DNA from: a bacterium
GTDB taxonomy: Bacteria > Bacillota > Sulfobacillia > UBA995
NCBI GenBank assembly: GCA_031082145.1
Contig: JAVHLP010000005.1
Location: 34,676 to 98,675 of the forward strand
DNA: 64,000 bases
Reading direction: 5' to 3'
In this document: positions 1 to 64,000 of the stretch, in pieces
How the letters are laid out: every line of letters begins with the position of its first letter
How positions within the stretch are numbered: the first letter of the stretch is position 1
Made by a program: the position numbers and the translations under genes
The notes under the pieces: model-generated
The model's database searches: none
Seen by the model: only the letters and a program-made list of their open reading frames with translations
What the model was told of the DNA's origin: nothing

Positions 1-1
1 T

Positions 2-244
2 TCCCGGAACGGCCGGGACAGCCAGCCCAAGCGGCTAGGCGTCAAGCGTCACGACGGGCAACTGGTCACCGCGGGCTCGATTATCGTGCGCCAGCGGGGG
101 ACCCCGGTGCGCCCGGGTAGGAACGTGGGCATGGGAGGCGACAATACCCTGTTTGCGATGATCGATGGTACGGTGAGCTTTGAGCGTACCAGGGGCAACC
201 GGCGCCGGGTGAGTGTGACTCCCGTCGAGACAGCGTTATCCTGA
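2..244 (+). CDS. rpmA: 50S ribosomal protein L27, C-terminal part (5' end lies outside the window)
   Basis: Frame 2 reads ...[59 protein letters not shown]..., the conserved L27 core. Stop TGA at 242-244. Confidence 0.93.
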
Positions 245-261
245 AGCATCTGAGTCTAACG

Positions 262-291
262 AGACCTCGCGCCTCCGGCGCGAGGTCTTTT
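262..291 (+). terminator. Rho-independent terminator after rpmA
   Basis: GC-rich hairpin AGACCTCGCGCC (262-273) / GGCGCGAGGTCT (277-288) running into TTTT. Confidence 0.75.
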
Positions 292-326
292 GCATATGGG
301 GATAGGATCCCCGGGGAGGGTTCACC

Positions 327-1798
<1,472 letters not shown>

Positions 1799-1832
1799 GA
1801 GGAAAGACCTGGCCGGCAAAGAAGGTGACAGC

Positions 1833-2471
1833 ATGAAGGAGTCGGGACGGCTGGGGATCATGGGGGGCACCTTTGACCCCATTCATCTGGGGCACCTGGT
1901 GGCCGCTGAGGCCGCCAGGGAGCAGTTTGGGTTGGACCAGGTCATCTTCGTGCCTGCCCGGCTACCCCCACACAAGCTGGATCGTCCCGTAACCGCAGCC
2001 GAACATCGTCTGGCCATGGTTCTGCTGGCCACCGCCAACCACCCCCGGTTCTTCGTGTCCCGCGTTGAACTGGATCGCCCCGGACCGTCGTATACGGTGG
2101 ACACCTTGCGCTCGTTCCGGAGGGAGCACCCGGGGGCGGCGCTCTATTTCATCACCGGGGCCGACGCCGTTCTCGAACTCGACGGCTGGAAGGAGCCCGG
2201 CGAGCTTCTCCGCCTGTGCCGGCTGGTAGTAGTCAGCCGACCGGGATATGATCGGGAGCGGCTACGGGCGAAAGCCGCCAGTCTTGAGGGGGAAACCGGT
2301 TGCCGGATCGAGGAGTTGGCCGCGCCCGCTCTGGACATCTCCTCCGGTGAGCTACGCCAGCGGGTTATCCAGCAGAAGTCCCTCCGATACCTGGTTCCCC
2401 GGGAGGTCCGCGACTATATCCTGAAACAAGGGCTTTACCAATCTGAGCCATTCCCCCCCTTGATCGGGTGA
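1833..2471 (+). CDS. nadD: Nicotinate-nucleotide adenylyltransferase
   Basis: GIMGGTFDPIHLGHL motif, typical length of about 210 aa, followed by yqeK. Confidence 0.93.
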   Translation: MKESGRLGIMGGTFDPIHLGHLVAAEAAREQFGLDQVIFVPARLPPHKLDRPVTAAEHRLAMVLLATANHPRFFVSRVELDRPGPSYTVDTLRSFRREHPGAALYFITGADAVLELDGWKEPGELLRLCRLVVVSRPGYDRERLRAKAASLEGETGCRIEELAAPALDISSGELRQRVIQQKSLRYLVPREVRDYILKQGLYQSEPFPPLIG

Positions 2472-2487
2472 CAGAAGGTGATATACT
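2460..2487 (+). promoter_or_regulatory. Candidate sigma-A promoter for the RRM gene (TTGATC-16-TG-n-TATACT)
   Basis: -35 TTGATC at 2460-2465 and extended -10 TGaTATACT at 2479-2487. This would give a 5' UTR of about 145 nt. A weaker alternative is TTGACA at 2529-2534. Confidence 0.3.
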
Positions 2488-2631
2488 GATAGTTGAACCA
2501 GCAGGGGTGGGTTTCCGGGATCGACGAGTTGACACAGGGTTTCAGAGAGTGCTATCGGTGACACCTGGACGGGTGCTCAGTTCACGCTGGGCACCATTTC
2601 TAGTTCACGGGAGAAAGCGAGGTGATAATGC

Positions 2632-2889
2632 ATGACCAAGACACTTTACGTAGGCAACCTGCCTTGGTCCATGACCGAGGAAGACCTGGGCCGGGAGTTC
2701 TCGCAGCATGCGGCGATCAAGAGTTGCCGCATCATAACCGACCGGGAGACGGGGCGGTCGAGGGGGTTCGGCTTTGTGGAGGTTGACGACGAGGAGGCGG
2801 AACGAGTCGTTGAACTCCTCAACGGATACTCCCTTGGCGGCCGCCAGTTGGTGGTTAACGAGGCCCGCCCGCGGCAGGGACGGTTCTGA
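2632..2889 (+). CDS. RRM-type (RNP-1) RNA-binding protein
   Basis: 85 aa with LYVGNL (RNP2) and RGFGFVEV (RNP1) motifs. Confidence 0.9.
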   Translation: MTKTLYVGNLPWSMTEEDLGREFSQHAAIKSCRIITDRETGRSRGFGFVEVDDEEAERVVELLNGYSLGGRQLVVNEARPRQGRF

Positions 2890-2902
2890 CGGTGGCGACG
2901 CC

Positions 2903-3502
2903 ATGTCCCTAGATCCGGATACCATCGAGGCTCAGCTCAGGGCCAGACTGAGCCGTACTCGGTTTGCCCACACGATGCGCGTGGTTGCCGTGGCAGAAGC
3001 GCTGGCCCGCCGGCACGGGGCCGATCTGTATCAAGTGCGCATCGCTGCGCTCCTCCATGACCTGGCCCGCGACTTGGAGGGGCCCGAGTTGTTGAACAAA
3101 GCGACCGAGTACGGTATACTTGTTGATGAAATCGAAGCTAGAGAGCCGGTAGTCCTCCACGCCAGGGTGGGGGCGGCCGAGGCGCGGCACCGGTTGGGAG
3201 TCCGAGACCCGTTGATCCTGCAGGCGGTGGAGCGTCACACCACCGGTGCCCCCGGTATGACGATGTTGGACACCATTATCTACGTCGCCGACCACATCGA
3301 GCCAGGCCGCGACTCCCCAGGGGTGGGTGACGTGCGCGAGGCCGCCGCCGGAGACCTTAATAGGGCCTTGGTGCTGGCCATGAACGGCTGCCTGGGTCTC
3401 TGCATCAGGGAGAACCGGCCAATCCATCCCCGGACGGTGGAAGCCAGGAACGAGGCACTCAACAACCTGGCCGCCACCGATCATTGCCGGACCGATCAGT
3501 GA
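2903..3502 (+). CDS. yqeK: HD-domain Ap4A hydrolase YqeK
   Basis: RFAHTMRV...LLHDLARD HD motifs in the nadD-yqeK context. ATG 2903 was chosen because the longer ORF (2774) overlaps the RRM gene. Confidence 0.88.
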   Translation: MSLDPDTIEAQLRARLSRTRFAHTMRVVAVAEALARRHGADLYQVRIAALLHDLARDLEGPELLNKATEYGILVDEIEAREPVVLHARVGAAEARHRLGVRDPLILQAVERHTTGAPGMTMLDTIIYVADHIEPGRDSPGVGDVREAAAGDLNRALVLAMNGCLGLCIRENRPIHPRTVEARNEALNNLAATDHCRTDQ

Positions 3503-3512
3503 GGCGATCGGC

Positions 3513-4808
3513 TTGAAGCCGAACGTTCCCAGGGTGCCGGCCAAGCGAGGCCGGCGGCGGATCAGGATCCGCTGGCGGAACGTGGCTCTCGTGGCAGCCG
3601 GGCTGTTTCTGATTGCCGTTGGTCTGGCCTGCTATGCCTTTTACAGTTTCCTCAGCGGGTTTCAGGACGTTGAGTCCCGGGAGTTCGGGCTGCCGGTGCC
3701 CGAGCCGGGGCAGCGAGTGAACGTTCTCGTACTGGGCATTGACCTGCCACAGGATCCGGTCACGGGAGAGATCTTGGAAGTCGACTTCCGCCAGGCCAAG
3801 TTCTGGCCGCGGAGCGACACCATCATGGTGGTCAGCGTCGACCCCGAGACTCGAGAGGTAGGGGTTATCTCCATCCCCCGGGATACGCGGGTCAAGATCG
3901 CCTGGGACGCCAAGGGTTACGAGAAAATCAACCACGCCCACGCTTACGGCGGCCCCCGTATGGCGGTCAAGACGGTGGAGAACTTCCTCGAGATCCCGAT
4001 CCACTACTACGTGCGCACCGATCCCCGGGGTTTCGCGGCCGTGGTGGATATCCTGGGTGGGATCGAGCTCGAGGTCGAGAAGGACATGTACTACGAGGAT
4101 CCGTATCAGGATTTGGTCATTGACCTCAAGAAGGGCCGCCAAGTCCTGGACGGGCACATGGCCATGCAGTACACGCGTTACCGGTCGGACTCCGACATCG
4201 CCCGGGTTTTGCGCCAACAGAGGTTCCTGGAGGCCCTGAAGCGAGAGCTCTTCCAGTTCGGCACTATCCTCAAGCTTCCCAAGCTGGCCGGCGAGCTGCT
4301 GAAGCACGTGGACACCAACATGGCCGCTTCCGACATCTTGAACTACGCCGTGATAGCCGCCCGCATAACCGCGGTCGAGTTGAACATGGCCACCATACCC
4401 GGGGAGGATCGTTGGATTGGCGGGGTTGCCTACTGGATGCCGGACCTCGATGGAACCCGTGTTCTGGTGGATCGCCTGATCTGGGGAATCGAGCCGGAGG
4501 AGAACGCTCTCATCCGCGTTGAGGTCCTGAACGGGACCGACAACGCCGGGCTGGCCAGCAAGCTGGCGGCTTCTCTGCAAGACCGCGGTTTCGCCGTAGT
4601 CCGCATCGCCAACGCCCCGGAGAACGGGATCCAGACCACCCAGGTGATAAACCTCGCCAGCGACGAGGACAAACTCCGGCGAGTGGTGGGCGTCATGCGC
4701 CGCGAACTGGATGAGCTGCAGCTCTTGCGCATAACCCGTCCCGGCGGCGAGGCTGACGTCCGGGTCGTCGTGGGACAAGACTACTACCGGCGTATCAACG
4801 GCGAGTGA
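3513..4808 (+). CDS. LytR-CpsA-Psr (LCP) family protein with a C-terminal LytR_C domain
   Basis: N-terminal TM segment. LCP core VLVLGID...RSDTIMVVSVDP...ISIPRDT...INHAHAYGG. C-terminal VEVLNGTDNAGLAS. Confidence 0.9.
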   Translation: MKPNVPRVPAKRGRRRIRIRWRNVALVAAGLFLIAVGLACYAFYSFLSGFQDVESREFGLPVPEPGQRVNVLVLGIDLPQDPVTGEILEVDFRQAKFWPRSDTIMVVSVDPETREVGVISIPRDTRVKIAWDAKGYEKINHAHAYGGPRMAVKTVENFLEIPIHYYVRTDPRGFAAVVDILGGIELEVEKDMYYEDPYQDLVIDLKKGRQVLDGHMAMQYTRYRSDSDIARVLRQQRFLEALKRELFQFGTILKLPKLAGELLKHVDTNMAASDILNYAVIAARITAVELNMATIPGEDRWIGGVAYWMPDLDGTRVLVDRLIWGIEPEENALIRVEVLNGTDNAGLASKLAASLQDRGFAVVRIANAPENGIQTTQVINLASDEDKLRRVVGVMRRELDELQLLRITRPGGEADVRVVVGQDYYRRINGE

Positions 4809-5200
4809 CGGGAGGAGGGGACAGGCTGGGGCCAGAGGAGCTGGCGGAGTTGGCTGCCCGGACGGGCACCGAGAAGAAGTCAGATAACGTGATCATCCTG
4901 GATATGCGGGAAGTGACGCTGGTGGCCGACTACTTCGTTATTCTCTCCGGTTCTTCCCGACCCCAGGTAAAAGCCATCGTCGATCATATCGAGAAGCAGT
5001 TGGAGATGACGGGTGCCAGGCCCCTGCGGTGCGAGGGCTACGCCGCCGCGCGCTGGGTGCTGCTGGACTACGGGGGCGTGGTGGTTCACGTCTTCCACGA
5101 GCAGGACCGAGCCTTCTACGCTCTCGAGCGGCTCTGGGGCGACGCCCCGGCACGGCGGCTGGATGGCGAAGCGACGGCCGGGACGGCCGGGGGGCAGTGA
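4805..5200 (+). CDS. rsfS: Ribosome silencing factor RsfS
   Basis: LVADYFVILSGSSRPQVKAI...WVLLDYGGVVVHVFHEQDRAFYALERLW is a typical RsfS/iojap sequence. Confidence 0.92.
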   Translation: MTGGGDRLGPEELAELAARTGTEKKSDNVIILDMREVTLVADYFVILSGSSRPQVKAIVDHIEKQLEMTGARPLRCEGYAAARWVLLDYGGVVVHVFHEQDRAFYALERLWGDAPARRLDGEATAGTAGGQ

Positions 5201-5231
5201 CCCGGGGTCGGGCTCACCGGCTGTGCGGGCG

Positions 5232-5594
5232 CTAGAGTTCCGCGATCCGTCCGGATGTCAGGTCGAGCTCAAGGTAGATCACGCCGGGCCGCCCATCTCG
5301 GGTGGCATACACGCGCTCACCCGTAGGCGCGAAGAGGTAGCCGCCTCCCGGGAAATCCTCATCCACCGTCCGCCCGGCCTGTGTCGACACCGCTATCCAC
5401 AAGCCATACTCCCGGGCCCACCGGCTGAGGTGCTCACAGCACTCGTCCTCCCACCAAGCGTAGCCGGCCGCCCAATCCCGCGTCGCCTGATCCCCACACA
5501 GCCCGGGATCAGCCACCTCGAAGACGATCTTGGCTGCCTGCCTGGCGCACTCGGCGAAGACCGTCTCGTTCATGAGTTGCCGTAGCGCGATCAC
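5232..5594 (-). CDS. Hypothetical protein resembling only the C-terminal half of a carbon-nitrogen hydrolase (possible gene remnant)
   Basis: GLCGDQ...REYGLWIAVS...GGGYLFAPTGERVYA...VIYLELDL resembles the Cys-to-C-terminus part of nitrilase-superfamily proteins. No N-terminal Glu/Lys half is present. Confidence 0.35.
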   Translation of the reverse strand: MIALRQLMNETVFAECARQAAKIVFEVADPGLCGDQATRDWAAGYAWWEDECCEHLSRWAREYGLWIAVSTQAGRTVDEDFPGGGYLFAPTGERVYATRDGRPGVIYLELDLTSGRIAEL

Positions 5595-5650
5595 CCCATC
5601 AGGCCGTGCAGCGCCGCCGCCATGACCTGAGCCTGGGCGCGGCCCGCAGC

Positions 5651-5679
5651 TTGACGTCGACCAGGGCGGGCCATATAAT
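5651..5679 (+). promoter_or_regulatory. Sigma-A promoter of the leuS leader (TTGACG-17-TATAAT)
   Basis: -35 TTGACG at 5651-5656, 17-nt spacer, consensus -10 TATAAT at 5674-5679. Confidence 0.75.
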
Positions 5680-5870
5680 CAGGATGTATGTGGGTGACGA
5701 CGGGGAGTAGTAGCCCCGGGCGAACCTCCAGAGAGCCGGGACGGGTGCGATCCGGCAGGTGAGCCCGAGGTGAACTCGCCCCCGAGCCTCCGGGAACGAA
5801 AGGGCTGAGCCCCACTAGTCCCGGCGCGGAACCGGCGTTAACGGTGGCAGAGCGGGCAGCAGTCTACCGT

Positions 5871-5946
5871 GGGGCCGTAGCTCAGCTGGGAGAGCGCTTG
5901 AATGGCATTCAAGAGGCCAGGGGTTCGACTCCCCTCGGCTCCACCA
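5871..5946 (+). tRNA. tRNA-Ala (anticodon GGC), CCA encoded
   Basis: 76-nt cloverleaf folded by hand.
- Acceptor GGGGCCG/CGGCTCC with the G3:U70 Ala identity pair.
- D arm GCTC-AGCTGGGA-GAGC.
- Anticodon arm CTTGA-ATGGCAT-TCAAG.
- T arm AGGGG-TTCGACT-CCCCT.
- A73-CCA end. Confidence 0.93.
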
Positions 5947-5985
5947 CGAACTCCGCTGCCAAGCAGGGTGGTACCGCGGGCAGGG

Positions 5986-6013
5986 TCCCGTCCCCGAGAG
6001 GACGGGATTTTTT
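5986..6013 (+). terminator. Intrinsic terminator of the leuS T-box
   Basis: TCCCGTCC (5986-5993) pairs with GGACGGGA (6000-6007), followed by TTTTTT. The 5' strand is shared with the antiterminator. Confidence 0.85.
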
Positions 6014-6035
6014 GTTAGGCGGGAGGAGGGGGGCC

Positions 6036-8519
6036 TTGGAAGATCGCTACGACTTCACCGGGGTGGAGTCCCGCTGGCAGCGGTGGTGGGATGAGACTGG
6101 GCTCTACCAGGTGGAACCTGATCCGGGGCGGCCGAAGTACTACCTCCTGGAGATGTACCCCTATCCCTCGGGTCCTCTTCATATGGGGCACGCCCGCAAC
6201 TACATCATCGGCGACGTCCTGGCCCGCTTCCAGGGCATGAATGGCCACAACGTGATGCATCCGATGGGGTACGACGCCTTCGGCCTGCCGGCGGAGAACG
6301 CAGCCCTGCAGCAGGGCACTCATCCCGCCGACTGGACCTACGACAACATCCGGATCATCCGCCGGCAATTCCGGATGCTGGGCATCAGCTACGACTGGCG
6401 CCGAGAGGTTGCCAGTTGCCATCCCGGCTACTACCACTGGACGCAGTGGATGTTCCTGCTCATGCACCGCCGGGGCCTGGCTTACCGGAAGCAGGCGGCC
6501 GTCAACTGGTGCCCGGGGTGTGCCACCGTACTGGCCAACGAGCAGGTGGAGGACGGGCGATGCTGGCGGTGCGAGAGTGAGGTAGACAAGAAAGAGCTGG
6601 ACCAGTGGTTCTTCCGGATCACCGCCTATGCCGACCGGCTGCTAGAGGACCTGAACCTGCTCGACGGCTGGCCGGAGCGGGTGCGGACCATGCAGCGCAA
6701 CTGGATCGGACGCAGCGAGGGGGTTGAGATCGACTTCCCCGTCCCGGCCGTGAACGATGCCTTGACCGTCTTCACCACAAGGCAGGACACTATCTTCGGG
6801 GTCACTTTCATGGCCCTGGCCCCGGAGCACCCCCTCCTACCCCGGTTGCTGGAGGGCAACGATCGCAGGCCGGCGATCCAGGCCTACGTGGATCGAGCCC
6901 GGCGGATGACCAGCATCGACCGCGCTTCCACGGCGAGGGAGAAGACGGGGCTGTTCACCGGCCACTACTGCATCAACCCGCTCTCGGGGGAGACCGTACC
7001 CATATGGGTGGCCGACTACGTGCTCATGGACTATGGAACGGGAGCAGTCATGGGTGTGCCTGCCCACGACCAGCGCGACTTCGAGTTCGTGAAGGAACAC
7101 GGCCTGCCGCTAAGAGTCGTCATCCAGCCGCTGGAGGGTCCGGAACTCGACGAGTCCACCCTACAGGAGGCAGTCCCGGCCTACGGGCGGATGGTCAACT
7201 CCGGCCGCTTCAACGGTCTGGCCCTGGATGAAGCCTTGGCCCGGGTAGCCGAACACATCGAGGAGCGGCGCCTGGGGCGGAGAGCCGTCAACTACCGGCT
7301 GCGCGACTGGCTGATCTCCCGTCAGCGATACTGGGGCGCCCCGATACCGATGATCCACTGCGAGAACTGCGGCATCGTTCCCGTGCCGGAGGCCGACCTG
7401 CCGGTCCTGCTACCCGATAAGGTTGACTTCAGGCCCCGGGGCATGTCCCCGCTGGCATCCAGCCCCGAGTTCCTGGCCGTGGACTGCCCTGATTGCGGCC
7501 GGGCAGCCCGCAGGGAAACCGACACCATGGATACCTTCGTATGCTCGTCGTGGTACTTCTTGCGCTACTTGTCTCCCCGCTACCAGGGTGGCCCCTTCCG
7601 GCCGGCGGAAGCCGGCTACTGGATGCCGGTGGACCAGTACGTGGGGGGGATCGAGCACGCCGTGCTGCACCTGTTGTACTCCCGTTTCTTCACCAAGGTC
7701 CTCGCTGACGAGGGACTGGTCAGGGAGGTGGAGCCCTTCCGGCGCCTGTTGACGCAGGGCATGGTCCTGAAGGATGGCGCGGCCATGTCCAAGTCGAAGG
7801 GGACGGGGGTTGCCCCCGACGACATGGTCGCCAGGTACGGGGCTGATGCCGTCCGGTTGAACACCTTGTTCGCCGGCCCGCCGGACAAGGACTTCGAGTG
7901 GACCGATCAGGGTATGGAGGGTGCCGCCCGCTTTGTCTCCCGGGTCTGGCGCCTGGTCCGCGCCTGGAAAACCGGGTGCCAGGGTCCCGCCCGGCCCTTG
8001 AGCCCGGCCGACGGTGAACTGAGGCGTGTCCTGCATGCTTCCCTTCGCCGGATGACCGTCGACGTGGGTGAACGCCTGCAGCTGAATACCGCGCTGGCGG
8101 CGGCCATGGAGATGGTCAACGCGGCCTATGCCTATCGGGAGAAGGTGGCCGAGGAGGAGCAGAACCCGGCGGTCGCCGCGGAATTCCTGGACTGCCTGGT
8201 GAAAGCCATCGCCCCCTTCCTCCCCCACCTGGCCGAGGAGCTCTGGCAGGTTGAGCTGGGGCGCGATGGCAGCGTGCACCGGCAGAACTGGCCCCGGCAC
8301 GACGCTGGGGCCCTCGCTGCCGACGAGGTGACGCTGGTGGTACAGGTGAACGGCCGGGTACGGGACCGGCTGGTCGTCCCCGCCGGCCTGACCGATGAGG
8401 GGGAGATCCGCCGTCGGGTGCTCGCGCTGGACCGGGTCGGTCGGGCCCTTGACGGCCGGCCGATCGCCCGCGTGGTGGTGGTTCCCGGCAAGCTCGTGAA
8501 CGTGGTGGCTGAGGGCTAG
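6036..8519 (+). CDS. leuS: Leucine--tRNA ligase
   Basis: HMGH and KMSKS-type (AMSKSKG) motifs and class Ia LeuRS architecture. TTG 6036 follows RBS GGGAGGAGG. The ORF-track start at 5844 runs through the tRNA and the terminator and was rejected. Confidence 0.95.
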
Positions 8520-8642
8520 AGCCGATTCGACAGGCCTCTCCTCTCCTCGCCCCGCCGGCGGAACGGGGCGACCGGCCACCGCCCGCAGCCGGAGGAGTCA
8601 CCCCCCGGGCCGGCGAACCCCGGGCGCCGGAAGGTGAGGGCA

Positions 8643-9275
8643 ATGCGATCCTCCCCGCCCGAGCGTCTGGCCGCCTGGCTCCTGACCGCCTTGCTGCTTC
8701 TGAGCTGTGGGGTCTGGTGGTGGCGGCAGGAACGCGCTGCGGTAGTGTCAGCCCAGTTCCGTCAGGAACAGGAACGGCTGCTGGCAGAACTCCAGGGGCC
8801 GGAGGACCCGGTGGAGGATTCGCGGCCGGCGGTGCCGCCACCGGCCGTTACGGTACACGTGGCCGGATCGGTGCGTTTCCCCGGGGTGTACGAGCTGCCG
8901 GAGGGCTCTCGGGTGGTCCATGCCGTTGAGGCGGCCGGAGGAGCCGTCGCCGGGGGCGATCCCCATTCGCTGGAGCTGGCCGCCTTGCTCGTTGACGGTC
9001 AGACCTACCGGGTCTATACGACCGAGGAGTTGTCCACTCTGGCCACGGCCGCCAGCCAGCCGGTTCCGGCCGCGATCCCGGCCCGGGTCAACATCAACAC
9101 CGCCGCTTCAGGCCCCCTGCAAACCCTACCCGGCATCGGCCCCGTCAAGGCCAACGCCATTATCCAGTACCGGCGGGACCACGGCCCGTTTGCGAGCGTG
9201 GAAGAACTCCTCAATGTGCCCGGCATCGGCCCGGCCACCCTCGACAAGATCCGGCATCTGATCACCCTGCGGTAG
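8643..9275 (+). CDS. comEA: Competence protein ComEA (SLBB plus helix-hairpin-helix DNA receptor)
   Basis: TM segment, SLBB-like VHVAGSVRFPGVYELPEGSRV, and C-terminal tandem HhH LPGIGPVKANAII...VPGIGPATLDKI. ATG 8643 follows AAGGTGAGG. GTG 8634 is an alternative start. Confidence 0.88.
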   Translation: MRSSPPERLAAWLLTALLLLSCGVWWWRQERAAVVSAQFRQEQERLLAELQGPEDPVEDSRPAVPPPAVTVHVAGSVRFPGVYELPEGSRVVHAVEAAGGAVAGGDPHSLELAALLVDGQTYRVYTTEELSTLATAASQPVPAAIPARVNINTAASGPLQTLPGIGPVKANAIIQYRRDHGPFASVEELLNVPGIGPATLDKIRHLITLR

Positions 9276-9282
9276 GTCCCGT

Positions 9283-10494
9283 CTAACGCAGGTACAGCCA
9301 GGCCAGGCCCCAGACCGCCAGCAGGGTTGCTCCCATCGGCAACAGATACCCTCCGTAGATCGACCCCAGGCGCAGCCTGAAGTAGTCGAGAGTCAGGATC
9401 TGGCAGAGGTGTAGGGGCGACACGAGGTATGCGACGAAACTGGACGTGAACATGAGCATCACCAGGACTGGCCGGACGGCCGGCTCCGCCAAGGGCAAGA
9501 GCAGGGGGAAGGTGATCCCTATGGTAGTTGAATTGGATGCGCCGATGAACCCCACCACGAGCGGAAGGAAGAAGGCCAAGGCGAGCAAGGGCATTCCGCC
9601 TTGCACCAGTGTGCTCACCATGACCGCCATGACCCCCGCTTCGCCTACGACCTCGCGAAAGGCGACGATCGAGGGCATGGTCAGGACCATCCAGCGGTCG
9701 ATTCCCAGCCAGAGAAGACGGGGGTGGGCGCTGGGATGTCTGCGCCCCAGGTAGAAGGCGAGGGCTATCCCGATCGCCAGTGCGGGGGCCATGTGAAGGC
9801 CGAAGGCGACAGACAAGACCAGCCCGATCAGCAGAGGAGACCCCATGACCAGAAAGGCCAGGGTCAAGGCCCCCCGGGTCGGCCCCCCGGCTGCGAATTG
9901 CTCCCGCGGCCGGCCGCGGAAGTAGACGAGGTAGCCGACCACGACGGCCACTAAGGACAGCGGCCACTGCATCCGGATCAGCTGGCCGAGCGGCATATCG
10001 GCCAGTTGGGCGGCCAGGATCAACGTGGTGTTGAAGGGGAACACGAAGAACCACGCGTGCCGGAACACCAGGTTCACAGCGGCCTTGACGGCCGGCGGGA
10101 GTTCCAGGCGATCCCCCAGCCCATCCACGATAGGGGCGGAGATGATCGCCCCTCCGATCACCGGCAGCAAGCCCACCATGGTGGGAGCGGCTACCAGCGC
10201 CAGGCGTGTGCTGCGAAGCGCACCCGTAAGCGCGTCAATGGTCTGCTGCAGGAGACCGAACTCCTGCATCAGGCGGCCCAGAATGGTTATCAGGGCCACC
10301 ACCACGACCAACTCCAGGGAGGCCGGCGACAACATGCCGCGACCCATGACCTGAAGTGTCCGGAGGGGCCCCAGGCCGAGACCGAGACCCAGGGTGGCCG
10401 AACCGGCCAGCATGGCCAGGGGAAGCGGGACCTTTCGGTTAATCAGGACGATGATGAGTACAAAGGCCAGGATCAGAGCGACGGGCTGGCTCAC
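9283..10494 (-). CDS. DUF401 family membrane protein (putative permease)
   Basis: Polytopic membrane protein with motifs remembered for DUF401 (RLELPPAVKAAVNLVFRHAWFFVFP). GTG 10494 follows GGGAAGGG. The ORF track extends to 10530. Confidence 0.7.
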   Translation of the reverse strand: MSQPVALILAFVLIIVLINRKVPLPLAMLAGSATLGLGLGLGPLRTLQVMGRGMLSPASLELVVVVALITILGRLMQEFGLLQQTIDALTGALRSTRLALVAAPTMVGLLPVIGGAIISAPIVDGLGDRLELPPAVKAAVNLVFRHAWFFVFPFNTTLILAAQLADMPLGQLIRMQWPLSLVAVVVGYLVYFRGRPREQFAAGGPTRGALTLAFLVMGSPLLIGLVLSVAFGLHMAPALAIGIALAFYLGRRHPSAHPRLLWLGIDRWMVLTMPSIVAFREVVGEAGVMAVMVSTLVQGGMPLLALAFFLPLVVGFIGASNSTTIGITFPLLLPLAEPAVRPVLVMLMFTSSFVAYLVSPLHLCQILTLDYFRLRLGSIYGGYLLPMGATLLAVWGLAWLYLR

Positions 10495-10624
10495 GAGGAT
10501 CCCTTCCCACTGAGTTTTGTCTAATCGCAAAGGTGCAAACCACGTACAGACCTGCTTCCTGCTGCCGCCGGCCGGTCTCGGAACGCCCGCCCCGGGTGGT
10601 CAGGAGACAGGCTTCGCCGGCCCG

Positions 10625-11087
10625 CTAGTGAGCGTGCAGCCATGCCAGAATCCAGGCGGCCAGGAGCACCGCCGTCATTGGGAGCAGGTACTCCCTGTAG
10701 AGCGGCCCCAGTCGCGTCTTGAAATACTCGAGGGTGACGATCTGGCAGAGGTGAAGCGGTGAGATGACGTAGGTGCCCGAGCGGCCACAGCAGGCGGACG
10801 AGCTCATGCACGGACATGCCGGCCAGGCTCAAGGCCAGGATCAGGGAGGGCAGGAAAGGGAACACAAAGTGACAAGCATGGCGGAACACCAGGTTGATGG
10901 CTGCCCGGACGGCGGCCGGTAGCTCCAGCCGGTCGCTGAGACCGCGTAAAATGAGCGTCCGCAGTGGTCCCAGGCCGAGCCCCAGCACGGTGGACCCCGT
11001 CAGCATGGCCAGCGGGAGAGGAACGCGGCGGTTAGTCAGGGTGACTATCAGCGAGAAGGCCAGAAGCAAAGCGAGCGGCTGGCTCAA
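10625..11087 (-). pseudogene. Decayed tandem paralog of the DUF401 gene
   Basis: ORF 10521-11087 matches the first ~45 aa of the intact gene and the RLELP..NLVFRH block, with about 80 aa missing between them. ORF 10625-10807, in another frame, matches the C-terminus (SPLHLCQI.TL.YF..RLG..Y..YLLPM). Confidence 0.8.
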
Positions 11088-12397
11088 CTCAATCCCTTCC
11101 CGTCAACTTCAGTCCGCAGGCAGCGGTCCAGCACAGCCACGACCAGATCGATCTGTTCCTCGGTGATCACCAACGGCGGCGAGAGGGAGATGATGTCTCC
11201 TAGGGACCTGAGCAGCACTCCTTCCCGGCGGCAAGCCTCCTGCAGCTCCCAGCCCACCCATCGCTTGGGATCGAAGGGTTGTCTGGTAGCCCGATCAGCC
11301 ACCAGTTCCAGGCCCACCATCAGCCCCAGACCCCGGACTTCTCCCACCGCCGGGTGATCCAGGGCCGACAAGGAGTTAAGCAGATACTCTCCCAACCTCG
11401 CACTACGGCCGGGAAGATCCTCGTCCAGAATCAGTTCAAGGTTGCGGAGCCCCACCGCGCAGGCGGCGGCATGCCCGGAATAGGTATAACCGTGCCGGAA
11501 CGCACTTGGGGACTCGGCGAACGGCTTCCACACGGCTTCGGAGATCAGACAGGCCCCCAGCGGCAGATAACCACTTGTCAACCCCTTGGCCAGGCACATG
11601 AGATCGGGCTCCACCCCCCAGTGGTTGACCCCGAAGAGCCGGCCGGTCCGGCCGAAACCGGTGATGATCTCATCAGCGATGAAGAGCACTCCATACCGGC
11701 GGCAGATCTCCTGCACGGCGGGGAGGTAGCCCTGTGGGGGCACCAGGACTCCGCCCACCCCGGCCACCGGCTCGGCCACGAAAGCGGCTACTCGCTCCGG
11801 CCCGCGGCGGCGCAACTCCGCCTCCAGGGCGTGGGCGCACTCCAACCCGCAGCAGTCTTTGGCCTGCTCCCAGGGGCAACGATAGCAGTAGGGGGGCGGG
11901 ATGTGCGAGAAGTCGGGGTCCGGGGGGCCAAAGCCTTCCTTGTAGGCAGGAAATCCGCCTGCGGCCAGGGCAGTGCCGGTGAGCCCGTGATAGGCCCGGT
12001 GCCGGGCTATGATCCCCGTCCGTTCCGGTTCCCCGCGCAGGAAGTGATAACGCCGGGCTACTTTGATGGCCGTCTCCACCGCTTCCGCCCCTCCGGTGGT
12101 GAAGAGGACCCGCCCGGGGCCCCCCGGCATCAGTTCCGCCAGCCGGGACGCCAGTCGAAGGGCAGGGGGGTTGGTGAACCCCCAGAAGACGGGGAAGTAG
12201 GCTAGATCCTCGAGTTGCCGGGTGGCGGCGGCAAGCAGCTCCGGCCGGCCGTAGCCGGCATTGACCAGCCAGAGACCGGCGTTGGCGTCGAGGTACTCCC
12301 GGCCCCCGTCATCGCGGACCAGGCAACCCCGGCCGCTCACGATGCAGACGGTCGCTTCCGGGTTACCGGGCTCGCTGAAGGGACGGACCAGGTACAC
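11084..12397 (-). CDS. Class-III PLP-dependent aminotransferase (omega-transaminase-like)
   Basis: TTGGAEAVETAIKVAR, FIADEIITGFGRTG and CLAKGLTSGY (PLP lysine) motifs. Confidence 0.88.
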   Translation of the reverse strand: MYLVRPFSEPGNPEATVCIVSGRGCLVRDDGGREYLDANAGLWLVNAGYGRPELLAAATRQLEDLAYFPVFWGFTNPPALRLASRLAELMPGGPGRVLFTTGGAEAVETAIKVARRYHFLRGEPERTGIIARHRAYHGLTGTALAAGGFPAYKEGFGPPDPDFSHIPPPYCYRCPWEQAKDCCGLECAHALEAELRRRGPERVAAFVAEPVAGVGGVLVPPQGYLPAVQEICRRYGVLFIADEIITGFGRTGRLFGVNHWGVEPDLMCLAKGLTSGYLPLGACLISEAVWKPFAESPSAFRHGYTYSGHAAACAVGLRNLELILDEDLPGRSARLGEYLLNSLSALDHPAVGEVRGLGLMVGLELVADRATRQPFDPKRWVGWELQEACRREGVLLRSLGDIISLSPPLVITEEQIDLVVAVLDRCLRTEVDGKGLS

Positions 12398-12496
12398 AAC
12401 TCATTCCTCCTCGCTTGTTCATTCCCAGCGGGTAATGCGGATTCCTCCTGCAGGAAAAGCGGTGGCGTGGGAGAATAGAAGGGCATAACACATTGC

Positions 12497-12583
12497 GGGG
12501 ACCGCTAGGGGAGCCCGTGAGGGCTGAGAAGGCGACTGCGCCGACCCTGGAACCTGACCTGGATAATGCCAGCGTAGGGAAGT
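12497..12583 (+). promoter_or_regulatory. TPP (THI-box) riboswitch
   Basis: CTAGGGGAGCC...GGGCTGAGA...ACCCTGGAACCTGACCTGGATAATGCCAGCGTAGGGAAG matches the TPP aptamer consensus. A thiamine transporter gene lies immediately downstream. Confidence 0.9.
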
Positions 12584-12632
12584 GGCCCTGACACCGCTCG
12601 ACCTGAGCGGCCCCCGAGAGGAGGGTCCGCTC

Positions 12633-13154
12633 TTGTCCGTTCAGAAGCTCCCCTTGCGCGCCCTGGCCGAGGCAGGCATCCTGATCGCGCTGGCTACCGT
12701 GCTCTCTTTCGTAAAAGTATTCTCGCTTCCGCAGGGCGGCTCGGTGACTGCCGCCAGTATGGTGCCCATTCTGTTCCTGGCCCTACGCTGGGGGCCCGGC
12801 TTGGGCTTGCTCGGCGGGGTGGCTTACGGCCTGCTACAATTCGCAGTGGAGCCCTTCGTGTACCATCCCGCCCAGGTGCTGCTGGACTACCCGGTAGCCT
12901 TTGGCCTCCTGGGCCTTGCCGGCTTCTTCCGCGGCCAGCCCACGCTGGGCGTGGCGGCCGGGATCGCCGGCCGGTTCGCGAGCCACTGGTTGGCGGGTGT
13001 CGTGTTCTTCGCCGCCTTTGCCGGGACCCGGCACCCGGCCGTCCACTCGGCGATCTACAATGGGAGTTACCTGCTGCCGGAGTTGGTGGTCAGCGCCGTG
13101 GTGATGGCCCTGCTGGCCAGGGTGGTGGGACTGGGCGTGGCCCGCACTGAATAG
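12633..13154 (+). CDS. thiT: ECF-transporter thiamine S component ThiT
   Basis: Six-TM protein (FSLPQGGSVTAASMVPILF...LLDYPVAFG) behind the TPP riboswitch. TTG 12633 follows GAGGAGGG. The ORF-track start GTG 12582 lies inside the aptamer. Confidence 0.82.
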   Translation: MSVQKLPLRALAEAGILIALATVLSFVKVFSLPQGGSVTAASMVPILFLALRWGPGLGLLGGVAYGLLQFAVEPFVYHPAQVLLDYPVAFGLLGLAGFFRGQPTLGVAAGIAGRFASHWLAGVVFFAAFAGTRHPAVHSAIYNGSYLLPELVVSAVVMALLARVVGLGVARTE

Positions 13155-13245
13155 GCCGTCAGCGGTCGTACTGGCCGGGGGACCGGCTCCAGACTACACT
13201 GCTCTACGGGCCCGAGCCCGCGAGGAGCGATGGGATCAGGCCTAT

Positions 13246-13848
13246 GTGGTTGCCGCCGACGGTGGCTTCGCGCATTGCCTGGCTCTCGGTCTGACGCCCA
13301 GCGTGGTGGTTGGTGACCTGGACTCGCTGGCGCCTCAACAGGAGGCCCGCATTGGGGACCTGCCCTTGATGCGGGTCCCCCGGGCCAAGGACCAGACTGA
13401 CCTCCAACTGGCCCTTGACCTGGTAGCGTCCCGCTCTCCGGGTCATCTGACCGTGGTGGGAGCCCTCGGGGGTGAGCGCCTGGACCACACCCTGGCCGGG
13501 ATCCACGCCGGGATCGCTCTCGCCCGGGTCGGATGGCGCCTGCATTACCTTGGCCCGGGCGATGAGCTCTGGCTGCTGGCCGGTCCGGCCGAGCTGGATC
13601 TGGTGGCCCGCTCCGATCGCTACCTGTCGCTCGTACCCCTCACGGCCGAAGTCACCGGGGTGTGGGCCAGTGGCCTGCGGTGGGAGCTCGAGGGGGTGAC
13701 TTTACGGCAGGGCGATTCCCTCGGTATCAGTAACGAGTTCGGCCCCGGCCCGGCCGGGATCCGCTTTCAGGCCGGGGTGTTGGCCGCCGTGCTGAGTCCT
13801 AGGCCCGTCCAAACGGCAGGTACAAGAGGAGCAGGAGAGCCAGAATAG
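13246..13848 (+). CDS. thiN: Thiamine pyrophosphokinase (N-terminus probably begins upstream; see findings)
   Basis: AADGG...VVGDLDS...KDQTDLQLAL...GALGGERLDH motifs. The in-frame upstream sequence AVVLAGGPAP (13162-13191) is also family-like but has no ATG, GTG or TTG. Confidence 0.85.
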   Translation: MVAADGGFAHCLALGLTPSVVVGDLDSLAPQQEARIGDLPLMRVPRAKDQTDLQLALDLVASRSPGHLTVVGALGGERLDHTLAGIHAGIALARVGWRLHYLGPGDELWLLAGPAELDLVARSDRYLSLVPLTAEVTGVWASGLRWELEGVTLRQGDSLGISNEFGPGPAGIRFQAGVLAAVLSPRPVQTAGTRGAGEPE

Positions 13849-15709
13849 CGGCCAGCAAATAGACGTCGAAGTTCAAGTTGATGACCGTCATCTCCCGGAA
13901 GAGGCCGGAGTCGCCCGGGTTATGGTCCACCCGTCGAACCGCGACCACGGCCTGGCGCAGGACTCTAGCCAGCCGCCGGCCGATCCAGGCTCCGGCCTGC
14001 ACCGTCAACTCGTAGAGCCGGTTCCAGGCGGCCGCAACGCCCATTCCCGCCTGCTCGGCCAGCCAGCCTAGACTCAAGGCCCTCGGCAGGTGCAGGTGAA
14101 ACAGGCCGGTGCGGTTGCCGGCCACAAAGAGGAGTCCTCCGAGCACCAGGCAGATTCCGGCGGCGGTGAGGTCGGTTCGGTTGAAGAAGGACAGATGCGA
14201 GAGGTGGCCGTCGGCCCAAGCCGTGTCCACCGGGAACGCCCGCCATACCAGGGGCAGCAATCTTTCCAGTAGCCAGCCCGGTCGGAGGCCGAGGGCCAGG
14301 ATGAGAGCGGCCAGAATCCCCATGCCCACCGAGGATTCCCGGCCGAGCGGCCGGCGAACCTCCTCCATGGCAACCGGGTCACCGGTCCAATCCCTGCCGC
14401 GGCCCAGGAAGACAAAGGAGAACAGCTTGAGAAAGGAGCAAGCGGTGCCGGCACTTACCAGTACGAAGAGCCGTTCAGCCAGAAAGAGGCCCGCTCCCCC
14501 GTGCTGCACGGCCTTCTCCAGGGCGTGGTGCAGCAGCGTCTTGGAGGCATAGCCGTTGAAGCCGGGGAAGCCGGAGATCCCGAGGGAGGCGATGAGGGCT
14601 ACTCCACCCACCAGCGGCATGACCCGCCCGAGCCCGCCCAGGCGATAGATGTTGAGTTCCCGGGTTCGCAGGTACACGGCTCCCACGGCCAGGAACAGCA
14701 GCGCTTTGAAAAGAGCGTGGTTGACCAGGTGGTAGACCGCCCCGGCCAGCCCCATCGAGCCCTTCGCTCCCAGGTACGCGGTCAACCCGATTCCGAGGAC
14801 GATGTAACCCATCTGGCTCACGCTATGATAAGCCAGCAAGCGCTTGCCGTTCGCCTGCAGCAGGGCCAGGCTGACACCAACCGCCATGGTGATCAAGCCG
14901 AGCCAGATCACCACGTAGCCGAGCCCCGGGGACGCCAGCGACTGCCCGGCGACCCGCAAGATGCCGTAAGCCCCGGCCTTTATCATGACCCCCGACAGGA
15001 CTGCGCTGGCCGGCGAGGGCGCGACGGGGTGAGCTTCCGGCAACCATAGGTGCAGAGGCACGATGCCGGCCTTGAGGCCGAAGCCCAGCAGGAACAATGC
15101 GATGACGGCGGGGCGCAGGGCCGGCGGCAAGGTTGCCAGGGAGGCGAAACTCACACTGCCGGTGCTGCCGAAGACCAACCCGACCGCCGTCAACAGGGCC
15201 AACCCGCCAATGACGGCCAGGTAGAGGTAGAGCGAGCCCGCCCGGTGGGCCTCCCCGGTCTGGGTATGGACGACCAGGCCGTAAGAACTCAGGGACATGA
15301 GTTCAAAGAAGAGGAACAAGGTCAGAAGGTCCCCCGCCAGGGCCAGGCCGACCATGCCGGCAAAGGAGAGTAGCCAGAACACGTAGTAACGACGAGCGTG
15401 AGCCTCGTGATCCACATACTCCACTGCAAACAGGGTGGCGGCCAACCAGACTATCGCGGCCACCAGGGCCACCAGCCAGCCCAGGCCATCGGCGCCGAAG
15501 CTCAACCCCAGCGGCGTGCCGGCCATCCCGGGGACCGACCAGCGGACCTCAAGCCCCCGGGCAATGCTGGGGTACATCGCCACTATCAGGAATAGCGTCA
15601 AGCCACAGGCCCCGGTCGCGACCCGGCCGGCCTGGCGGGCCCGGGGCGGGAGGAGACCGATGGCCACCAACGGTCCGGTTACCGCCAGCAGGGGCAAGAT
15701 CGCACCCAT
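13799..15709 (-). CDS. mrpD: MrpD/NuoL-like proton-conducting antiporter subunit with a C-terminal extension of about 150 aa
   Basis: Complex-I chain L/M/N-type repeat (WLPEAHPVAPSPASAVLSGVMIKAG). ATG 15709 follows GAGGT. The extra C-terminal amphipathic segment plus a final TM helix are read directly from the translation. Confidence 0.85.
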   Translation of the reverse strand: MGAILPLLAVTGPLVAIGLLPPRARQAGRVATGACGLTLFLIVAMYPSIARGLEVRWSVPGMAGTPLGLSFGADGLGWLVALVAAIVWLAATLFAVEYVDHEAHARRYYVFWLLSFAGMVGLALAGDLLTLFLFFELMSLSSYGLVVHTQTGEAHRAGSLYLYLAVIGGLALLTAVGLVFGSTGSVSFASLATLPPALRPAVIALFLLGFGLKAGIVPLHLWLPEAHPVAPSPASAVLSGVMIKAGAYGILRVAGQSLASPGLGYVVIWLGLITMAVGVSLALLQANGKRLLAYHSVSQMGYIVLGIGLTAYLGAKGSMGLAGAVYHLVNHALFKALLFLAVGAVYLRTRELNIYRLGGLGRVMPLVGGVALIASLGISGFPGFNGYASKTLLHHALEKAVQHGGAGLFLAERLFVLVSAGTACSFLKLFSFVFLGRGRDWTGDPVAMEEVRRPLGRESSVGMGILAALILALGLRPGWLLERLLPLVWRAFPVDTAWADGHLSHLSFFNRTDLTAAGICLVLGGLLFVAGNRTGLFHLHLPRALSLGWLAEQAGMGVAAAWNRLYELTVQAGAWIGRRLARVLRQAVVAVRRVDHNPGDSGLFREMTVINLNFDVYLLAAILALLLLLYLPFGRA

Positions 15710-15726
15710 GATCAAGGACCTCGTTT

Positions 15727-17199
15727 CTACAGGCCCAGGCCTACGGCCCGGACCAGGCCCAATGTCCAGCCGGGGAAGAACCCGGTCAGCAGGCACGCCA
15801 GTGCCAACAGGATCACCGGCCCCAGCATGCTGAGGGGAGCCTCCTGCGCGCCCTCCGGAGGAGGGTCAAAGCCGCCTTCCCGGAAGAAGGCTCCCGCCAC
15901 GATGGGCAGGTAGTACGCCGCGTTCAGCAGGGCGCTGGCCGCCAGGAGGGCCAGTACCCAGGGTTCCCCCCCGTGCAGGGCCCCCACGACGAGCTGCCAC
16001 TTGCTGACAAAGCCGTTCACCGGGATGACCCCGATCATCCCCAGGGCGGCCACGGCGAAGGCCAGCATGGTCAGGGGCAGGCGCCGGCCGACCCCTGACA
16101 GCTGGTTCACCTGGGTGCGGCCGGTCTGGGTGATGATGATCCCCGCGCAGAAGAACAGGGTGATCTTCATCAAGGCATGGTTGATCAGGTGCACCAAGCC
16201 GCCGGCGACCCCGGCGGGCGACAGGAGGGCCACCCCCAAGGGAATGTAGGCGAGCTGGCTTACGGTGGAGTAAGCAAGCCTTCGCTTGAGGTCCTGCTGC
16301 TGGAGGGCCAGTACCGAGCCCAGGCCGATCGTGATCGCCGCGAGGGTCAGGAACGGCGTCACCATTCCCAGAGCCGCTACGGTTTCCGGGCCAAACAGGG
16401 AAAACCAGGTGCGCAGCAAGCCGAAGACGCCTGCCTTAACAACCGCCACGGCGTGCAGGAGGGCGCTGACCGGGGTGGGGGCCACCATCGCCAGGGGCAG
16501 CCAGCCGTGCAGGGGGATCATCGCCGCCTTCACGGCGAAGCCTAGCGCCAGGCAACTGAACGCCAGGCGCAAGGCGGGATAAGCGCCTGCAGGCAGGAGG
16601 GCGGCGGCCCCCCCGGCGACGAAGGCCGGCGGGCCCAGCAGGCCGGCGAGAACCACGAAACCTCCGAGCACGAGAGCTGCTCCCGCGAAGGAGTAGCCCA
16701 GGTAGTGCCAGCCTGCCCGGGCGGCCTCGGGAGATCCGGCATGCACGACAAGCGGGTAAGTGCTGAGCGTCAGCATCTCGTAGAACAGGTAGAGGGTGAA
16801 GAGGTTGGCGGCGAACGCCAATCCCATGGTGACACCCAACGAGAGCAGCCAGAAGACCGAGTAGCGGCGGCGGTGATCCTCGTGAGCCATGTAGCCGGTG
16901 GAGTAGAGGGTTGCCAGGACCCACAGCGACGACGCGATCAGGGCGAAGAGGGCTCCCAGGGGGTCCAGCCGGAGGTGCACCGCCAGCCCGGACACCAACG
17001 GCCAGGGACCAGCTTCCACCCGACCGCCCCGGAAGACCGTCACCGCGGCAACGGCCACGGCCACCGCGACCGCCAGCGAGCAGGAGACCGTCCAGCAGTT
17101 CCGCCGCCGGTCGGCGATTTCGGGCAGGAGGGTGAGGCCCAGGGTCCCCGCCAGTGGTACCCCCACGGCAACCAGCGGCACTAGCTCGCCAGGGATCAT
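15727..17199 (-). CDS. mrpD: MrpD/NuoN-like antiporter subunit (second paralog)
   Basis: 490-aa polytopic protein with WLPLAMVAPTPVSALLHAVAVVKAG. Confidence 0.88.
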   Translation of the reverse strand: MIPGELVPLVAVGVPLAGTLGLTLLPEIADRRRNCWTVSCSLAVAVAVAVAAVTVFRGGRVEAGPWPLVSGLAVHLRLDPLGALFALIASSLWVLATLYSTGYMAHEDHRRRYSVFWLLSLGVTMGLAFAANLFTLYLFYEMLTLSTYPLVVHAGSPEAARAGWHYLGYSFAGAALVLGGFVVLAGLLGPPAFVAGGAAALLPAGAYPALRLAFSCLALGFAVKAAMIPLHGWLPLAMVAPTPVSALLHAVAVVKAGVFGLLRTWFSLFGPETVAALGMVTPFLTLAAITIGLGSVLALQQQDLKRRLAYSTVSQLAYIPLGVALLSPAGVAGGLVHLINHALMKITLFFCAGIIITQTGRTQVNQLSGVGRRLPLTMLAFAVAALGMIGVIPVNGFVSKWQLVVGALHGGEPWVLALLAASALLNAAYYLPIVAGAFFREGGFDPPPEGAQEAPLSMLGPVILLALACLLTGFFPGWTLGLVRAVGLGL

Positions 17200-17211
17200 A
17201 GAAGAATCCTC

Positions 17212-18714
17212 CTACCAGGGAACTAGGGTGGCCACGGCCTGGTTGACCAGCGCCAGGGCCGGTGCGGGCCAGACGCCGAAGAGGATACAGGCCAGGGCCA
17301 GCACCCCAATGGGGATCAGCATCGGCAGGGGGACCTCTACCTGGCTCTCCTCCTGCTCCGGGCCGGGAGTGAAGTAGGCCCGCCAGATGATGGGCAGGTA
17401 GTACAAGGCGTTGAGCAGCGCGCTGAGGATGATCACCCCTGCCACAACCGGCTGCCGGGCTTGCATGCCGCCAACAAAGAGCAGCCACTTGCTCACAAAG
17501 CCGTTGAAGAGCGGCAGCCCTATCATCGCCAGGGCCCCGATGGTGAAGGCGGCCATCGTCACCGGCATCCGCCGGCCCATGCCGGCCAGGTCCACCGTAC
17601 GGCGCTTGCCGGTCCGGTAGATGATCGCCCCGGCGGCCAGGAACAGGCAGGCCTTGATCAGGGCGTGGTTGAGCACGTGGATGAGGGCGGCGGCCAGGCC
17701 AGAGGGCGTTGCCAGCCCCACCCCCAGGAAGACGTAGCCGATCTGGGCCACACTCGAATAGGCCAACATGCGCTTGACGTCAACCTGCACCAGGGCGAAG
17801 AGGGATCCCCCGATGATGGACAGCGTGGCCAGGGTCAGCAGGGTCACCCGGATCAGCGATGCCGCCAGGTCGGCCCCCAGGAACTGGGTGCCGAAGACCG
17901 TGTAGAGCAGGCGGAGCATGGCGTAGGCGTAGATCTTGATGACCAGGCCGGACAGCACGGCGCTGGAGGGGGACGGGGCGAAGGAGTGGGCGTCAGGCAG
18001 CCAGACGTGCAGGGGGAAGAGGGCTGCCTTGACCGCGAAGCCCACGACCATGAAGCACATGGCCACCCAGATCACGTGGGGGTAGCGGCCGTAGACGAGT
18101 GTCAGTTCCTCGGCCACGAACGCGAAGTTGAGGTTCCCGGTGACCTGGTACAGCAGGCCGATGGAGAAGAGCACCAGGCCCGAGCCGAGGGCTGCCAGCA
18201 TCAGGTACTTGAAGGCCGCCTCGGTTGCTTCCTCGGTGTCTCGGGATGCTACCAGGGCGCAAGCGCCGATGCTGCTGACCTCAATGAACACGTAGAGGTT
18301 GAACAGGTCACGGGCCATGGCCATACCCAGCATGGCCGCCACCAGCAGCAGGAACGAGGTGTAGTACCACCCCACCGCCCGGGCCGCCAGCTCGTGCCCG
18401 ATGTCGCTGATGGTGTAGACCAAAATGAGCATGGCGACGCCGGTCAGCACCAGCAGCATGAAGGCGGTCAGAGCGTCCACTGCCACCTCGATACCCCAGG
18501 GAGGGCTCCAGCCCCCCAGATGGACAATGACCACCTCTCCCGTCACGGCCCGGGCGGCCAGGGCGGCTGAGCCGGCAAAGGCTGCGACCAGCGCTCCGGC
18601 AGCTGTGGGGGCGCACCAGTCCCGCCGGTAGCGGGCGAACAGCGGCATCAGATAGGACGCGATGAGGACCACGGCCACGATAAGGACCGGCAGGTTGGCG
18701 GTAACGCTGCCCAT
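17212..18714 (-). CDS. mrpD: MrpD/MbhH-like antiporter subunit (first paralog)
   Basis: WLPDAHSFAPSPSSAVLSGLVIKIY motif. ATG 18714 overlaps the upstream stop as TGATG. Confidence 0.88.
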   Translation of the reverse strand: MGSVTANLPVLIVAVVLIASYLMPLFARYRRDWCAPTAAGALVAAFAGSAALAARAVTGEVVIVHLGGWSPPWGIEVAVDALTAFMLLVLTGVAMLILVYTISDIGHELAARAVGWYYTSFLLLVAAMLGMAMARDLFNLYVFIEVSSIGACALVASRDTEEATEAAFKYLMLAALGSGLVLFSIGLLYQVTGNLNFAFVAEELTLVYGRYPHVIWVAMCFMVVGFAVKAALFPLHVWLPDAHSFAPSPSSAVLSGLVIKIYAYAMLRLLYTVFGTQFLGADLAASLIRVTLLTLATLSIIGGSLFALVQVDVKRMLAYSSVAQIGYVFLGVGLATPSGLAAALIHVLNHALIKACLFLAAGAIIYRTGKRRTVDLAGMGRRMPVTMAAFTIGALAMIGLPLFNGFVSKWLLFVGGMQARQPVVAGVIILSALLNALYYLPIIWRAYFTPGPEQEESQVEVPLPMLIPIGVLALACILFGVWPAPALALVNQAVATLVPW

Positions 18715-19016
18715 CACGGCTGCTGGCCCTCGGGGAGCAGCCATTCAGTCACCGGGCGCCCGCCGGCCAGATGCTCGCGCACTATGCGCCGTGCCTTGTC
18801 GGCGTCCACCCGGCAGTACACGACCGGCCCGGCGCCCGGTGCGCGCACCGTGACCATCGGTTCCCACTCGCACAGGCCAACACAGCCGGCCCTCTCGATC
18901 TCGACGAGCAGGTCGGGCCGGTCCCGCAGCTCGTCCAACAGGCCCTGGATCACCTCGCGGGCTCCCGCGGCCACGCCGCAGGTTCCTAGCCCGACGGCCA
19001 CGCGTATTGGGTCCAT
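18714..19016 (-). CDS. Thioredoxin-like [2Fe-2S] ferredoxin domain protein
   Basis: 100 aa. IRVAVGLGTCGVAAGAREV...AGCVGLCEWEPMVTV...VYCRV resembles the NuoE/HydB-N-terminal type 2Fe-2S fold. Cys residues at positions 13, 45, 49 and 68. Confidence 0.65.
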   Translation of the reverse strand: MDPIRVAVGLGTCGVAAGAREVIQGLLDELRDRPDLLVEIERAGCVGLCEWEPMVTVRAPGAGPVVYCRVDADKARRIVREHLAGGRPVTEWLLPEGQQP

Positions 19017-19030
19017 CGTGTTTGCCCCCT

Positions 19031-19396
19031 CTACTGGCGATGCGTCCGCAACTGGGCGATCCGGTCCGGGTCCAGGGTGCCGTAGTAACCGTACAGCTTG
19101 ACCGCCAGCGCCAGGGCGAAGGCGGTCACGCTCACACTGACGACTATCCCCGTCAGCATCAACGCCGTGGGCAGGGGATTGACGTAGGTGGCGGCGACGC
19201 CCGGCTCCACGATGGGTGGGGTTCCCGATCGCAGGTTGCCACTGGCGATGAAAAAGAGGAAGGTGGCACTCTGCACGATGTTGATGCCGATGATCTTCTT
19301 GATCAGGTTGGACCTCGCCAGCACGGTGTAGAAGCCGATGGCGAAGAGGACCACGGCCACCAGGTACGGGTAGTTGGCCAGGACACGGAGCAGCAC
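19031..19396 (-). CDS. mrpC: Mrp subunit C (MnhC/MbhG, NuoK-like)
   Basis: The 121-aa sequence LVAVVLFAIGFYTVLARSNLIKKIIGINIVQSA is typical of MnhC. Confidence 0.9.
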   Translation of the reverse strand: MLLRVLANYPYLVAVVLFAIGFYTVLARSNLIKKIIGINIVQSATFLFFIASGNLRSGTPPIVEPGVAATYVNPLPTALMLTGIVVSVSVTAFALALAVKLYGYYGTLDPDRIAQLRTHRQ

Positions 19397-19399
19397 GGC

Positions 19400-19837
19400 T
19401 CAGTCCTCCACGATAAGATAGTACAAGCTGATAATGGCACTGGCCACCTTGATGCCCACGCCCACCGTTATCAGCAGGATGAGGCCGCCGGAGAAGAGGC
19501 GCCCGGGTGTGCCCAGCGGTATTCCCGCCCCCCGGTTCATCAGAAAGGAAGCTCCCCGCAGGACGCCCACCAGCCCGACAAGACCGTACCAGAGAGTTCC
19601 CGAACTCTCCATGATCCGGGTGGCGTCGTGAGAGACCTTGCGCAGTCCCGGCCCCAGCCCGAAGACCAGGGAGAAGAGGATCATGCTGATGCCGGCTACG
19701 GTTCCGCCGGAGAACCCGCCGCCGGGGGACAGGTGACCGTGGAAGATCACGTAGACCCCGAACATCTGCAGGAACGGCACCAGCAGGCCGCCCACTTCCT
19801 TGAGGATCAGGTCGTCGAACCGCAGCGGTTCGCGCAC
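19400..19837 (-). CDS. mrpB: Mrp subunit B (MnhB domain, MbhF-like)
   Basis: GHLSPGGGFSGGTV motif of MnhB. Confidence 0.85.
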   Translation of the reverse strand: MREPLRFDDLILKEVGGLLVPFLQMFGVYVIFHGHLSPGGGFSGGTVAGISMILFSLVFGLGPGLRKVSHDATRIMESSGTLWYGLVGLVGVLRGASFLMNRGAGIPLGTPGRLFSGGLILLITVGVGIKVASAIISLYYLIVED

Positions 19838-20124
19838 TAGGTCGCTCCTCCCCGGTGCCGGCCCTCGCCCAGGGCCAGGAGGGCAGCCGCCACGGCGGCG
19901 AAGAGCACGGTGGTCTCGATCAGGGTGTCGTAGGCCCGGTAGTCGGCCAGGATGCCGGCCACCACGTTGACGGCGCCCGTCTCCTCCGGCCCTCGGGTCA
20001 GGTACCTCTCCATGACGGCGTTATGGGTGGGGTTGGGCTGGCCATAGGTCGGCATCTCGGCGACTGCCAGCACCATCAGCCAGGCCACTCCCATGACGAG
20101 GAGGAGGGCGAAGAACCGCCTCAT
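19837..20124 (-). CDS. MbhE-like small Mrp subunit (MrpA C-terminal-region homolog)
   Basis: GAVNVVAGILADYRAYDTLIETTVLF motif. ATG 20124 forms an ATGA overlap with the upstream gene. The N-terminal part of the ORF-track version (to 20232) is His/Gly/Arg-rich and was rejected. Confidence 0.75.
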   Translation of the reverse strand: MRRFFALLLVMGVAWLMVLAVAEMPTYGQPNPTHNAVMERYLTRGPEETGAVNVVAGILADYRAYDTLIETTVLFAAVAAALLALGEGRHRGGAT

Positions 20125-20360
20125 GTCTCCCGCCGCCTGGTGCGGATGATAACTCCCACCATGAGAACGGTCATCGCCGTACCCGCTGCGGCCTCGGTGA
20201 TGGCCATGTCGGGGGCGCTCATCTGGTTCCACACCAGGGCCATGACCAGGCTGTAGGCCCCGAAGATAACCACCGCGTAGACGAGGTCTCTGATGAAGGC
20301 GACGGCCACCGCGCAGGCCACTAGGAAGGCCAGGGACAGCGCAGTCAGGGCTTCGGGCAA
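20121..20360 (-). CDS. MbhD-like (DUF4040) small Mrp subunit
   Basis: VWNQMSAPDMAITEAAAGTAMTVL matches the DUF4040 signature (APDVALTEAAVG). TTG 20360 follows GGGGAGGGG. Confidence 0.72.
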   Translation of the reverse strand: MPEALTALSLAFLVACAVAVAFIRDLVYAVVIFGAYSLVMALVWNQMSAPDMAITEAAAGTAMTVLMVGVIIRTRRRET

Positions 20361-20710
20361 CCCGAACCCCTCCCCTCGTAGAGATCTCGCGTGGTGGTCC
20401 CCGGGCAACGCTCGAGTTCCCGCCGGTAGGCCACGTTGGCTATGATGTGGGCGGTGGTGGGCCCGACAACCCACAGGCCACCCGCTACCAGGACCAGCTT
20501 GATGGCTGTGAGGGGAGCCCCGCAGCGCACCGCCAGGGCTCCCAGCAGGAGGCCGGCCCCCATGGTGTCGCACTTTGCAGTGGCGTGCATACGGGTGAAG
20601 ATGTCAGGCAAGCGGATGAGGCCCAAGGTGCCGGTGGTGAGGAAGAAGAGCCCGCCCAGGGTGAGCGCGATCACCAGCAGATCTGCCAAAACCCGGCCCG
20701 CCCCGCTCAA
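20345..20710 (-). CDS. mrpG: Mrp subunit G (MnhG/PhaG)
   Basis: GTLGLIRLPDIFTRMHATAKCDTMG is the MnhG signature. Confidence 0.9.
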   Translation of the reverse strand: MSGAGRVLADLLVIALTLGGLFFLTTGTLGLIRLPDIFTRMHATAKCDTMGAGLLLGALAVRCGAPLTAIKLVLVAGGLWVVGPTTAHIIANVAYRRELERCPGTTTRDLYEGRGSGCPKP

Positions 20711-20970
20711 CGCAGCTCACCACGACCAATGGCCTTGACCACCGCAATAGCGGCGGTGAACCCGCCGAGCGCGAAGACCAGGGCCACGTCGACGTAGTAG
20801 TGAGTACAGCGGGTGACGGCAAGCCAGCAGATGAGCAGGACCGTCTTGGTGGCGATGACGTTGGTCGCCACCAGGCGGTCCAGGGTCCGGGGGCCTATAA
20901 TCGCCCGGTAGAGCGACAAGAACATGAGCAGGGCGATGTATACCGCGGCGGCGTCCATGAAAGCGGTCAC
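20707..20970 (-). CDS. mrpF: Mrp subunit F (MnhF)
   Basis: The 87-aa sequence LYRAIIGPRTLDRLVATNVIATK is the MrpF signature. Confidence 0.88.
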   Translation of the reverse strand: MTAFMDAAAVYIALLMFLSLYRAIIGPRTLDRLVATNVIATKTVLLICWLAVTRCTHYYVDVALVFALGGFTAAIAVVKAIGRGELR

Positions 20971-21443
20971 CCTCGAACCCCCCGCTCCAAGGGTCTGAGG
21001 TGCTCTTCGATGACCCGGTCCTCAACGCCTCGGGCTGCTTCCCGGGTAATGGCATGCACGGTGAGCCTGTCTCCTTCCAGGTCCACGGTGATGGTCCCGG
21101 GGGTCAGGGTGATGCAGTTGGCCAGCGCCACCTTGACCAGGTCGCGCTCGAGAGCGGTCGGAACCACCACGAACTCGCAGGAGAGAGCCGGCCGGCGGGA
21201 CAGCACAATGCGAGCCATCACGAGGTTGGCCTTGAACACCTCCATGGCCAAGAAGGGCAGGAACCGCAAGGCCGACGGGCGCAGGAGATCCCAGGGCAGG
21301 AGATCATGCCTGTTCCGGGCGTGAACGAGTACCTCCCGCCAGAAGAAGGCAATGAGCAAGGCGGCCAGGAAGCCGACCAACAGGTGCTCGCCGTCGACCG
21401 AGCCGGAGACCAAGAGCCAGAAGGCCAGGAGCGAGAGGACCAT
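20967..21443 (-). CDS. mrpE: Mrp subunit E (MnhE)
   Basis: FLAMEVFKANLVMARIVL...ANCITLTPGTITVDLEGDRLTVH is an MrpE core. The start is uncertain: ATG 21443 gives a typical 158 aa, while the ORF-track TTG 21533 has no SD. Confidence 0.82.
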   Translation of the reverse strand: MVLSLLAFWLLVSGSVDGEHLLVGFLAALLIAFFWREVLVHARNRHDLLPWDLLRPSALRFLPFLAMEVFKANLVMARIVLSRRPALSCEFVVVPTALERDLVKVALANCITLTPGTITVDLEGDRLTVHAITREAARGVEDRVIEEHLRPLERGVRG

Positions 21444-21577
21444 TGGCAGGAACCCACGCACCGACCCCTTGTCCGTGGAAGCGTGCCGCTTCCCCTTGGT
21501 CAAGGTCCTTCCCTTCCCAGACTGCCTGTTCAAGAAAGAGACCGGCTCGACTATCGTCGACCGCCGGGCCCACCCCC

Positions 21578-21607
21578 ATTATATACTACTTGCACTGGTG
21601 CTCACAA
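21578..21607 (-). promoter_or_regulatory. Candidate sigma-A promoter of the mrp operon (TTGTGA-18-TATAAT)
   Basis: On the minus strand, -35 TTGTGA lies at 21607-21602 and consensus -10 TATAAT at 21583-21578. Confidence 0.5.
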
Positions 21608-21630
21608 GTTCGATAAGCAGGGGATACGCC

Positions 21631-22209
21631 CTACGTCAGGCCGCGGGCCCCCGCCAGGTAGTCGCGCACGTTCTCCACATGCTTGGCGATAACGACAACG
21701 GCCAGGGCCGCCCCGAAAGCCGCCCACACCGGTCCCGGTCCCAGCAGGTAGAGGACCAGCGGCAGCAGCCCGAAGGCCACCACAACACCCATGTAGGTGT
21801 TGCGGAAGACGAGGGCCAGCACGGCTATCAGAGGCACCACAACGGCGATGGACACCGGCAAAAGCACCAGCATCGCACCGGCAGAGGCGCCCAGGCCTTT
21901 GCCTCCCTTGAGTCCCAGGAACAGCATCCAGTTGTGGCCGGCCACCACGGCCACAGCGCAGATCAGCGGCAGCCATGGATCGGCGGAAAGGCTCCGGGCC
22001 AGGTAGACCGCCAGGGCTCCCTTTGCCACGTCCAGGATCCCGGTGACGATTCCCGCCGGAAGGCCCACGTTGCGAGCCGCGTTCATCCCGCCGACGTTGC
22101 CGCTTCCTACCCGGCGTATGTCCTGGCCCGAGAGCATCCTGGTCGCGAGGTAGGCGGAGGGAAACGAGCCGATGACATAGCTCAACGCTGCCAGCCAGAG
22201 ATCGGTCAA
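21631..22209 (-). CDS. plsY: Glycerol-3-phosphate acyltransferase PlsY
   Basis: GSFPSAYL...GSGNVGGMNA...GHNW...KGGKG motifs. Confidence 0.92.
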   Translation of the reverse strand: MTDLWLAALSYVIGSFPSAYLATRMLSGQDIRRVGSGNVGGMNAARNVGLPAGIVTGILDVAKGALAVYLARSLSADPWLPLICAVAVVAGHNWMLFLGLKGGKGLGASAGAMLVLLPVSIAVVVPLIAVLALVFRNTYMGVVVAFGLLPLVLYLLGPGPVWAAFGAALAVVVIAKHVENVRDYLAGARGLT

Positions 22210-22320
22210 GGCGGGGCACCTCCTGTGACTCTAGCTACTTCAGCATTCTTCCATCTTCAACCCGGATCCTTCAGACTTGGCCAGCCGCGCCGGTCACCGG
22301 CCGGTCCCTCGGCTCATAGC

Positions 22321-22626
22321 ATGGTCCGGAACCCCACACCCCGGGGCAGGTGGTCACGGGTGCAGGGCGAGGGGGGGACGCCTCTCAGTGAACTGCGGAG
22401 AGGCAGCCGGGCCGTTGTCCGGGTCATCGGCACCCCGGGATCGGACCGGCTGTTCGACTTCGGGCTCTTGCCCGGCACGCCGGTCGACGTTGTCCTGGAG
22501 GCGCCCCTGGGCGATCCCCTGGTTATCGTCGTCAGGGGGACCCTCCTCAGCCTGCGGCGCCGCGACGCCGCCGGCATCATCGTGGCCACCGGGGAGACCC
22601 CGGTTGACCGTCGCCATTGCCGGTAG
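22321..22626 (+). CDS. feoA: Ferrous iron transport protein A
   Basis: C-terminal ~75 aa LSELRRGSRAVVRVIG...RLFDFGLLPGTPVDVV...PLVIVVRGTLLSLRR form a FeoA SH3-like domain. GTG 22360 (after AGGTGG) is an alternative start. Confidence 0.78.
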   Translation: MVRNPTPRGRWSRVQGEGGTPLSELRRGSRAVVRVIGTPGSDRLFDFGLLPGTPVDVVLEAPLGDPLVIVVRGTLLSLRRRDAAGIIVATGETPVDRRHCR

Positions 22627-24568
22627 CCCGAACGTCGGCAAGACTACCCTCTTCAACGCCCTCACCGGCCTCTGCCAGCATGTGGGCAACTGGCCGGGCA
22701 AGACGGTGGACATCGCCGAAGGGTGGCACCGTAGCCGGGAAGCCGAACTCCGTCTGGTGGACCTGCCCGGCACCTACGGCCTGGCCGGCAACTCGCCCGA
22801 AGAGATCCTGACCCGGGACTTCGTCCTGGGCCGCGTGGCCGACGTCATACTGGTTGTTCTGGAACCCCGGGCCCTCCAGCGCCACCTCTACCTCGCTCTC
22901 CAGGTGCTGGAGTTCGCCGGTCCGGTGGTTCTCGTCCTTAACCTCATGGACTCCCCGGACTCCGATGTGGACTTGGAGAGGCTCCAAGCCGCGGTGCGGA
23001 CGCCTGTGGTAGCCGTCTCCGCCGCCCGCCGCCAGGGCCTTGCCCATCTGGTCAAGACGGTGCTCGAGGTGGCCGCCCATCCTCCGGCCGCGTCAGGGAA
23101 CCTAGGGATCCTGGACAAACCTGTACGGGACCTGGCCCGTGAGCCATCCGGGCTGAACGGTATGCCTCCCCGCTGGGAGGCTCTTCGCCTGCTGGCAGGG
23201 GATGACACCCTTGATGCCGCCCTGGCCCGGGCTGGACGGCACGACTTGCTCCAACGCGCGGATGAACAGCGGCAGGCCGTGGGCGGGCGGGTTCGAGAAC
23301 GGCTGGCAGCCATCCTATACGAGCAGGCAGCCTGGCTGGAGTCCCTCTGCCCCCCACCCCCGCCCTATCGCACCTCCGTGCTGGATCGCTTGCTCACTCA
23401 CCGCCTGCTGGCCTATCCGCTGTTCGGGCTCCTGGTGGCCCTGGCGCTCTGGCTGACTCTGGCGGCTGCCCAGCCCCTGACTGCGCTGCTCGAGGCTCTC
23501 TTCTCGCGCTTGGGCGGGGCCGTCGCCTTGTTCCTCTTCGCCCGCGGGGTATCCGCCTGGATCGCCGGGCCCCTGGTTGACGGCTTGATCGTGGGTGTGG
23601 GGGCGGTCATCGCGGTCATGTTGCCCACCATGAGTATCTTCTTCGTGCTCCTGGCCCTGCTTGAGGAGAGCGGACTGGTACCCCGCCTGGCTCTGGCGGC
23701 CGACCTGCCCCTGCAGCGGGTGGGCTCGCAAGGCCGTCACTGCCTGGCTTGCCTGGTGTCCCTCGGCTGTAACGTTCCCGGCGTCTACGCCGCCCGGACT
23801 ATGACCGGCCGCCCCCGGCTGCTCACCATCCTCACCGCCAGCCTCATTCCCTGCAACGGCCGGCTGGGCGTCATGCTGCCGCTGGCCGTCTTGTTTTTCG
23901 GCCAGCGGGCCACCCTGGTAGTCCTGGGCCTGCTGGCTCTCAGCCTGGTGACGGTGATGCTGGCCTGCGCGACCCTCTCCCGCATCTGGCCGGAGTCGCC
24001 GGGTGACGCGGTGATGGAGCTCCCCCCGCTTCGGTGGCCTCACCTGCCCGGCGTTCTCTTGCGCACCCTGCGCTACCGGGTCGTCCACGTGCTGGCCCGG
24101 GCGTCTCTCATCGCCGCCCCGGTGATGCTGGCGGTCTGGCTCCTGGGCAACTTGCCCGTGGGCGCGGGCCCAACCGCCACCTACACCGCCACTCTGACCG
24201 CTTTCCTCCAGCCGGCAGGCCGCGCACTGGGGCTCGATGGGCGGATCCTCACGGCGGTTCTCTTCTCCCTTCCCGCCAAGGAGATAGTCCTGGGCGCCCT
24301 GGCGCTGACGGGAGGCGTGGCCCGTAGCCTGGGCGAGACGGGAGCGGTTCCCCTGGGGGTCCTGCTGGAGACCTGGAGCTCCTTTACTGCCCTGAAGTTC
24401 CTCGTCTTCTTCACTCTCGCCGCGCCTTGCGCTTACACCATGCTGGTAATCCGGCGCGAGTCGGGCAGTACCGCCCGAACCGCCTTGGCAGTGGGTCTAT
24501 CGCTGCTGGCGGGCTCCCTGGCCACCTGGATCCTGCACCTCGTGGGCCGCCTGCTGGGTCTGGGTTAG
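22604..24568 (+). CDS. feoB: Ferrous iron transporter FeoB
   Basis: G domain VAIAGSPNVGKTTLFNALTG...DLPGTY followed by a polytopic permease. TTG 22604 follows GGGGAG and overlaps the feoA end by 23 nt. Confidence 0.92.
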   Translation: MTVAIAGSPNVGKTTLFNALTGLCQHVGNWPGKTVDIAEGWHRSREAELRLVDLPGTYGLAGNSPEEILTRDFVLGRVADVILVVLEPRALQRHLYLALQVLEFAGPVVLVLNLMDSPDSDVDLERLQAAVRTPVVAVSAARRQGLAHLVKTVLEVAAHPPAASGNLGILDKPVRDLAREPSGLNGMPPRWEALRLLAGDDTLDAALARAGRHDLLQRADEQRQAVGGRVRERLAAILYEQAAWLESLCPPPPPYRTSVLDRLLTHRLLAYPLFGLLVALALWLTLAAAQPLTALLEALFSRLGGAVALFLFARGVSAWIAGPLVDGLIVGVGAVIAVMLPTMSIFFVLLALLEESGLVPRLALAADLPLQRVGSQGRHCLACLVSLGCNVPGVYAARTMTGRPRLLTILTASLIPCNGRLGVMLPLAVLFFGQRATLVVLGLLALSLVTVMLACATLSRIWPESPGDAVMELPPLRWPHLPGVLLRTLRYRVVHVLARASLIAAPVMLAVWLLGNLPVGAGPTATYTATLTAFLQPAGRALGLDGRILTAVLFSLPAKEIVLGALALTGGVARSLGETGAVPLGVLLETWSSFTALKFLVFFTLAAPCAYTMLVIRRESGSTARTALAVGLSLLAGSLATWILHLVGRLLGLG

Positions 24569-24647
24569 GCCGGCAGGACTTGGGCGGGGGCGCTGGGAAT
24601 CATGCGGGATGAAGGTGAAGCGTGAGCACAGCTAGGGGTGGATTGGG

Positions 24648-25397
24648 GTGACTTGCGTGTTACGGGGAAGAGTGGCGCTGGTTACCGGGTCTAGCCGCGG
24701 CGTGGGCCGGGCGATAGCCACCGAACTGGCCCGGGCGGGCGCCGACGTTGCCGTTCACTGCCGGGAGTCGGTTGAGGAAGGGCTGGCCGTGGTCAGGGCC
24801 ATCGAGGAACTCGGGCGGCGGTCGGTGCTGGTGCTCGGCGATACCCGGGTGGCCGGCGACGTGGACCGCTTCACCGCTCAGGCCGTCGACACCCTGGGCG
24901 CCATAGACATCCTGGTGAATAACGCGGTGTACGCACTCTTGAAGCCGTTTCTGGAGATAAGCCCGGAAGAGTGGCGGGAGCAGCTCGACTACAAGTCCCT
25001 TGCCTACTACCTCACCACCCGGCAGGTGCTCCCCATCATGCTCCAGGCGGGCCGGGGGGTCATCATCAACGTGCTGTCCACCGTGGGAGTCAGGGGCGGG
25101 GAGGGCGAGGCGGGTTACGCCGTGACCAACGGTGGGGCCATGGCCCTCACTCGCGCCATCGCCAATGAGTTCGGCACCCGGGGGGTGCGGTGCTGCGGGG
25201 TGATGGTGACCTGGGCCGACAATGCCTTCGACCCCGGCGACCCGGAGTGCGTTCGCTGGCTGGAACGCTTCGCCCTCGGCCGGGTGACCCGGCTGGAGGA
25301 GGTCGCCCGGACAGTGGCCTTCCTGGCCTCCGACGCGGCAGGCGGGATCACCGGTTCTTTCGTCAGCGTGGACGCCGGGTACCTGTCAAAGGCCTAG
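24648..25397 (+). CDS. SDR family oxidoreductase
   Basis: VALVTGSSRGVGRAIA and NNAV motifs, with the Y-x3-K region. Confidence 0.88.
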   Translation: MTCVLRGRVALVTGSSRGVGRAIATELARAGADVAVHCRESVEEGLAVVRAIEELGRRSVLVLGDTRVAGDVDRFTAQAVDTLGAIDILVNNAVYALLKPFLEISPEEWREQLDYKSLAYYLTTRQVLPIMLQAGRGVIINVLSTVGVRGGEGEAGYAVTNGGAMALTRAIANEFGTRGVRCCGVMVTWADNAFDPGDPECVRWLERFALGRVTRLEEVARTVAFLASDAAGGITGSFVSVDAGYLSKA

Positions 25398-25606
25398 ACC
25401 TGGCAGGACTGGTGGGCGGGACCGTGAAGCATGGCGGTGCACCCACTCCCGGGGTGTGAGGTGCGGGGCCTGTGACAGCAGTGACGGAACAAGTTGAGCA
25501 GCCGGATTGCCAGGGAGTTCGAGCCGGACAGAATGATCTTGTCCAGTTCGCCCGTTGCGAAGCCACGCCCGGCTCCGACGTTGAGAGGGGCGACTGAAGG
25601 AGGCGG

Positions 25607-26524
25607 GTGCCGATTAACCTATCCCGTTACCGTGGCGCGCTGCTCGGGCTGGCGGCCGGGGATGCGCTGGGCACGACCCTGGAGTTCCAGCCGCCGGGTA
25701 GCTTCCCACCCCTCGAGGACATGGTGGGCGGCGGTCCCTCCGGCCTGTCGCCGGGCCAGTGGACGGATGATACCGCCATGGCCCTGTGCCTGGCCGAGAG
25801 TCTGATCGAGGCCGGCTTCGACCCGCGCGACCAACTGGAACGGTACTGCCGTTGGTTCAGGGAGGGCCATCTCAGCAGCACGGGCCACTGCTCAGACATC
25901 GGCCACACCACCCGCGAAGCCCTGATCCGCTTCGAGCGGAGCGGCCTGCTGGAGGCCCCGCCGGATCCCCGGAGGGCGGGGAACGGCTCTATCATGCGAC
26001 TGGCCCCGGTACCGCTCTTCTATGCTCGCCGGCCCCGCGAAGCGGTGGAGCGGGCCGCCGCGAGTTCGCGCACTACCCACGGAGCACCGGAAGCGGTGGA
26101 TGCCTGCCGCTACCTGGCCGCCCTGTTGGTGGGCGCTCTCGCCGGCGTCGGCCGCGATGAGCTGCTCGGGGACCGCTTCGATCCCGTCCCCGGTCTCTGG
26201 CGGGAGCAGCCCCTTGCTCCCCGTATCGAGGCCATCGCCCGCGGATGTTTTAAGAGCAAAGCTCCCCCTGCGATACGCGGCACCGGTTACGTGGCCGAAT
26301 GTCTGGAGGCGGCCCTGTGGGCCTTTAACCGGAGTTCATGCTTCCGCGACGGCGCCCTGCTGGCGGTCAACCTGGGGGATGACGCCGACACTACCGGGGC
26401 CGTCTACGGACAACTGGCCGGAGCCTTCTACGGGGAAGAGGCCATCCCCACCCGCTGGCGTGCGTTGCTGGCCCGCGCCGATCTCATCGGCTCGATGGCC
26501 GAGCGCCTCCACGCGCTGGCCTGA
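25607..26524 (+). CDS. ADP-ribosylglycohydrolase family protein
   Basis: GALLGLAAGDALGTTLEF...GQWTDDTAMALCLAESL...GDDADTTGAVYGQLAGAFYG motifs. Confidence 0.9.
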   Translation: MPINLSRYRGALLGLAAGDALGTTLEFQPPGSFPPLEDMVGGGPSGLSPGQWTDDTAMALCLAESLIEAGFDPRDQLERYCRWFREGHLSSTGHCSDIGHTTREALIRFERSGLLEAPPDPRRAGNGSIMRLAPVPLFYARRPREAVERAAASSRTTHGAPEAVDACRYLAALLVGALAGVGRDELLGDRFDPVPGLWREQPLAPRIEAIARGCFKSKAPPAIRGTGYVAECLEAALWAFNRSSCFRDGALLAVNLGDDADTTGAVYGQLAGAFYGEEAIPTRWRALLARADLIGSMAERLHALA

Positions 26525-26599
26525 CCTCTTCGACAGTCGTTCCCCCGTTTCACCGGAGGTCTAACCGACCCGCCGGCCGAACTGGTCCCGGCCCTGGGG

Positions 26600-28960
26600 G
26601 TGGACTGGTTGCCGGCCCTGCTGGTGCTCTCCTTGTCTTTCTTGAGCGGGGTGGTATGGGCCTCTCGCTGCTGTTCTTGCACTCCTTGGGGGTGGTTCCT
26701 GCCGGCTGTGGCGGGGGCCGTTCTGGGTGTCCTGGCCGCGGCCGGCCGGGGCGGCCGCCTGGCTCTTGCCTCCCTGGCCGCGGTGGTCGGACTGGCGGGA
26801 TGCTTGTACGGAGGGCTGCACTCCCGCCTGGCGCCAGGCCCCCTGGCTGCCTACGAGGACCGGGTGATCACCCTGGAAGCCATGGTGGCCCGGGATCCAG
26901 AACCCCATGGCAGGCAACTGGCGGTCGTGGCCCGGGCCACTGCCGTCCTGGGGGAGGGGGGCCGGACTCCTACCGGAGGGTTGGTCCGTTTCCAGACCGA
27001 GTTCACTCCTCTGGCTCCCGGGGATCGGCTTGTAGTGCGGGGGATCCTTCGCCGGCCCGCCCGGGCGGGGAATCCGGGCGAACTGGACTCCCGGCGGTAC
27101 CACGCCGCCCGGGGGGTGCACTGGTTTCTCTACCCCCGAGGGGGCTTCTTGGCGTTCGAGCCGGGAGGTCCCTCGTTCGCCCGTTGGCTGGCCGGGCTGC
27201 GAGAACGGCTTCGGAAGGGCCTCGGGACTCTCTTCACGCCCCCGATCGCCGCCTTCTACCGGACGGTGATCCTGGGCGATCCCTCCGCCGGCGAGGTTCC
27301 GGCGGAGTCCTTCCGCCGTGCCGGCGTGGCCCATCTGCTGGCCGTCTCCGGGCTGCACGTGGGCTTCGCTGCCGCCGGGGCGGCCACCTTAGCCCGGCAT
27401 CTCCGGCTGGGTCCGGTGGGGGCCAACCTCATGGTAACTCTGGTAACCGTCCTGTACGTCCTGCTGGCAGGGGCGAGGTCTTCGGCCGTCCGGGCGGGAC
27501 TCATGGCCATCGCTGCTACCTGGGCCGTACCCCTGGGCCGGCGTCACAATGCCCTGGCTGCGGTGGGCCTGGCGGCCCTGGTCATCGTCCTGGCCACCCC
27601 GGCCGCCGTGGACGATCCGGGCTTCCAGCTGTCTTTTGCTGCGACGCTGGGGCTCGTCGCTCTGACCGGCCCGCTGCGGGAGAGCCTGCCCCGCCGGTTG
27701 CCGGGGAGGCGGCTGGTGGCCCCGGCCACCGCCGCTCAACTAGCGGTCTTCCCCCTACTCCTCTATCACTACGGTGAAGTGGCTCCCCTGGCCCTGCTCG
27801 CCAACGTCGCCCTGGTTCCCGTGGCCGGTCTGGTCATCCCCATTGGCGCCGTTGGGGGCCTGATCGGCGACCTCCTGGGGCGGCCCTTGCTGATAGCATC
27901 GGCTCCCGCCGGGGTGCTGTTGGATGGCGTGAGCTTCTGCGCCGGGCTGCCTCCGGGGCCTGTCCGCCTGCCCCCACCCCCGATCGCGCTACTGGCCGGG
28001 TACTACCTCGGCCTGGCCGGGTTAGCCGCCGGCCGTAGACGCCTGGGCGTGCTGGTGATGACTATCCTGCTGATCTGGTGGGGCGCTCTGGCGGCACCGG
28101 TGAATCGCTTGGAGGTCACCTTCATCGATGTGGGACAGGGAGACGCGATCCTCATCCGAACACCCGCCGGCGTGACGGCTCTTGTGGACGGGGGTGGGGT
28201 CAGCCGGGGGGCCATCCAGGCCGGCGCACGGGATCCCGGGGAGAGGGTAACGGCCCTGCTGCGGAGGGAAGGGGTGAGACGGGTCGACTGCCTGTTACTC
28301 ACCCATCCCCACACCGACCACGCCGGGGGTCTGGTCGCGGTCGTTGGCGCTTTCCCGGTAGGGCTGCTGCTGGAAGGGGGACCCGCACCCGACGCTGCCG
28401 AGGAGTACCTGGACCTCTTGGCCGCGGTGGCAGAGGCGGGGATTCCCCGCCGGTTGGTGGGGGCGGGCGACCGGATCAGTCTGGGCCGGGGCCGGTCGGG
28501 CGAGGTGATCCTGGAATACTTGTGGCCCGGCCCGGCGGACCTTGGCCGCCCGGCCAACGACCGCTCGGTGGTGCTGGTTCTCCGCTACGGTCAGACCGCT
28601 CTGCTGTTGACCGGCGACGCCGGGATCGAGGTTGAGCGGGCGCTGCTGGCCGCGGGGGTGGACCTCCAAGCAGGCCTGCTCAAGGTCGGTCACCACGGCA
28701 GCGAGGGGGGGACTTCGCGGGAGTTCCTGGCCGCCGTGGGGGCGGTCCATGCCGTCATCTCTTGCGGCAAGTACAATCCCTTCGGGCACCCATCGCCGGG
28801 AGTGCTGGCGCGTCTGGAGGAAGCCGGGGCGGCGGTGTGGCGAACCGACTCCCACGGCGCCGTCCGGGTGGCCAGCGACGGGCGCCGGATGACGATCCGG
28901 GCCACCCTGGCGCCGGAGACCCGGGCGGTCGGCGCCCGGCCGGGGCTGGGCTGCCGCTGA
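26600..28960 (+). CDS. comEC: DNA internalization competence protein ComEC/Rec2
   Basis: Competence integral-membrane domain (AHLLAVSGLHVG) plus a C-terminal metallo-beta-lactamase domain (FIDVGQGDAILI...THPHTDHAGG). Confidence 0.92.
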   Translation: MDWLPALLVLSLSFLSGVVWASRCCSCTPWGWFLPAVAGAVLGVLAAAGRGGRLALASLAAVVGLAGCLYGGLHSRLAPGPLAAYEDRVITLEAMVARDPEPHGRQLAVVARATAVLGEGGRTPTGGLVRFQTEFTPLAPGDRLVVRGILRRPARAGNPGELDSRRYHAARGVHWFLYPRGGFLAFEPGGPSFARWLAGLRERLRKGLGTLFTPPIAAFYRTVILGDPSAGEVPAESFRRAGVAHLLAVSGLHVGFAAAGAATLARHLRLGPVGANLMVTLVTVLYVLLAGARSSAVRAGLMAIAATWAVPLGRRHNALAAVGLAALVIVLATPAAVDDPGFQLSFAATLGLVALTGPLRESLPRRLPGRRLVAPATAAQLAVFPLLLYHYGEVAPLALLANVALVPVAGLVIPIGAVGGLIGDLLGRPLLIASAPAGVLLDGVSFCAGLPPGPVRLPPPPIALLAGYYLGLAGLAAGRRRLGVLVMTILLIWWGALAAPVNRLEVTFIDVGQGDAILIRTPAGVTALVDGGGVSRGAIQAGARDPGERVTALLRREGVRRVDCLLLTHPHTDHAGGLVAVVGAFPVGLLLEGGPAPDAAEEYLDLLAAVAEAGIPRRLVGAGDRISLGRGRSGEVILEYLWPGPADLGRPANDRSVVLVLRYGQTALLLTGDAGIEVERALLAAGVDLQAGLLKVGHHGSEGGTSREFLAAVGAVHAVISCGKYNPFGHPSPGVLARLEEAGAAVWRTDSHGAVRVASDGRRMTIRATLAPETRAVGARPGLGCR

Positions 28961-29000
28961 CTCCCGATCACGACGGCACCGACCGGTTCCGGCAGGTGTC

Positions 29001-29534
29001 TCAGTAGTTGTCGGCCCTCGGCTCGTAGAAAGCCTGCGGATGGTCGCAGGCAGGGCAAGTTGCCGGCGGCTGCATGCCCTCGCGCACGTAACCGCAGTTC
29101 CTGCAGTGCCAGGTGATGGGTTGGTCCCGCTTGAACACGGTGCCGGTTTCAACCCGCTCCAGGAGGCGCCGGTAGCGGATCTCGTGTTGCTCTTCGACGT
29201 CGGCTACCTCCCGGAAGCGACGGGCGATCTCACCGAAGCCTTCCTCATCCGCCGTCTTCGCGAAATCGCGATACATCTGACTCCACTCGTGATGCTCGCC
29301 GGCTGCGGCAGCCAGCAGATTGGCCCTGGTGTCGCCCATGAGGCCGAGATAGCGAGCCCAGAGCTTCGCGTGCTCCTTCTCGTTGTCCGCCGTCTCCAGG
29401 AAGACGCCCATGATTTGCTGGTATCCCTCGGTCCGGGCGACGCCGGCGAAGTAGGTGTACAAGTTGCGCGCCTGCGACTCGCCCGCCAGGGCGGCTCTCA
29501 GGTTCTCCTCGGTGCGGGTCCCCTTCAGTTTCAC
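29001..29534 (-). CDS. rbr: Rubrerythrin
   Basis: Diiron four-helix motifs ([17 protein letters not shown]) and a C-terminal rubredoxin-like CRNCG...CPAC. Confidence 0.93.
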
Positions 29535-29548
29535 TGCCGGTCACCTCC

Positions 29549-30319
29549 TCACCAGGAGCATTCTACCACGGGCAGCGGGTTCCTCTCATCGCCCCGCTGG
29601 CGGGCGATCACCCTGGCCACCGACAGCCAGTGACCGCCGTCTTCCAGCACAGCCTGCCGGGCTACCCGCCCGGCTTCATCTGAGGGTTCCTCCCCGGCCT
29701 TCCGGCGGCGCCAGTTCGAGTAGCCGTCCTCCAGATGCTCGGCCAGCACAATGGCCAGGCCTGCCCCGGCCAGGCGGGCCGCCGTCCATTCCGGCGGCTT
29801 GAACAGGTCCCAGCGGTCGTGGGCCAGGACGGGTAGGATGTGGGCGGGAACCTCGGCGACGCGAGCGGCAGGCGAGCAGATGCCCAGGACGCCGCCGGGC
29901 TTGAGCACCCGCGCCACTTCCCGGCAGGCGGTGGCGTCACCGGCCAGGTAGTGAAAAGCACAGTAGCTGAAGACGGCGTCGAAACTGCCCTCGGCGAACG
30001 GCAGCCGCTGTGCCTCCGCCACCACCGGAAGTACCCGGTCATCGACGCCGTGCTCTCGAGCCCGAGCGAGGATAGCCTCCAGGGGAAAATGCTGCGGCCA
30101 GGCCTCAGCGGCGACCACCCGGCAGGCGTATTCCTTGGCGATGAAGACGGCGGTGAGCCCTGGACCCGCTCCCAGGTCCAGCACCAGCCCACCGGGGGGC
30201 AGACCCATCCGGTCGAGGAGATCCTCGGCCCATCGCAAGCCCTCGGGGCAACCCCCCCAGAGAGCTTCCGGGTCCGGGGAATAGCGATCAGCCCTGGCCA
30301 TCGCCACCGGCTCCGGCAA
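29549..30319 (-). CDS. Class I SAM-dependent methyltransferase
   Basis: VLDLGAGPGLTAVFIA motif I and VLKPGGVL. Confidence 0.85.
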   Translation of the reverse strand: MPEPVAMARADRYSPDPEALWGGCPEGLRWAEDLLDRMGLPPGGLVLDLGAGPGLTAVFIAKEYACRVVAAEAWPQHFPLEAILARAREHGVDDRVLPVVAEAQRLPFAEGSFDAVFSYCAFHYLAGDATACREVARVLKPGGVLGICSPAARVAEVPAHILPVLAHDRWDLFKPPEWTAARLAGAGLAIVLAEHLEDGYSNWRRRKAGEEPSDEAGRVARQAVLEDGGHWLSVARVIARQRGDERNPLPVVECSW

Positions 30320-31082
30320 GGGCGGGCAGGCCGGCCAGAATGGCCGCTGCCGCCCGTCGCATGGCCTCCCGGAGCCCGGCGGTGCCGAAGGCGGGGTTCC
30401 ACTCCCGCCAGAGTTCGTCGCTGACTACCAGCAGGTTGGCTACGGGCACGCCGTGGAACTGGCCCAGAGCGTACATGGCGGAGGTCTCCATGTCGACGCC
30501 CAGGACCGCTTCCGCCCGGTACTTCTCGATCTTCCAGACGAACTCGCGATAAGGGGCGTCGGTGGTCCAGTGCCGCCCGGAATGGGTCTCGAGGCCGGCC
30601 CGGGCCGCGGCGGCCTCAATAGCAGCCATCAAGGCGGCGTCCGGTCTGACCTCAACGTCAAGGGGCAGGTAGTGGGGGGAGGTCCCTTCTTCCCGAATGC
30701 AGGATCCCGGCAGCAGGAATGAGCCCACGGGAGCTCTCTCCTGGAGGCTCCCGGCCAGGCCCAGACCCACCAGCCGCCGGGCGCCGACGGCCATCAACTC
30801 CTCGAGATAGGCCACGGTGCCCGGGGCTCCAACGGGCAGGCTGGCGAAGCCGACGGGGATGCCGTCGATCACCGCCCGGTAGAGGTCGAAGTTCCGGTGC
30901 CGGTACAACCAGTGCTCACAGACGGTGGCGCCTGCTTCTCCGGCCAGGTGATCGACCAGGTCGGGAAACCAACTGACGACTACCGTGGGGGCAACTCCCA
31001 GATCCTCCCGGGTGAGGCCGTGCCGGGCCAGGCGGTAGTCCAGGAACATGTCGGGGGTGAAGCGGACGTCCACCGGGATCAC
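30288..31082 (-). CDS. Nucleoside phosphorylase (PNP/UDP family 1)
   Basis: GLGLAGSL and GVDMETSAMYAL motifs. Its 3' end overlaps the methyltransferase start by 32 nt. Confidence 0.8.
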   Translation of the reverse strand: MIPVDVRFTPDMFLDYRLARHGLTREDLGVAPTVVVSWFPDLVDHLAGEAGATVCEHWLYRHRNFDLYRAVIDGIPVGFASLPVGAPGTVAYLEELMAVGARRLVGLGLAGSLQERAPVGSFLLPGSCIREEGTSPHYLPLDVEVRPDAALMAAIEAAAARAGLETHSGRHWTTDAPYREFVWKIEKYRAEAVLGVDMETSAMYALGQFHGVPVANLLVVSDELWREWNPAFGTAGLREAMRRAAAAILAGLPALAGAGGDGQG

Positions 31083-31136
31083 CTCGCGGGCGGGTATTCC
31101 GGTCTCCCCCCGGCTTCTCCTCCCGGGTCGCCTTCG

Positions 31137-32453
31137 CTAGGGGGAAAGGGCCAGGAGCTCGGTGAGCGTAACCGGTTCCAGCCCGGCGGCCCGGAGGCCG
31201 TCGATGATGGCGGGCAGCGCCTCAACGGTGGCCGCACGGGTCATATGCAGGACCACCACCGCGCCGGGGTGGGCCCGGGTGAGCACGTTCCGGGCGATCC
31301 GCTCCGGAGTGGCATCGCTGGCGGCGTCGCCGCCGTGCACGGACCAGAGTACGGTGGTCAGGCCCAGATCGGCCGCCACGGCCCGGCTGAACGCATCGTG
31401 GTAGCCGCCGGGCGGCCGGAAGAAGGGGGCGGGCAGACCGGCGTGATCGCGAATGGTGAGGTCGGCGGCCAAGATCTCCGCCCGGAGGCGGTCTTCCGTG
31501 AAGGCGAAGGGGTGCTGGTGGCTCCAGGAGTGGTTGGCCAGTTCGGAACCGCCGGCCAGGATGCGGCTGGCCAGCTCGGGGTATTGCTCCATACCGCTCC
31601 CGATCACGAAGAAGGTGGCCCGAGCATGGCGCTGTTCCAGAATGTCAAGTAACCCGGCGGTGACCGGCAGCAGGTAGTCGTCGAAGGTGATCGCGACCCG
31701 GCCCGGCCGCCCCGGCACGTGACGGAGAGGGTGCGGGGCGGACGGCAACGCGGAACCCGGGCCGGGCCTGACCTCCACCTGGAGGCCCCGGCTGCCGGCC
31801 ACCGGTAGCATCGCCTCGAGTTCGACCAGGACCCTGCCTTCCAGCAGATAGGCGGGCAGGCGGTGGTAGTTGACTTCGATTTCCTGGTCCGGCGCTCGGA
31901 GGCGGAAGATGGCGCCCAGGACCAGGGCCAGGGGCTCGGCGGGGACGAGGGACCGGCCGTCGGTGGTGATCACTGCCTGGCGGCTGAGGCGGCGCCCGTC
32001 CACCCAGAGCTCAGCCGGGTGTACGGTGGCCGGATCGAGGACGACACCGGCGGGAGGGTCGGGGCCGATCAGCAGGGAACCGCCTTCGCGGCGGGAGGGT
32101 GGCAGGCCCAGCAGTGTCTCCAGTTCAGGCAGAGGCACGTAGTCATCGCCGAAGACACTCCTGGTCGAGACCCGCATCGTCTCGCCGTCCCGGGCGAGTA
32201 GCAGATCGTCCAGGCCCTTCTCCCAGTGCACGATCCAGCCCAGACTCGTGGCGACCGGCCGCAGGGGAACGACCGTCTGATCACCCCAGCGGTGAGCGCG
32301 ACCGATGTTCATGCCGATCACCAGTACTTCGAACGGAGCCCCGTAAGCGGCCCGTTCTCGCCGGTTATTGGACTCGATCTCGATCTGAGCCTGCAGGCGC
32401 CAGAACTGACCCCGGGGAAAGCTCACGACGGCCGCCAGAACGGCCAGGGACAA
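31137..32453 (-). CDS. Polysaccharide deacetylase (NodB domain) with N-terminal copper-amine-oxidase-like stalk repeats
   Basis: VAITFDD...ATFFVIG...ELANHSWSHQHP NodB motifs. N-terminal VPLRPVATSLGW repeats. Confidence 0.85.
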   Translation of the reverse strand: MSLAVLAAVVSFPRGQFWRLQAQIEIESNNRRERAAYGAPFEVLVIGMNIGRAHRWGDQTVVPLRPVATSLGWIVHWEKGLDDLLLARDGETMRVSTRSVFGDDYVPLPELETLLGLPPSRREGGSLLIGPDPPAGVVLDPATVHPAELWVDGRRLSRQAVITTDGRSLVPAEPLALVLGAIFRLRAPDQEIEVNYHRLPAYLLEGRVLVELEAMLPVAGSRGLQVEVRPGPGSALPSAPHPLRHVPGRPGRVAITFDDYLLPVTAGLLDILEQRHARATFFVIGSGMEQYPELASRILAGGSELANHSWSHQHPFAFTEDRLRAEILAADLTIRDHAGLPAPFFRPPGGYHDAFSRAVAADLGLTTVLWSVHGGDAASDATPERIARNVLTRAHPGAVVVLHMTRAATVEALPAIIDGLRAAGLEPVTLTELLALSP

Positions 32454-32604
32454 GACAACGGCGAGGCTGCGGCGGCGCAGAGGCGGACCTCCTCCATAAA
32501 CTGGCCTTATGCAGGGAATTCGCGCTGGTCGACACTGTTCCTGCCGGTAAGCGGGGCAGGGAAAGCTTGGTGCCGTCGAGAAGATTGTTCGCGGAGGTGT
32601 CCAC

Positions 32605-33675
32605 TTGGAGCCTGAGCCCTACTTGCGGCTGCCCCGGCGGCGAGCGAGGCGCCGGCCCTTCCGCCGCCCCCCGCGGTGGCTGCTGCCGCTTGGGCTCATG
32701 CTGGTTCTGGTGCTGGCCGGGCTGGCGGCCGGCTTCCAACTGCGCTCACGGTTGGTGCGCCTGCACGCGGTACCAGCCGGTTCGGGCTGGGAGTATCTCG
32801 GCTTCAGGGACCGTGCGATCCTCCTGGTCAAGGCCCACCGCCGGGACCCTGTGCTTTTCTGCGTTGTCGAGGACGGCTTGGCCCGGAGTTCCGACGGCGG
32901 TTGGAGCTGGGACGAAGTGCCATGGCCGCCCGGGTTCGCGCGCCCCAGCGCCTTGGCGGTCGGAACCCAGGATCCGGAGCTACTGCTGCTGGGTACGGAG
33001 AGCGGCCTTGTCTACCGCTCGGAGGATGGGGGGCGGACCTGGGCGGAGGTGTTGGCGGGCGGGGGAGGCCGGGTTGAACTGGCAGCTTTCGACGTTCAGC
33101 GATCGCGGGAAGCGTTGCTGGTGACCGCCGGTCGCGACGGGGGACTATGGCGGTCAGCTGACTACGGCCGGACCTGGAGTCGGGTTGCCGCGGGGCCCCT
33201 GGTTACGGCCGGATTCCACCCCCGGGAGGGGCAAGTGCTTTACGCGGCGGCGCCGGCCCGGGTGAGCCGCAGCAACGACGGGGGAAAGAGCTGGGCCCAC
33301 CGGGATCTGGCGGGAGTCCGCTTCCTGGTTGCCGGCAGCGCGGACGCCCCGGCCTTGCGGCTGGGGATAGCCGACCGGCTACTCTCTTTGGCGACCTGGG
33401 ATGGCCCCGCCGATACGTCCGCCTTGCCCGGCGAGCCTACTGCGCTGATCGCCCATCCCACCGACTGCAACCTGCTGTACCTGGGCACGGCCGTTGGCGT
33501 GTGGCGGTCGGCGGACGGGGGCGCCAGCTGGATTCTCTATAGCGAGGGGCTGGGCCGGCGAGCGATCACCGGGCTCTGTCTGGGCCCGGAAGGGCGCACC
33601 TTGTACGTGGGCACAGCGGGCGCGGGCTTGTGGCGTTATTCCCCTGCCGGTCCCGGCGAAGGGATGCTGCCATGA
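32605..33675 (+). CDS. Membrane-anchored BNR/Asp-box repeat beta-propeller protein
   Basis: Five S-x-D-G-G-x-(T/S)-W Asp boxes (SSDGGWSW, SEDGGRTW, SADYGRTW, SNDGGKSW, SADGGASW) after an Arg-rich N-terminus and a TM segment. Confidence 0.8.
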   Translation: MEPEPYLRLPRRRARRRPFRRPPRWLLPLGLMLVLVLAGLAAGFQLRSRLVRLHAVPAGSGWEYLGFRDRAILLVKAHRRDPVLFCVVEDGLARSSDGGWSWDEVPWPPGFARPSALAVGTQDPELLLLGTESGLVYRSEDGGRTWAEVLAGGGGRVELAAFDVQRSREALLVTAGRDGGLWRSADYGRTWSRVAAGPLVTAGFHPREGQVLYAAAPARVSRSNDGGKSWAHRDLAGVRFLVAGSADAPALRLGIADRLLSLATWDGPADTSALPGEPTALIAHPTDCNLLYLGTAVGVWRSADGGASWILYSEGLGRRAITGLCLGPEGRTLYVGTAGAGLWRYSPAGPGEGMLP

Positions 33676-34736
33676 GCAGGGGCAGGTCCGTCGGGGGGCG
33701 TTCGTACCGCGAAGCCCGGGAGGAGATCGGGGCCGGCCGGCTCCGCCCGGTCTATTTGCTTCAGGGGACCGACGCCCGCCTGCGGGAAGACCTCCTCCAG
33801 GAATTGGGTCGGTCCTGCCTCCAGCCGGGAATGGAGGCCTTCAACTACCTCCTGCTCGACGGCGATGCGGCGGAGCCCCACGAGGTGGCGGGACACCTTC
33901 AGACCGCTCCCGTTCTGGGTGGCCGGCGGCTGGTCGTGGTCCGCGACCTTCACTGGTTTGATGCCCCGCGGGCGATGGCCGCCGATCCGCCCGGCGACGC
34001 CGAGGCCGCCTGGCTCACGGTGGTCCGGCAGGCCGCGGGTTCGCCCGCCGTTCTGGTCTTCACGCTGGGGCGGGCCGCCGACGGGCGCCGGCGGCTCTAC
34101 CGTGAGATCGCTTCCCAGGGAGGAGTGGTCAACTGCTCTGCTCTGCCCGAGGCGGACATAGTACGCTGGCTGCGCCGGAAGGCCAAGGAGAACGGCAAGG
34201 ACTTGCCTCCCGAGGCGGCCGAGGCCTTACTGGCGGTGGCCGGCACCGATCTCAACCGCCTCTGCCACGAACTGGAGAAGGCGGTGGCTTACGCCGGCGA
34301 CGAGGGGTCGCTCACCCTGGAGCACCTGCGAGCGGTGGTCACCGGGAACACTTCGTGGGGCGTCTTCGACCTCACCGATGCCGTGGCTGAGAGGCAGTTG
34401 AGCCGGGCCCTGGCCATCGCCCGCGACCTCGTGACCGGGGGCGAGCCACCGGCCCTCCTGATCTCCCTGCTCGGCCGGCAGATCCGCATGCTTCTGGCCG
34501 CCCGGGCGCTGCGCGACCGGGGGGCCGGTCAGGAGCGGGTCGCCTCGGAGTTGGGAGTCCCGCCGTGGGTAGCCCGGAAGTACCTCCAGCAAGCCGCCGG
34601 CTTCCGCCAGGACGAACTGGAGGAAGCCATCGAAGCCCTTGTAGAAGCCGACCTGGCCCTGAAGTCCGGGCGGCGCGACGGTGGTCTGGCCGTTGAACTG
34701 CTGGTGGCCGGATTGACTGCGAAGGGAAGGCTCTAG
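33672..34736 (+). CDS. holA: DNA polymerase III delta subunit
   Basis: Delta-subunit N-terminus (RPVYLLQG.D) in the comEC-holA-rpsT context. ATG 33672 forms an ATGA overlap with the upstream gene. Confidence 0.85.
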   Translation: MSRGRSVGGRSYREAREEIGAGRLRPVYLLQGTDARLREDLLQELGRSCLQPGMEAFNYLLLDGDAAEPHEVAGHLQTAPVLGGRRLVVVRDLHWFDAPRAMAADPPGDAEAAWLTVVRQAAGSPAVLVFTLGRAADGRRRLYREIASQGGVVNCSALPEADIVRWLRRKAKENGKDLPPEAAEALLAVAGTDLNRLCHELEKAVAYAGDEGSLTLEHLRAVVTGNTSWGVFDLTDAVAERQLSRALAIARDLVTGGEPPALLISLLGRQIRMLLAARALRDRGAGQERVASELGVPPWVARKYLQQAAGFRQDELEEAIEALVEADLALKSGRRDGGLAVELLVAGLTAKGRL

Positions 34737-35071
34737 CCGCCGGTGCCGACCCGCTTGCGCGAAGGCCGCTTCCCTGCCGGGGGCTCGGCGGAAGCCGGCT
34801 CGGGCTCCGGCTCGACGGATCTCAGCGCCATCTGCGCCGCCAACCGCGACTTGCGGCGGGCTGCGGCGTTGGGGTGAATAACCCCTTTGGCGGCGGCCCG
34901 GTCCAACTGGCTGAACGCTTGCCGCAGGGCGGGTTCTGCCTGACCCGCATCCTCCTTGGTGATTCCCAGGAAACGGCGGATTGCCGTCTTCACCCGGGCC
35001 TTGACCGTACGGTTGCGTTCGGTGCGCGTGCGGGCCTGGCGCGCACGCTTGACAGAGGTTGCCTTTACCAG
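34733..35071 (-). CDS. rpsT: 30S ribosomal protein S20 (apparent CUG start)
   Basis: The conserved S20 N-terminus VKRARQARTRTERNRTVKARVKTAIRRF lies upstream of the first canonical start (GTG 34993). CTG 35071 lies 7 nt after GGAGGTG, and an in-frame TGA lies two codons upstream. Confidence 0.85.
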   Translation of the reverse strand: MVKATSVKRARQARTRTERNRTVKARVKTAIRRFLGITKEDAGQAEPALRQAFSQLDRAAAKGVIHPNAAARRKSRLAAQMALRSVEPEPEPASAEPPAGKRPSRKRVGTGG

Positions 35072-35108
35072 CGGTAGTCACCTCCGGTGGGCTAAGAACA
35101 CCCAGCCC

Positions 35109-35137
35109 ATTCTACCATGACCAGGCTGGCTTGGCAA
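35109..35137 (-). promoter_or_regulatory. Candidate sigma-A promoter of rpsT (TTGCCA-17-TAGAAT)
   Basis: On the minus strand, -35 TTGCCA lies at 35137-35132 and -10 TAGAAT at 35114-35109, preceded by TGg. Confidence 0.55.
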
Positions 35138-35228
35138 AAGGCCGTTTGCCGGGGAGCCAAGTGCATAAACAGAAGAGGGCTAGGGACAGCCTACCATCCG
35201 CGAGATTCCTCTCTCAGGAGGTGTCACC

Positions 35229-35564
35229 ATGGCGTCCTGGATCGGACTGGCGGTCAGATTCGTTGTGTCAGCGCTCGTACTCATGTTCGTTGGCTTTCTC
35301 CTGCCCGGTTTTGAGATCGCCGGCTTCACCAATGCCCTGATCGCCGCCGTGGCCATCGCCATCATCGGCTACATCGCCGAAGCCCTGCTCGGCCGCAGGG
35401 TATCACCCCAGAGCCGGGGGGTGGTCGGTTTCATCACCGCCGCCGTCGTCATCTACGCGGCCCAGTTCGTGGTTCCTCTGATGCGGGTCACGGTTATCGG
35501 CGCGCTTCTGGCGTCGGTCATCATTGGGCTCCTGGATGCGGTAGTTCCCACTGAACTGCGCTGA
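35229..35564 (+). CDS. Phage-holin-4_2 / YvlD-type small membrane protein
   Basis: 111 aa with four hydrophobic segments. The FVVSALVLMFVGFLLPGFEI...ALIAAVAIAII pattern matches the DUF360/holin family. Confidence 0.7.
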   Translation: MASWIGLAVRFVVSALVLMFVGFLLPGFEIAGFTNALIAAVAIAIIGYIAEALLGRRVSPQSRGVVGFITAAVVIYAAQFVVPLMRVTVIGALLASVIIGLLDAVVPTELR

Positions 35565-35658
35565 AGGACATAGCGGCCCGGGGGCGAGCGTAGGATAAGG
35601 TGTGCCGCTGCGCATCATCTGCTCTCCGGCCCCGCCGGAGGGGGAGGCCGGATCAGCC

Positions 35659-36825
35659 ATGGCCCGCCGTACCCCCCCGGGCCCCAAGGTCTATGTCTTT
35701 TCGTCGCGACGGCCGTCTCTGAAGCGGGCTCACCTTGGCTTGTATGTGGGCCTCACCGCCCTGGTGGTGGCCGCCCTGGCCGTCCATGGCTTGCGGGCCG
35801 GTCCCGGCGAGGCGGTGCCGGTGACGGCCCCGCCTCCGCAGGCAGTGGCCCCGGGCCCGGGTCGGTCTTCCCTGTCCGGTTATCTGAGCTCCCGGGCTCT
35901 GTCTTACCTGCGGGCCGCCCTGCCACTGCTCTCTTTGCAGGATGAGGGACTGCCTCGCTCCTGGCTCCCCGACCCTGACCGGCTGGTCGATGCTTTGGTG
36001 CGCTTGTTGGGAGGTGTGGATCTGGCCGATCCCCGGACCTTCCTCCGTCTTCAGGTACCGTTGATGGTATACGCCGACCTGCCGGCAGCATCTGCCCGGG
36101 CCCCCGGCCCGGTGCTCCCGGACGGCCCGGCAAGCGGACAACCGCTACCCCCGGTCGTCACCACCGCCGGGAGGGATGCCGAAGGCCCGATCAGGGTGGC
36201 GATATACCACACCCACGCCCAGGAAGCGTATCTCCCCGCCATGTACGGCGACATCGCCGGCCGCCGACCCCAGGAGGCTTTCAGCCTGGATCCCGAAGTC
36301 GGAGTGCTCCGGGTGGGACTGGAACTGGTAGGGGAACTCCGGGGCGCTCATGCGGTGGGTGCGGTCCAGGACCGGACGGTATACGACCGCGAGGGGCGAC
36401 TCTCCAGTTACGAGCGATCCGCCCTGGGCGTGGCTCGCCTGCTGCAGAGCCACCCTCACCTGCAGGTGATGTTGGACATCCATCGCGACGAGGGACGGAG
36501 AGCCAACACCACGATCGAGATCGCCGGTCAGGCCGCCGCCCGGGTGCTGATCGTCGTTGGCACCGATCGCAACCTCGCCCATCCCGATTGGCGCCAAAAC
36601 TACGCGCTGGCCCGGCGGATGGTGGCTCTCATGGAGGAGATGTACCCGGGGCTATCCATGGGCATCCGTGACAAGGAGAACCGCTACAACCAGCACCTTT
36701 TCCCGGGGCTGCTGCTGGTCGAGGTCGGCTGCCAGGAGAACTCACTGCCGGAAGCTCTGCATACCGCCCGCCTGCTGGCCGCTGTGGTGGCCCGAATGGT
36801 CGATGAAGGAAGGGGCGGTCCCTAG
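35659..36825 (+). CDS. spoIIP: Stage II sporulation protein P
   Basis: VAIYHTHAQEAY, DIHRD and LLVEVG..ENSL motifs. Position after rpsT matches Bacillus. GTG 35602 is an alternative start. Confidence 0.88.
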   Translation: MARRTPPGPKVYVFSSRRPSLKRAHLGLYVGLTALVVAALAVHGLRAGPGEAVPVTAPPPQAVAPGPGRSSLSGYLSSRALSYLRAALPLLSLQDEGLPRSWLPDPDRLVDALVRLLGGVDLADPRTFLRLQVPLMVYADLPAASARAPGPVLPDGPASGQPLPPVVTTAGRDAEGPIRVAIYHTHAQEAYLPAMYGDIAGRRPQEAFSLDPEVGVLRVGLELVGELRGAHAVGAVQDRTVYDREGRLSSYERSALGVARLLQSHPHLQVMLDIHRDEGRRANTTIEIAGQAAARVLIVVGTDRNLAHPDWRQNYALARRMVALMEEMYPGLSMGIRDKENRYNQHLFPGLLLVEVGCQENSLPEALHTARLLAAVVARMVDEGRGGP

Positions 36826-36867
36826 AGAATAAGCTGCTAGACACGCCTTTGCCTCCCATTCCGCCCG

Positions 36868-36897
36868 TTGACACCGGACCGGGCCCGGTGGTATTCT
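36868..36897 (+). promoter_or_regulatory. Sigma-A promoter of the hrcA operon (TTGACA-18-TATTCT)
   Basis: -35 TTGACA at 36868-36873 and -10 TATTCT at 36892-36897, directly upstream of CIRCE. Confidence 0.65.
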
Positions 36898-36909
36898 AAG
36901 GGAGAAGGC

Positions 36910-36936
36910 TTAGCACTCTAGTTGCAGGAGTGCTAA
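36910..36936 (+). promoter_or_regulatory. CIRCE operator (HrcA binding site)
   Basis: TTAGCACTC-tagttgcag-GAGTGCTAA is a perfect match to the TTAGCACTC-N9-GAGTGCTAA consensus. Confidence 0.95.
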
Positions 36937-36967
36937 GCCAGCCCTCCCCTCATCGGAGGCGGCGGAG

Positions 36968-37999
36968 ATGGACGCCCGGAAGCAGAGGATTCTGAGGTTG
37001 CTGGTGGAGGACTACATCGAAACGGCCCACCCGGTTGGCTCACGCGCCATCGCCCGGAAGCACGGGCTCGGAGTCAGCCCGGCCACCGTCCGCAACGAGA
37101 TGGCCGACCTCGAGGAGATGGGGATGGTCGAACAACCCCATACTTCGGCCGGGCGTGTTCCATCCAGCCGCGGCTATCGTTATTACGTGGACAACCTGAT
37201 GGCTGTAGGGCTCCCCGGTCGGGTTGAGTTGGAGTCGGTGCGCGAGGTCTACCGCGATCGATCGACGCCGGTACGGGTCCTTATCCGGCGCACCGCCGAC
37301 TTGCTCTCCGAAGTCACCCAGTACACCTCCTTGGTGGTCGGCCCCGGTCTGGAGCGGGCCAGTTTCAGGCGGCTGGAGATCCTCCCCGTCAACGGCAACC
37401 GCCTGTTGGTTGTTCTGCTGACCGGCGACGGTACCGTTCAGACCCGTCTCCTGGACCGGCCGGAGAACGTGTCCCCGGAGTACCTGGAACGGATGGTGAT
37501 TGTCCTCAACTCGGGGCTCAGCGGCCTCGACATGGAGGTCGTGGCCGGCAGGGGCCTGGATCGCCTTCGCCAGGATTTTCCCCGTGGGATAACGGTGCTG
37601 GAGTGTCTGCGGGGGATGATCGAGGCCGGGGAGGCAGGCGACGATGAGGGGCTGTGCCTCGGTGGAGCTGCCAACATGCTGCGCCAGCCCGAGTTCCGGG
37701 ATGTTGACAAGGTCGAGACCTTGTTCTCCATACTGGAGCAGGGGCGAGCGATCCGGGAGCTGCTGGCCGAGTTGAGCTTGGACCCGGGAGACGTCGTGGT
37801 TACCATCGGTGAGGAGAACCGCTACCCCGAGATGCGCGACTGCAGCCTGGTGACGGCTGCCTGCTACGTGGGGGGTCGCCTCTCGGGGCGGATCGCCATC
37901 CTGGGTCCCCGCCGCATGCGTTACTCGCGGGTGGTGGGATTGGTGGCCACGGTCCGGGAACTGCTCGGTCAAGAACTCTGGCGCCGCCGGATGGGCTAA
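36968..37999 (+). CDS. hrcA: Heat-inducible transcription repressor HrcA
   Basis: N-terminal winged helix (RKQRILRLLVEDYIETAHPVGSRAI) with CIRCE upstream. Confidence 0.93.
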   Translation: MDARKQRILRLLVEDYIETAHPVGSRAIARKHGLGVSPATVRNEMADLEEMGMVEQPHTSAGRVPSSRGYRYYVDNLMAVGLPGRVELESVREVYRDRSTPVRVLIRRTADLLSEVTQYTSLVVGPGLERASFRRLEILPVNGNRLLVVLLTGDGTVQTRLLDRPENVSPEYLERMVIVLNSGLSGLDMEVVAGRGLDRLRQDFPRGITVLECLRGMIEAGEAGDDEGLCLGGAANMLRQPEFRDVDKVETLFSILEQGRAIRELLAELSLDPGDVVVTIGEENRYPEMRDCSLVTAACYVGGRLSGRIAILGPRRMRYSRVVGLVATVRELLGQELWRRRMG

Positions 38000-38091
38000 G
38001 TCCGACGGTAGCCGGGCTCTTGTCACGGGGTGGCCCCGGGCCGCCCAACCTGTTACCATGGAGCCAAAGCCAGGTCCTGAGGGTGATCGGT

Positions 38092-39213
38092 ATGGCCACC
38101 GGGGGGAAGCGAGACTACTACGAGGTGCTGGGTGTTCCCCGGGACGCCAGTCAGGCAGACGTGAAGCGCGCCTTCCGGGAGCTCGCCCGCAAGCATCACC
38201 CCGACGTGAACCCCGGCGACCCCACGGCCGAGGACAAGTTCAAGGCGATCAACGAGGCGTACGAGGTGCTCGGCGATCCCGAGAAGCGTCGCCGCTATGA
38301 CCAGTTTGGCCACCCATCCCCGGGCATGGGCGACGGCGGCCCGGGATTTGATCCCTTCTCAGGCTTGGGCGATCTATTCGAGGCCTTCTTTGGCGAGGGT
38401 ACCGGTGGTGCCCGTCGCGGCCCGCGGCGAGGGCGGGATCTTGGCTACGAGCTGGAGCTGGACTTGGAGGATGTCTTCAAGGGCCTCGAAGTTGACGTTG
38501 AGGTCGCCCGAGAAGAGAACTGTCCGGTCTGCGACGGGAGCGGGGCGCGGATCGGCAGCCCGCCCCGCACCTGTCCCCGTTGTGCCGGCCGGGGCCGGGT
38601 GGAGGCGGTTCAGAGCACCCTGCTCGGCCGTTTCGTCACCATGCAGCCCTGTGATCGCTGCGGCGGCGAGGGCAGGGTGGTCGAGGATCCCTGTCCGGAC
38701 TGCCGCGGCGCAGGGCGCGTACGGCGCCGGCGGCGACTCGCGGTCAAGGTGCCGCCCGGCGTGGACAACGGCAGCCGGTTGCGCCTGCCGGGCGAGGGCG
38801 AGGCCGGCGCCCAGGGCGGTCCCCCCGGGGACTTCTATGTTCTGGTACGGGTCAAGCCCCACCCTGTGTTCTCGCGGCGGGGACGCGATCTCTTCTGCGA
38901 GTTGCCGGTGAGCATGGTGACGGCCGCCCTGGGCGGTGAGATGGCCGTTCCCACCCTGGAAGGAGAGGTTAACCTGACCATTCCCGCCGGCAGCCAGCCC
39001 GGCGTTACCTTGCGGCTGCGGGGCAAGGGCATGCCCACCCGTTCGGGACGGGGTGACCTGCACGTCACGGTGCGGGTGGACATCCCCCGCCGCCTTAGCA
39101 TCGAGCAGCGCCGGCTGCTGGAGGAGTTCGCCCGGCTGGCCGGCGAAGAGCCGCGGGAGCCGGGAAAGGGTTTCTTCCGGCGGGTAGCCGACGCCTTTGG
39201 ATCGGACGGCTGA
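38092..39213 (+). CDS. dnaJ: Molecular chaperone DnaJ
   Basis: J domain (DYYEVLGV...HPD), G/F region and four CxxCxGxG zinc motifs. ATG 38092. Confidence 0.95.
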   Translation: MATGGKRDYYEVLGVPRDASQADVKRAFRELARKHHPDVNPGDPTAEDKFKAINEAYEVLGDPEKRRRYDQFGHPSPGMGDGGPGFDPFSGLGDLFEAFFGEGTGGARRGPRRGRDLGYELELDLEDVFKGLEVDVEVAREENCPVCDGSGARIGSPPRTCPRCAGRGRVEAVQSTLLGRFVTMQPCDRCGGEGRVVEDPCPDCRGAGRVRRRRRLAVKVPPGVDNGSRLRLPGEGEAGAQGGPPGDFYVLVRVKPHPVFSRRGRDLFCELPVSMVTAALGGEMAVPTLEGEVNLTIPAGSQPGVTLRLRGKGMPTRSGRGDLHVTVRVDIPRRLSIEQRRLLEEFARLAGEEPREPGKGFFRRVADAFGSDG

Positions 39214-40090
39214 GCCCTGGGCGGCTCTCAAGGTTCAGGTGGGGCCGGAAGCCACCGAGGCGGTGGCCGAGCATCTGCGGACGCTGGGGGCCGCCGGCGT
39301 GGCCATCGAAACCGGCGACGGCGATCCGGTGGTGGTCGGTTACTATCCCCCCGGGGCCGGTGGTCCGGACCGGTTGCCTGCCTTACGGCGGTTCCTGTGC
39401 TGCCTGGCCGGATGGGGCCTGAACCCGGGCAGGCCCCGGGCCTGGGTGGAGCTCCTGGCCCTGGAAGACTGGCAGGCGGCCTCGCGGCGGGCTTTCCGAC
39501 CGTTCCGCGTAGGCCGGCGGCTCTGGATCGTTCCCGCCTGGGAGGGGCCCGATCTCCCACCGGCGGCGGTAGCAGTGCGGCTGGATCCCGGTCTGGCTTT
39601 CGGCACCGGCGACCATCCCACGACTCGCATGTGCCTGGAGGAGATCGAAGCCGCGGTGAGCCCCGGCGACACGGTTCTGGACTGCGGGACCGGGTCGGGG
39701 GTACTGGCGATTGCCGCGGCCCTGCTGGGAGCGGTAAGGGTGCGGGCCGTGGATCACGATCCGGTCGCCGTGGCGGCGGCCTGCCAGGCGGTCACCCTCA
39801 ACGGCCTCGCCGGGCGGATCCAGGTGAACCATGGCGATGCCCGGGACTGGCTCCGCCGACAGCTTCCCGCTCAACTGGTGGTTGCTAACCTGGACACGGC
39901 GTCGCTGCTGGGCCTGGCTCATTCTCTCCCGCCGGCGGTCGCGCCCGGCGGCCAGCTGATTGTCTCCGGGCTCTCGGCCGGGCGTAACCGCGATGTCGCC
40001 GCCGCGCTGGTCGGAGCCGGGCTTGAGCCGCGGGGAACCCGGAGCGAGGAAGGATGGGGACTGGTCACGGCGGGGAAGCCATGGACGTGA
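39197..40090 (+). CDS. prmA: Ribosomal protein L11 methyltransferase
   Basis: LDPGLAFGTGDHPTTRMCLE and VLDCGTGSGVLAIAA motifs. Confidence 0.92.
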   Translation: MDRTAEPWAALKVQVGPEATEAVAEHLRTLGAAGVAIETGDGDPVVVGYYPPGAGGPDRLPALRRFLCCLAGWGLNPGRPRAWVELLALEDWQAASRRAFRPFRVGRRLWIVPAWEGPDLPPAAVAVRLDPGLAFGTGDHPTTRMCLEEIEAAVSPGDTVLDCGTGSGVLAIAAALLGAVRVRAVDHDPVAVAAACQAVTLNGLAGRIQVNHGDARDWLRRQLPAQLVVANLDTASLLGLAHSLPPAVAPGGQLIVSGLSAGRNRDVAAALVGAGLEPRGTRSEEGWGLVTAGKPWT

Positions 40091-41430
40091 CCAGGCCGCC
40101 GACTTGCGCTTTTTTGACCCTGGGGTGCAAGGTCAACCAGCATGACACCGAGGCCCTCAAGGAGTCCTTCCGGCGCTCAGGCTATCGCGTGGTTCCTTTC
40201 ACCGCCCCCGCCGACGTCTACGTCGTCAACACCTGCGCGGTAACGGCCGAGGGGCAAGCGAAATCACGCCGGGCGGTGCGGCGGGCTCGGGCCCGAGCCC
40301 CGGGGGCGCTGGTGGCGGCGGTCGGCTGCTATCCTCAGGTGGCTCCCGACCAGGCTGGCAGCGACGGGGCGGACCTGGTGGTTGGCACCGATGGACACGC
40401 GCGGCTACCCCAGATGGTCCACGAACTCACTCGCGGCTCCGGCCCGGTTCGCGTTGAGGTGCGGGGCTACCCGCGCCACACCCCCTACCAGGAGATGGCG
40501 GTGGCCGATACTCAGGAGCGGACCCGGGCTACTCTCAAGGTGCAGGATGGCTGTGATCTTCAGTGCAGTTACTGCCTCATTCCCCGGGCCCGGGGGCCCG
40601 CCCGCAGCCGCGAGCCGGAGGGGGTACGGCGGGAGGCAGCCCGCCTTGTCCAAGCCGGCCACCGTGAGATCGTGCTGGTAGGCATCTGCCTAGGGGCCTA
40701 CGGAGCCGACCTCCAACCCCGCCGGGAGTTGGCCGACGCGGTTCAGGCCTGCCTGGAGGCGGACGGCCGGCACCGGGTGCGACTGAGCTCGGTCGAGGTG
40801 ACCCAGGTCACCCCCCGGCTGGTCAACTTGCTGGCGACGGAACCCCGCCTGTGCCGGCACCTGGCCGTGCCCCTGCAGAGCGGGAGCGGGCGTATCCTCC
40901 AGGCCATGGGTCGGGGCTATGCCCCGGAAGACTACACCCGGGTGGCGGGTGAGCTCTTTCGCCGGGTTCCCGGGCTGGCCATCACCACCGATGTCATGGT
41001 GGGCTTCCCCGGCGAGACGGAGGAAGACTTCCTGGCGACCTGCGGTGTGTTGGAGACCGTCGGTCTTAGCCGGCTGCATGTCTTCCGTTACTCCGCCCGG
41101 CCCGGCACGCCTGCCGCCTCCCTGCCGGGGCAGGTGCCGGGCCGGCTGCGGAGTGAACGGGCCCGTCACCTCCTGGTCCGGGGCCGGGAACTCGCGGAGA
41201 GCTTCAGGCGCCGCTTCATCGGTGAGACACTGGAAGTGCTGGCTGAAGGAAAACAAAGCGGCTGCCAGGAAGGGCTCTCCGACAACTACGTGCGCTTGGG
41301 ATTCGCCGGTCCCTCCGGGTGGCGGGGACGCTTCGTCTCCGTCCGGGTGGTGAGAGTGGAAGGCGAGACCGTCCGGGGCGTGGCCGTAGGCGAACCGAGG
41401 GATAGCTGCGAAGGACGGCGAATAGGGTAG
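40081..41430 (+). CDS. mtaB: tRNA ms2t6A37 methylthiotransferase MtaB (radical SAM)
   Basis: FLTLGCKVNQHDTE, the radical-SAM motif CDLQCSYCLIP, and a TRAM-like C-terminus. Lies after prmA, as yqeV does in Bacillus. Confidence 0.85.
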   Translation: MDVTRPPTCAFLTLGCKVNQHDTEALKESFRRSGYRVVPFTAPADVYVVNTCAVTAEGQAKSRRAVRRARARAPGALVAAVGCYPQVAPDQAGSDGADLVVGTDGHARLPQMVHELTRGSGPVRVEVRGYPRHTPYQEMAVADTQERTRATLKVQDGCDLQCSYCLIPRARGPARSREPEGVRREAARLVQAGHREIVLVGICLGAYGADLQPRRELADAVQACLEADGRHRVRLSSVEVTQVTPRLVNLLATEPRLCRHLAVPLQSGSGRILQAMGRGYAPEDYTRVAGELFRRVPGLAITTDVMVGFPGETEEDFLATCGVLETVGLSRLHVFRYSARPGTPAASLPGQVPGRLRSERARHLLVRGRELAESFRRRFIGETLEVLAEGKQSGCQEGLSDNYVRLGFAGPSGWRGRFVSVRVVRVEGETVRGVAVGEPRDSCEGRRIG

Positions 41431-41446
41431 GGTGGAGGGATGCGGC

Positions 41447-42559
41447 ATGGCGTGCGGGAGGCTCCGGGTTGGGGTGATCTTCGGCGGCCGGTCGGGAGAG
41501 CACGAGGTCTCGCTCATCTCCGCCCGGTCAATCTTGCGAGCCCTGGATCCCTCGCGCTTCGAGGCGGTGCCCATTGCCATCACCCGCGAAGGACGCTGGC
41601 TGCTGGCAGGGGATGCCCTCAAGGCCCTCGAGGCGGGATCCACCGACCTCCGCGGGCAGCCGGTAGCCCTGCTGGGAGACCCCGCCTGCCAGGGACTCGT
41701 TCCCCTGGAGGGGCGCGGCATCGCCCAGCAGCTGGACGTGGTTTTTCCGGTACTGCACGGTCCCCACGGGGAGGACGGGACGATCCAGGGCCTGTTGGAG
41801 CTGGCCAATCTCCCCTACGTGGGGGCGGGGGTGCTGGGATCGGCTCTCGGCATGGACAAGGCGGTGCAGAAGGCCTTGCTGGACCACCGGGGGATCCCGG
41901 TGGCCGACTACATCGTCGTCCGGGACAGCGTCTGGCGCAGTGCCCCCGACCCCCTGCTCGACGCCGTGGCAGCACGGATGGGTTACCCCTGCTTTGTCAA
42001 GCCCGCCAACCTCGGGTCGTCCATCGGCATCACCAAGGTCAAGGCCCCGGAGGCCTTGCCGGCCGCCATTGAGCTGGCGTTCCGCTATGATCGGAAAGCC
42101 CTGGTCGAGGAAGCCGTCGCCGGTCGCGAGATCGAGGTCAGCGTCCTCGGCAACGAGGAGCCGGAGGCTTCCGTGTGCGGTGAGATCCTGCCGTCGCGGG
42201 AGTTCTACGACTACCAGGCCAAGTACGTCGACAATAGCTCCCGCCTGATCATCCCCGCCGATCTGCCGCCAGAGGTCAGCCAGGAGGTCCGGCGGCTGGC
42301 CGTAGCGTCCTTCCTGGCCTTGGAGGCTTCGGGAATGGCCCGGGTGGACTTCCTGGTGGCCTTAGGGCCCCGCCGTATCATCGTGAACGAACTCAACACC
42401 ATCCCCGGCTTCACTCCCATCAGCATGTACCCAAAGCTCTGGGAAGCTAGCGGGGTGGCCTATCCGGAGTTGATAACCCGCCTGATCGAGCTCGCCTTGG
42501 AGCGGCACGAGGCCAAGTTGCGGCTGGATACCACCTACCATCACCAGCCCCCCGGTTGA
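41447..42559 (+). CDS. ddl: D-alanine--D-alanine ligase
   Basis: VIFGGRSGEHEVS, HGPHGEDGTIQGLLE and the ATP-grasp motif NELNTIPGFT. ATG 41447 follows GGTGGAGGG. Confidence 0.93.
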   Translation: MACGRLRVGVIFGGRSGEHEVSLISARSILRALDPSRFEAVPIAITREGRWLLAGDALKALEAGSTDLRGQPVALLGDPACQGLVPLEGRGIAQQLDVVFPVLHGPHGEDGTIQGLLELANLPYVGAGVLGSALGMDKAVQKALLDHRGIPVADYIVVRDSVWRSAPDPLLDAVAARMGYPCFVKPANLGSSIGITKVKAPEALPAAIELAFRYDRKALVEEAVAGREIEVSVLGNEEPEASVCGEILPSREFYDYQAKYVDNSSRLIIPADLPPEVSQEVRRLAVASFLALEASGMARVDFLVALGPRRIIVNELNTIPGFTPISMYPKLWEASGVAYPELITRLIELALERHEAKLRLDTTYHHQPPG

Positions 42560-42576
42560 CGGGAGGTCGTGACCTG

Positions 42577-44178
42577 ATGAACACCAATCACCGGGGAATG
42601 CTCTTGCGGGGCGGGCCCATCCATACCATGGTGCCGGGACGGCCGGCAGTGGAGGTCCTGGCCGTCAAGGACGGCCGGGTGGTGGCGGCCGGTCGGGCCG
42701 GGGAAGCAGCGGCCGCGCTGGGCGCCCCCCACCGGGTAGTGGAACTGGGCGGGCGCTGTGTGCTGCCCGCCTTCACCGATTGCCACACCCACTTCGCCAG
42801 CTTCGCCAGTGGCCTGGCCGGTCTGCGACTTGAGAACTGCGAGGGGCCGGAGGAGGTGGGACTCGAGGTGGTGCGGGCTGCGGCGGCCATTCCCCCCGGC
42901 CGGTGGGTGACCGGCGGCGGCTGGGACTCCGGCCGTTGGGCTGCCGGCCGGTCCCCTCACCGCCGGTACCTGGATATGGCTGCCCCCGCCCACCCGGTGG
43001 CACTCGCCAGCCGCGACGGCCATGGCCTGTGGGTGAACTGCCTGGCCCTGCAGATGGCCGGCATCACCGCTGGCACCCCCGATCCACCCGGAGGCCGCAT
43101 AGTCCGGGAGGCCGGCGGTGAGCCCACCGGTCTCCTGCTGGAGAAGGCCACGGCCGCCGTCTCCGACCTACTGCCTCCCCCGGAACCCGGCGACCTCGCC
43201 GCCTTGCTGCGCCGGGGCATCGAGATCGCCCACCGCCTGGGTCTGGCCGGCATCCACGTGGCTGAGGGACGGGACACCTTCCGGGCCTTTCAGCTGCTCC
43301 GGCGAAGGGGCGAGCTGACCCTGCGGGTCTCCATGATGGTGCCCGAACACCGGTTGGGCGAGGCGGCGGCCCTGGGGCTGGAGACTGGACTGGGTGATGA
43401 CTGGCTGCGGGTCAGCAACCTCAAGCTGTTTCTCGACGGATCCCTGGGGCAGCGTACGGCCGACATGCTGGAGCCCTATGGGGGAGAGACCACCTACCGT
43501 GGGGTGGCGGTGCTGGGCAGGGCGGACCTGTCGGTTCTCGTTGGCCGGGCGATCACCGCCGGCTGGCCGTGCGCCGTGCACGCCATCGGCGACAAGGCCA
43601 ATCGTGTAGCCTTGGACGTGTTCGCCGAGCACCTGAACGCCACCCGCCGGGCTGGCTTGCGCCACCGGGTGGAGCATGCCCAGTGCGTGCATCCCGCCGA
43701 TATTCCCCGGTTCGCCCGTCTGGGAGTGGTGGCCTCCGTGCAGCCCCTGCATGCCACTTCAGACCGCTACCTGGCCGACCGGCACTGGGGAGCCCGGGCC
43801 CGCTGGGCCTATCCTTTCCGGTCCCTGCTACGAGCGGGGGCCGTCCTGGCCATGGGGTCGGATGTCCCCGTGGAGCCAATGGATCCCCTGCGGGGTATCT
43901 ACGCGGCGGTCACCCGCTGCCGGGAGGACGAGCCGGGGAAGGAGCCCTGGTACCCGGAGGAAACCCTGACCGTCCGGGAGGCGGTAGAGGGCTATACTCG
44001 GGGAGCCGCCTGGGCTGCGGGGGAGGAGGGCCGGCGAGGGAGCTTGTTCCCCGGCGCCCTGGCTGACTTTGTGGTGCTCTCCGAGGACATTCTGACCGGC
44101 CCGCCGGAGAGGATCCTCGCCGCCAGGGTCGACGCCACCGTGGTGGGAGGCCGCCTCGTCCATGGTGTGCTCCACTGA
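42577..44178 (+). CDS. Amidohydrolase family protein (Amidohydro_3 / YtcJ-like)
   Basis: PAFTDCHTHF, HAIGD and VEHAQ metal-ligand motifs. Confidence 0.85.
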   Translation: MNTNHRGMLLRGGPIHTMVPGRPAVEVLAVKDGRVVAAGRAGEAAAALGAPHRVVELGGRCVLPAFTDCHTHFASFASGLAGLRLENCEGPEEVGLEVVRAAAAIPPGRWVTGGGWDSGRWAAGRSPHRRYLDMAAPAHPVALASRDGHGLWVNCLALQMAGITAGTPDPPGGRIVREAGGEPTGLLLEKATAAVSDLLPPPEPGDLAALLRRGIEIAHRLGLAGIHVAEGRDTFRAFQLLRRRGELTLRVSMMVPEHRLGEAAALGLETGLGDDWLRVSNLKLFLDGSLGQRTADMLEPYGGETTYRGVAVLGRADLSVLVGRAITAGWPCAVHAIGDKANRVALDVFAEHLNATRRAGLRHRVEHAQCVHPADIPRFARLGVVASVQPLHATSDRYLADRHWGARARWAYPFRSLLRAGAVLAMGSDVPVEPMDPLRGIYAAVTRCREDEPGKEPWYPEETLTVREAVEGYTRGAAWAAGEEGRRGSLFPGALADFVVLSEDILTGPPERILAARVDATVVGGRLVHGVLH

Positions 44179-44253
44179 ACCCGGCAGGTAATCAGAACCC
44201 GGCGTAGAACAATTTGACACCGGGGATAATGATCTCGCCGGGGGGTGTAGGCG

Positions 44254-44592
44254 GTGGCCGGCAGTTGCCTGTTCTGCCGCATCGTCGCCGGCGAGTTGTC
44301 CAGCCGGCGGGTGTACGAAGACGACCGGGTGGTGGCCTTCGAGGACATCCAACCCGTCGCTCCGGTACACGTGCTGCTGGTGCCCCGGCGCCACCTGGCC
44401 AGCCTTGCCGACCTCACGCCAGAAGACGGCGACTTGGCCGGTCACTTGCTGCTGGTTGCGGCCAGGCTGGGCGGGGAGTTGTGCCCGGATGGCTACCGGC
44501 TGCTGGTGAACACGGGCGAGGAAGCCGGGCAGACCGTGGGCCACCTGCATCTTCATGTGCTGGGAGGCCGCCGTCTGGGAGCATTAGGTTGA
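44254..44592 (+). CDS. Histidine triad (HIT) nucleotide-binding protein
   Basis: CLFCRIV...PVAPVHVLLVPRRH...GQTVGHLHLHVLGG. Confidence 0.93.
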   Translation: MAGSCLFCRIVAGELSSRRVYEDDRVVAFEDIQPVAPVHVLLVPRRHLASLADLTPEDGDLAGHLLLVAARLGGELCPDGYRLLVNTGEEAGQTVGHLHLHVLGGRRLGALG

Positions 44593-44617
44593 CATAATAG
44601 CACACCCAGTTTATAAT
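44589..44617 (+). promoter_or_regulatory. Consensus sigma-A promoter of rpsU (TTGACA-17-TATAAT)
   Basis: -35 TTGACA at 44589-44594, 17-nt spacer, -10 TATAAT at 44612-44617. Confidence 0.8.
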
Positions 44618-44661
44618 GTGACAGCTTTGCTGGAGACGCTGAAGCGGGGGGAGGGATGCCG

Positions 44662-44844
44662 ATGTCCGAGATCAGGGTGGGCAAAAATGAGACTTTGGAC
44701 AGCGCCCTTCGTCGCTTCAAGCGCCAGTGCCAGAAGACGGGAGTGCTCTCCGAGGCCCGTCGGCGGGAGCACTATGAGAAGCCCAGCGTCAGGAAGAAGA
44801 AGAAGTCCGAGGCGGCCAGGAAGAAACGCCAGCGCCGCTACTAG
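44662..44844 (+). CDS. rpsU: 30S ribosomal protein S21
   Basis: [31 protein letters not shown]... is a typical S21 sequence. The ATG at 44656 is too close to the SD. Confidence 0.93.
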
Positions 44845-44855
44845 AGAAGAACAAC

Positions 44856-44880
44856 CCGACCGGCCCTGGCGGCCGGTCGG
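44856..44880 (+). terminator. Stem-loop after rpsU (possible terminator, weak U tract)
   Basis: Perfect 10-bp stem CCGACCGGCC/GGCCGGTCGG with a 5-nt loop, followed only by CGCTT. Confidence 0.4.
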
Positions 44881-44899
44881 CGCTTAGGGGGCGACCCGC

Positions 44900-45355
44900 T
44901 TGCGGTTGACCGAGCGACTGGCCGCTGATGCCCGGGAGGCCCTTCGAGCCCGCGATGGCTTTCGCCTTTCGGCCCTGCGATTGGCCCGGGCGGCCTTGCA
45001 GAACGCGGCCATTGAAAAGCGCTCAGAACTGGAGGACACCGACGCCATCGCCGTCCTTGCCCGCGAGATTCGCCAGCGCCGGGAGGCCGCCGAGGAGTAT
45101 CGCCGGCTGGGACGGGACGATGCCGCCGCCGGGCTCGAGCGCGAGGCGGCGATCCTCGGCGCTTACCTGCCGCCGCCGCTCACCGGGGACGAGCTGGATG
45201 GGATGATCAGGGAGGCCATAGTTGAGACGGGAGCCGCTTCCCAGCGGGACCTCGGCAGGGTGATGGCCGTTCTCATGCCCCGGCTGCGCGGCCGGGCCGA
45301 CGGTGGAGCGGTGAACCTCCGGTTGCGGGAGTTGCTGCCTCCTCCTCAGGCATAG
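44900..45355 (+). CDS. yqeY: GatB/YqeY domain protein
   Basis: Length and motifs (LRLARAALQNAAIEK...AILGAYLP) with the rpsU-yqeY linkage. Confidence 0.88.
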   Translation: MRLTERLAADAREALRARDGFRLSALRLARAALQNAAIEKRSELEDTDAIAVLAREIRQRREAAEEYRRLGRDDAAAGLEREAAILGAYLPPPLTGDELDGMIREAIVETGAASQRDLGRVMAVLMPRLRGRADGGAVNLRLRELLPPPQA

Positions 45356-45377
45356 TCCCCTGCTCCCGGGGCATAGA

Positions 45378-45731
45378 TTGCCCCGGGAGGTCTGGGCCGT
45401 GAAGCCACCCCGGGCCGCGAAGCGCTCCGACGGTTCCCTGCGGCTCCGCCTGGGGGCCGGGCTCCTGCGGCATCTTGGACTTCCGCCCGACGTTCTCATC
45501 GACCTGCCCCGTATCACCCTGGTAGGTAACCTCCAACTGACGCTGGAGAACCACAAAGGGCTGGACCGATTCTCGGCCGAGGAACTCGGGGTAGCCACAC
45601 GCATCGGCAAGATCCGCATCCGGGGTCAGGACCTGGTGATCGGGAGCGTGGGCGCGGACGAGATCCGGGTGATGGGCCGCATCGATTCACTCCAGTTCGA
45701 AGCCTCCTCGGGGAAGGCGGCAGGGAGGTGA
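45378..45731 (+). CDS. yqfC: Sporulation protein YqfC
   Basis: LPRITLVGNLQLTLENHKGL...IRIRGQDLVI matches YqfC and sits upstream of yqfD. Confidence 0.85.
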   Translation: MPREVWAVKPPRAAKRSDGSLRLRLGAGLLRHLGLPPDVLIDLPRITLVGNLQLTLENHKGLDRFSAEELGVATRIGKIRIRGQDLVIGSVGADEIRVMGRIDSLQFEASSGKAAGR

Positions 45732-46900
45732 ACTGGTGGCCCCGGTTCACCGGGGATGTGCGGATCAGGGTGGAGGGCCGGTACGCCGAACGTTTTGTCA
45801 ACCTCTGCGTATCGCGGCGGTTCGCCGTCACCGGCATCCGGCGATCAGGTTCTGCGCTGCGGCTCTGGCTGCCCGTAACCGCGCTCCGATCCGCCCGCGA
45901 ACTGGCCAGGGAGGCTGGAGTGCGGTTGCGCCTGGAGGGCCGGAGGGGAATACCCTTCGTGCTCAGGGAGCTCAGGCCCCACCGGGGGCTGCTGATCGGG
46001 GCCGTGCTGGCCGTTCTGGCCCTGAACGGTCTGGCCTCCGTCGTCTGGTTCGTCCAGGTCGAGGGAGCTTCTCGCTTGTCGCCGGCGGAGATCCTGGCCG
46101 CTGTCGACCGGGCCGGCCTGCGGCCCGGTCGCGTACGTCACGGCCTGGATCTCAACGCCATCGAGAGGCGGACCCTGCAAGCCATCGACGACCTTTCCTG
46201 GGTGGGCATCGAAGTGCGGGGAATCGTGGCCACGGTGGAGGTTGTGGAGAAGGATCCCCCGGCCCCGCTGCCGCCTGACCCTTCCCCGCGGGAGTTGGTC
46301 GCGGCCAGGGACGGCGTCATCCACACCCTGCTGGTATTCCAGGGTGAAGCGGTGGTTGCCCCGGGGCAGACAGTCGCGTCCGGGGACCTGGTTATCCGAG
46401 CCCCCCCGCCGGCGCCGGGCCGGTTGCCCCACGCCGGGGGTCTGGTAAGGGCGCGGGTGTGGTATACTGGGGAAGCGGCGGTACCGCTGGTCTGGACCTA
46501 CCACCGGGTGACCGGCCGCGTCCATGCGCGGTGGGCCCTTTGTCTCGCCGGGTGGGAGATCGTCCTCGGGGGCAAGGCGGTTCCGTTCGGGCAATACGAG
46601 AGCCACCGCCAGACCTGGCGGCCGCCCGGGTGGAGGAACGGCGACCTCCCTGTCGAATTGCTGAGAGACACTTACTATGAACTCGAGCCCGTGCATCGGG
46701 TGCTCAGTCCCGACGAGGCCGCCCTCCTTGCCGAACGCCTGGCCCATTCGCAAGCCGTAGCTCTGGTCCCCTTGTCGGCCAGGGTGATGGAACGGCAGGC
46801 GGAACGGATCGACTTGCCCGGACAGGTTTGGGTAAAGGTGACCATCGAGGTCCTGGAGGATATCGGCCTTCTCCGGCTCGCGGCTTCGATCAAGCAGTGA
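45728..46900 (+). CDS. yqfD: Sporulation protein YqfD
   Basis: About 390 aa with a central TM segment. N-terminal RIRVEGRYAERFVNLC pattern, in the yqfC-yqfD-phoH order. Confidence 0.82.
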   Translation: MNWWPRFTGDVRIRVEGRYAERFVNLCVSRRFAVTGIRRSGSALRLWLPVTALRSARELAREAGVRLRLEGRRGIPFVLRELRPHRGLLIGAVLAVLALNGLASVVWFVQVEGASRLSPAEILAAVDRAGLRPGRVRHGLDLNAIERRTLQAIDDLSWVGIEVRGIVATVEVVEKDPPAPLPPDPSPRELVAARDGVIHTLLVFQGEAVVAPGQTVASGDLVIRAPPPAPGRLPHAGGLVRARVWYTGEAAVPLVWTYHRVTGRVHARWALCLAGWEIVLGGKAVPFGQYESHRQTWRPPGWRNGDLPVELLRDTYYELEPVHRVLSPDEAALLAERLAHSQAVALVPLSARVMERQAERIDLPGQVWVKVTIEVLEDIGLLRLAASIKQ

Positions 46901-46925
46901 TCATGGGGGAGGGAACAGACAGCCT

Positions 46926-47933
46926 TTGTCACCGGCAGCAGGCGGACAAGCTGAGGCCCGGGTCATCGTCGCCGACAACGAGGAAGCCCTCAACTTGTTC
47001 GGCCGTTACGATCAGCACCTGCGCCTGATCGAGGAGAACTTCGGGGTGAGGGTGCTCGCCCGGGGCGAGGAACTGAGCATCACCGGCCCGGGCGAAGAAG
47101 TCGAGCGAGTGGCCGGCCTGTTCCGGCGCCTGCTGGAGGTTTCCCGGGCGGGGACCCCCATCTCCAGCCAGGAGCTTCGTTACGCCATCCGCCTGGCCAA
47201 GGAGAACTCGGCGGCCGACCTCGGCGACGTTTTCGGCGATATTATCGTGGTCACCCACCGGGGAAAGCCTATCCGGGCCAAGACCTCCGGGCAGAGAGTC
47301 TACGCCGAGGCCATCCAGGCCCGCGGCCTGGTCTTCGGCATCGGCCCGGCGGGCACGGGAAAGACGTATCTGGCGGTGGCGATGGCGGTGGCGGCCTTCA
47401 AGCGACGCGAGGTCAACCGCATCATCCTGACCCGGCCCGCCGTCGAAGCCGGCGAGCGCCTGGGCTTCCTGCCGGGAGCCCTCGAGGATAAGGTCCACCC
47501 CTACCTCCGTCCCATCTACGACGCCCTCTACGACGTGCTGGGACTGGAGAGCTTCCAGAAGTACATGGAACGGGGCAGCATCGAGGTGGCGCCGCTGGCC
47601 TACATGCGGGGACGCACCCTGGACGATTCGTTCGTCTTGCTGGATGAGGCGCAGAACACTACGCCTGAACAGATGAAGATGTTCCTGACCCGCCTCGGCC
47701 TCGGCTCGCGAGCGGTTGTCACCGGCGATATCACGCAGGTTGATCTGCCTCGCGGGCGCTGGTCCGGGCTGGAAGAGGTCCGCCGGGTGCTGCGAGGGGT
47801 TGAGGGGATCGAGTTCGTGTACCTCACGGAAAGGGACGTTGTCCGCCACGAGCTCGTGCAGAAGATCATCAAGGCCTATGAGGAATACGATCAGGCTCGC
47901 CCAACGGCCAATGCGGGCGGTGAGGTCGAATGA
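46926..47933 (+). CDS. phoH: PhoH family ATPase
   Basis: GPAGTGKTYLAVAMA Walker A, and LDEAQNTT. Confidence 0.93.
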   Translation: MSPAAGGQAEARVIVADNEEALNLFGRYDQHLRLIEENFGVRVLARGEELSITGPGEEVERVAGLFRRLLEVSRAGTPISSQELRYAIRLAKENSAADLGDVFGDIIVVTHRGKPIRAKTSGQRVYAEAIQARGLVFGIGPAGTGKTYLAVAMAVAAFKRREVNRIILTRPAVEAGERLGFLPGALEDKVHPYLRPIYDALYDVLGLESFQKYMERGSIEVAPLAYMRGRTLDDSFVLLDEAQNTTPEQMKMFLTRLGLGSRAVVTGDITQVDLPRGRWSGLEEVRRVLRGVEGIEFVYLTERDVVRHELVQKIIKAYEEYDQARPTANAGGEVE

Positions 47934-50023
47934 GGGCACGCTGGCTGCGGGAGCCGGGAGCACGCTACCTCTTCCGGGACCGTGGCGCCGCGAGTTGGGT
48001 ACGCCTGCTCTGGGCGGGCCTGACCTTCGCGCTGATCGTCGCCTTCCTCATGCCGGCCCTGGTTCCCGCCAAACTGCAGTTGGAAGCGGGGCAGGTGTCG
48101 CCCAAGGACATCTGGGCTCCCCGCACCATCGCCGACCGGTACCGGACGGACAGCCTGCGGGCGGCCGCCCGAGCCGAGGTCTCCGATTTCTACCGGCTGG
48201 ATCCCGGAGTCTGGCTGCGAGCCGACATGAGCATCGCCAGTGTCTTCAGTGGCCTGGCCGGCCTGGCCGCCCAGGGTGTGGAGGCGGGCAGGAAGCTGGA
48301 GCAAGCCCGCCAACTGGTCGGGGGCGAGCTGGCTGACTCGGTCCTGTTAGCCGTCCTGGAGGCCTCTCCCGGCTCCCGCCAGGACTTGGAGGCCCGCGTC
48401 CGGGAGACGGTGGGTGAACTCCTGCAGGCCGGCATCAAGCCGGAGTACGTGGAGACGGCCAGGAAGCAGGCGGCAACCGAACTGGGAGTCGCCGACCTTG
48501 AACGCAATCTCAGGTTGTTTGGCGCCGAACTGGCCCGTCAGGTCCTAGAGGCCAACATGTTCTTTGACGAACAGGAGACCCGCCGCAAGGGCCAGGAGGC
48601 GGCCGACGAGATCGAACCGCTCAGGATCATCCAGGGGCAGGTTGTCGTCCGCGAGGGCGACGTCATAACCGAGCACCAGATCGCCATCCTGGGGGATCTC
48701 GGGCTCCTGCAGACCACTCCCGCCTACCCCGCCCGGGTGGGCGTCCTCGTGGTGGCGGCGCTGCTTGTGGCTAGCCTGGCCTTTTATCTCAAGCTGTTCT
48801 CGCCATTGGTCTTCGGCAGTAACCAGAGGGTGTTGCTGCTGTTCGTGATCATGTCGGGTTCGATTGGCCTGGTCTGGGCGGCTGGCAGCTTGTCCGGGTA
48901 CCTGGTTCCGGTGGCCGTAGGGTCCATGTTGACCACCATCTTACTCGGCCCCCCGGCCGGGGTCGGAGTCGCCGTGCTGCTGGCGCTCCTGGCCGGTCTG
49001 GGTCCGGGCACCCACCTGCTGGTGGCCCTGCTAGGAGGCTTGGCGGGAGTGTATGGTGTGGCTACCCTGGCCCAACGCTCCGACCTCATGCGTTCAGGGG
49101 CGTTGGTGGCCGGGGCGAACGTGGCCGCGATCTTTGGGCTGTCGCTGGTGGGGGCAAGATCAATCGCCGAGGTGGGCTTCTGGCTCGATCACCTGTGGGG
49201 GATCGCCAATGGCATCTTCTCGGCCATCCTGACCATCGGCTCCCTGCCCTTCCTGGAGAACCTGTTCGGCATCGTGACCCCGCTCAAGCTCCTGGAGTTG
49301 TCCAACCCCAACCAGCCCCTGCTCCGCAGGATGCTCCTCGAGGCCCCCGGGACCCATCACCACAGCGTCATGGTGGCCAACCTGGCCGAGGCGGCCACCG
49401 AGCGGGTCGGCGGCGAGGCCCTCCTGGCTCGAGTAGGCGCCTACTACCATGACGTCGGCAAGATAAAGCGCGCCTACTTCTTCGTTGAGAACCAGTTGTT
49501 CGGAGACGAGAATCCCCACGACAAGCTCTCGCCCAACCTCTCAGCCCTCATCGTGACCTCCCACGTGAGGGATGGGGTAGAGCTGGCTCAGGAAGAGAAC
49601 CTCCCCGAGTCCTTGATCGACTTCATCCGCCAGCACCATGGCACCAGCCTGGTGACTTACTTCTTCCACCGGGCGACAGAGAATGGCCGGGATGAACCAG
49701 TTATGGAGCAGGACTTCAGATACGACGGCCCCATTCCCGATACCCGGGAGACGGCCATCGTCATGCTGGCGGACGCCTGCGAGGCCGCCGTCCGGGCCTT
49801 GCACCGGCCCAATCCGGCGAGGATCGAAGCCACCGTCCGCCGGATCATACGGGAGCGCCTTGACGACGGCCAACTGAACCAGTCTGATCTGACCTTGCGG
49901 GACCTGGATGCCGTGGCGGAGGAGTTCACCCGCCTCCTGACCGGGTTCTTCCATACCAGGGTACAGTATCCGGAGAGCATGGTCGGCGACTTGAAAGAGC
50001 CGGACGGGGGCTCCGGACGGTGA
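47930..50023 (+). CDS. pgpH: 7TM-HD membrane phosphohydrolase (PgpH/YqfF type)
   Basis: Extracellular domain, seven TM helices, then HD domain HHSVMVANLAE...YYHDVGK. Confidence 0.9.
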   Translation: MRARWLREPGARYLFRDRGAASWVRLLWAGLTFALIVAFLMPALVPAKLQLEAGQVSPKDIWAPRTIADRYRTDSLRAAARAEVSDFYRLDPGVWLRADMSIASVFSGLAGLAAQGVEAGRKLEQARQLVGGELADSVLLAVLEASPGSRQDLEARVRETVGELLQAGIKPEYVETARKQAATELGVADLERNLRLFGAELARQVLEANMFFDEQETRRKGQEAADEIEPLRIIQGQVVVREGDVITEHQIAILGDLGLLQTTPAYPARVGVLVVAALLVASLAFYLKLFSPLVFGSNQRVLLLFVIMSGSIGLVWAAGSLSGYLVPVAVGSMLTTILLGPPAGVGVAVLLALLAGLGPGTHLLVALLGGLAGVYGVATLAQRSDLMRSGALVAGANVAAIFGLSLVGARSIAEVGFWLDHLWGIANGIFSAILTIGSLPFLENLFGIVTPLKLLELSNPNQPLLRRMLLEAPGTHHHSVMVANLAEAATERVGGEALLARVGAYYHDVGKIKRAYFFVENQLFGDENPHDKLSPNLSALIVTSHVRDGVELAQEENLPESLIDFIRQHHGTSLVTYFFHRATENGRDEPVMEQDFRYDGPIPDTRETAIVMLADACEAAVRALHRPNPARIEATVRRIIRERLDDGQLNQSDLTLRDLDAVAEEFTRLLTGFFHTRVQYPESMVGDLKEPDGGSGR

Positions 50024-50472
50024 ACGTCTCCGTTGACGTGATCAACCGACAGGATCGGGTGCGACTGGAGAGGATCCACGAGGACGCTCTGCACGAGGCG
50101 GCCCTTGCCGCTCTGGCGGCAGGAGGTTGGAGTGCCCCCGGGGAGTTGAGTCTTTGCCTGGTGGACGACCCGGCCATGGCCGAGCTCAACCGGCAGTACC
50201 GCGGCCAAGATGGGCCTACCGATGTACTGGCCTTTCCTCAACTGGGCGGGCCGGGGCCCGAGGGCCTCCCGCCACACCTGGGGGATGTCGTCATCTCCGT
50301 CGAGCGCGCTCTGACCCAGGGCGAGACCCTGGAGAGCGAGCTGACCTTCCTGGCGATCCATGGCGTGCTGCACTTGCTGGGGTTTGACCACCTGGACGCT
50401 GAGGGGGAGGCCCTCATGGGGGAGAAAGAGAGGGCAGCCCGGCTGCGGTTGAGCGGACATGTTGAAACGTGA
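50020..50472 (+). CDS. ybeY: rRNA maturation RNase YbeY
   Basis: HGVLHLLGFDH zinc motif. Confidence 0.93.
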   Translation: MNVSVDVINRQDRVRLERIHEDALHEAALAALAAGGWSAPGELSLCLVDDPAMAELNRQYRGQDGPTDVLAFPQLGGPGPEGLPPHLGDVVISVERALTQGETLESELTFLAIHGVLHLLGFDHLDAEGEALMGEKERAARLRLSGHVET

Positions 50473-50944
50473 CACCAGCCTGACTGAGAGCTTCCGGGGA
50501 GCCTGGGACGGTCTCGCCGCGGCCTACCGCAAGGAACCCAACCTGCGCTTCCATGTCGCTGCCGCCTGGCTAGCCCTGGGGATGGCCTGGCTGGCCCCTC
50601 TCTCCATTCTCGAGTGGGTCTGCCTGATCATCCTGATCGGGGTGGTCGTCTTCGCGGAACTGGTGAACACCGCCATGGAGCGGCTGGGAGACCAGGGAGC
50701 CCGGGGTGAGCCCTCCTTGCTGGTAGGCGAGGCCAAACAGGTGGCTGCCGGAGCGGTGCTGGTAACGGCGTTAGCCGCGGTGGCCGCCGGCCTGTTGCTG
50801 TTTGCCCCGAAGCTCTCCTCGGTGGTAGAACGCCTGGAGTTCCTGGCCGCCACGAATCCCGTCGCGGTGGGAGGCTATCTGTTAGTTCTGGGCGTCCTGG
50901 GCTGGGGAGCGCTGGTAGGACGCCGGTCAAGAGGTGAGCGATGA
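50459..50944 (+). CDS. dgkA: Diacylglycerol/undecaprenol kinase
   Basis: Three TM helices, NLRFH and ELVNTAMERLGD motifs. Confidence 0.88.
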   Translation: MLKRDTSLTESFRGAWDGLAAAYRKEPNLRFHVAAAWLALGMAWLAPLSILEWVCLIILIGVVVFAELVNTAMERLGDQGARGEPSLLVGEAKQVAAGAVLVTALAAVAAGLLLFAPKLSSVVERLEFLAATNPVAVGGYLLVLGVLGWGALVGRRSRGER

Positions 50945-51582
50945 AACAGCTACGGACCTTTTTCCTGGCCGGGTTGCTGACCCTGGTTCCGGTTCTGGCG
51001 ACCTGGCTGGTAGTCTCATGGCTCTTCCGCTTGCTCGACGGCTGGATGGCCCGCTGGGTCACGCTGGCCCTGGGCCGGCCGGTACCAGGGCTTGGACTGG
51101 CGGCCACCCTGACCGTCATCATCCTGACCGGCTTCGCCGCCACCAACTACTTCGGCCGCCGGGCCATCAGCTTTGGAGAGACCCTGATTGCCCGTACGCC
51201 TCTCATCAGGAGCGTCTACCAGACCGTCAAACAGATCACCGACGCCTTTGCCCGGCACGACACCGCCACCTTCAAGCGGGTGGCGTTGATCGAGTACCCC
51301 CGTAAGGGAGTCTGGGCGGTGGCCTTTACGACCGGCGCCGCCGGGGGCGAGATCGCGGCCAGGACACAGACCGACCTGGTGAGTGTCTTTCTCCCCACGA
51401 CTCCCAACCCGACCTCCGGATTCCTGCTGATGGTGCCCAGGGAAGAGATTGTCTTTCTCAGCATGCCGGTGGAAGAAGGGCTCAAGCTAGTGATCTCGGG
51501 CGGCATGCTGTCGGCGGGAGGGGTTCGCGGCGGAACCGTGCGCCCGGCTGTGGCGTCGGATAGGGCAGAGGAGTCGGCCTGA
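50941..51582 (+). CDS. DUF502 membrane protein
   Basis: Two N-terminal TM helices, IPLIRSVY-like TPLIRSVYQTVKQ, and PTTPNPTSGFLLMVP. Confidence 0.8.
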   Translation: MKQLRTFFLAGLLTLVPVLATWLVVSWLFRLLDGWMARWVTLALGRPVPGLGLAATLTVIILTGFAATNYFGRRAISFGETLIARTPLIRSVYQTVKQITDAFARHDTATFKRVALIEYPRKGVWAVAFTTGAAGGEIAARTQTDLVSVFLPTTPNPTSGFLLMVPREEIVFLSMPVEEGLKLVISGGMLSAGGVRGGTVRPAVASDRAEESA

Positions 51583-51598
51583 TCGGAGGGCTGAGGGG

Positions 51599-52654
51599 AT
51601 GCGACGCGGCACACTGGTGGCGGTGACCGCACTATTGCTGGTCGTCGCCGGTTGCCGGGAGGTCCCGCCTCCACCCGTCACCGGCGAGGACGCTCCCGTG
51701 AGTTTCCCCGCGGTGGAAGCGGCTCCCTCACCTCCCCAGTTCGTCTGTCCCCTGGACGGCGAGTTCGCAGCCGAGGCCGAGGTCTCCCGGCGAATCCTGG
51801 CGGTGATCATGGACAACCACCCCTCCGCTCGCCCGCAAGCCGGTCTGGCCCAAGCCTGCCTGGTCTACGAGGTGTTGGTGGAGGGGGGCATCACCCGGCT
51901 CGTGGCCTTCTACCTCCATGGCGAGGCTCCGGTGCTGCTGCCCATCCGTAGCGCCCGCCCCTACTTCCTGGACTGGGTGGCTGAACTCGACGCCGTCCTG
52001 GCCCACTGCGGCGGGACTCCGGACGCGATGACCGACCTCGCCCGGCTGAAGATCCCTGGCCTGGACGAGGTGCAACGGGCGCAGGCTTACTACGAGCGGC
52101 ATACCGGGCGCAAGGCCCCCTACAACCTGCGCTCCAGTACCGCCCGCCTGCGCCAGGCCATCGCCGCCTTCGGCTACCAGTACGATCCCCCCCGCGTTCC
52201 CGGCGGGTTGTTCCGCTTTGATGCCAACCCAGCCTGGGAGGGAGAGCCGGCGGCCGTCGTGCGGCTGGCCTATGGAGCCTCCTCCCGCCCCAGCGTGGCG
52301 GAGTGGCGCTACGATGAGGCCACCGGCTACTACCTGCGATTCCAGAACGGTTTGGCTCACACCTCGGCCACCGATAGCCGGGAACAGGTGAAGGCGGGGA
52401 CGGTGATCGTCCTGCCGGTGAGGACAACACCGGTCAAGGATAGCCCCGAGGGCTACCTGAGCCTGCAACTGGTGGGCAACGGAAAGGCCACCGTGTTCGC
52501 CCGGGGGATGGCCGTAGAGGCCCGCTGGTCCAAGAAGGATCGCGCCAGTCCGACCATCTACACCCTGGCCGCGGGCTCCGAGCTCGTGCTGCCGCCGGGA
52601 CCGGTCTGGATCCAGGTGGTGCCCCTCGACATGGTGGTAGAGGTGCAGCGGTGA
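51599..52654 (+). CDS. DUF3048 lipoprotein
   Basis: Lipobox LLVVAGC. AVIMDNHPSARPQAGL...VYEVLVEGGITRL is typical of DUF3048. Confidence 0.8.
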   Translation: MRRGTLVAVTALLLVVAGCREVPPPPVTGEDAPVSFPAVEAAPSPPQFVCPLDGEFAAEAEVSRRILAVIMDNHPSARPQAGLAQACLVYEVLVEGGITRLVAFYLHGEAPVLLPIRSARPYFLDWVAELDAVLAHCGGTPDAMTDLARLKIPGLDEVQRAQAYYERHTGRKAPYNLRSSTARLRQAIAAFGYQYDPPRVPGGLFRFDANPAWEGEPAAVVRLAYGASSRPSVAEWRYDEATGYYLRFQNGLAHTSATDSREQVKAGTVIVLPVRTTPVKDSPEGYLSLQLVGNGKATVFARGMAVEARWSKKDRASPTIYTLAAGSELVLPPGPVWIQVVPLDMVVEVQR

Positions 52655-53046
52655 ACACCGTTTGGGCCCGCCTGGTCGGCGAGGCGGCCGACGCCCGGCA
52701 GCGTGCCTACGCTCCCTACTCCGGGTTCGCGGTGGGAGCTGCCCTCCTCGCCGCCGATGGCTCCGTCTTCACCGGGGCCAACGTGGAGAACGCCTCCTAC
52801 GGGCTCACCCTCTGTGCCGAACGGGTAGCGCTGGCCGGCGCCGTGGCCGCCGGCAAGCGTGAGTTCGCGGCCCTGGCAGTGGTTGCCGAGGGCTCCACCG
52901 TGCCTTGCGGCGCCTGCCTGCAGTCGCTGGCGGAGTTCGCTCCCTCCTTGCCGGTCATCCTGGCCGAGCCCGGCGGGCCTCCCCGGGCACTGGAGTTGGC
53001 CCACCTTCTCCCCAAGCCCTTCACGTCACGGGAGAAACTGCCTTGA
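52651..53046 (+). CDS. cdd: Cytidine deaminase
   Basis: CAERVA and PCGACLQ zinc motifs. Confidence 0.93.
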   Translation: MNTVWARLVGEAADARQRAYAPYSGFAVGAALLAADGSVFTGANVENASYGLTLCAERVALAGAVAAGKREFAALAVVAEGSTVPCGACLQSLAEFAPSLPVILAEPGGPPRALELAHLLPKPFTSREKLP

Positions 53047-53936
53047 CCGCTTTCCGTTCCGGCTTTGCCGTCATCCTGGGCCGTCCCAACGTGGGGAAGT
53101 CCACCTTGCTGAACCGGCTGATCGGTCAGAAGCTGGCCATCGTGTCGGACAAGCCGCAGACTACCCGCAACCGTATCATCGGGGTGGTCCACCGCCCCGG
53201 GGGCCAACTGGTCTTGGTGGACACCCCCGGCATGCACCGCCCCCGCCACAAGCTCGGCGAGTACATGGTGGCGGTGGCCCGCCAGGCCATGCGGGAGGTG
53301 GAAGCCCTCTTGCTGGTGGTCGAGGCGACCTCGGCTCCCGGCCCCGGTGACCGCTACCTGGCCCGCGAACTCGAGGCGGCCGCCACCCCCTCGCTGCTCC
53401 TGGTCAACAAGGCGGACCTGGTGTCCGCTCCCGCCGCCGCTCGGGTGGCGGAGCAGTACGCAAGCCTTGGCGCTTTCCGACGGACCTTTGTGCTCTCCGC
53501 CCTGGCCGATCCCGATCTCGAGCCCCTGGTGGATGCGGTGCTGGATCTATGCCCGGAGGGACCCGCCTACTACCCCCCGGACACGGTTACCGACCAGCCG
53601 GAGCGTTTCGTGGTCGGCGAACTGGTACGAGAAAAGGTCATGCTACTCACCCGCGAGGAGATCCCCCATGCGGTGGCGGTCCAGATCGAGGAGTGGGCGG
53701 AACGCCCGGGCGGGTTGATCCTGATCCGGGCCACCATCCACGTGGAGCGGGAATCGCAGAAGAAGATCGTCATCGGCCAGGGGGGCAGCCTGCTCAAGCA
53801 GGTGGGCCAGTTGGCCCGGCAGGAGATCGAAGCGCTCCTCGGCACCCGGGTCTACCTCGAGTTGTGGGTCAAGGTGAGCCCCGATTGGCGTGATCGGGCC
53901 ACCGTCCTGCGCTCCCTGGGATACCGCGACACCTGA
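53043..53936 (+). CDS. era: GTPase Era
   Basis: GRPNVGKSTLLN, DTPG and NKAD motifs with a C-terminal KH domain. TTG 53043 forms a TTGA overlap with cdd. Confidence 0.93.
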   Translation: MTAFRSGFAVILGRPNVGKSTLLNRLIGQKLAIVSDKPQTTRNRIIGVVHRPGGQLVLVDTPGMHRPRHKLGEYMVAVARQAMREVEALLLVVEATSAPGPGDRYLARELEAAATPSLLLVNKADLVSAPAAARVAEQYASLGAFRRTFVLSALADPDLEPLVDAVLDLCPEGPAYYPPDTVTDQPERFVVGELVREKVMLLTREEIPHAVAVQIEEWAERPGGLILIRATIHVERESQKKIVIGQGGSLLKQVGQLARQEIEALLGTRVYLELWVKVSPDWRDRATVLRSLGYRDT

Positions 53937-54699
53937 GGCGAAGGGGGAGACGCCCCTGCCTACCTACAACCAGGAAGCCGTGGTGCTGCGCACCCGGGAC
54001 CTCGGGGAGGCCGACCGCCTGGTCACCCTGTTCACCCGGGAGCGGGGCAAGGTGAACGGCGTTGCCCGGGGGGCCCGGCGGGCGGCCAGCCGCCTGGCCG
54101 GCTCCCTTCAGCCGCTCTCCCATATCCGCTGTCAGCTGGCCCGGGCCCGCACCCTGGACATCATCACCCAAGTCGAACTCATCGAGTCCTTCCCCTCGGT
54201 GCGCGGGGATCTGACCCTGGTGACCTACGCCAACCACTTTCTGGAGCTCGTGGACGTGGTCGCCCCCGAGCGCGAGGCCGGCGACCTCTTCCCGTTGCTC
54301 CTGGGAGGACTCCACCTGCTGGCGGCGGGAGTGGATCCCGGCCTGGTCAGCCGCGCCTTCGAGCTGAGGCTACTGGCCGCCGCCGGCTTCGGCCCGGCCC
54401 TACGGGACTGCGCCCGCTGCGGGCGACCGGTGGAGGAGAGGGGCGATCTCAGCTTCAGCCCGGGGGAAGGCGGCGTTCTTTGCGGGGAGTGCGACGGTGG
54501 CGCTCTCCTGCGCCGGAGCGTGCTGGCTGCCCTGATATACCTCCAGGAGGCCGATCTGCGGCAGATCGGGCGGCTGGCCGTGGACGAGCGAGACCGCGGC
54601 GAGATGGAGGGACTGCTCCGGGCCCACCTCACCTATCACCTGGACCGGCCCCTGCGGTCACTGGCCTTCCTGGATACGCTCCGGCGGGGCGAGCGATGA
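53890..54699 (+). CDS. recO: DNA repair protein RecO (start uncertain)
   Basis: EAVVLRTRDLGEADRLVTLFTRERGK OB-fold N-terminus and a CxxC...CxxC zinc motif. GTG 53890 overlaps era by 47 nt. CTG 53956 follows AAGGGGGAG. Confidence 0.88.
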   Translation: MIGPPSCAPWDTATPEAKGETPLPTYNQEAVVLRTRDLGEADRLVTLFTRERGKVNGVARGARRAASRLAGSLQPLSHIRCQLARARTLDIITQVELIESFPSVRGDLTLVTYANHFLELVDVVAPEREAGDLFPLLLGGLHLLAAGVDPGLVSRAFELRLLAAAGFGPALRDCARCGRPVEERGDLSFSPGEGGVLCGECDGGALLRRSVLAALIYLQEADLRQIGRLAVDERDRGEMEGLLRAHLTYHLDRPLRSLAFLDTLRRGER

Positions 54700-54825
54700 G
54701 ATCCCCGGACGACCGATCTCCCGGCAGAGGCAGGGATCCGTAGTTGATCTTCCTCTCCGGTGGCCGGCAACCCCGAGCATCACTCCAAGGCAGGCAGGAC
54801 TAGGGACACTCCTCTCCAGGTCATG

Positions 54826-55833
54826 TCATCCGGACTCCGCCACAAGCAGAGCGGCGAGCTCGTCGCGGACCACCCACAGGGCTCGGAGGATGCGAATCGC
54901 TTTCCGGGCTTCAGCGCCAGGGTCCGATCGCAGAGGGAGGGGGCCGGGAACATGGAGATCGGTTATGTAGCGGTAGATCAGCAGCGGGAGGACGGCCCTG
55001 GCCTCAGCGGCCGACAGCGGCCGGCTCCGGGCGTAGGCCTGGACTAGCCGGCTGACCGCGTCCAGGCGAATTGTGAGATCGGACCGGCTCCGGCGACATA
55101 GCATGTAGACCGCGCTGCCAACGTCGTAGGCGGGCGATTCCCAGCGCACGACATCGAAGTCCAATAGGCCGACGATCTGGTCGTTGCGGAATTTCAGATT
55201 CCGGCCGTGAACGTCACCCCAGACGAACTGCTTGGGGAGGGTGCCGTAGCCTGCAGCGCCGAGGGTTCCGGCCATCCAGCGCTGGACGGCAAGGGCGAAC
55301 TCAACGTCCTCCGGCGGGAGTGGGGACGAGCCAGTCCCGCTAAGCGATCCCCGCAGCAGATCCTCCCCCCGTTCGGACCACTCGGCATAACGGGGGAACC
55401 CCGACGGCTCCACGTAGCCAGGGATCTCGGCTCCCGCAAGACCGGCATGAAGGGTTCCCAGCAGGGTTCCTGCCGAGTCAAGCTGGCCCTGTGAGTTGTA
55501 GTCGTACTCCTCTCCGTCAACCCACGCGTAGACGGCCCACAGAAACCCGGCGTGGGCACTGAGGCTGTCTCCTCTACAGTTGGCCAGGATCGCCGGCACC
55601 GGGAAGCCAAGCCCGGCCAGAGTCTGGTGAAAGGCCATCTGGAAGCCCAGGCGGGCGGGGTTACGGTTGCGCAGGAAGCACCGGACGACCAGGCGCTCTG
55701 ACCCGGCCACCTCAAGCACCCAATTAGGGTTCATGACGCTGCCGGGAAGTGGTGAGACACGGACTTGACCACTGATGCCGTACTCCTGATCAAGAAGGTC
55801 GCGGGCGGTGGCGTCGGTGACGGGGAAGGCCAT
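54826..55833 (-). CDS. Phosphotransferase (APH/choline-kinase fold)
   Basis: WGDVHGRNLKF...GLLDFD Brenner/DFD motifs. ATG 55833 follows GGAGGGA. Confidence 0.85.
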   Translation of the reverse strand: MAFPVTDATARDLLDQEYGISGQVRVSPLPGSVMNPNWVLEVAGSERLVVRCFLRNRNPARLGFQMAFHQTLAGLGFPVPAILANCRGDSLSAHAGFLWAVYAWVDGEEYDYNSQGQLDSAGTLLGTLHAGLAGAEIPGYVEPSGFPRYAEWSERGEDLLRGSLSGTGSSPLPPEDVEFALAVQRWMAGTLGAAGYGTLPKQFVWGDVHGRNLKFRNDQIVGLLDFDVVRWESPAYDVGSAVYMLCRRSRSDLTIRLDAVSRLVQAYARSRPLSAAEARAVLPLLIYRYITDLHVPGPLPLRSDPGAEARKAIRILRALWVVRDELAALLVAESG

Positions 55834-56023
55834 ATGATCCCTCCATATCCGGTATTGGCCGCAGGAGACGGATGTCCTTCCCCGGTGGTACCCCCGCGAA
55901 CGGCTCCAGCTGCCTGGCCACCACCCCCGCAAGGCCCGGTAGCTCGTGTCTGGCCGCCCCGGCAGGGACTACCCTCCCCGGCGTCAAAGGGGACCGACAC
56001 CTACGGCCAGATGAGGTGCGTCC

Positions 56024-56770
56024 ATGGACCTGGGACTCAAGGGCAAGGTAGCTCTCGTTACCGGTGGCAGCAGGATGATCGGGTACAACATCGCCCGCCG
56101 TCTGGGGCTGGAAGGGGCCAAGGTCGCGATCTGCGCCCGGGGAGAGACCGCCCTTCTCAGGGCCACCGAGAAGTTGAGAGCCGAGGGCGTCGACGTCTGG
56201 GGCAGGGTCACCGACGTGTCAGAACCGGAGCAGGTGCGCAGTCTCGTCGCGGAGGTGGTGAACCGTTTCGGGGGCCTCGGCATCCTGATCAACAACCCCG
56301 GCGGCTACGTCAAACCGGGGCCCTTCAGCTCGGTGGAGCCGCAGCACTGGCGCAGGGGGTTTGAGGTCAACGTCGTCACCGTGGTGTCGGTGACTCAGGA
56401 AGCTCTTCCGCACCTCAAGGCGGACGAGTGGGGGCGGGTTGTGAACATGGGCGCCTTCTACCTCGCTCCCGGCGTCCCAAAGCTGCTGAACGAGATGGCC
56501 GAGAACGTCGTGGCCAAGATCTCTGTCTCGGCCCTGACCAAGGTTATGGCCGAGGAGTTGGCCCCGTCGGTGACCGTCAACTGCATCGCCCCCGGTCCGG
56601 TGGGAGCCGACCACCCCATGCGGGGCTGGTGTGACGGGTTCCCCGTCCCCCGGCCGGCCGATCCCTCCGAGATAGCCGACCTCGTCGCCTTCCTCTGCTC
56701 CCGCCAGGCGGGGTACCTTACCGGCCTCACCGTGCCCTTTGACGGCGGGGACACGCGCCGGGTGGTGTAA
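56024..56770 (+). CDS. SDR family oxidoreductase
   Basis: VALVTGGSRMIGYNIA Rossmann motif, and NNPG. Confidence 0.85.
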   Translation: MDLGLKGKVALVTGGSRMIGYNIARRLGLEGAKVAICARGETALLRATEKLRAEGVDVWGRVTDVSEPEQVRSLVAEVVNRFGGLGILINNPGGYVKPGPFSSVEPQHWRRGFEVNVVTVVSVTQEALPHLKADEWGRVVNMGAFYLAPGVPKLLNEMAENVVAKISVSALTKVMAEELAPSVTVNCIAPGPVGADHPMRGWCDGFPVPRPADPSEIADLVAFLCSRQAGYLTGLTVPFDGGDTRRVV

Positions 56771-56823
56771 GGCCGGGCATCGGATGCGCCCGGCGAGTTG
56801 CCGCGGCAGGGCGGGGGCCTGAT

Positions 56824-56853
56824 TTGACATCCTCTTCTCCCCTCTGCTACAGT
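56824..56853 (+). promoter_or_regulatory. Candidate sigma-A promoter of the glyQS leader (TTGACA-18-TACAGT)
   Basis: -35 TTGACA at 56824-56829 and -10 TACAGT at 56848-56853. Confidence 0.55.
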
Positions 56854-56859
56854 TAGGCA

Positions 56860-57089
56860 AGAGAACGTGGGCGGTGACGGAGAGGAGTAGCCGGAAGGGC
56901 GCTGTTCAGCGAGCCGGAGATGAGGGTGGGAAGTCCGGCCGGTTGCCCCCGGTGAAGGCGCTCCCGAGCCCCAGGAGGAAACCCCGCCTGCCGGGGGAGT
57001 AAAGCCTGGATAATTGAGGGGCCGCCGCACGGCGGCAACCAGGGTGGAACCGCGGGGTGTCTCCCGTCCCTGGAAGGGGCGGGAGATTT
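56860..57089 (+). promoter_or_regulatory. T-box leader (Gly, GGC specifier) controlling glyQS
   Basis: - Stem I elements: GTGACGG, AGTAG, AG bulge AGCGAG, distal loop AGGGTGGGAA.
- Specifier GAA-GGC-G, with GGC at 56957-56959.
- Short Stem III GCCGCCG-cac-GGCGGC.
- T-box GGGTGGAACCGCG at 57042-57054 (UGGA matches U73 of tRNA-Gly). Confidence 0.9.
57060..57089 (+). terminator. Terminator of the glyQS T-box
   Basis: 11-bp stem TCTCCCGTCCC/GGGGCGGGAGA followed by a short TTT tract. Confidence 0.7.
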
Positions 57090-57112
57090 GACTTGCACGG
57101 GAGGTGCTCGGG

Positions 57113-57988
57113 ATGACCTTTCAGGACATCATCGCCCGGTTGCACCAGTTCTGGGCCGAACAGGGCTGCGCCGTGGTCCAGGCGTACGATGTGGAGACCG
57201 GGGCGGGCACCATGCACCCCGCCACCTTCCTGCGGGTGCTCGGGCCCGAGCCCTGGAAGGTCGCCTACGTGCAGCCTTGCCGGCGCCCGGCGGACGGTCG
57301 CTACGGCGACAATCCTAACCGGTTGTACCAGCACCACCAGTACCAGGTGATCCTCAAGCCATCCCCGGATGACGTTCAGCAACTGTACCTGGAGAGCCTG
57401 GAGGCTCTGGGATTGCGGCTGCGGGAACATGACGTGCGTTTTGTGGAGGACAACTGGGAGGCTCCCACCCTGGCCGCATGGGGCCTGGGCTGGGAGGTGT
57501 GGCTGGACAGCCTGGAGATCACCCAGTTCACCTATTTCCAGCAGGTCGGGGGATACGACTGCCGTCCCATCCCGGTGGAGCTGGCCTACGGTTTGGAGCG
57601 GCTTGCTGCCTACCTGCAGGAAGTGGACAGCGTGTATGACCTGACCTGGTCCGAGGGACTCACTTACCGCGACCTCTTTCACCGGGCCGAGGTCGAGCAC
57701 TCGACCTACTCCCTAAAGGAAGCCGATCCGGCGGCCCTGGGACGCCTCTTTGAGCTTGCCGAGGTCGAGGCCGGACGAGCGCTGGAGTGCGGGCTGGTGC
57801 TCCCCGCCTACGACCACGTACTGCGCTGCTCCCATAGCTTCAACATCCTGGACGCCCGGGGAGTCATGGGTGTGGCCCAGCGGGCGGCCATGCTCGGCCG
57901 GGTGCAGCGGTTGGCCCGGCAGTGTGCCCAGGTTCATCTCAAGCATCGCGAAGCGGCGGGCTACCCGCTGCTCCGGCAGTACGCCTAG
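57113..57988 (+). CDS. glyQ: Glycine--tRNA ligase alpha subunit
   Basis: [19 protein letters not shown] is the canonical GlyQ N-terminus. ATG 57113 follows GGGAGGTG. Confidence 0.95.
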
Positions 57989-57994
57989 GGGGTT

Positions 57995-60061
57995 GTGGAC
58001 GTGCCTGTCGAGGACCTGGTTTTCGAGATCGGCACCGAGGAGATTCCCTCTCGCCTGCTGGGCGAGGCGCTGGTGCAGTTGGCGGAGGTGGCCGCTCGGA
58101 GACTGGCGGAGGCCAGACTGGGCCACGGCGCCTTGCGGGCCGTGGGCACTCCCCGGCGGCTGGCCCTGCTCGTGGACGGGGTGGCTCCTGCCCAGGAGGA
58201 CCTCCTGACCGAGGTGAAAGGGCCTCCTGTTCGTGCCGCCTTCGACGGCGAAGGGAAGCCCACCCCGGCGGCCGAGGGGTTTGCCCGCGGCCAAGGGCTG
58301 GCGGTCTCCGAGCTGGTGGCCCGCGACAACTATGTTTACGCCGTCCGCCGGGAACCGGGGCGGCCGGCTCGTGAGGTCTTGGCCCGGTTGCTGCCTGACA
58401 TCGTGACCGGCCTGGAGTTCGCCCGGCCGATGCGCTGGGGGACCGGGGAAACCAAGTTCGTCCGCCCCATCCGGTGGCTCCTGACCCTGCTAGGTGACCA
58501 GGTAGTGGAGTTCGAGTTCGCGGGGCTGGCTTCCAGCCGCTGGACCGGCGGGCACCGCTTCCTGGGGCCGGGGCCGCACGAGGTTGACAGCGCTCGGGAT
58601 TACCTGGCGGTCATGCGGCGGGCCCGGGTGATCGTCGATCCCGAGGCAAGGCGGGACCAGGTTCGGGAGCAGGTCGAGAAGGCCGGCCGCGAGGCCAACG
58701 GCGTTGTCTTCTGGGTTCCGGGGTTATTGGACGAGGTGGCCGGCCTGGTCGAATACCCCACCGCCCTGACCGGCCGCTTCGACGCTGGTTACCTGGAACT
58801 GCCCCGCGAGTTGCTGGTCACGGTCATGCGGCATCACCAGCGGTGCTTCCCGGTGGAGGACCGGGCGGGCCGGTTGCTGCCCGCCTTTGTCGCCGTCCGC
58901 TGCGGTGATGGCCGGGGCCGGGAGCGGGTGGTCCGGGGCAACGAGGGGGTGTTGCGGGCCCGGTTGGCCGACGCTCGTTTCTTCTTCCGGGAAGACCTGC
59001 AGACCCCACTGGAATCGCTCTTGCCCCGGCTGGACGAGATGGTTTTTGCCGAGGGCTTGGGGACCATGGGCGACCGGGTAGCCCGCATCGTGGCCCTAAC
59101 CGGCTACCTGGCCCATGAACTGGAGCTTGGCGAGCGGGAGACCGCCGTCGCGGTGCGGGCCGCCCAACTCGCCAAGGCCGACCTGGCCACCCGCATGGTC
59201 TACGAGTACCCGGAGCTGGAAGGGGTCATGGGAGGGGAGTACGCGCTACGGTCAGGCGAGGACGCGGAGGTGGCTCAGGCCATACGCGAGCACTACCTCC
59301 CCCGTACGGCTACCGGCGACCTTCCCGCGTCGGTGCCCGGGGCCGTTGTCGGCTTGGCCGACCGTCTCGACGCCCTAGTCGCCTTCTTCGGCTCCGGTGT
59401 CGAAGCTACCGGCTCCCAGGATCCCCTCGGCCAGCGGCGGCTGGGCGCCGGGGCGATCCGGCTGCTGACGGCATCCCTGCCGGGACTGCCCCTACGGCGG
59501 GCGATCGCCCGGGCGGGAGAGGCGCAGCGGCTACCGGCCGGCGAGCACGAAGCCCGGCTGCTCGACTTCCTGCTGGTACGCTTCAAGTCGCTCCTGGCCG
59601 AGGAGGGATTCCGGCCAGATGTAGTGGAGGCTGTTCTGGCAGCCGGGGTCGACCCTCTCGACCAGGCCCTGGCCCGGATTCGGGCCTTGACCCGCTTCCA
59701 GAGCTCCCCTCTCTCTGTCGATCTGACCGCCGCCCACACTCGAGTCTCGGGCCTGGCGCGGCGGGCGCCGGCGGGCCGCGAGGTCAACCCCGCGACCTTC
59801 ACGGAGCGGGTGGAGCGGGATCTCCACCGGGCATTCGTGAATGCCCGGCAGGGCGCCCTACCCCTGCTGGAGCGGGGGGCATACGAGGACTTCTGGTCTT
59901 GCCTGGCCCGCTTGCGGGGGCCGGTGGACGCGTTCTTCGACGGGGTCATGGTAATGGTGGACGACGCCGGTCTTCGCGACAACCGGCTCGCCCTGCTGCG
60001 AGACATCGCCGGGCTCATGACCACCGCGGCCGATCTGGGCCGCCTGGCCGGGGACGGCTAG
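57995..60061 (+). CDS. glyS: Glycine--tRNA ligase beta subunit
   Basis: LVFEIGTEEIP N-terminus, 688 aa, immediately downstream of glyQ. Confidence 0.95.
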   Translation: MDVPVEDLVFEIGTEEIPSRLLGEALVQLAEVAARRLAEARLGHGALRAVGTPRRLALLVDGVAPAQEDLLTEVKGPPVRAAFDGEGKPTPAAEGFARGQGLAVSELVARDNYVYAVRREPGRPAREVLARLLPDIVTGLEFARPMRWGTGETKFVRPIRWLLTLLGDQVVEFEFAGLASSRWTGGHRFLGPGPHEVDSARDYLAVMRRARVIVDPEARRDQVREQVEKAGREANGVVFWVPGLLDEVAGLVEYPTALTGRFDAGYLELPRELLVTVMRHHQRCFPVEDRAGRLLPAFVAVRCGDGRGRERVVRGNEGVLRARLADARFFFREDLQTPLESLLPRLDEMVFAEGLGTMGDRVARIVALTGYLAHELELGERETAVAVRAAQLAKADLATRMVYEYPELEGVMGGEYALRSGEDAEVAQAIREHYLPRTATGDLPASVPGAVVGLADRLDALVAFFGSGVEATGSQDPLGQRRLGAGAIRLLTASLPGLPLRRAIARAGEAQRLPAGEHEARLLDFLLVRFKSLLAEEGFRPDVVEAVLAAGVDPLDQALARIRALTRFQSSPLSVDLTAAHTRVSGLARRAPAGREVNPATFTERVERDLHRAFVNARQGALPLLERGAYEDFWSCLARLRGPVDAFFDGVMVMVDDAGLRDNRLALLRDIAGLMTTAADLGRLAGDG

Positions 60062-60124
60062 CCGGGAAGGAACCGTCCCGTCCCTGCAGAAACAGGACGG
60101 TGGCAGGCGGGGGAGGACGGGTTC

Positions 60125-60967
60125 ATGAGCCATGATAGCGAAGTTGGCCGGGGGCGACCGGGCTCCATCTTCGTCGTATCCGACTCTATCGGCGAGACGG
60201 CGGAGCTGGTCACCAGGGCGGCCGCCAGCCAGTTTGACAGCGGCCGCTTTCCCATCCGGCGATTTCCCTACGTGTCGGACACGGCCTCGCTGCTGGAGAT
60301 CATCAACGAGGCCCGTGCCGGCAACGTCGTGATCGTCTACACGCTGGTGGAACCGCGTCTACGGGACACCATGCGGGAAGCCGCGCATACCCTGGGCATT
60401 CCTACCGCGGACATCATGGGCCCGGTCATGGAAGCCATCGCCCGGGTTACCGAGATGGCGCCCCGCTTGGAGCCGGGATTGACCCGACGACTGGACGAGG
60501 AGTACTTCCGTCGCGTCGAGGCGGTGGAATTCGCGGTCAACCAGGATGACGGGAAGAACCCGCGGGGGCTGGAGAGCGCCGATTGCGTCCTGCTGGGCAT
60601 CTCGCGCGTCTCCAAGACCCCGGTCTGCATGTACCTGGCTCGCCGGGGCGTAAAGGCCGCCAACTTCCCCCTCATCCCCGAGGTCGAACTTCCCCCCGAG
60701 ATCGTGTCTTTGCCCTCCTCGCGGCTGATCGGGCTGACCGCCGATGCCCAGTACATCCTGGACATCCGGCGCCAGCGGGCAAAGGTGATCGGCCTCCGGC
60801 CGGGAGCGCCGTACGCCGAGATGGACCGCATACTTAAGGAGTTGGAGTATGCGGACGAGGTGTTCCGCCGGCTGGGCTGCCACGTGATCGACATGACGCG
60901 GATGGCCATCGAGGAGACGGCCTCCCGCATCCTCGAGTTCCTGCGGAAAGGGGAGAACTCGGTTTGA
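60125..60967 (+). CDS. Pyruvate, phosphate dikinase regulatory protein (kinase/pyrophosphorylase, DUF299)
   Basis: FVVSDSIGETAE and GISRVSKTPVCMYLA P-loop motifs. Its end overlaps the ppdK start. Confidence 0.9.
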   Translation: MSHDSEVGRGRPGSIFVVSDSIGETAELVTRAAASQFDSGRFPIRRFPYVSDTASLLEIINEARAGNVVIVYTLVEPRLRDTMREAAHTLGIPTADIMGPVMEAIARVTEMAPRLEPGLTRRLDEEYFRRVEAVEFAVNQDDGKNPRGLESADCVLLGISRVSKTPVCMYLARRGVKAANFPLIPEVELPPEIVSLPSSRLIGLTADAQYILDIRRQRAKVIGLRPGAPYAEMDRILKELEYADEVFRRLGCHVIDMTRMAIEETASRILEFLRKGENSV

Positions 60968-63573
60968 CCAGCCGTTACGTCTTCCGCTTCCAGGACGGCC
61001 GGGCAGACAGGCGCGAGATCCTGGGCGGGAAGGGGGCCAACCTCGCCGAGATGTCCCGTCTGGGATTGCCGGTTCCCCCCGGCTTCACCATCAGCACGGC
61101 CGCCTGCCGCGACTACTACCGGGAAGGCCGGCAGTTCCCGGCCGGCCTCCAGGAAGAGGTTGATCAGGCCCTTGAGGAACTGGAGGGAACGCTTGGCCGG
61201 AAGCTGGGCGCGGCCCGCGATCCGCTGCTGGTCTCGGTTCGATCCGGGGCCGCCGCTTCCATGCCGGGCATGATGGACACCATCTTGAATCTAGGCCTCA
61301 ATCCACGAGCCGGCGAGGGTCTGGCGCAGGTTGCCGGCGACCGGGCTTTCGCCTTGGACTGTCAGCGCCGCTTCGTGCAGATGTTCTCCGACGTGGTGCT
61401 CTCTATCCCCCACAAGCTGTTTGAGGAGATCCTGGCCGCCCGCCGGGAGCTGGAGGGCGTCAAGCACGATCGCGAGTTAGACGAGGAGGCCCTGCAGGCG
61501 GTGGTCGAGGGGTTCCTCTCACTGGTGCGGGAGAAGACCGGTCGCCCGTTTCCCGAAGATCCCCGCGAGCAACTGCGGCTGGCCGTGAGAGCGGTCTTCG
61601 AGTCCTGGAACAATCAGCGGGCCATCATCTACCGAGAACTGCACGGCATCCCTCACGACCTGGGGACGGCGGTCAACGTTCAGGCTATGGTGTTCGGCAA
61701 CCGGGGCTCCGATTCCGGTACCGGCGTCCTCTTTACGCGGAATCCGTCCACCGGCGAGACCGGGCTATACGGAGAGTACCTGCTGAATGCCCAGGGGGAG
61801 GACGTGGTGGCCGGCATCCGCACCCCCCGGCCGATCACCGAGCTGGCCGGCGAATGGCCGGAAGTCTACGCCGAGTTGGAGCGGTACGCCGGTCTACTGG
61901 AAGCCCACTACCGCGACCTGCAGGACATTGAGTTCACCGTAGAGCAAGGCAAGCTGTACATCCTGCAGACCCGAGCCGGTAAGCGGACTGCCGCGGCATC
62001 GATCCGGGTGGCGGTTGACCTCGTCGGGGAGGGCCGCATCAGCCGGGAAGAGGCCCTCCAGCGGGTGGACCCGGAGAGCATCGATCGTCTCCTTCATCCC
62101 GCCATCGATCCCCGGGCCCGGCTGGAAGTGCTTGCCACCGGCCTTCCGGCTTCCCCCGGCGCGGCCACCGGTCGAGTGACCCTCGACTCTGACGCGGCCC
62201 AAGCCCTGGCCGAGGCGGGTGAGAAGGTCCTCCTGGTCCGGCCGGAGACCACGCCCGACGACATCCACGGCATCGTGGCCGCGCAGGGAGTGTTGACCAG
62301 CCGGGGTGGGATGACCTGCCACGCCGCCATCGTCGCCCGCGGCATGGGCAAGCCGTGCGTGGTGGGGTGCGAGGCGATCCACTTCCACCCCGACGGTGGG
62401 GGCTTCCGGATCGGCGGCGAGCCGGTGCGGGAGGGCGACCTCCTCTCCATCGACGGCTCCACCGGCAGGGTCATGCGGGGCGAGGTGCCGCTGGTCCAGC
62501 CGGATCTCTCGCCGGCTTTCCGGACCTTGCTGGAGTGGGCCGACGCCGTGCGGGAGCTAGGGGTCAGGGCCAACGCCGATACGCCTGCGGACGCTGCCCG
62601 GGCCCGGGAGTTCGGGGCCCAGGGGATCGGCCTCTGCCGGACCGAGCATATGTTCATGGCCCAGGACCGTCTACCGGTGGTGCAGGCCATGATCCTGGCC
62701 GAGACGGCCGAAGAGCGCGGGAAAGCCCTGGATCGGCTGCTACCGATGCAACGGGGGGACTTCGAGGGCATCCTGGAGGCCATGCAGGGGCTGCCGGTGA
62801 CCATCCGGCTACTCGACCCTCCCCTGCACGAGTTCTTGCCTGACCCCGACGAACTCGAGACACCCGATGACAAGCGCCGGGCCCGCGCCCTGCAGGAGGC
62901 CAACCCCATGCTCGGGCACCGCGGGGTGCGGCTGGGCATCTCCCACCCCGAGATCTACGCCATGCAGGCCCGGGCCATCTTCGAGGCGACGGTCACACTG
63001 GTCGAACGCGGCATTGATGCCCGCCCCGAGGTCATGATCCCCCTCGTGGGCCTGGAAGGTGAGCTGGCCTCAACCCGGGAGCAGGTGGAGAAGGTGGCGG
63101 CCGAGGTGATGGCGGCCCGGGGGGTCACCTTTGAGTACCTGGTGGGCACCATGATCGAGGTGCCCCGGGCCTGCCTGGTGGCAGACGCCATCGCCGCCCG
63201 GGCCGATTTCTTCTCCTTCGGGACCAACGACCTGACGCAGACCACCTTCGGGTTCAGCCGCGACGACGCCGAGGCCAAGTTCCTCCACTGCTACCTCAAT
63301 GCCGGCATCCTGAAGGACAACCCCTTCATGGTGCTGGACGCCGACGGTGTGGGAAGCCTGGTCCGGATGGCGGTGGAGGGGGGCCGCCGGGGCCGGCCCG
63401 GGCTGAAGATCGGGGTGTGTGGTGAGCACGGGGGAGACCCCGCCTCCATCGCCTTCTTCCACCAAGCGGGCCTGGATTACGTGAGTTGCTCGCCCTTCCG
63501 GGTGCCCATCGCCCGGCTGGCCGCCGCGCAGGCGACCCTTCAGGGGCGAGAAGCTTGGCGGGCCGGGGTTTGA
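60964..63573 (+). CDS. ppdK: Pyruvate, phosphate dikinase
   Basis: GGKGANLAEM ATP-grasp motif, phosphohistidine region GGMTCHAAIVARGMGKP, and the PEP/pyruvate domain. Confidence 0.95.
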   Translation: MTSRYVFRFQDGRADRREILGGKGANLAEMSRLGLPVPPGFTISTAACRDYYREGRQFPAGLQEEVDQALEELEGTLGRKLGAARDPLLVSVRSGAAASMPGMMDTILNLGLNPRAGEGLAQVAGDRAFALDCQRRFVQMFSDVVLSIPHKLFEEILAARRELEGVKHDRELDEEALQAVVEGFLSLVREKTGRPFPEDPREQLRLAVRAVFESWNNQRAIIYRELHGIPHDLGTAVNVQAMVFGNRGSDSGTGVLFTRNPSTGETGLYGEYLLNAQGEDVVAGIRTPRPITELAGEWPEVYAELERYAGLLEAHYRDLQDIEFTVEQGKLYILQTRAGKRTAAASIRVAVDLVGEGRISREEALQRVDPESIDRLLHPAIDPRARLEVLATGLPASPGAATGRVTLDSDAAQALAEAGEKVLLVRPETTPDDIHGIVAAQGVLTSRGGMTCHAAIVARGMGKPCVVGCEAIHFHPDGGGFRIGGEPVREGDLLSIDGSTGRVMRGEVPLVQPDLSPAFRTLLEWADAVRELGVRANADTPADAARAREFGAQGIGLCRTEHMFMAQDRLPVVQAMILAETAEERGKALDRLLPMQRGDFEGILEAMQGLPVTIRLLDPPLHEFLPDPDELETPDDKRRARALQEANPMLGHRGVRLGISHPEIYAMQARAIFEATVTLVERGIDARPEVMIPLVGLEGELASTREQVEKVAAEVMAARGVTFEYLVGTMIEVPRACLVADAIAARADFFSFGTNDLTQTTFGFSRDDAEAKFLHCYLNAGILKDNPFMVLDADGVGSLVRMAVEGGRRGRPGLKIGVCGEHGGDPASIAFFHQAGLDYVSCSPFRVPIARLAAAQATLQGREAWRAGV

Positions 63574-63574
63574 C

Positions 63575-64000
63575 TCAGGGCCGCAGCCCGGCCAGGAATA
63601 CGTACAGCAGGAGCAGGGGGGCGAGGTAGCCGACGGCCAGGGCCCAGGCCTTCCCGCCGGGGAACTTGGCCGCTCCCCGCTCGAGCTCGGCCCGTGCCTG
63701 CCCCGTCCCCCAGATCCAGCCCACGAAGACGGCCGTGAAGAGGCCGGCCAGGGGCAGCAGGACGTTGGAGGCGGCGAAATCGACGAACTCCAGGACGTTC
63801 CGGCCCAACGGGCGAATTGCCGCCAGGACCCCCGGGGCCAGCGCCGAAGGTATCCCCAGGATCAGAACTATCACCACTCCCAGCACGGCGGCCCGGTTCC
63901 GGCCCAGCCTCCGCCCTGCTAAGAGGTAGGCGATGAAGGTCTCCAACATGGCCACGGCCGAGGTCAGGGCAGCCGCGTACAGCATCAGGAAGAAGAGCCC
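63575..64000 (-). CDS. Sodium-dependent transporter (SNF family), C-terminal part (5' end lies outside the window)
   Basis: C-terminal TM helices with LLPLAGLFTAVFVGWIWG, typical of bacterial NSS/SNF proteins. The frame stays open to the window edge. Confidence 0.78.
   Translation of the reverse strand, partial: GLFFLMLYAAALTSAVAMLETFIAYLLAGRRLGRNRAAVLGVVIVLILGIPSALAPGVLAAIRPLGRNVLEFVDFAASNVLLPLAGLFTAVFVGWIWGTGQARAELERGAAKFPGGKAWALAVGYLAPLLLLYVFLAGLRP

Follow-up and report, generated by a model that had tools for sequence, protein, structure and literature searches.

The leuS gene of the window (the whole 64-kb stretch of DNA analysed here, to whose positions all coordinates refer) runs from a TTG start codon at 6036 to a stop codon at 8517-8519. 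Its translation of 827 amino acids has leucine--tRNA ligase homologues. The gene is preceded by a T-box leader, and gene and leader features alike lie on the + strand. A first-pass annotation had listed the elements of this leader, and each of them is present where that annotation had placed it.

Anatomy of the leuS leader

Transcription signals begin with a sigma-70-type promoter, TTGACG-17-TATAAT, at 5651..5679, which matches the consensus at 11 of 12 positions. It is the sole promoter-like site found between 5300 and 6300, where shuffled sequence predicts 0.1 such sites, and this one promoter (5651-5679) serves the leader, the tRNA and leuS as a unit. Alignment to the Rfam T-box model RF00230 places Stem I, with its K-turn/GA motif, at 5694..5787. 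Within it lie the AG bulge AGAGAG (5730-5735), the distal loop GGUGCGA (5744-5750) and the specifier loop GAA-CUC-G (5772-5778), in which the Leu codon CUC occupies 5775-5777 and is followed by G. Stem I possesses the features that mark membership of the class: a specifier codon followed by a purine, and a platform for the tRNA elbow built from the AG bulge and the distal loop. The amino acid specified agrees with the regulated gene, as CUC (Leu) stands ahead of leuS. The same alignment assigns Stem II with its S-turn (GAACGAAA.../...ACUAGU) to 5790-5824, Stem IIA/B to 5825-5837 and the F-box CGUUA to 5836-5840.

Stem III is formed by two strands that lie far apart. Its 5' strand, GGCAGC-AGU (5855-5863), follows the purine string GAGCG (RRRxG), and the two together span 5850..5863. 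The 3' strand ACU-cc-GCUGCC, followed by the conserved AA, spans 5950..5962, with the helix extending to 5960, as placed by both the RF00230 alignment and folding. The discriminator hallmark defined as 5'-RRRxG...AA-3' around Stem III (PMC7583486) is therefore found at 5850-5962 as GAGCG / GGCAGC...GCUGCC / AA. The pairing GGCAGC-AGT/ACT-cc-GCTGCC is present in the minimum-free-energy fold (-45.3 kcal/mol), with a cloverleaf within.

The apical loop of Stem III holds a 76-nt tRNA-Ala(GGC) gene at 5871..5946. The first-pass annotation had suggested a check of this call, and both ARAGORN and the Rfam tRNA model accept 5871-5946, the latter with a score of 65.5 bits (threshold 29). The acceptor strands are GGGGCCG and CGGCUCC, the second followed by A, and the anticodon GGC lies at 5904-5906. 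The gene has G3:U70 and A73, and it encodes CCA. Two detectors and the minimum-free-energy fold agree on a canonical cloverleaf. The G3:U70 pair is the major identity element for AlaRS, and A73 is the discriminator base. The tRNA is separated from the F-box by 30 nt and from the T-box sequence by 19 nt.

Downstream of Stem III, the RF00230 alignment places the antiterminator, with helices A1 and A2, at 5965..5995. It includes the T-box sequence GGGUGGUACCGCG at 5966-5978, whose UGGU bulge aligns as the complement of A73-C-C-A, the uncharged tRNA end. The class is marked at this point by a 7-nt bulge opening with UGGN, complementary to the NCCA end of the tRNA, and by an antiterminator that excludes a terminator, and the leader shows both. 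The 3' strand of the antiterminator (5987-5995) doubles as the 5' strand of an intrinsic terminator at 5983..6013, which folds with -18.0 kcal/mol and has a stem at 5987-5993/6000-6006, the loop CCGAGA and a T6 run at 6008-6013. A consensus terminator scan returned no match at the leader, though folding gives both the hairpin and the T6 run; this miss is probably an artefact of a stem stretched into the T-run via G·U pairs. A ribosome-binding site, GGGAGGAGG, at 6021-6029 leads into leuS.

Recognition, spread and conservation of the nested arrangement

Searching the intact leader with RF00230, as the first-pass annotation had proposed, yields a full-length match that includes Stem I (5688-5998, model 1-219; 59.6 bits, E=1.6e-12). 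A 92-nt insertion, made up of the tRNA and short spacers, falls in the Stem III loop only. The score of the leuS T-box lies below the Rfam gathering score of 93, which is a curation threshold and not a structural feature, and leaders such as this one may fall below curated thresholds because the insertion of about 90 nt lowers the covariance-model score. The ordinary glyQS T-box of the same window is likewise below 93, at 74.3 bits. This second T-box, which had been put forward as a contrast, is seen at 56865-57074 with an ordinary short Stem III and with glyQ and glyS downstream. Eight nested-tRNA T-boxes from six phyla score 67-133 bits over the full length with the tRNA enclosed, five of them (133, 116, 115, 95 and 94 bits) above the Rfam threshold, and the nested leader of Pelotomaculum thermopropionicum SI, at about 843,837-844,136 of AP009389.1, reaches 125 bits. 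The Rfam tRNA scores of the nested tRNAs are 65-69 bits among the members scored.

The nesting is not peculiar to the genome of this window. Species-representative genomes were scanned with a generic pattern, a tRNA T-arm followed by the T-box motif, which returned at least 120 loci. Among the matches listed, 112 of 120 carry tRNA-Ala(GGC) and 109 of 120 have leuS downstream; the remaining 8 of the matches listed are chance matches outside the family. The same nesting, which the first-pass annotation had proposed to look for in related genomes, is thus found in at least 112 species-level genomes. Judged by sequence comparison, a tRNA-Ala(GGC) inside a Leu(CUC) T-box ahead of leuS is a conserved architecture that spans at least this number of species-level genomes and several phyla. 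The hosts belong to Chloroflexota, Bacillota, Armatimonadota, Coprothermobacterota, Caldisericota and Actinomycetota (metagenome-assembled genomes), and they include Pelotomaculum thermopropionicum SI, whose genome is complete, as is the Chloroflexia carrier chromosome OY970217.1. LeuS identity among carriers falls to about 43%. Some loci have extra genes between the leader and leuS, one of them encoding a branched-chain (class IV) aminotransferase, which agrees with a Leu regulon.

A metagenome scan that excluded tRNA-Ala by forbidding T at tRNA position 70 gave 35 matches, none of them a T-box-nested tRNA. Two loci that combine tRNA-Tyr with the motif (L128 and L133) were considered as a second nesting and rejected, as they represent an integrase-associated tRNA site. 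The leader is wholly absent from the next relatives (L003-L005) and from Neomoorella thermoacetica, indicating that the arrangement is dispensable and has been lost repeatedly. At two further loci, L001 and L002, leuS is retained and the 5' part of the leader is missing or replaced, with a putative half-tRNA at the start of contig DYFO01000018.1 (GCA_020725145.1). A group I intron in the anticodon loop was rejected as an account of these two, since the U/G context that its splice sites should have is missing at the junction, as was a repeat or IS end, for which BLAST against the window and all loci gave no match. They are possibly a decayed relic or a chimeric contig end.

Conservation across the family was assessed in members among the matches listed, of which 105, 108 or 109 could be aligned depending on the feature. 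On the T-box side, 104 of the 105 aligned members have CUC as their specifier, the AGNGA and GGUGNRA motifs of Stem I are kept in about 100 of 105, and each base of the F-box C-G-U-U-A is kept in 85-103 of 105. The base of Stem III covaries: 64 distinct helices occur, and 5.0 of 6 pairs are formed, compared with 3.6 when partners are shuffled. The AA after Stem III is present in 99/108 members and a T-run follows the T-box motif in 95/109. In the UGGN bulge, N is U in 106/109, matching A73.

In the nested tRNAs, G3:U70 and A73 each occur in 109/109, and ARAGORN reads the anticodon as GGC in 108 of its 109 tRNA calls at the scan loci. Compensatory changes are seen at acceptor pairs 4-7, and the tRNAs comprise 78 distinct sequences. 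CCA is encoded in 80/109 and absent in 29/109, and U is found at N(-1) in 70/109. Divergence of the tRNA follows that of LeuS, with a rho of 0.26, where 300 permutations gave at most 0.13. At the level of the alignments, selection is shown to act both on the T-box and on the tRNA-Ala identity elements.

A T-box that may double as a tRNA precursor

The first-pass annotation had centred on a tRNA-Ala(GGC) gene at the Stem III position of an intact Leu T-box ahead of leuS, and the alignment, the lack of any internal promoter or terminator in the scan, and family-wide conservation with covariation support this claim. The leuS leader is most probably (a probability of roughly 0.8) a functional transcription-attenuating Leu T-box in which a complete and functional tRNA-Ala(GGC) gene has taken the place of the apical loop of Stem III. 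Stem III insertions are tolerated in other T-boxes (PMC7583486). In the proposed mechanism, uncharged tRNA-Leu(GAG) would bind the CUC specifier and its ACCA end would pair with the UGGU bulge, stabilizing the antiterminator and permitting read-through into leuS, whereas charged tRNA-Leu would leave the terminator to form.

Since the tRNA lies upstream of the terminator, each transcript, whether terminated or read through, would also be a tRNA-Ala precursor, and the constitutive leader promoter would thereby serve as a promoter for tRNA-Ala(GGC). RNase P and 3' processing are expected to cut out the tRNA, parting the sensor (Stems I and II) from the switch. Because excision would separate the two, the decision would have to be co-transcriptional, falling within roughly 70 nt after emergence of the tRNA; if RNase P were faster than the T-box decision, regulation would fail. 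The read-through mRNA would be left with a start near the terminator hairpin. Transcription of the leader, release of the tRNA, the sequence in which these steps occur and a possible advantage of nesting are inferred.

Two further interactions were considered and rejected. A dual Leu/Ala specifier, suggested by GCC after CUC, involves bases that are the conserved purine and the CC of the helix, and GUC occurs in 38/105 members. Pairing in cis between the nested ACCA and the UGGU bulge finds no support as a conserved feature, as CCA is absent in 29/109 tRNAs, and it is further disfavoured because a tRNA extended at its 3' end should resemble a charged one. Steric competition of the embedded tRNA with tRNA-Leu, which the first-pass annotation had suggested, is a speculation that the observations neither favour nor disfavour.

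It is conceivable that the insert is no longer a translational tRNA and has become a structural module of the riboswitch, which might for example scaffold the folding of Stem III, delay the termination decision as a spacer or act in cis as a decoy of the Stem I platform. Such a module would occupy a spot where Stem III accepts extensions (PMC7583486) and would add about 90 nt of transcription time from sensor to switch, and base pairing of the flanks reaches near both ends of the tRNA, pairing beside the cleavage site being known to slow RNase P (PMC9433436). It would, however, have no need for GGC, G3:U70, A73, CCA or U(-1) at the frequencies given above. These are determinants of AlaRS recognition, decoding and RNase P cleavage, which disfavours a purely structural role, and every member is called as a canonical tRNA, with Rfam tRNA scores of 65-69 bits among those scored; we regard this alternative as very unlikely. 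Still more improbable is that the tRNA and the T-box are two abutting independent units, with the tRNA transcribed from its own promoter or with Stem I a dead relic and leuS no longer under T-box control. The window T-box does score below the Rfam gathering threshold, and L001 and L002 keep leuS with an incomplete leader. Against this, relatives pass the same threshold with the tRNA inside, and the 30-nt and 19-nt gaps on either side of the tRNA are taken up by the strands of Stem III, which covary, and by the purine string, which is conserved. A separate promoter or terminator flanking the tRNA, which the first-pass annotation had named as the sign of independent units, was absent from the consensus scan of 5300-6300. 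Members from different phyla retain Stem I with its CUC specifier, AG bulge and distal loop, unlike the parts of a relic.

A neutral frozen accident, in which a tRNA landed in a tolerant loop and hitch-hikes there because it is difficult to move elsewhere, with only the shared promoter under selection and no regulatory benefit, overlaps with a working T-box doubling as a tRNA precursor in all but the reason for its persistence. Its patchy distribution with several clean losses fits such a history, as does the co-divergence of the tRNA with LeuS, and the lack of any other nested tRNA type in the metagenome scan points to one event in the past. For a neutral linkage, persistence in at least six phyla, with LeuS identity down to about 43%, is nevertheless long, and processing of the comparable thrS leader stabilizes its mRNA (PMC7913692). 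We consider neutral persistence a credible minority view. A tentative possibility, on the unlikely side, is that tRNA excision is itself a selected step, which would make the leader a self-dismantling riboswitch whose sensor is irreversibly cut from the expression platform by RNase P and 3' processing. Were this true, the co-transcriptional decision would be forced, bound tRNA-Leu and terminated leaders would be recycled, and the terminator hairpin would form a protective 5' end on read-through leuS mRNA. The supply of tRNA-Ala(GGC) would depend on a promoter that also drives an aminoacyl-tRNA synthetase gene, and conservation predating the split between Chloroflexota and Bacillota would reflect function.

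Comparison with known systems and implications

The first-pass annotation knew of no described T-box of this kind, and the nested arrangement appears to be undescribed: no description of a tRNA gene within a T-box was found in the accessible literature, a scope outside which key comparative papers lie, so that an earlier mention is possible. The leader of the window shares the full feature set of canonical T-boxes (RF00230; the B. subtilis tyrS, glyQS and leuS leaders). The canonical Stem III loop, including that of the window glyQS leader, has a few nucleotides, whereas the leuS leader carries a 76-nt tRNA and spacers, 92 nt in all.

Genes in which a tRNA is matured from a protein-coding transcript include the E. 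coli thrU-tyrU-glyT-thrT-tufB operon and those subject to mitochondrial tRNA punctuation. In such tRNA-mRNA co-transcripts, RNase P and 3' processing set the 5' end of the mRNA. The tRNA there is not known to lie inside a regulatory-RNA helix that needs continuous flanking strands, unlike the tRNA of the leuS leader.

Other T-boxes with insertions in or beside the discriminator domain likewise tolerate large extra structure while tRNA sensing is kept (PMC7913692, PMC7583486). Those insertions are plain hairpins confined to one genus or family, whereas the leuS insert is the gene of a second tRNA, carrying identity elements of its own, and is conserved across phyla. Cleavage of riboswitches has precedents, as cleavage of the thrS T-box leader in B. 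subtilis falls immediately 5' of its terminator and the pbuE adenine riboswitch is a substrate of RNase P (PMC7913692). The thrS cut between sensor and terminator leaves a protective 5' hairpin, and the predicted excision of the tRNA from the leuS leader would give the same product. The thrS site is cut by RNase Y/J; in the leuS leader the signal would be a whole tRNA, predicted to be cut by the tRNA maturation machinery. A tRNA gene also lies inside GOLLD, a large structured non-coding RNA, with which it is co-transcribed (PMC12990946). GOLLD is not a riboswitch and senses no tRNA, and its tRNA types and positions vary, whereas the nested leaders keep to one tRNA type (Ala-GGC), one host helix (Stem III) and one regulated gene (leuS).

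The T-box is the standard example of tRNA sensing by an mRNA, and the leuS leader additionally holds the gene for a different tRNA. The helix that hosts it, Stem III, is now counted in the aminoacylation-sensing "discriminator". The leader offers a natural experiment on co-transcriptional timing, in which sensor and switch are linked solely by RNA of a kind that tRNA-processing enzymes are made to excise. Cultured carriers exist, namely Pelotomaculum thermopropionicum SI, Desulfofundulus thermosubterraneus DSM 16057, Thermosyntropha lipolytica DSM 11003 and Desulfitispora alkaliphila DSM 22410, making the arrangement directly testable. For genome annotation, it follows that tRNA and T-box features can legitimately overlap. 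Leader transcripts of a synthetase gene, abundant and for the most part terminated, may act as a source of tRNA, and the association of tRNA-Ala(GGC) with leuS, strict across the phyla, marks a very old gene linkage.

The leuS leader and its nested tRNA gene

Across the 64-kb window ARAGORN calls a single tRNA, a tRNA-Ala(GGC) at 5871-5946 on the + strand, which scores 65.5 bits with the Rfam tRNA model (threshold 29). Its acceptor strands, GGGGCCG/CGGCUCC, read directly, form the G3:U70 pair that the first-pass annotation had claimed; A73 is present, CCA is encoded, and the anticodon lies at 5904-5906. With permissive filters (5600-6100), the Rfam T-box model RF00230 aligns end to end (model 1-219) with 5688-5998 at 59.6 bits (E=1.6e-12), placing a 92-nt insertion in the Stem III loop. 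The alignment recovers every feature of the complete-looking Leu T-box described on first reading: the K-turn region, the AG bulge (5730-5735) and distal loop (5744-5750), the specifier GAA-CUC-G with CUC at 5775-5777, Stem II (5790-5824), Stem IIA/B with the F-box CGUUA (5836-5840), both Stem III strands, the antiterminator and the T-box sequence (5966-5978). Folded alone, 5855-5960 forms a flanking helix (GGCAGCAGU with ACU..GCUGCC) around a cloverleaf at -45.3 kcal/mol. The composite displays all of the structural features that define T-boxes on the one hand and tRNA-Ala genes on the other.

No T-box is reported in the whole window at the RF00230 gathering score of 93 bits. The composite falls below this score, as does the genome's own ordinary glyQS T-box (56865-57074, + strand; Gly GGC specifier), which reaches 74.3 bits with the short Stem III previously ascribed to it and precedes glyQ (57104-57988) and glyS (57995-60061). 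GC-rich T-boxes of this genome are therefore under-called at default thresholds; relatives with the nesting are found above threshold.

The consensus promoter proposed earlier, TTGACG-17-TATAAT at 5651-5679 (+), holds up with matches at 11 of 12 positions and is the sole promoter-like site in 5300-6300, where 0.1 would be expected by chance. In keeping with the claimed nesting, the same scan found no internal promoter on either side of the tRNA, whether in the stretch after Stem II or in that leading to the T-box sequence. The terminator has a folding energy of -18 kcal/mol, and T6 follows it at 6008-6013; a consensus terminator scan of 5300-6300 detected no terminator, which we attribute to extension of the stem into the T-run through G·U pairs. 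leuS starts at TTG 6036 (+), preceded by GGGAGGAGG, and encodes a typical leucine--tRNA ligase. In the leader, one promoter precedes an intact Leu T-box whose Stem III apex holds an intact tRNA-Ala gene, and the terminator lies 3' of the tRNA.

Between the leader and rsfS (4805-5200) lie 450 nt, largely taken up by a 120-aa ORF (5232-5594, - strand) that lacks a Pfam match and is divergent from the leader promoter. The gene order LytR-rsfS-leader-leuS-comEA is common to the window and relative L161. The sole further RNA family match in the window at gathering score is a TPP (THI element) riboswitch aptamer (12497-12597, +; 66.9 bits).

Distribution of the nesting

A scan of GTDB species representatives, one genome each, for any tRNA T-arm followed 17-47 nt on by the T-box motif (GGTTCRANYCC-N{17,47}-GGGTGGNACCGCG) yields at least 120 loci. 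For 109 of the 120 matches listed, ARAGORN recognises a tRNA at the matched site, which is tRNA-Ala(GGC) in 108; four uncalled loci carry the same tRNA clipped by the locus edge, so that 112 of the 120 listed loci form one family. The other eight comprise chance matches within coding sequence, T-boxes of the ordinary kind, and a tRNA outside any T-box. leuS lies downstream in 109 of the 120 listed loci, at no more than 400 nt in 84. The same nesting, which the first-pass annotation proposed to look for upstream of leuS in related genomes, is present in at least 112 species, and two further relatives, L161 and L162, have it with T-box sequence variants outside the scan pattern.

A MAFFT alignment of 105 leaders has CUC in the specifier column in 104 and conserves the preceding GAA, the following purine, the AG bulge, the GGUGNRA distal loop and the F-box. 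Full-length RF00230 matches spanning the tRNA are obtained for all eight members examined, which represent six phyla, at 67-133 bits, five of them above 93. In the published complete genome of Pelotomaculum thermopropionicum SI, the composite (125 bits, tRNA inside) precedes an AMP-dependent ligase gene, after which comes leuS. Hosts, cultured strains among them, include Chloroflexota (Thermomicrobiales, Anaerolineae, Ktedonobacteria, Caldilineae, Limnocylindria, Thermoflexales), Bacillota (Syntrophomonadaceae, Desulfotomaculia-type Peptococcaceae, Pelotomaculum, Thermacetogeniaceae), Armatimonadota, Coprothermobacterota, Caldisericota and some Actinomycetota MAGs. Judged from these comparisons, the nesting is a conserved architecture and not peculiar to the window.

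A second junction scan covered 241 million metagenome records with T at tRNA position 70 forbidden, which excludes all tRNA-Ala; none of its 35 matches places a tRNA within a T-box. As far as the scan patterns reach, only tRNA-Ala(GGC) is nested, and only in leuS leaders. Separately, an ordinary-looking T-box in an uncultured Chloroflexia MAG (L017, 2249-2317) has a long Stem III region with a T-loop-like GGTTCGAACCC in which ARAGORN finds no tRNA; the resemblance may have arisen by chance or be what is left of a degraded insert.

Some lineages have an operon under the tRNA-containing leader, either a class IV (branched-chain) aminotransferase with leuS or, as in P. thermopropionicum SI and Desulfofundulus, an AMP-dependent ligase with leuS (one form or the other in L021, L043, L074, L076, L081, L086, L100 and L116, and also in L035, L082, L118 and L165). 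Anaerolineae-type members (L024, L039, L041, L045, L091, L098, L111, L124) carry an extra 450-720 nt between the T-box terminator and leuS, in which a small ORF of about 55-75 aa (...DRLRELL...PVPVPVR...RRR*) is conserved, as is a CTGCCTTCTCGCGGCCCTCC motif closer to leuS; the segment may be a second regulatory layer.

Selection and loss

The 108 scan loci and the window provide 109 nested tRNAs, with 78 distinct sequences and a mean pairwise identity of 0.79, versus 0.54 for Stem I. G3:U70 and A73 occur in all 109, encoded CCA in 80, and U at N(-1) in 70. Acceptor pairs 4-7 display compensatory changes, for example GGGGCUG/CAGCUCC, GGGCCCA/UGGGUCC and GGGGAUG/CAUCUCC. On the T-box side, the bulge UGGU is found in 106/109 and a T-run after it in 95/109, and Stem III retains the 5'-RRRxG...AA-3' flanks, a defining feature of the discriminator domain (PMC7583486). 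The base helix of Stem III has 64 different sequences yet forms 5.0 of 6 pairs, versus 3.6 when partners are drawn at random from other sequences (at most 3.81 over 200 shuffles); covariation is evident, pair 2 varying between G-C (40) and A-U (38), and pair 3 between C-G (45) and U-A (37). These patterns indicate that the T-box and tRNA-Ala components are both under selection. Divergence among the tRNAs rises with that of LeuS (Spearman 0.26; 0/300 permutations exceed 0.13), which fits long co-inheritance rather than repeated insertion.

The window's own lineage is a deep, uncultured Bacillota branch, and only three LeuS relatives exceed 70% identity. The closest, the identical L001/L002 (77%; GCA_020725145.1 DYFO01000018.1; L001 1-400), retains antiterminator and terminator together with the part of the tRNA that starts at the anticodon, in which one T-stem pair is mismatched. 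Sequence 5' of the anticodon is unrelated and GGGGACGGCC-rich, and the contig begins about 390 nt upstream of leuS; the locus may represent a relic in decay, or the contig may have a chimeric end. L003/L004 and L005 (73-75%) have a short unrelated leader without T-box or tRNA, located downstream of a phosphoglucomutase-like gene and comprising a promoter (TTGTCA...TAACAT) and a small hairpin with a T-run behind it, which suggests a different, uncharacterised form of leuS control. Neomoorella thermoacetica leuS has no leader at all. Deep conservation together with these losses indicates an ancient but dispensable arrangement.

Proposed mechanism and precedents

By the established T-box mechanism, uncharged tRNA-Leu(GAG) would read the CUC specifier and place its ACCA end on UGGU, stabilizing the antiterminator, and charged tRNA-Leu would allow termination. 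With the tRNA lying ahead of the terminator, each leader transcript would be a pre-tRNA-Ala, and the leader promoter would therefore be the tRNA promoter. RNase P and 3' processing would cut Stems I and II away from the switch, so that the decision would have to be co-transcriptional; the ~90 added nucleotides may allow more time for tRNA-Leu capture, and the read-through mRNA would start near the terminator hairpin.

Parts of this scheme have precedents. The thrS T-box leader is cut between sensor and terminator, just upstream of the latter, leaving a stabilizing 5' hairpin; the pbuE riboswitch is cleaved by RNase P; and in the Staphylococcus aureus met leader 150 nt inserted beside Stem III are tolerated (PMC7913692). 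RNase P is slowed by base pairing close to its cleavage site (PMC9433436), and GOLLD RNA likewise embeds tRNAs in a larger RNA (PMC12990946). In the full texts searched and the main accessible reviews and surveys, among them the 2020 WIREs RNA review, Wels 2008 and the TBDB paper, no T-box with a tRNA gene inside it is mentioned, although an earlier notice elsewhere is possible. Public pipelines must already annotate both overlapping features in genomes such as P. thermopropionicum.

The nesting may be merely a frozen accident, or tRNA processing may be a selected part of the switch.

Follow-up and report, generated by a model that had tools for sequence, protein, structure and literature searches.

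Antiporter clusters whose genes are irregularly ordered, which have no full-length mrpA in one piece and often contain several mrpD-like genes, are called group 3 Mrp in the literature (Swartz 2005; Ito 2017; PMC5703873, PMC8415708). The stand-alone mrpEFGBB'CD cluster of Pyrococcus furiosus works with Na+ (PMC8415708, PMC5703873), and lateral helices have been reported to lengthen with the number of antiporter-like subunits (PMC8165549). We found no biochemical study of the multi-channel group 3 architecture in the literature. Here, we analyse such a locus in a window of 64,000 nucleotides of bacterial DNA, in which the gene order E-F-G-MbhD-MbhE-B-C-x-D-D-D(long) places the cluster within group 3. 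The earlier note on this DNA had called the architecture unusual, which proves to be an overstatement: the order recurs widely, a RefSeq isolate carries it as an annotated cluster, and the published definition covers it (PMC5703873, PMC8415708). What is particular to the locus is a small ferredoxin-fold gene at the position marked x.

Eleven tightly packed genes occupy 13799-21443 of the minus strand and encode MrpE, MrpF, MrpG, MbhD, MbhE, MnhB, MnhC, a ferredoxin-fold protein, and three large antiporter-like subunits, D1, D2 and a long D3. The successive junctions measure -4, -4, -16, -4, -1, +3, +14, -1, +12 and +17 nt, and these overlaps and very short gaps indicate that the eleven genes form one operon. 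Pfam HMM searches agree with the subunit identities first read from the letters, from MNHE through to three matches of Proton_antipo_M, with 2Fe-2S_thioredx falling just below its gathering score. The flanks are likewise as first described, with plsY at 21631-22209 (minus strand) and thiamine pyrophosphokinase at 13246-13848 (plus strand). The extent originally assigned to the cluster, 13799-21607, holds at its low end but not at the other, since mrpE likely starts at ATG 21443 and position 21607 is the edge of a promoter-like site. This candidate sigma-70-like promoter, TTGTGA-18-TATAAT (21578-21607, minus strand), lies between plsY and mrpE and is a pattern match only, with 10 of 12 consensus positions matched in the scan. 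An Rfam scan of 12000-22600 detected no RNA leader ahead of the mrp operon; its sole match was a TPP riboswitch ahead of the thiamine transporter.

The small membrane subunits, all on the minus strand, follow the order of the Mbh membrane arm, as the earlier note had recognized: the Pfam assignments run as MbhA-B-C-D-E-F-G-H. The open reading frame of mrpE (MbhA-like; 20967-21443) opens at TTG 21533, and the 111-bit match to PF01899 MNHE begins at residue 33 of this long frame. It is followed, with a 4-nt overlap, by mrpF (MbhB-like; 20707-20970; PF04066 MrpF_PhaF, 42 bits) and then by mrpG (MbhC-like; 20345-20710; PF03334 PhaG_MnhG, 79 bits). The C-terminal domain of MrpA is divided between two genes. 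The first is mbhD-like (DUF4040; 20121-20360; PF13244 MbhD, 57 bits), which has a TTG start preceded by GAGGGG and gives NCBIfam matches at positions 604-694 of MrpA models; the second is mbhE-like (19837-20124; PF20501 MbhE, 34 bits against a gathering score of 27), whose ATG overlaps the mbhD stop and whose NCBIfam matches fall at MrpA positions of about 680-785. Together, MbhD and MbhE are the equivalent of MrpA TM17-21. Next come mnhB/mrpB (MbhF-like; 19400-19837; PF04039 MnhB, 88 bits) and mnhC/mrpC (MbhG/NuoK-like; 19031-19396; PF00420 Oxidored_q2, 82 bits; NF005621, 122.5 bits against a cut-off of 126). The set of Mrp domain types is thus complete by Pfam, comprising A-N, A-C, B, C, D, E, F and G, the A-N type being assigned to D3 by fold.

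The large subunits had been described as three MrpD paralogs. Three Proton_antipo_M subunits are indeed encoded, but they are not all MrpD: the tree, the rankings against PDB chains and the fold distinguish a subunit of MrpD type, another of a separate D2 type and a third of MrpA-N type. D1 (17212-18714, minus strand; PF00361 Proton_antipo_M, 218 bits) is of the MrpD/MbhH/MbsH type; its start, ATG 18714, shares a TGATG overlap with the stop of the ferredoxin-fold gene, its best PDB chains are MbsH (249 bits), MbhH (236) and MrpD (172), and it groups with MrpD and NuoM/N (SH-aLRT 95). D2 (15727-17199, minus strand; PF00361, 174 bits; PF00662, 32.6 bits) is an extra antiporter-like subunit belonging to a separate, conserved clade of 33 rows (SH-aLRT 97). 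D3-long (13799-15709, minus strand; Proton_antipo_M, 181 bits), for which ATG 15709 is the most likely start, giving 636 aa, is MrpA-N/NuoL-like, with TM15, a lateral helix and TM16. In its AF2 model (pLDDT 88.3) helices span residues 511-534, 547-595 (49 residues, lateral) and 612-635 (the final membrane helix), and the three best Foldseek matches are all MrpA chains (TMq 0.79-0.81), with MbsH and MbhH being the best sequence matches among PDB chains. In the tree it falls in a 19-row clade (SH-aLRT 99), separate from the clade of D1, D2, MrpD and NuoM/N, although its place on the MrpA/NuoL side comes only through a split of SH-aLRT 81 and an unresolved polytomy. The PDB rankings agree with the three subunits representing three separate clades. 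A recent triplication of MrpD was considered and ruled out, as the three clades in the tree are old and each of them is conserved in several phyla. Each subunit keeps all four channel charges of NuoL/M/N and MrpA/D, the TM5 Glu and the TM7, TM8 and TM12 Lys (E145, K229, K260 and K409 in D1; E141, K224, K255 and K400 in D2; E136, K213, K244 and K390 in D3). Judged by its predicted fold, the long 'third MrpD' is the N-terminal module of MrpA, and the cluster is thus a complete split-MrpA Mrp plus one extra proton-channel subunit.

Two interpretations had been offered: a plain cation/proton antiporter, or the membrane arm of a redox-driven pump (Mbh, Mbx or complex I-like) whose NuoB/C/D/H/I-type module is encoded elsewhere. 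The second is suggested by the gene order, which equals mbhA-H, and by MbsH and MbhH as best PDB matches for D1 and D3, but the rest of the genome makes it very improbable. No NuoB/C/D/H/I-like genes are present in cis, as first reported, and the cluster contains no equivalents of MbhI-N. Searches with Complex1_49kDa PF00346 (NuoD), Oxidored_q6 PF01058 (NuoB) and NADHdh PF00146 (NuoH) gave no match in the locus's own genome, which is 98.3% complete, whereas the same families matched in 11 of 14 control genomes. A survey of gene neighbourhoods for co-occurring Nuo genes, covering 149 flank ORFs of 25 related loci, found neither Nuo nor hydrogenase core families to recur, the 25 Pfam families listed as most frequent including none; the flanks are heterogeneous (GGDEF in 10 ORFs, Fer4 in 4-5, HlyIII, MFS, Usp). 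Furthermore, MbhM/NuoH, the obligatory membrane link to the Q-module, is absent, and D3 provides an MrpA-type distal end like that of a stand-alone Mrp. Apart from the three in this operon, the genome has Proton_antipo_M genes only in a paralogous Mrp cluster on contig C28, which contributes three more and has no ferredoxin-fold gene; two RnfD-type loci and one [FeFe] hydrogenase (contig C32) are encoded, but no complex I.

The plain antiporter is supported by the complete set of Mrp domains, the retained channel charges and the absence of NuoB, NuoD and NuoH from the genome. We consider it probable that the eleven genes are the operon for a stand-alone cation/H+ antiporter of the group 3 Mrp kind, driven by the proton motive force, with Na+ as the most likely cation. 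In such a complex MrpE, F, G and B would form the cation-translocating end, MbhD and MbhE together with MrpC would provide a small connecting proton path, and D1, D2 and the long D3 would follow as three consecutive antiporter-like proton channels, which the lateral helix and C-terminal anchor helix of D3 may clamp together. With three proton channels, more H+ per cation is expected to be moved than by the canonical two-channel Mrp. In an anaerobe that has Rnf and an [FeFe] hydrogenase but no complex I, the complex could interconvert Na+ and H+ gradients and hold the cytoplasmic pH.

For its class, the locus is ordinary, one more example of a recognized and widespread type. The order E-F-G-MbhD-MbhE/B-C-D...D-long was observed in most of the 80 related loci that we examined, which span Coriobacteriia, Bacillota, methanogen-related archaea and Gammaproteobacteria, and it is annotated in the RefSeq isolate Peptoclostridium acidaminophilum DSM 3953. 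The carriers include metagenome-assembled genomes with isolate names pointing to deep-subsurface and alkaline sites. As canonical reference clusters we used those of Sphingobium and Streptomyces plasmids; these replaced a match on pSymA of S. meliloti, which was rejected because it is part of a second nuo-type locus. Widespread in anaerobes, the multi-channel group 3 Mrp bears on how H+/cation stoichiometry relates to the number of antiporter-like subunits and on the evolution of the complex I membrane arm, and the present locus clearly shows a 'long MrpD' to be the lateral-helix subunit of the MrpA type. Among the operons of this kind found here, this one alone encloses a gene for a soluble ferredoxin-fold protein.

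This gene, located between mrpC and D1 (18714-19016, minus strand), encodes an HndB-like, thioredoxin-fold, ferredoxin-like protein of 100 aa that scores 23.8 bits against PF01257 2Fe-2S_thioredx (gathering score 24.8). Its AF2 model (pLDDT 87.8) matches the N-terminal domains of NfnB, StnB and HydB as well as Aquifex Fd4 in Foldseek (TM 0.76-0.80), and its family profile aligns with NfnB residues 6-95 at E = 1e-24. The nearest relatives are HndB-type subunits of [FeFe] hydrogenases (44-56% identity), one of which was named HndB by its source and one of which, when its context was inspected, was found beside HydABC-type genes; the best match, at 56%, is a small stand-alone ORF of HndB size. 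The cluster ligands of NuoE are arranged as C-x4-C ... C-x3-C. In the inserted protein C13, C45 and C49 are conserved within the family and represent three of the four canonical cluster cysteines, the second ligand position is not a cysteine, and C68 is an extra cysteine specific to the window. A translationally coupled ferredoxin-fold protein inside the operon is unaccounted for under a pure antiporter model.

Conservation of the insert in relatives was ruled out. In all 80 related Mrp loci D1 follows mrpC with no gene separating the two, no orthologue occurs in 41 related genomes, and genomes of the same family carry only the ferredoxin-less paralogue type of Mrp cluster. A single-protein scan of JGI metagenomes found nothing, and a metagenome profile scan placed no Mrp gene within 4 kb of the best 80 HndB-like loci. 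Among the genomes and loci searched, the insert is found in this one genome only and is the sole singular feature of the operon. One may ask whether the arrangement, or the insert, is an artefact of assembly, as the genome is metagenome-derived and split over 34 contigs. This is extremely unlikely: the contig measures 167 kb, the insert sits exactly between the mrpC stop and the D1 start with its own ribosome-binding site and a stop/start overlap, mrpC and D1 are full length compared with their homologues, the codon GC3 of the insert matches that of its operon neighbours, and many independent assemblies, as well as a finished replicon of an isolate, show the same architecture apart from the insert.

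The product of the insert may be a true extra subunit that provides a redox input or switch, by docking reduced ferredoxin or a bifurcating hydrogenase or by gating transport through its cysteines. The gene's own Shine-Dalgarno sequence (AGGGGG) and its overlap with D1, the retention of 16 of 16 family-invariant residues, the confident structural model, C68 alongside the three conserved cysteines, and the thioredoxin-fold accessory subunits of complex I, which appear among the weak Foldseek matches, are in line with this proposal. It is nevertheless unlikely in view of the restriction to one genome, the missing second ligand and the report that HndB is probably without a redox centre (PMC10084766); moreover, a lone small domain offers no electron route into a membrane arm lacking cofactor sites. 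Alternatively, the gene could be a passenger: a hydrogenase-type domain gene may have been duplicated and come to lie in the operon, where it is expressed while working elsewhere or being nearly neutral. That is a possibility of some weight, though not one that we favour outright: the insert occurs in a single genome, the same genome has an hndB paralogue adjoining the [FeFe] hydrogenase on C32, away from which the insert itself lies, and the C28 cluster and all related clusters do without the gene, but the clean insertion, the translational coupling on the D1 side and the matching GC3 point the other way, and the invariant residues, kept at no more than 56% identity to the nearest relative, speak for prolonged purifying selection, whether here or before the gene moved in. 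The insert is a lineage-specific accessory gene and probably not an electron-input module; it is co-translated with the operon, and its product is most likely either a non-catalytic accessory or regulatory protein or that of a passenger gene. That it should be a twelfth component on the cytoplasmic face of a three-channel Mrp, making exchange responsive to or driven by the redox state of ferredoxin, NADH or H2, is decidedly doubtful; if so, the locus would offer a natural instance of a stand-alone Mrp arm acquiring a soluble redox domain, as has been proposed for the steps that led to Mbh and complex I.

Comparison with known systems places these features in context. The Thermococcales MBH and MBS (6CFW, 6U8Y) share the membrane gene order mbhA-H and supply the best sequence matches of D1 and D3, but the MbhI-N (NuoH/B/C/D/I-like) subunits that they possess were found neither in cis nor elsewhere in the genome studied here. 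The inserted protein has the same fold as the HndB/NuoF-like N-terminal thioredoxin-like domains (NfnB 9N5U, StnB 8OH5, HydB 7Q4V), with the 44-56% identity to HndB-type proteins noted above and the common motif CG.AAGAR ... C.G.C..EP; it differs in its place within an Mrp operon, in the lack of the N-terminal helix of about 22 aa of stand-alone HndB and in Cys68. All seven domain types of the canonical group 1/2 Mrp (Anoxybacillus flavithermus 6Z16, Bacillus pseudofirmus 7QRU, Dietzia 7D3U) are represented, D3 resembling MrpA TM1-16 structurally (TMq about 0.8) and D1 resembling MrpD, with the key Glu and Lys kept. Unlike in those systems, MrpA is split into D3, MbhD and MbhE, the order begins with EFG, and D2 is added; all subunits score below the NCBIfam equivalog cut-offs, and the cluster has thus diverged from every curated Mrp. 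The annotated cluster of P. acidaminophilum DSM 3953 (EAL2_RS12435-12475; NZ_CP007453.1, 314892-322017), for which we found no characterization, has the identical architecture E-F-G-MbhD-MbhE-MnhB-C-D-D-D(647 aa) with a D1 that is 39% identical, except that its C gene is followed by the first D without a ferredoxin-fold gene in between. Finally, the group 3 Mrp of P. furiosus (PF1147-53; PMC8415708) similarly begins with E-F-G, continues with MbhD/E-type and MbhF-type B domains and then C and D, and has no redox module; a role in Na+-coupled pH homeostasis has been reported for it (PMC8415708). It has a single MrpD, no MrpA-type or lateral-helix subunit, and MbhD and MbhE fused, whereas the present locus has three antiporter-like subunits, including one of MrpA-N type, and the ferredoxin-fold gene.

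The eleven open reading frames of the operon lie on the minus strand from 13799 to ~21443 (ORF reading and Pfam), and the HMM check returned exactly the list of subunits that an earlier note had assigned to them. The small subunits match MNHE, MrpF_PhaF, PhaG_MnhG, MbhD, MbhE, MnhB and Oxidored_q2 (MnhC/NuoK-like), and three proteins match Proton_antipo_M (500, 490 and 636–665 aa); the 2Fe-2S_thioredx match of the ferredoxin-fold gene is weak (23.8 bits against a gathering score of 24.8). In operon order, the gene junctions are −4, −4, −16, −4, −1, +3, +14, −1, +12 and +17 nt, with gaps of at most 17 nt, and the start contexts show Shine–Dalgarno-like motifs and stop/start overlaps. A candidate sigma-70-like site (21607–21578, minus strand) lies inside the 187-nt gap preceding mrpE. 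The flanks are as described in the earlier note: plsY precedes the operon on the same strand, and a thiamine pyrophosphokinase gene runs towards it from downstream, overlapping its 3′ end. The latter gene follows a Thia_YuaJ thiamine transporter gene (12582–13154) headed by a TPP riboswitch (RF00059, 66.9 bits, 12497–12597, plus strand), and its 3′ end shares 50 bp with the last mrp gene.

A scan with the long subunit D3 as the query, taking one genome per species, gave 192 relatives, and the loci of the best 80 were read. The E-F-G-first order recurs: most of these 80 loci read E-F-G-MbhD-(MbhE/B)-C-D1-D2-(D2)-D3long. They come from Coriobacteriia, Methanocellales, Methanosarcinales, Hydrothermarchaeales, Bacillota and Gammaproteobacteria; the Coriobacteriia loci usually have four large subunits, and the closest relative among the 80 is a Bacillota MAG (47–59% identity per subunit). 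The genome of the window itself carries a paralogous group 3 Mrp cluster on another contig (C28:129903–137845, plus strand), ordered E-F-G-MbhD-(MbhE+MnhB fused)-C-D-D-D(799 aa). Its subunits are 38–60% identical to those of the window operon, it lacks the ferredoxin-fold gene, and clusters of this type are present in same-family genomes. Five Dethiobacter, Bacillota and Desulfovibrio MAG loci (L055, L063, L065, L068 and L078) hold antiporter-like genes only (e.g. D3-D2-D1-D2-D3), with the small Mrp subunits not adjacent; at L055 and L068, both from Dethiobacter, this array comes after a split Mrp cluster, B-C-D1-E-F-G-MbhD-MbhE.

The three large subunits had been read as three MrpD paralogs. 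That all three are antiporter-like holds; that all are MrpD does not, as judged from structure comparison, a tree and a model of D3. Compared by sequence with proteins of solved structure, D1 is nearest to MbsH, MbhH and MrpD; D2 is nearest to MbhH and MbsH, followed by NuoL and MrpA; and D3 is nearest to MbhH and MbsH′, followed by MrpA, with alignments extending past TM14. The suggested phylogeny was built by maximum likelihood from 89 sequences, with E. coli NuoL/M/N and plasmid-borne canonical MrpA/MrpD (Sphingobium, Streptomyces) as references, and it places D1, D2 and D3 in three separate clades. The D1 clade (SH-aLRT 94) joins MrpD and NuoM/N to make up a clade of 28 rows (SH-aLRT 95), the D2 type forms its own clade (33 rows, SH-aLRT 97), and the D3 type (19 rows, SH-aLRT 99) falls outside the group of D1, D2, MrpD and NuoM/N (SH-aLRT 81), on the NuoL and MrpA side. 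Since each clade has Bacillota, Coriobacteriia, archaeal and Gammaproteobacteria members, D1, D2 and D3 are old paralogue types, and this cross-phylum membership rules out a recent duplication as their origin. The D2 clade also takes in the MrpD-family gene of a nuo-type locus on Sinorhizobium meliloti pSymA (745326–755365), which reads NuoJ-NuoK-MrpD family-small ORF-'Na+/H+ antiporter subunit D' (586 aa)-NuoM-NuoN-NuoA-B-C-D.

An AlphaFold2 model of D3 (13799–15709), built from 46 homologues (pLDDT 88.3), ends in TM15 (511–534), an unbroken 49-residue helix (547–595) and a last membrane helix (612–635), a predicted TM15/lateral helix/TM16 arrangement as known from NuoL and MrpA. The best three Foldseek matches of this model in the PDB are all MrpA chains (TMq 0.79–0.81). 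D1, D2 and D3 alike keep the family's Glu in TM5 and its Lys residues in TM7, TM8 and TM12. NCBIfam matches of the MbhD and MbhE genes fall on the TM17–21 part of MrpA models, the same equivalence as published (PMC8415708). With D3 of the MrpA-N type and MbhD plus MbhE equivalent to MrpA TM17–21, the operon encodes a complete Mrp, its MrpA divided among three genes, plus one further antiporter-like subunit.

Going by the homologous Mrp, MBH and MBS complexes of solved structure, MrpE, MrpF, MrpG and MrpB would form the cation end, MbhD, MbhE and MrpC a small connecting proton path, and D1-D2-D3 three antiporter-like channels clasped by the lateral helix of D3. Cation extrusion would be powered by the proton-motive force, with more H+ per cation expected than in a two-channel Mrp, which, if true, would be of use at low proton-motive force or high external pH. 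In an alignment of long subunits (the window and L003–L081), the tail after the invariant Pro477 measures 159–211 aa in three-channel clusters and mostly 313–394 aa in four-channel clusters, which suggests that the lateral-helix region lengthens with channel number. This pattern is in line with a published rule tying the length of the lateral helix to how many antiporter-like subunits are present (PMC8165549).

The earlier note had also considered the membrane arm of a redox-coupled complex whose partner is encoded elsewhere. Searches of the genome (2.34 Mb, 98.3% complete) gave zero matches to Complex1_49kDa, Oxidored_q6 and NADHdh, the same searches being positive in 11 of 14 control genomes, and its six Proton_antipo_M genes all lie within the two Mrp clusters. 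The neighbours of 25 related clusters are heterogeneous, and in a Pfam tally of their 149 flank ORFs the 25 most frequent families include no core family of Nuo or [NiFe] hydrogenase. With both searches negative, a complex-I-type partner is not supported; there is no hidden redox module. The commonest family in these flanks is GGDEF (10 of the 149 ORFs); in Coriobacteriia four-channel operons, a GGDEF-domain gene of ~300–345 aa ends exactly at the mrpE start (L007:2003–2908, L009:2149–3180, L013:2234–3079, L017:2248–3144, L020:2030–3070 and others). The genome itself has two RnfD-type loci and an [FeFe] hydrogenase, a set that fits an anaerobe in which an Rnf-built ion gradient needs Na+/H+ interconversion. 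The two RnfD/NqrB-type genes (C4:46654–47577 and C31:75221–76144), in a 2.3 Mb genome without complex I, make two Rnf/Nqr-like complexes possible.

The ferredoxin-fold gene (18714–19016, minus strand) is preceded at a distance of 8 nt by an AGGGGG ribosome-binding site, its TGA stop shares bases with the D1 ATG, and its GC3 is the same as in the adjacent genes. In the best 80 of the 192 related loci the gene is absent and mrpC runs directly into D1; no orthologue was found in 41 related genomes, and no Mrp gene lies within 4 kb of any of the 80 best HndB-like loci from metagenomes. This lack of any counterpart points to a clean lineage-specific insertion, which appears real and no artefact as far as the sequence can tell. 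The gene is the sole singular element of the operon among the loci compared. The model of its 100-aa product is confident (pLDDT 87.8) and shows a thioredoxin-like ferredoxin fold, with matches to Aquifex Fd4 and to NfnB, StnB and HydB in their N-terminal domains, and its family profile matches NfnB residues 6–95 with E = 1e-24. The closest sequence relatives are only 44–56% identical; one of them bears the name HndB in its source, and one inspected context adjoins HydABC-type [FeFe] hydrogenase genes. A 121-aa hndB paralogue in the genome of the window, 44% identical to the Mrp-embedded gene (region of C32:8989–14143 and C32:16845–17528), adjoins an [FeFe] hydrogenase large-subunit gene and a ~1015-aa ORF that also has a ferredoxin-like domain; close to this locus lies another Fe_hyd_lg_C gene. 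Unlike its HndB-type relatives, the 100-aa protein lacks their ~22-aa N-terminal helix. It keeps all 16 of the 16 family-invariant residues, and its cysteines are the family-conserved C13, C45 and C49 and a private C68, the second canonical ligand being absent; HndB is described as probably lacking a redox centre (PMC10084766). An electron-input function is unlikely; that the protein is an accessory or regulatory subunit is about as plausible as that its gene is a passenger.

The "unusual architecture" once proposed for a plain antiporter is not borne out: the same order stands in most of the best 80 of 192 relatives, and the isolate Peptoclostridium acidaminophilum DSM 3953 has the identical architecture in ten genes, already annotated in RefSeq; it too ends in three large subunits, of which the final one is 647 aa long. 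The finding itself is real, and its annotation essentially right. Clusters are classed as group 3 Mrp when their gene order is irregular and no full mrpA is present; several mrpD genes are a frequent further trait (PMC5703873, PMC8415708). The window operon is a further member of this known, widespread class rather than a new complex type. The stand-alone mrpEFGBB′CD of P. furiosus is described as Na+-coupled with a role in pH homeostasis (PMC5703873, PMC8415708), and a Nitrospira genome has additional mrpA/D-like genes 3′ of mrpD (PMC7784846).
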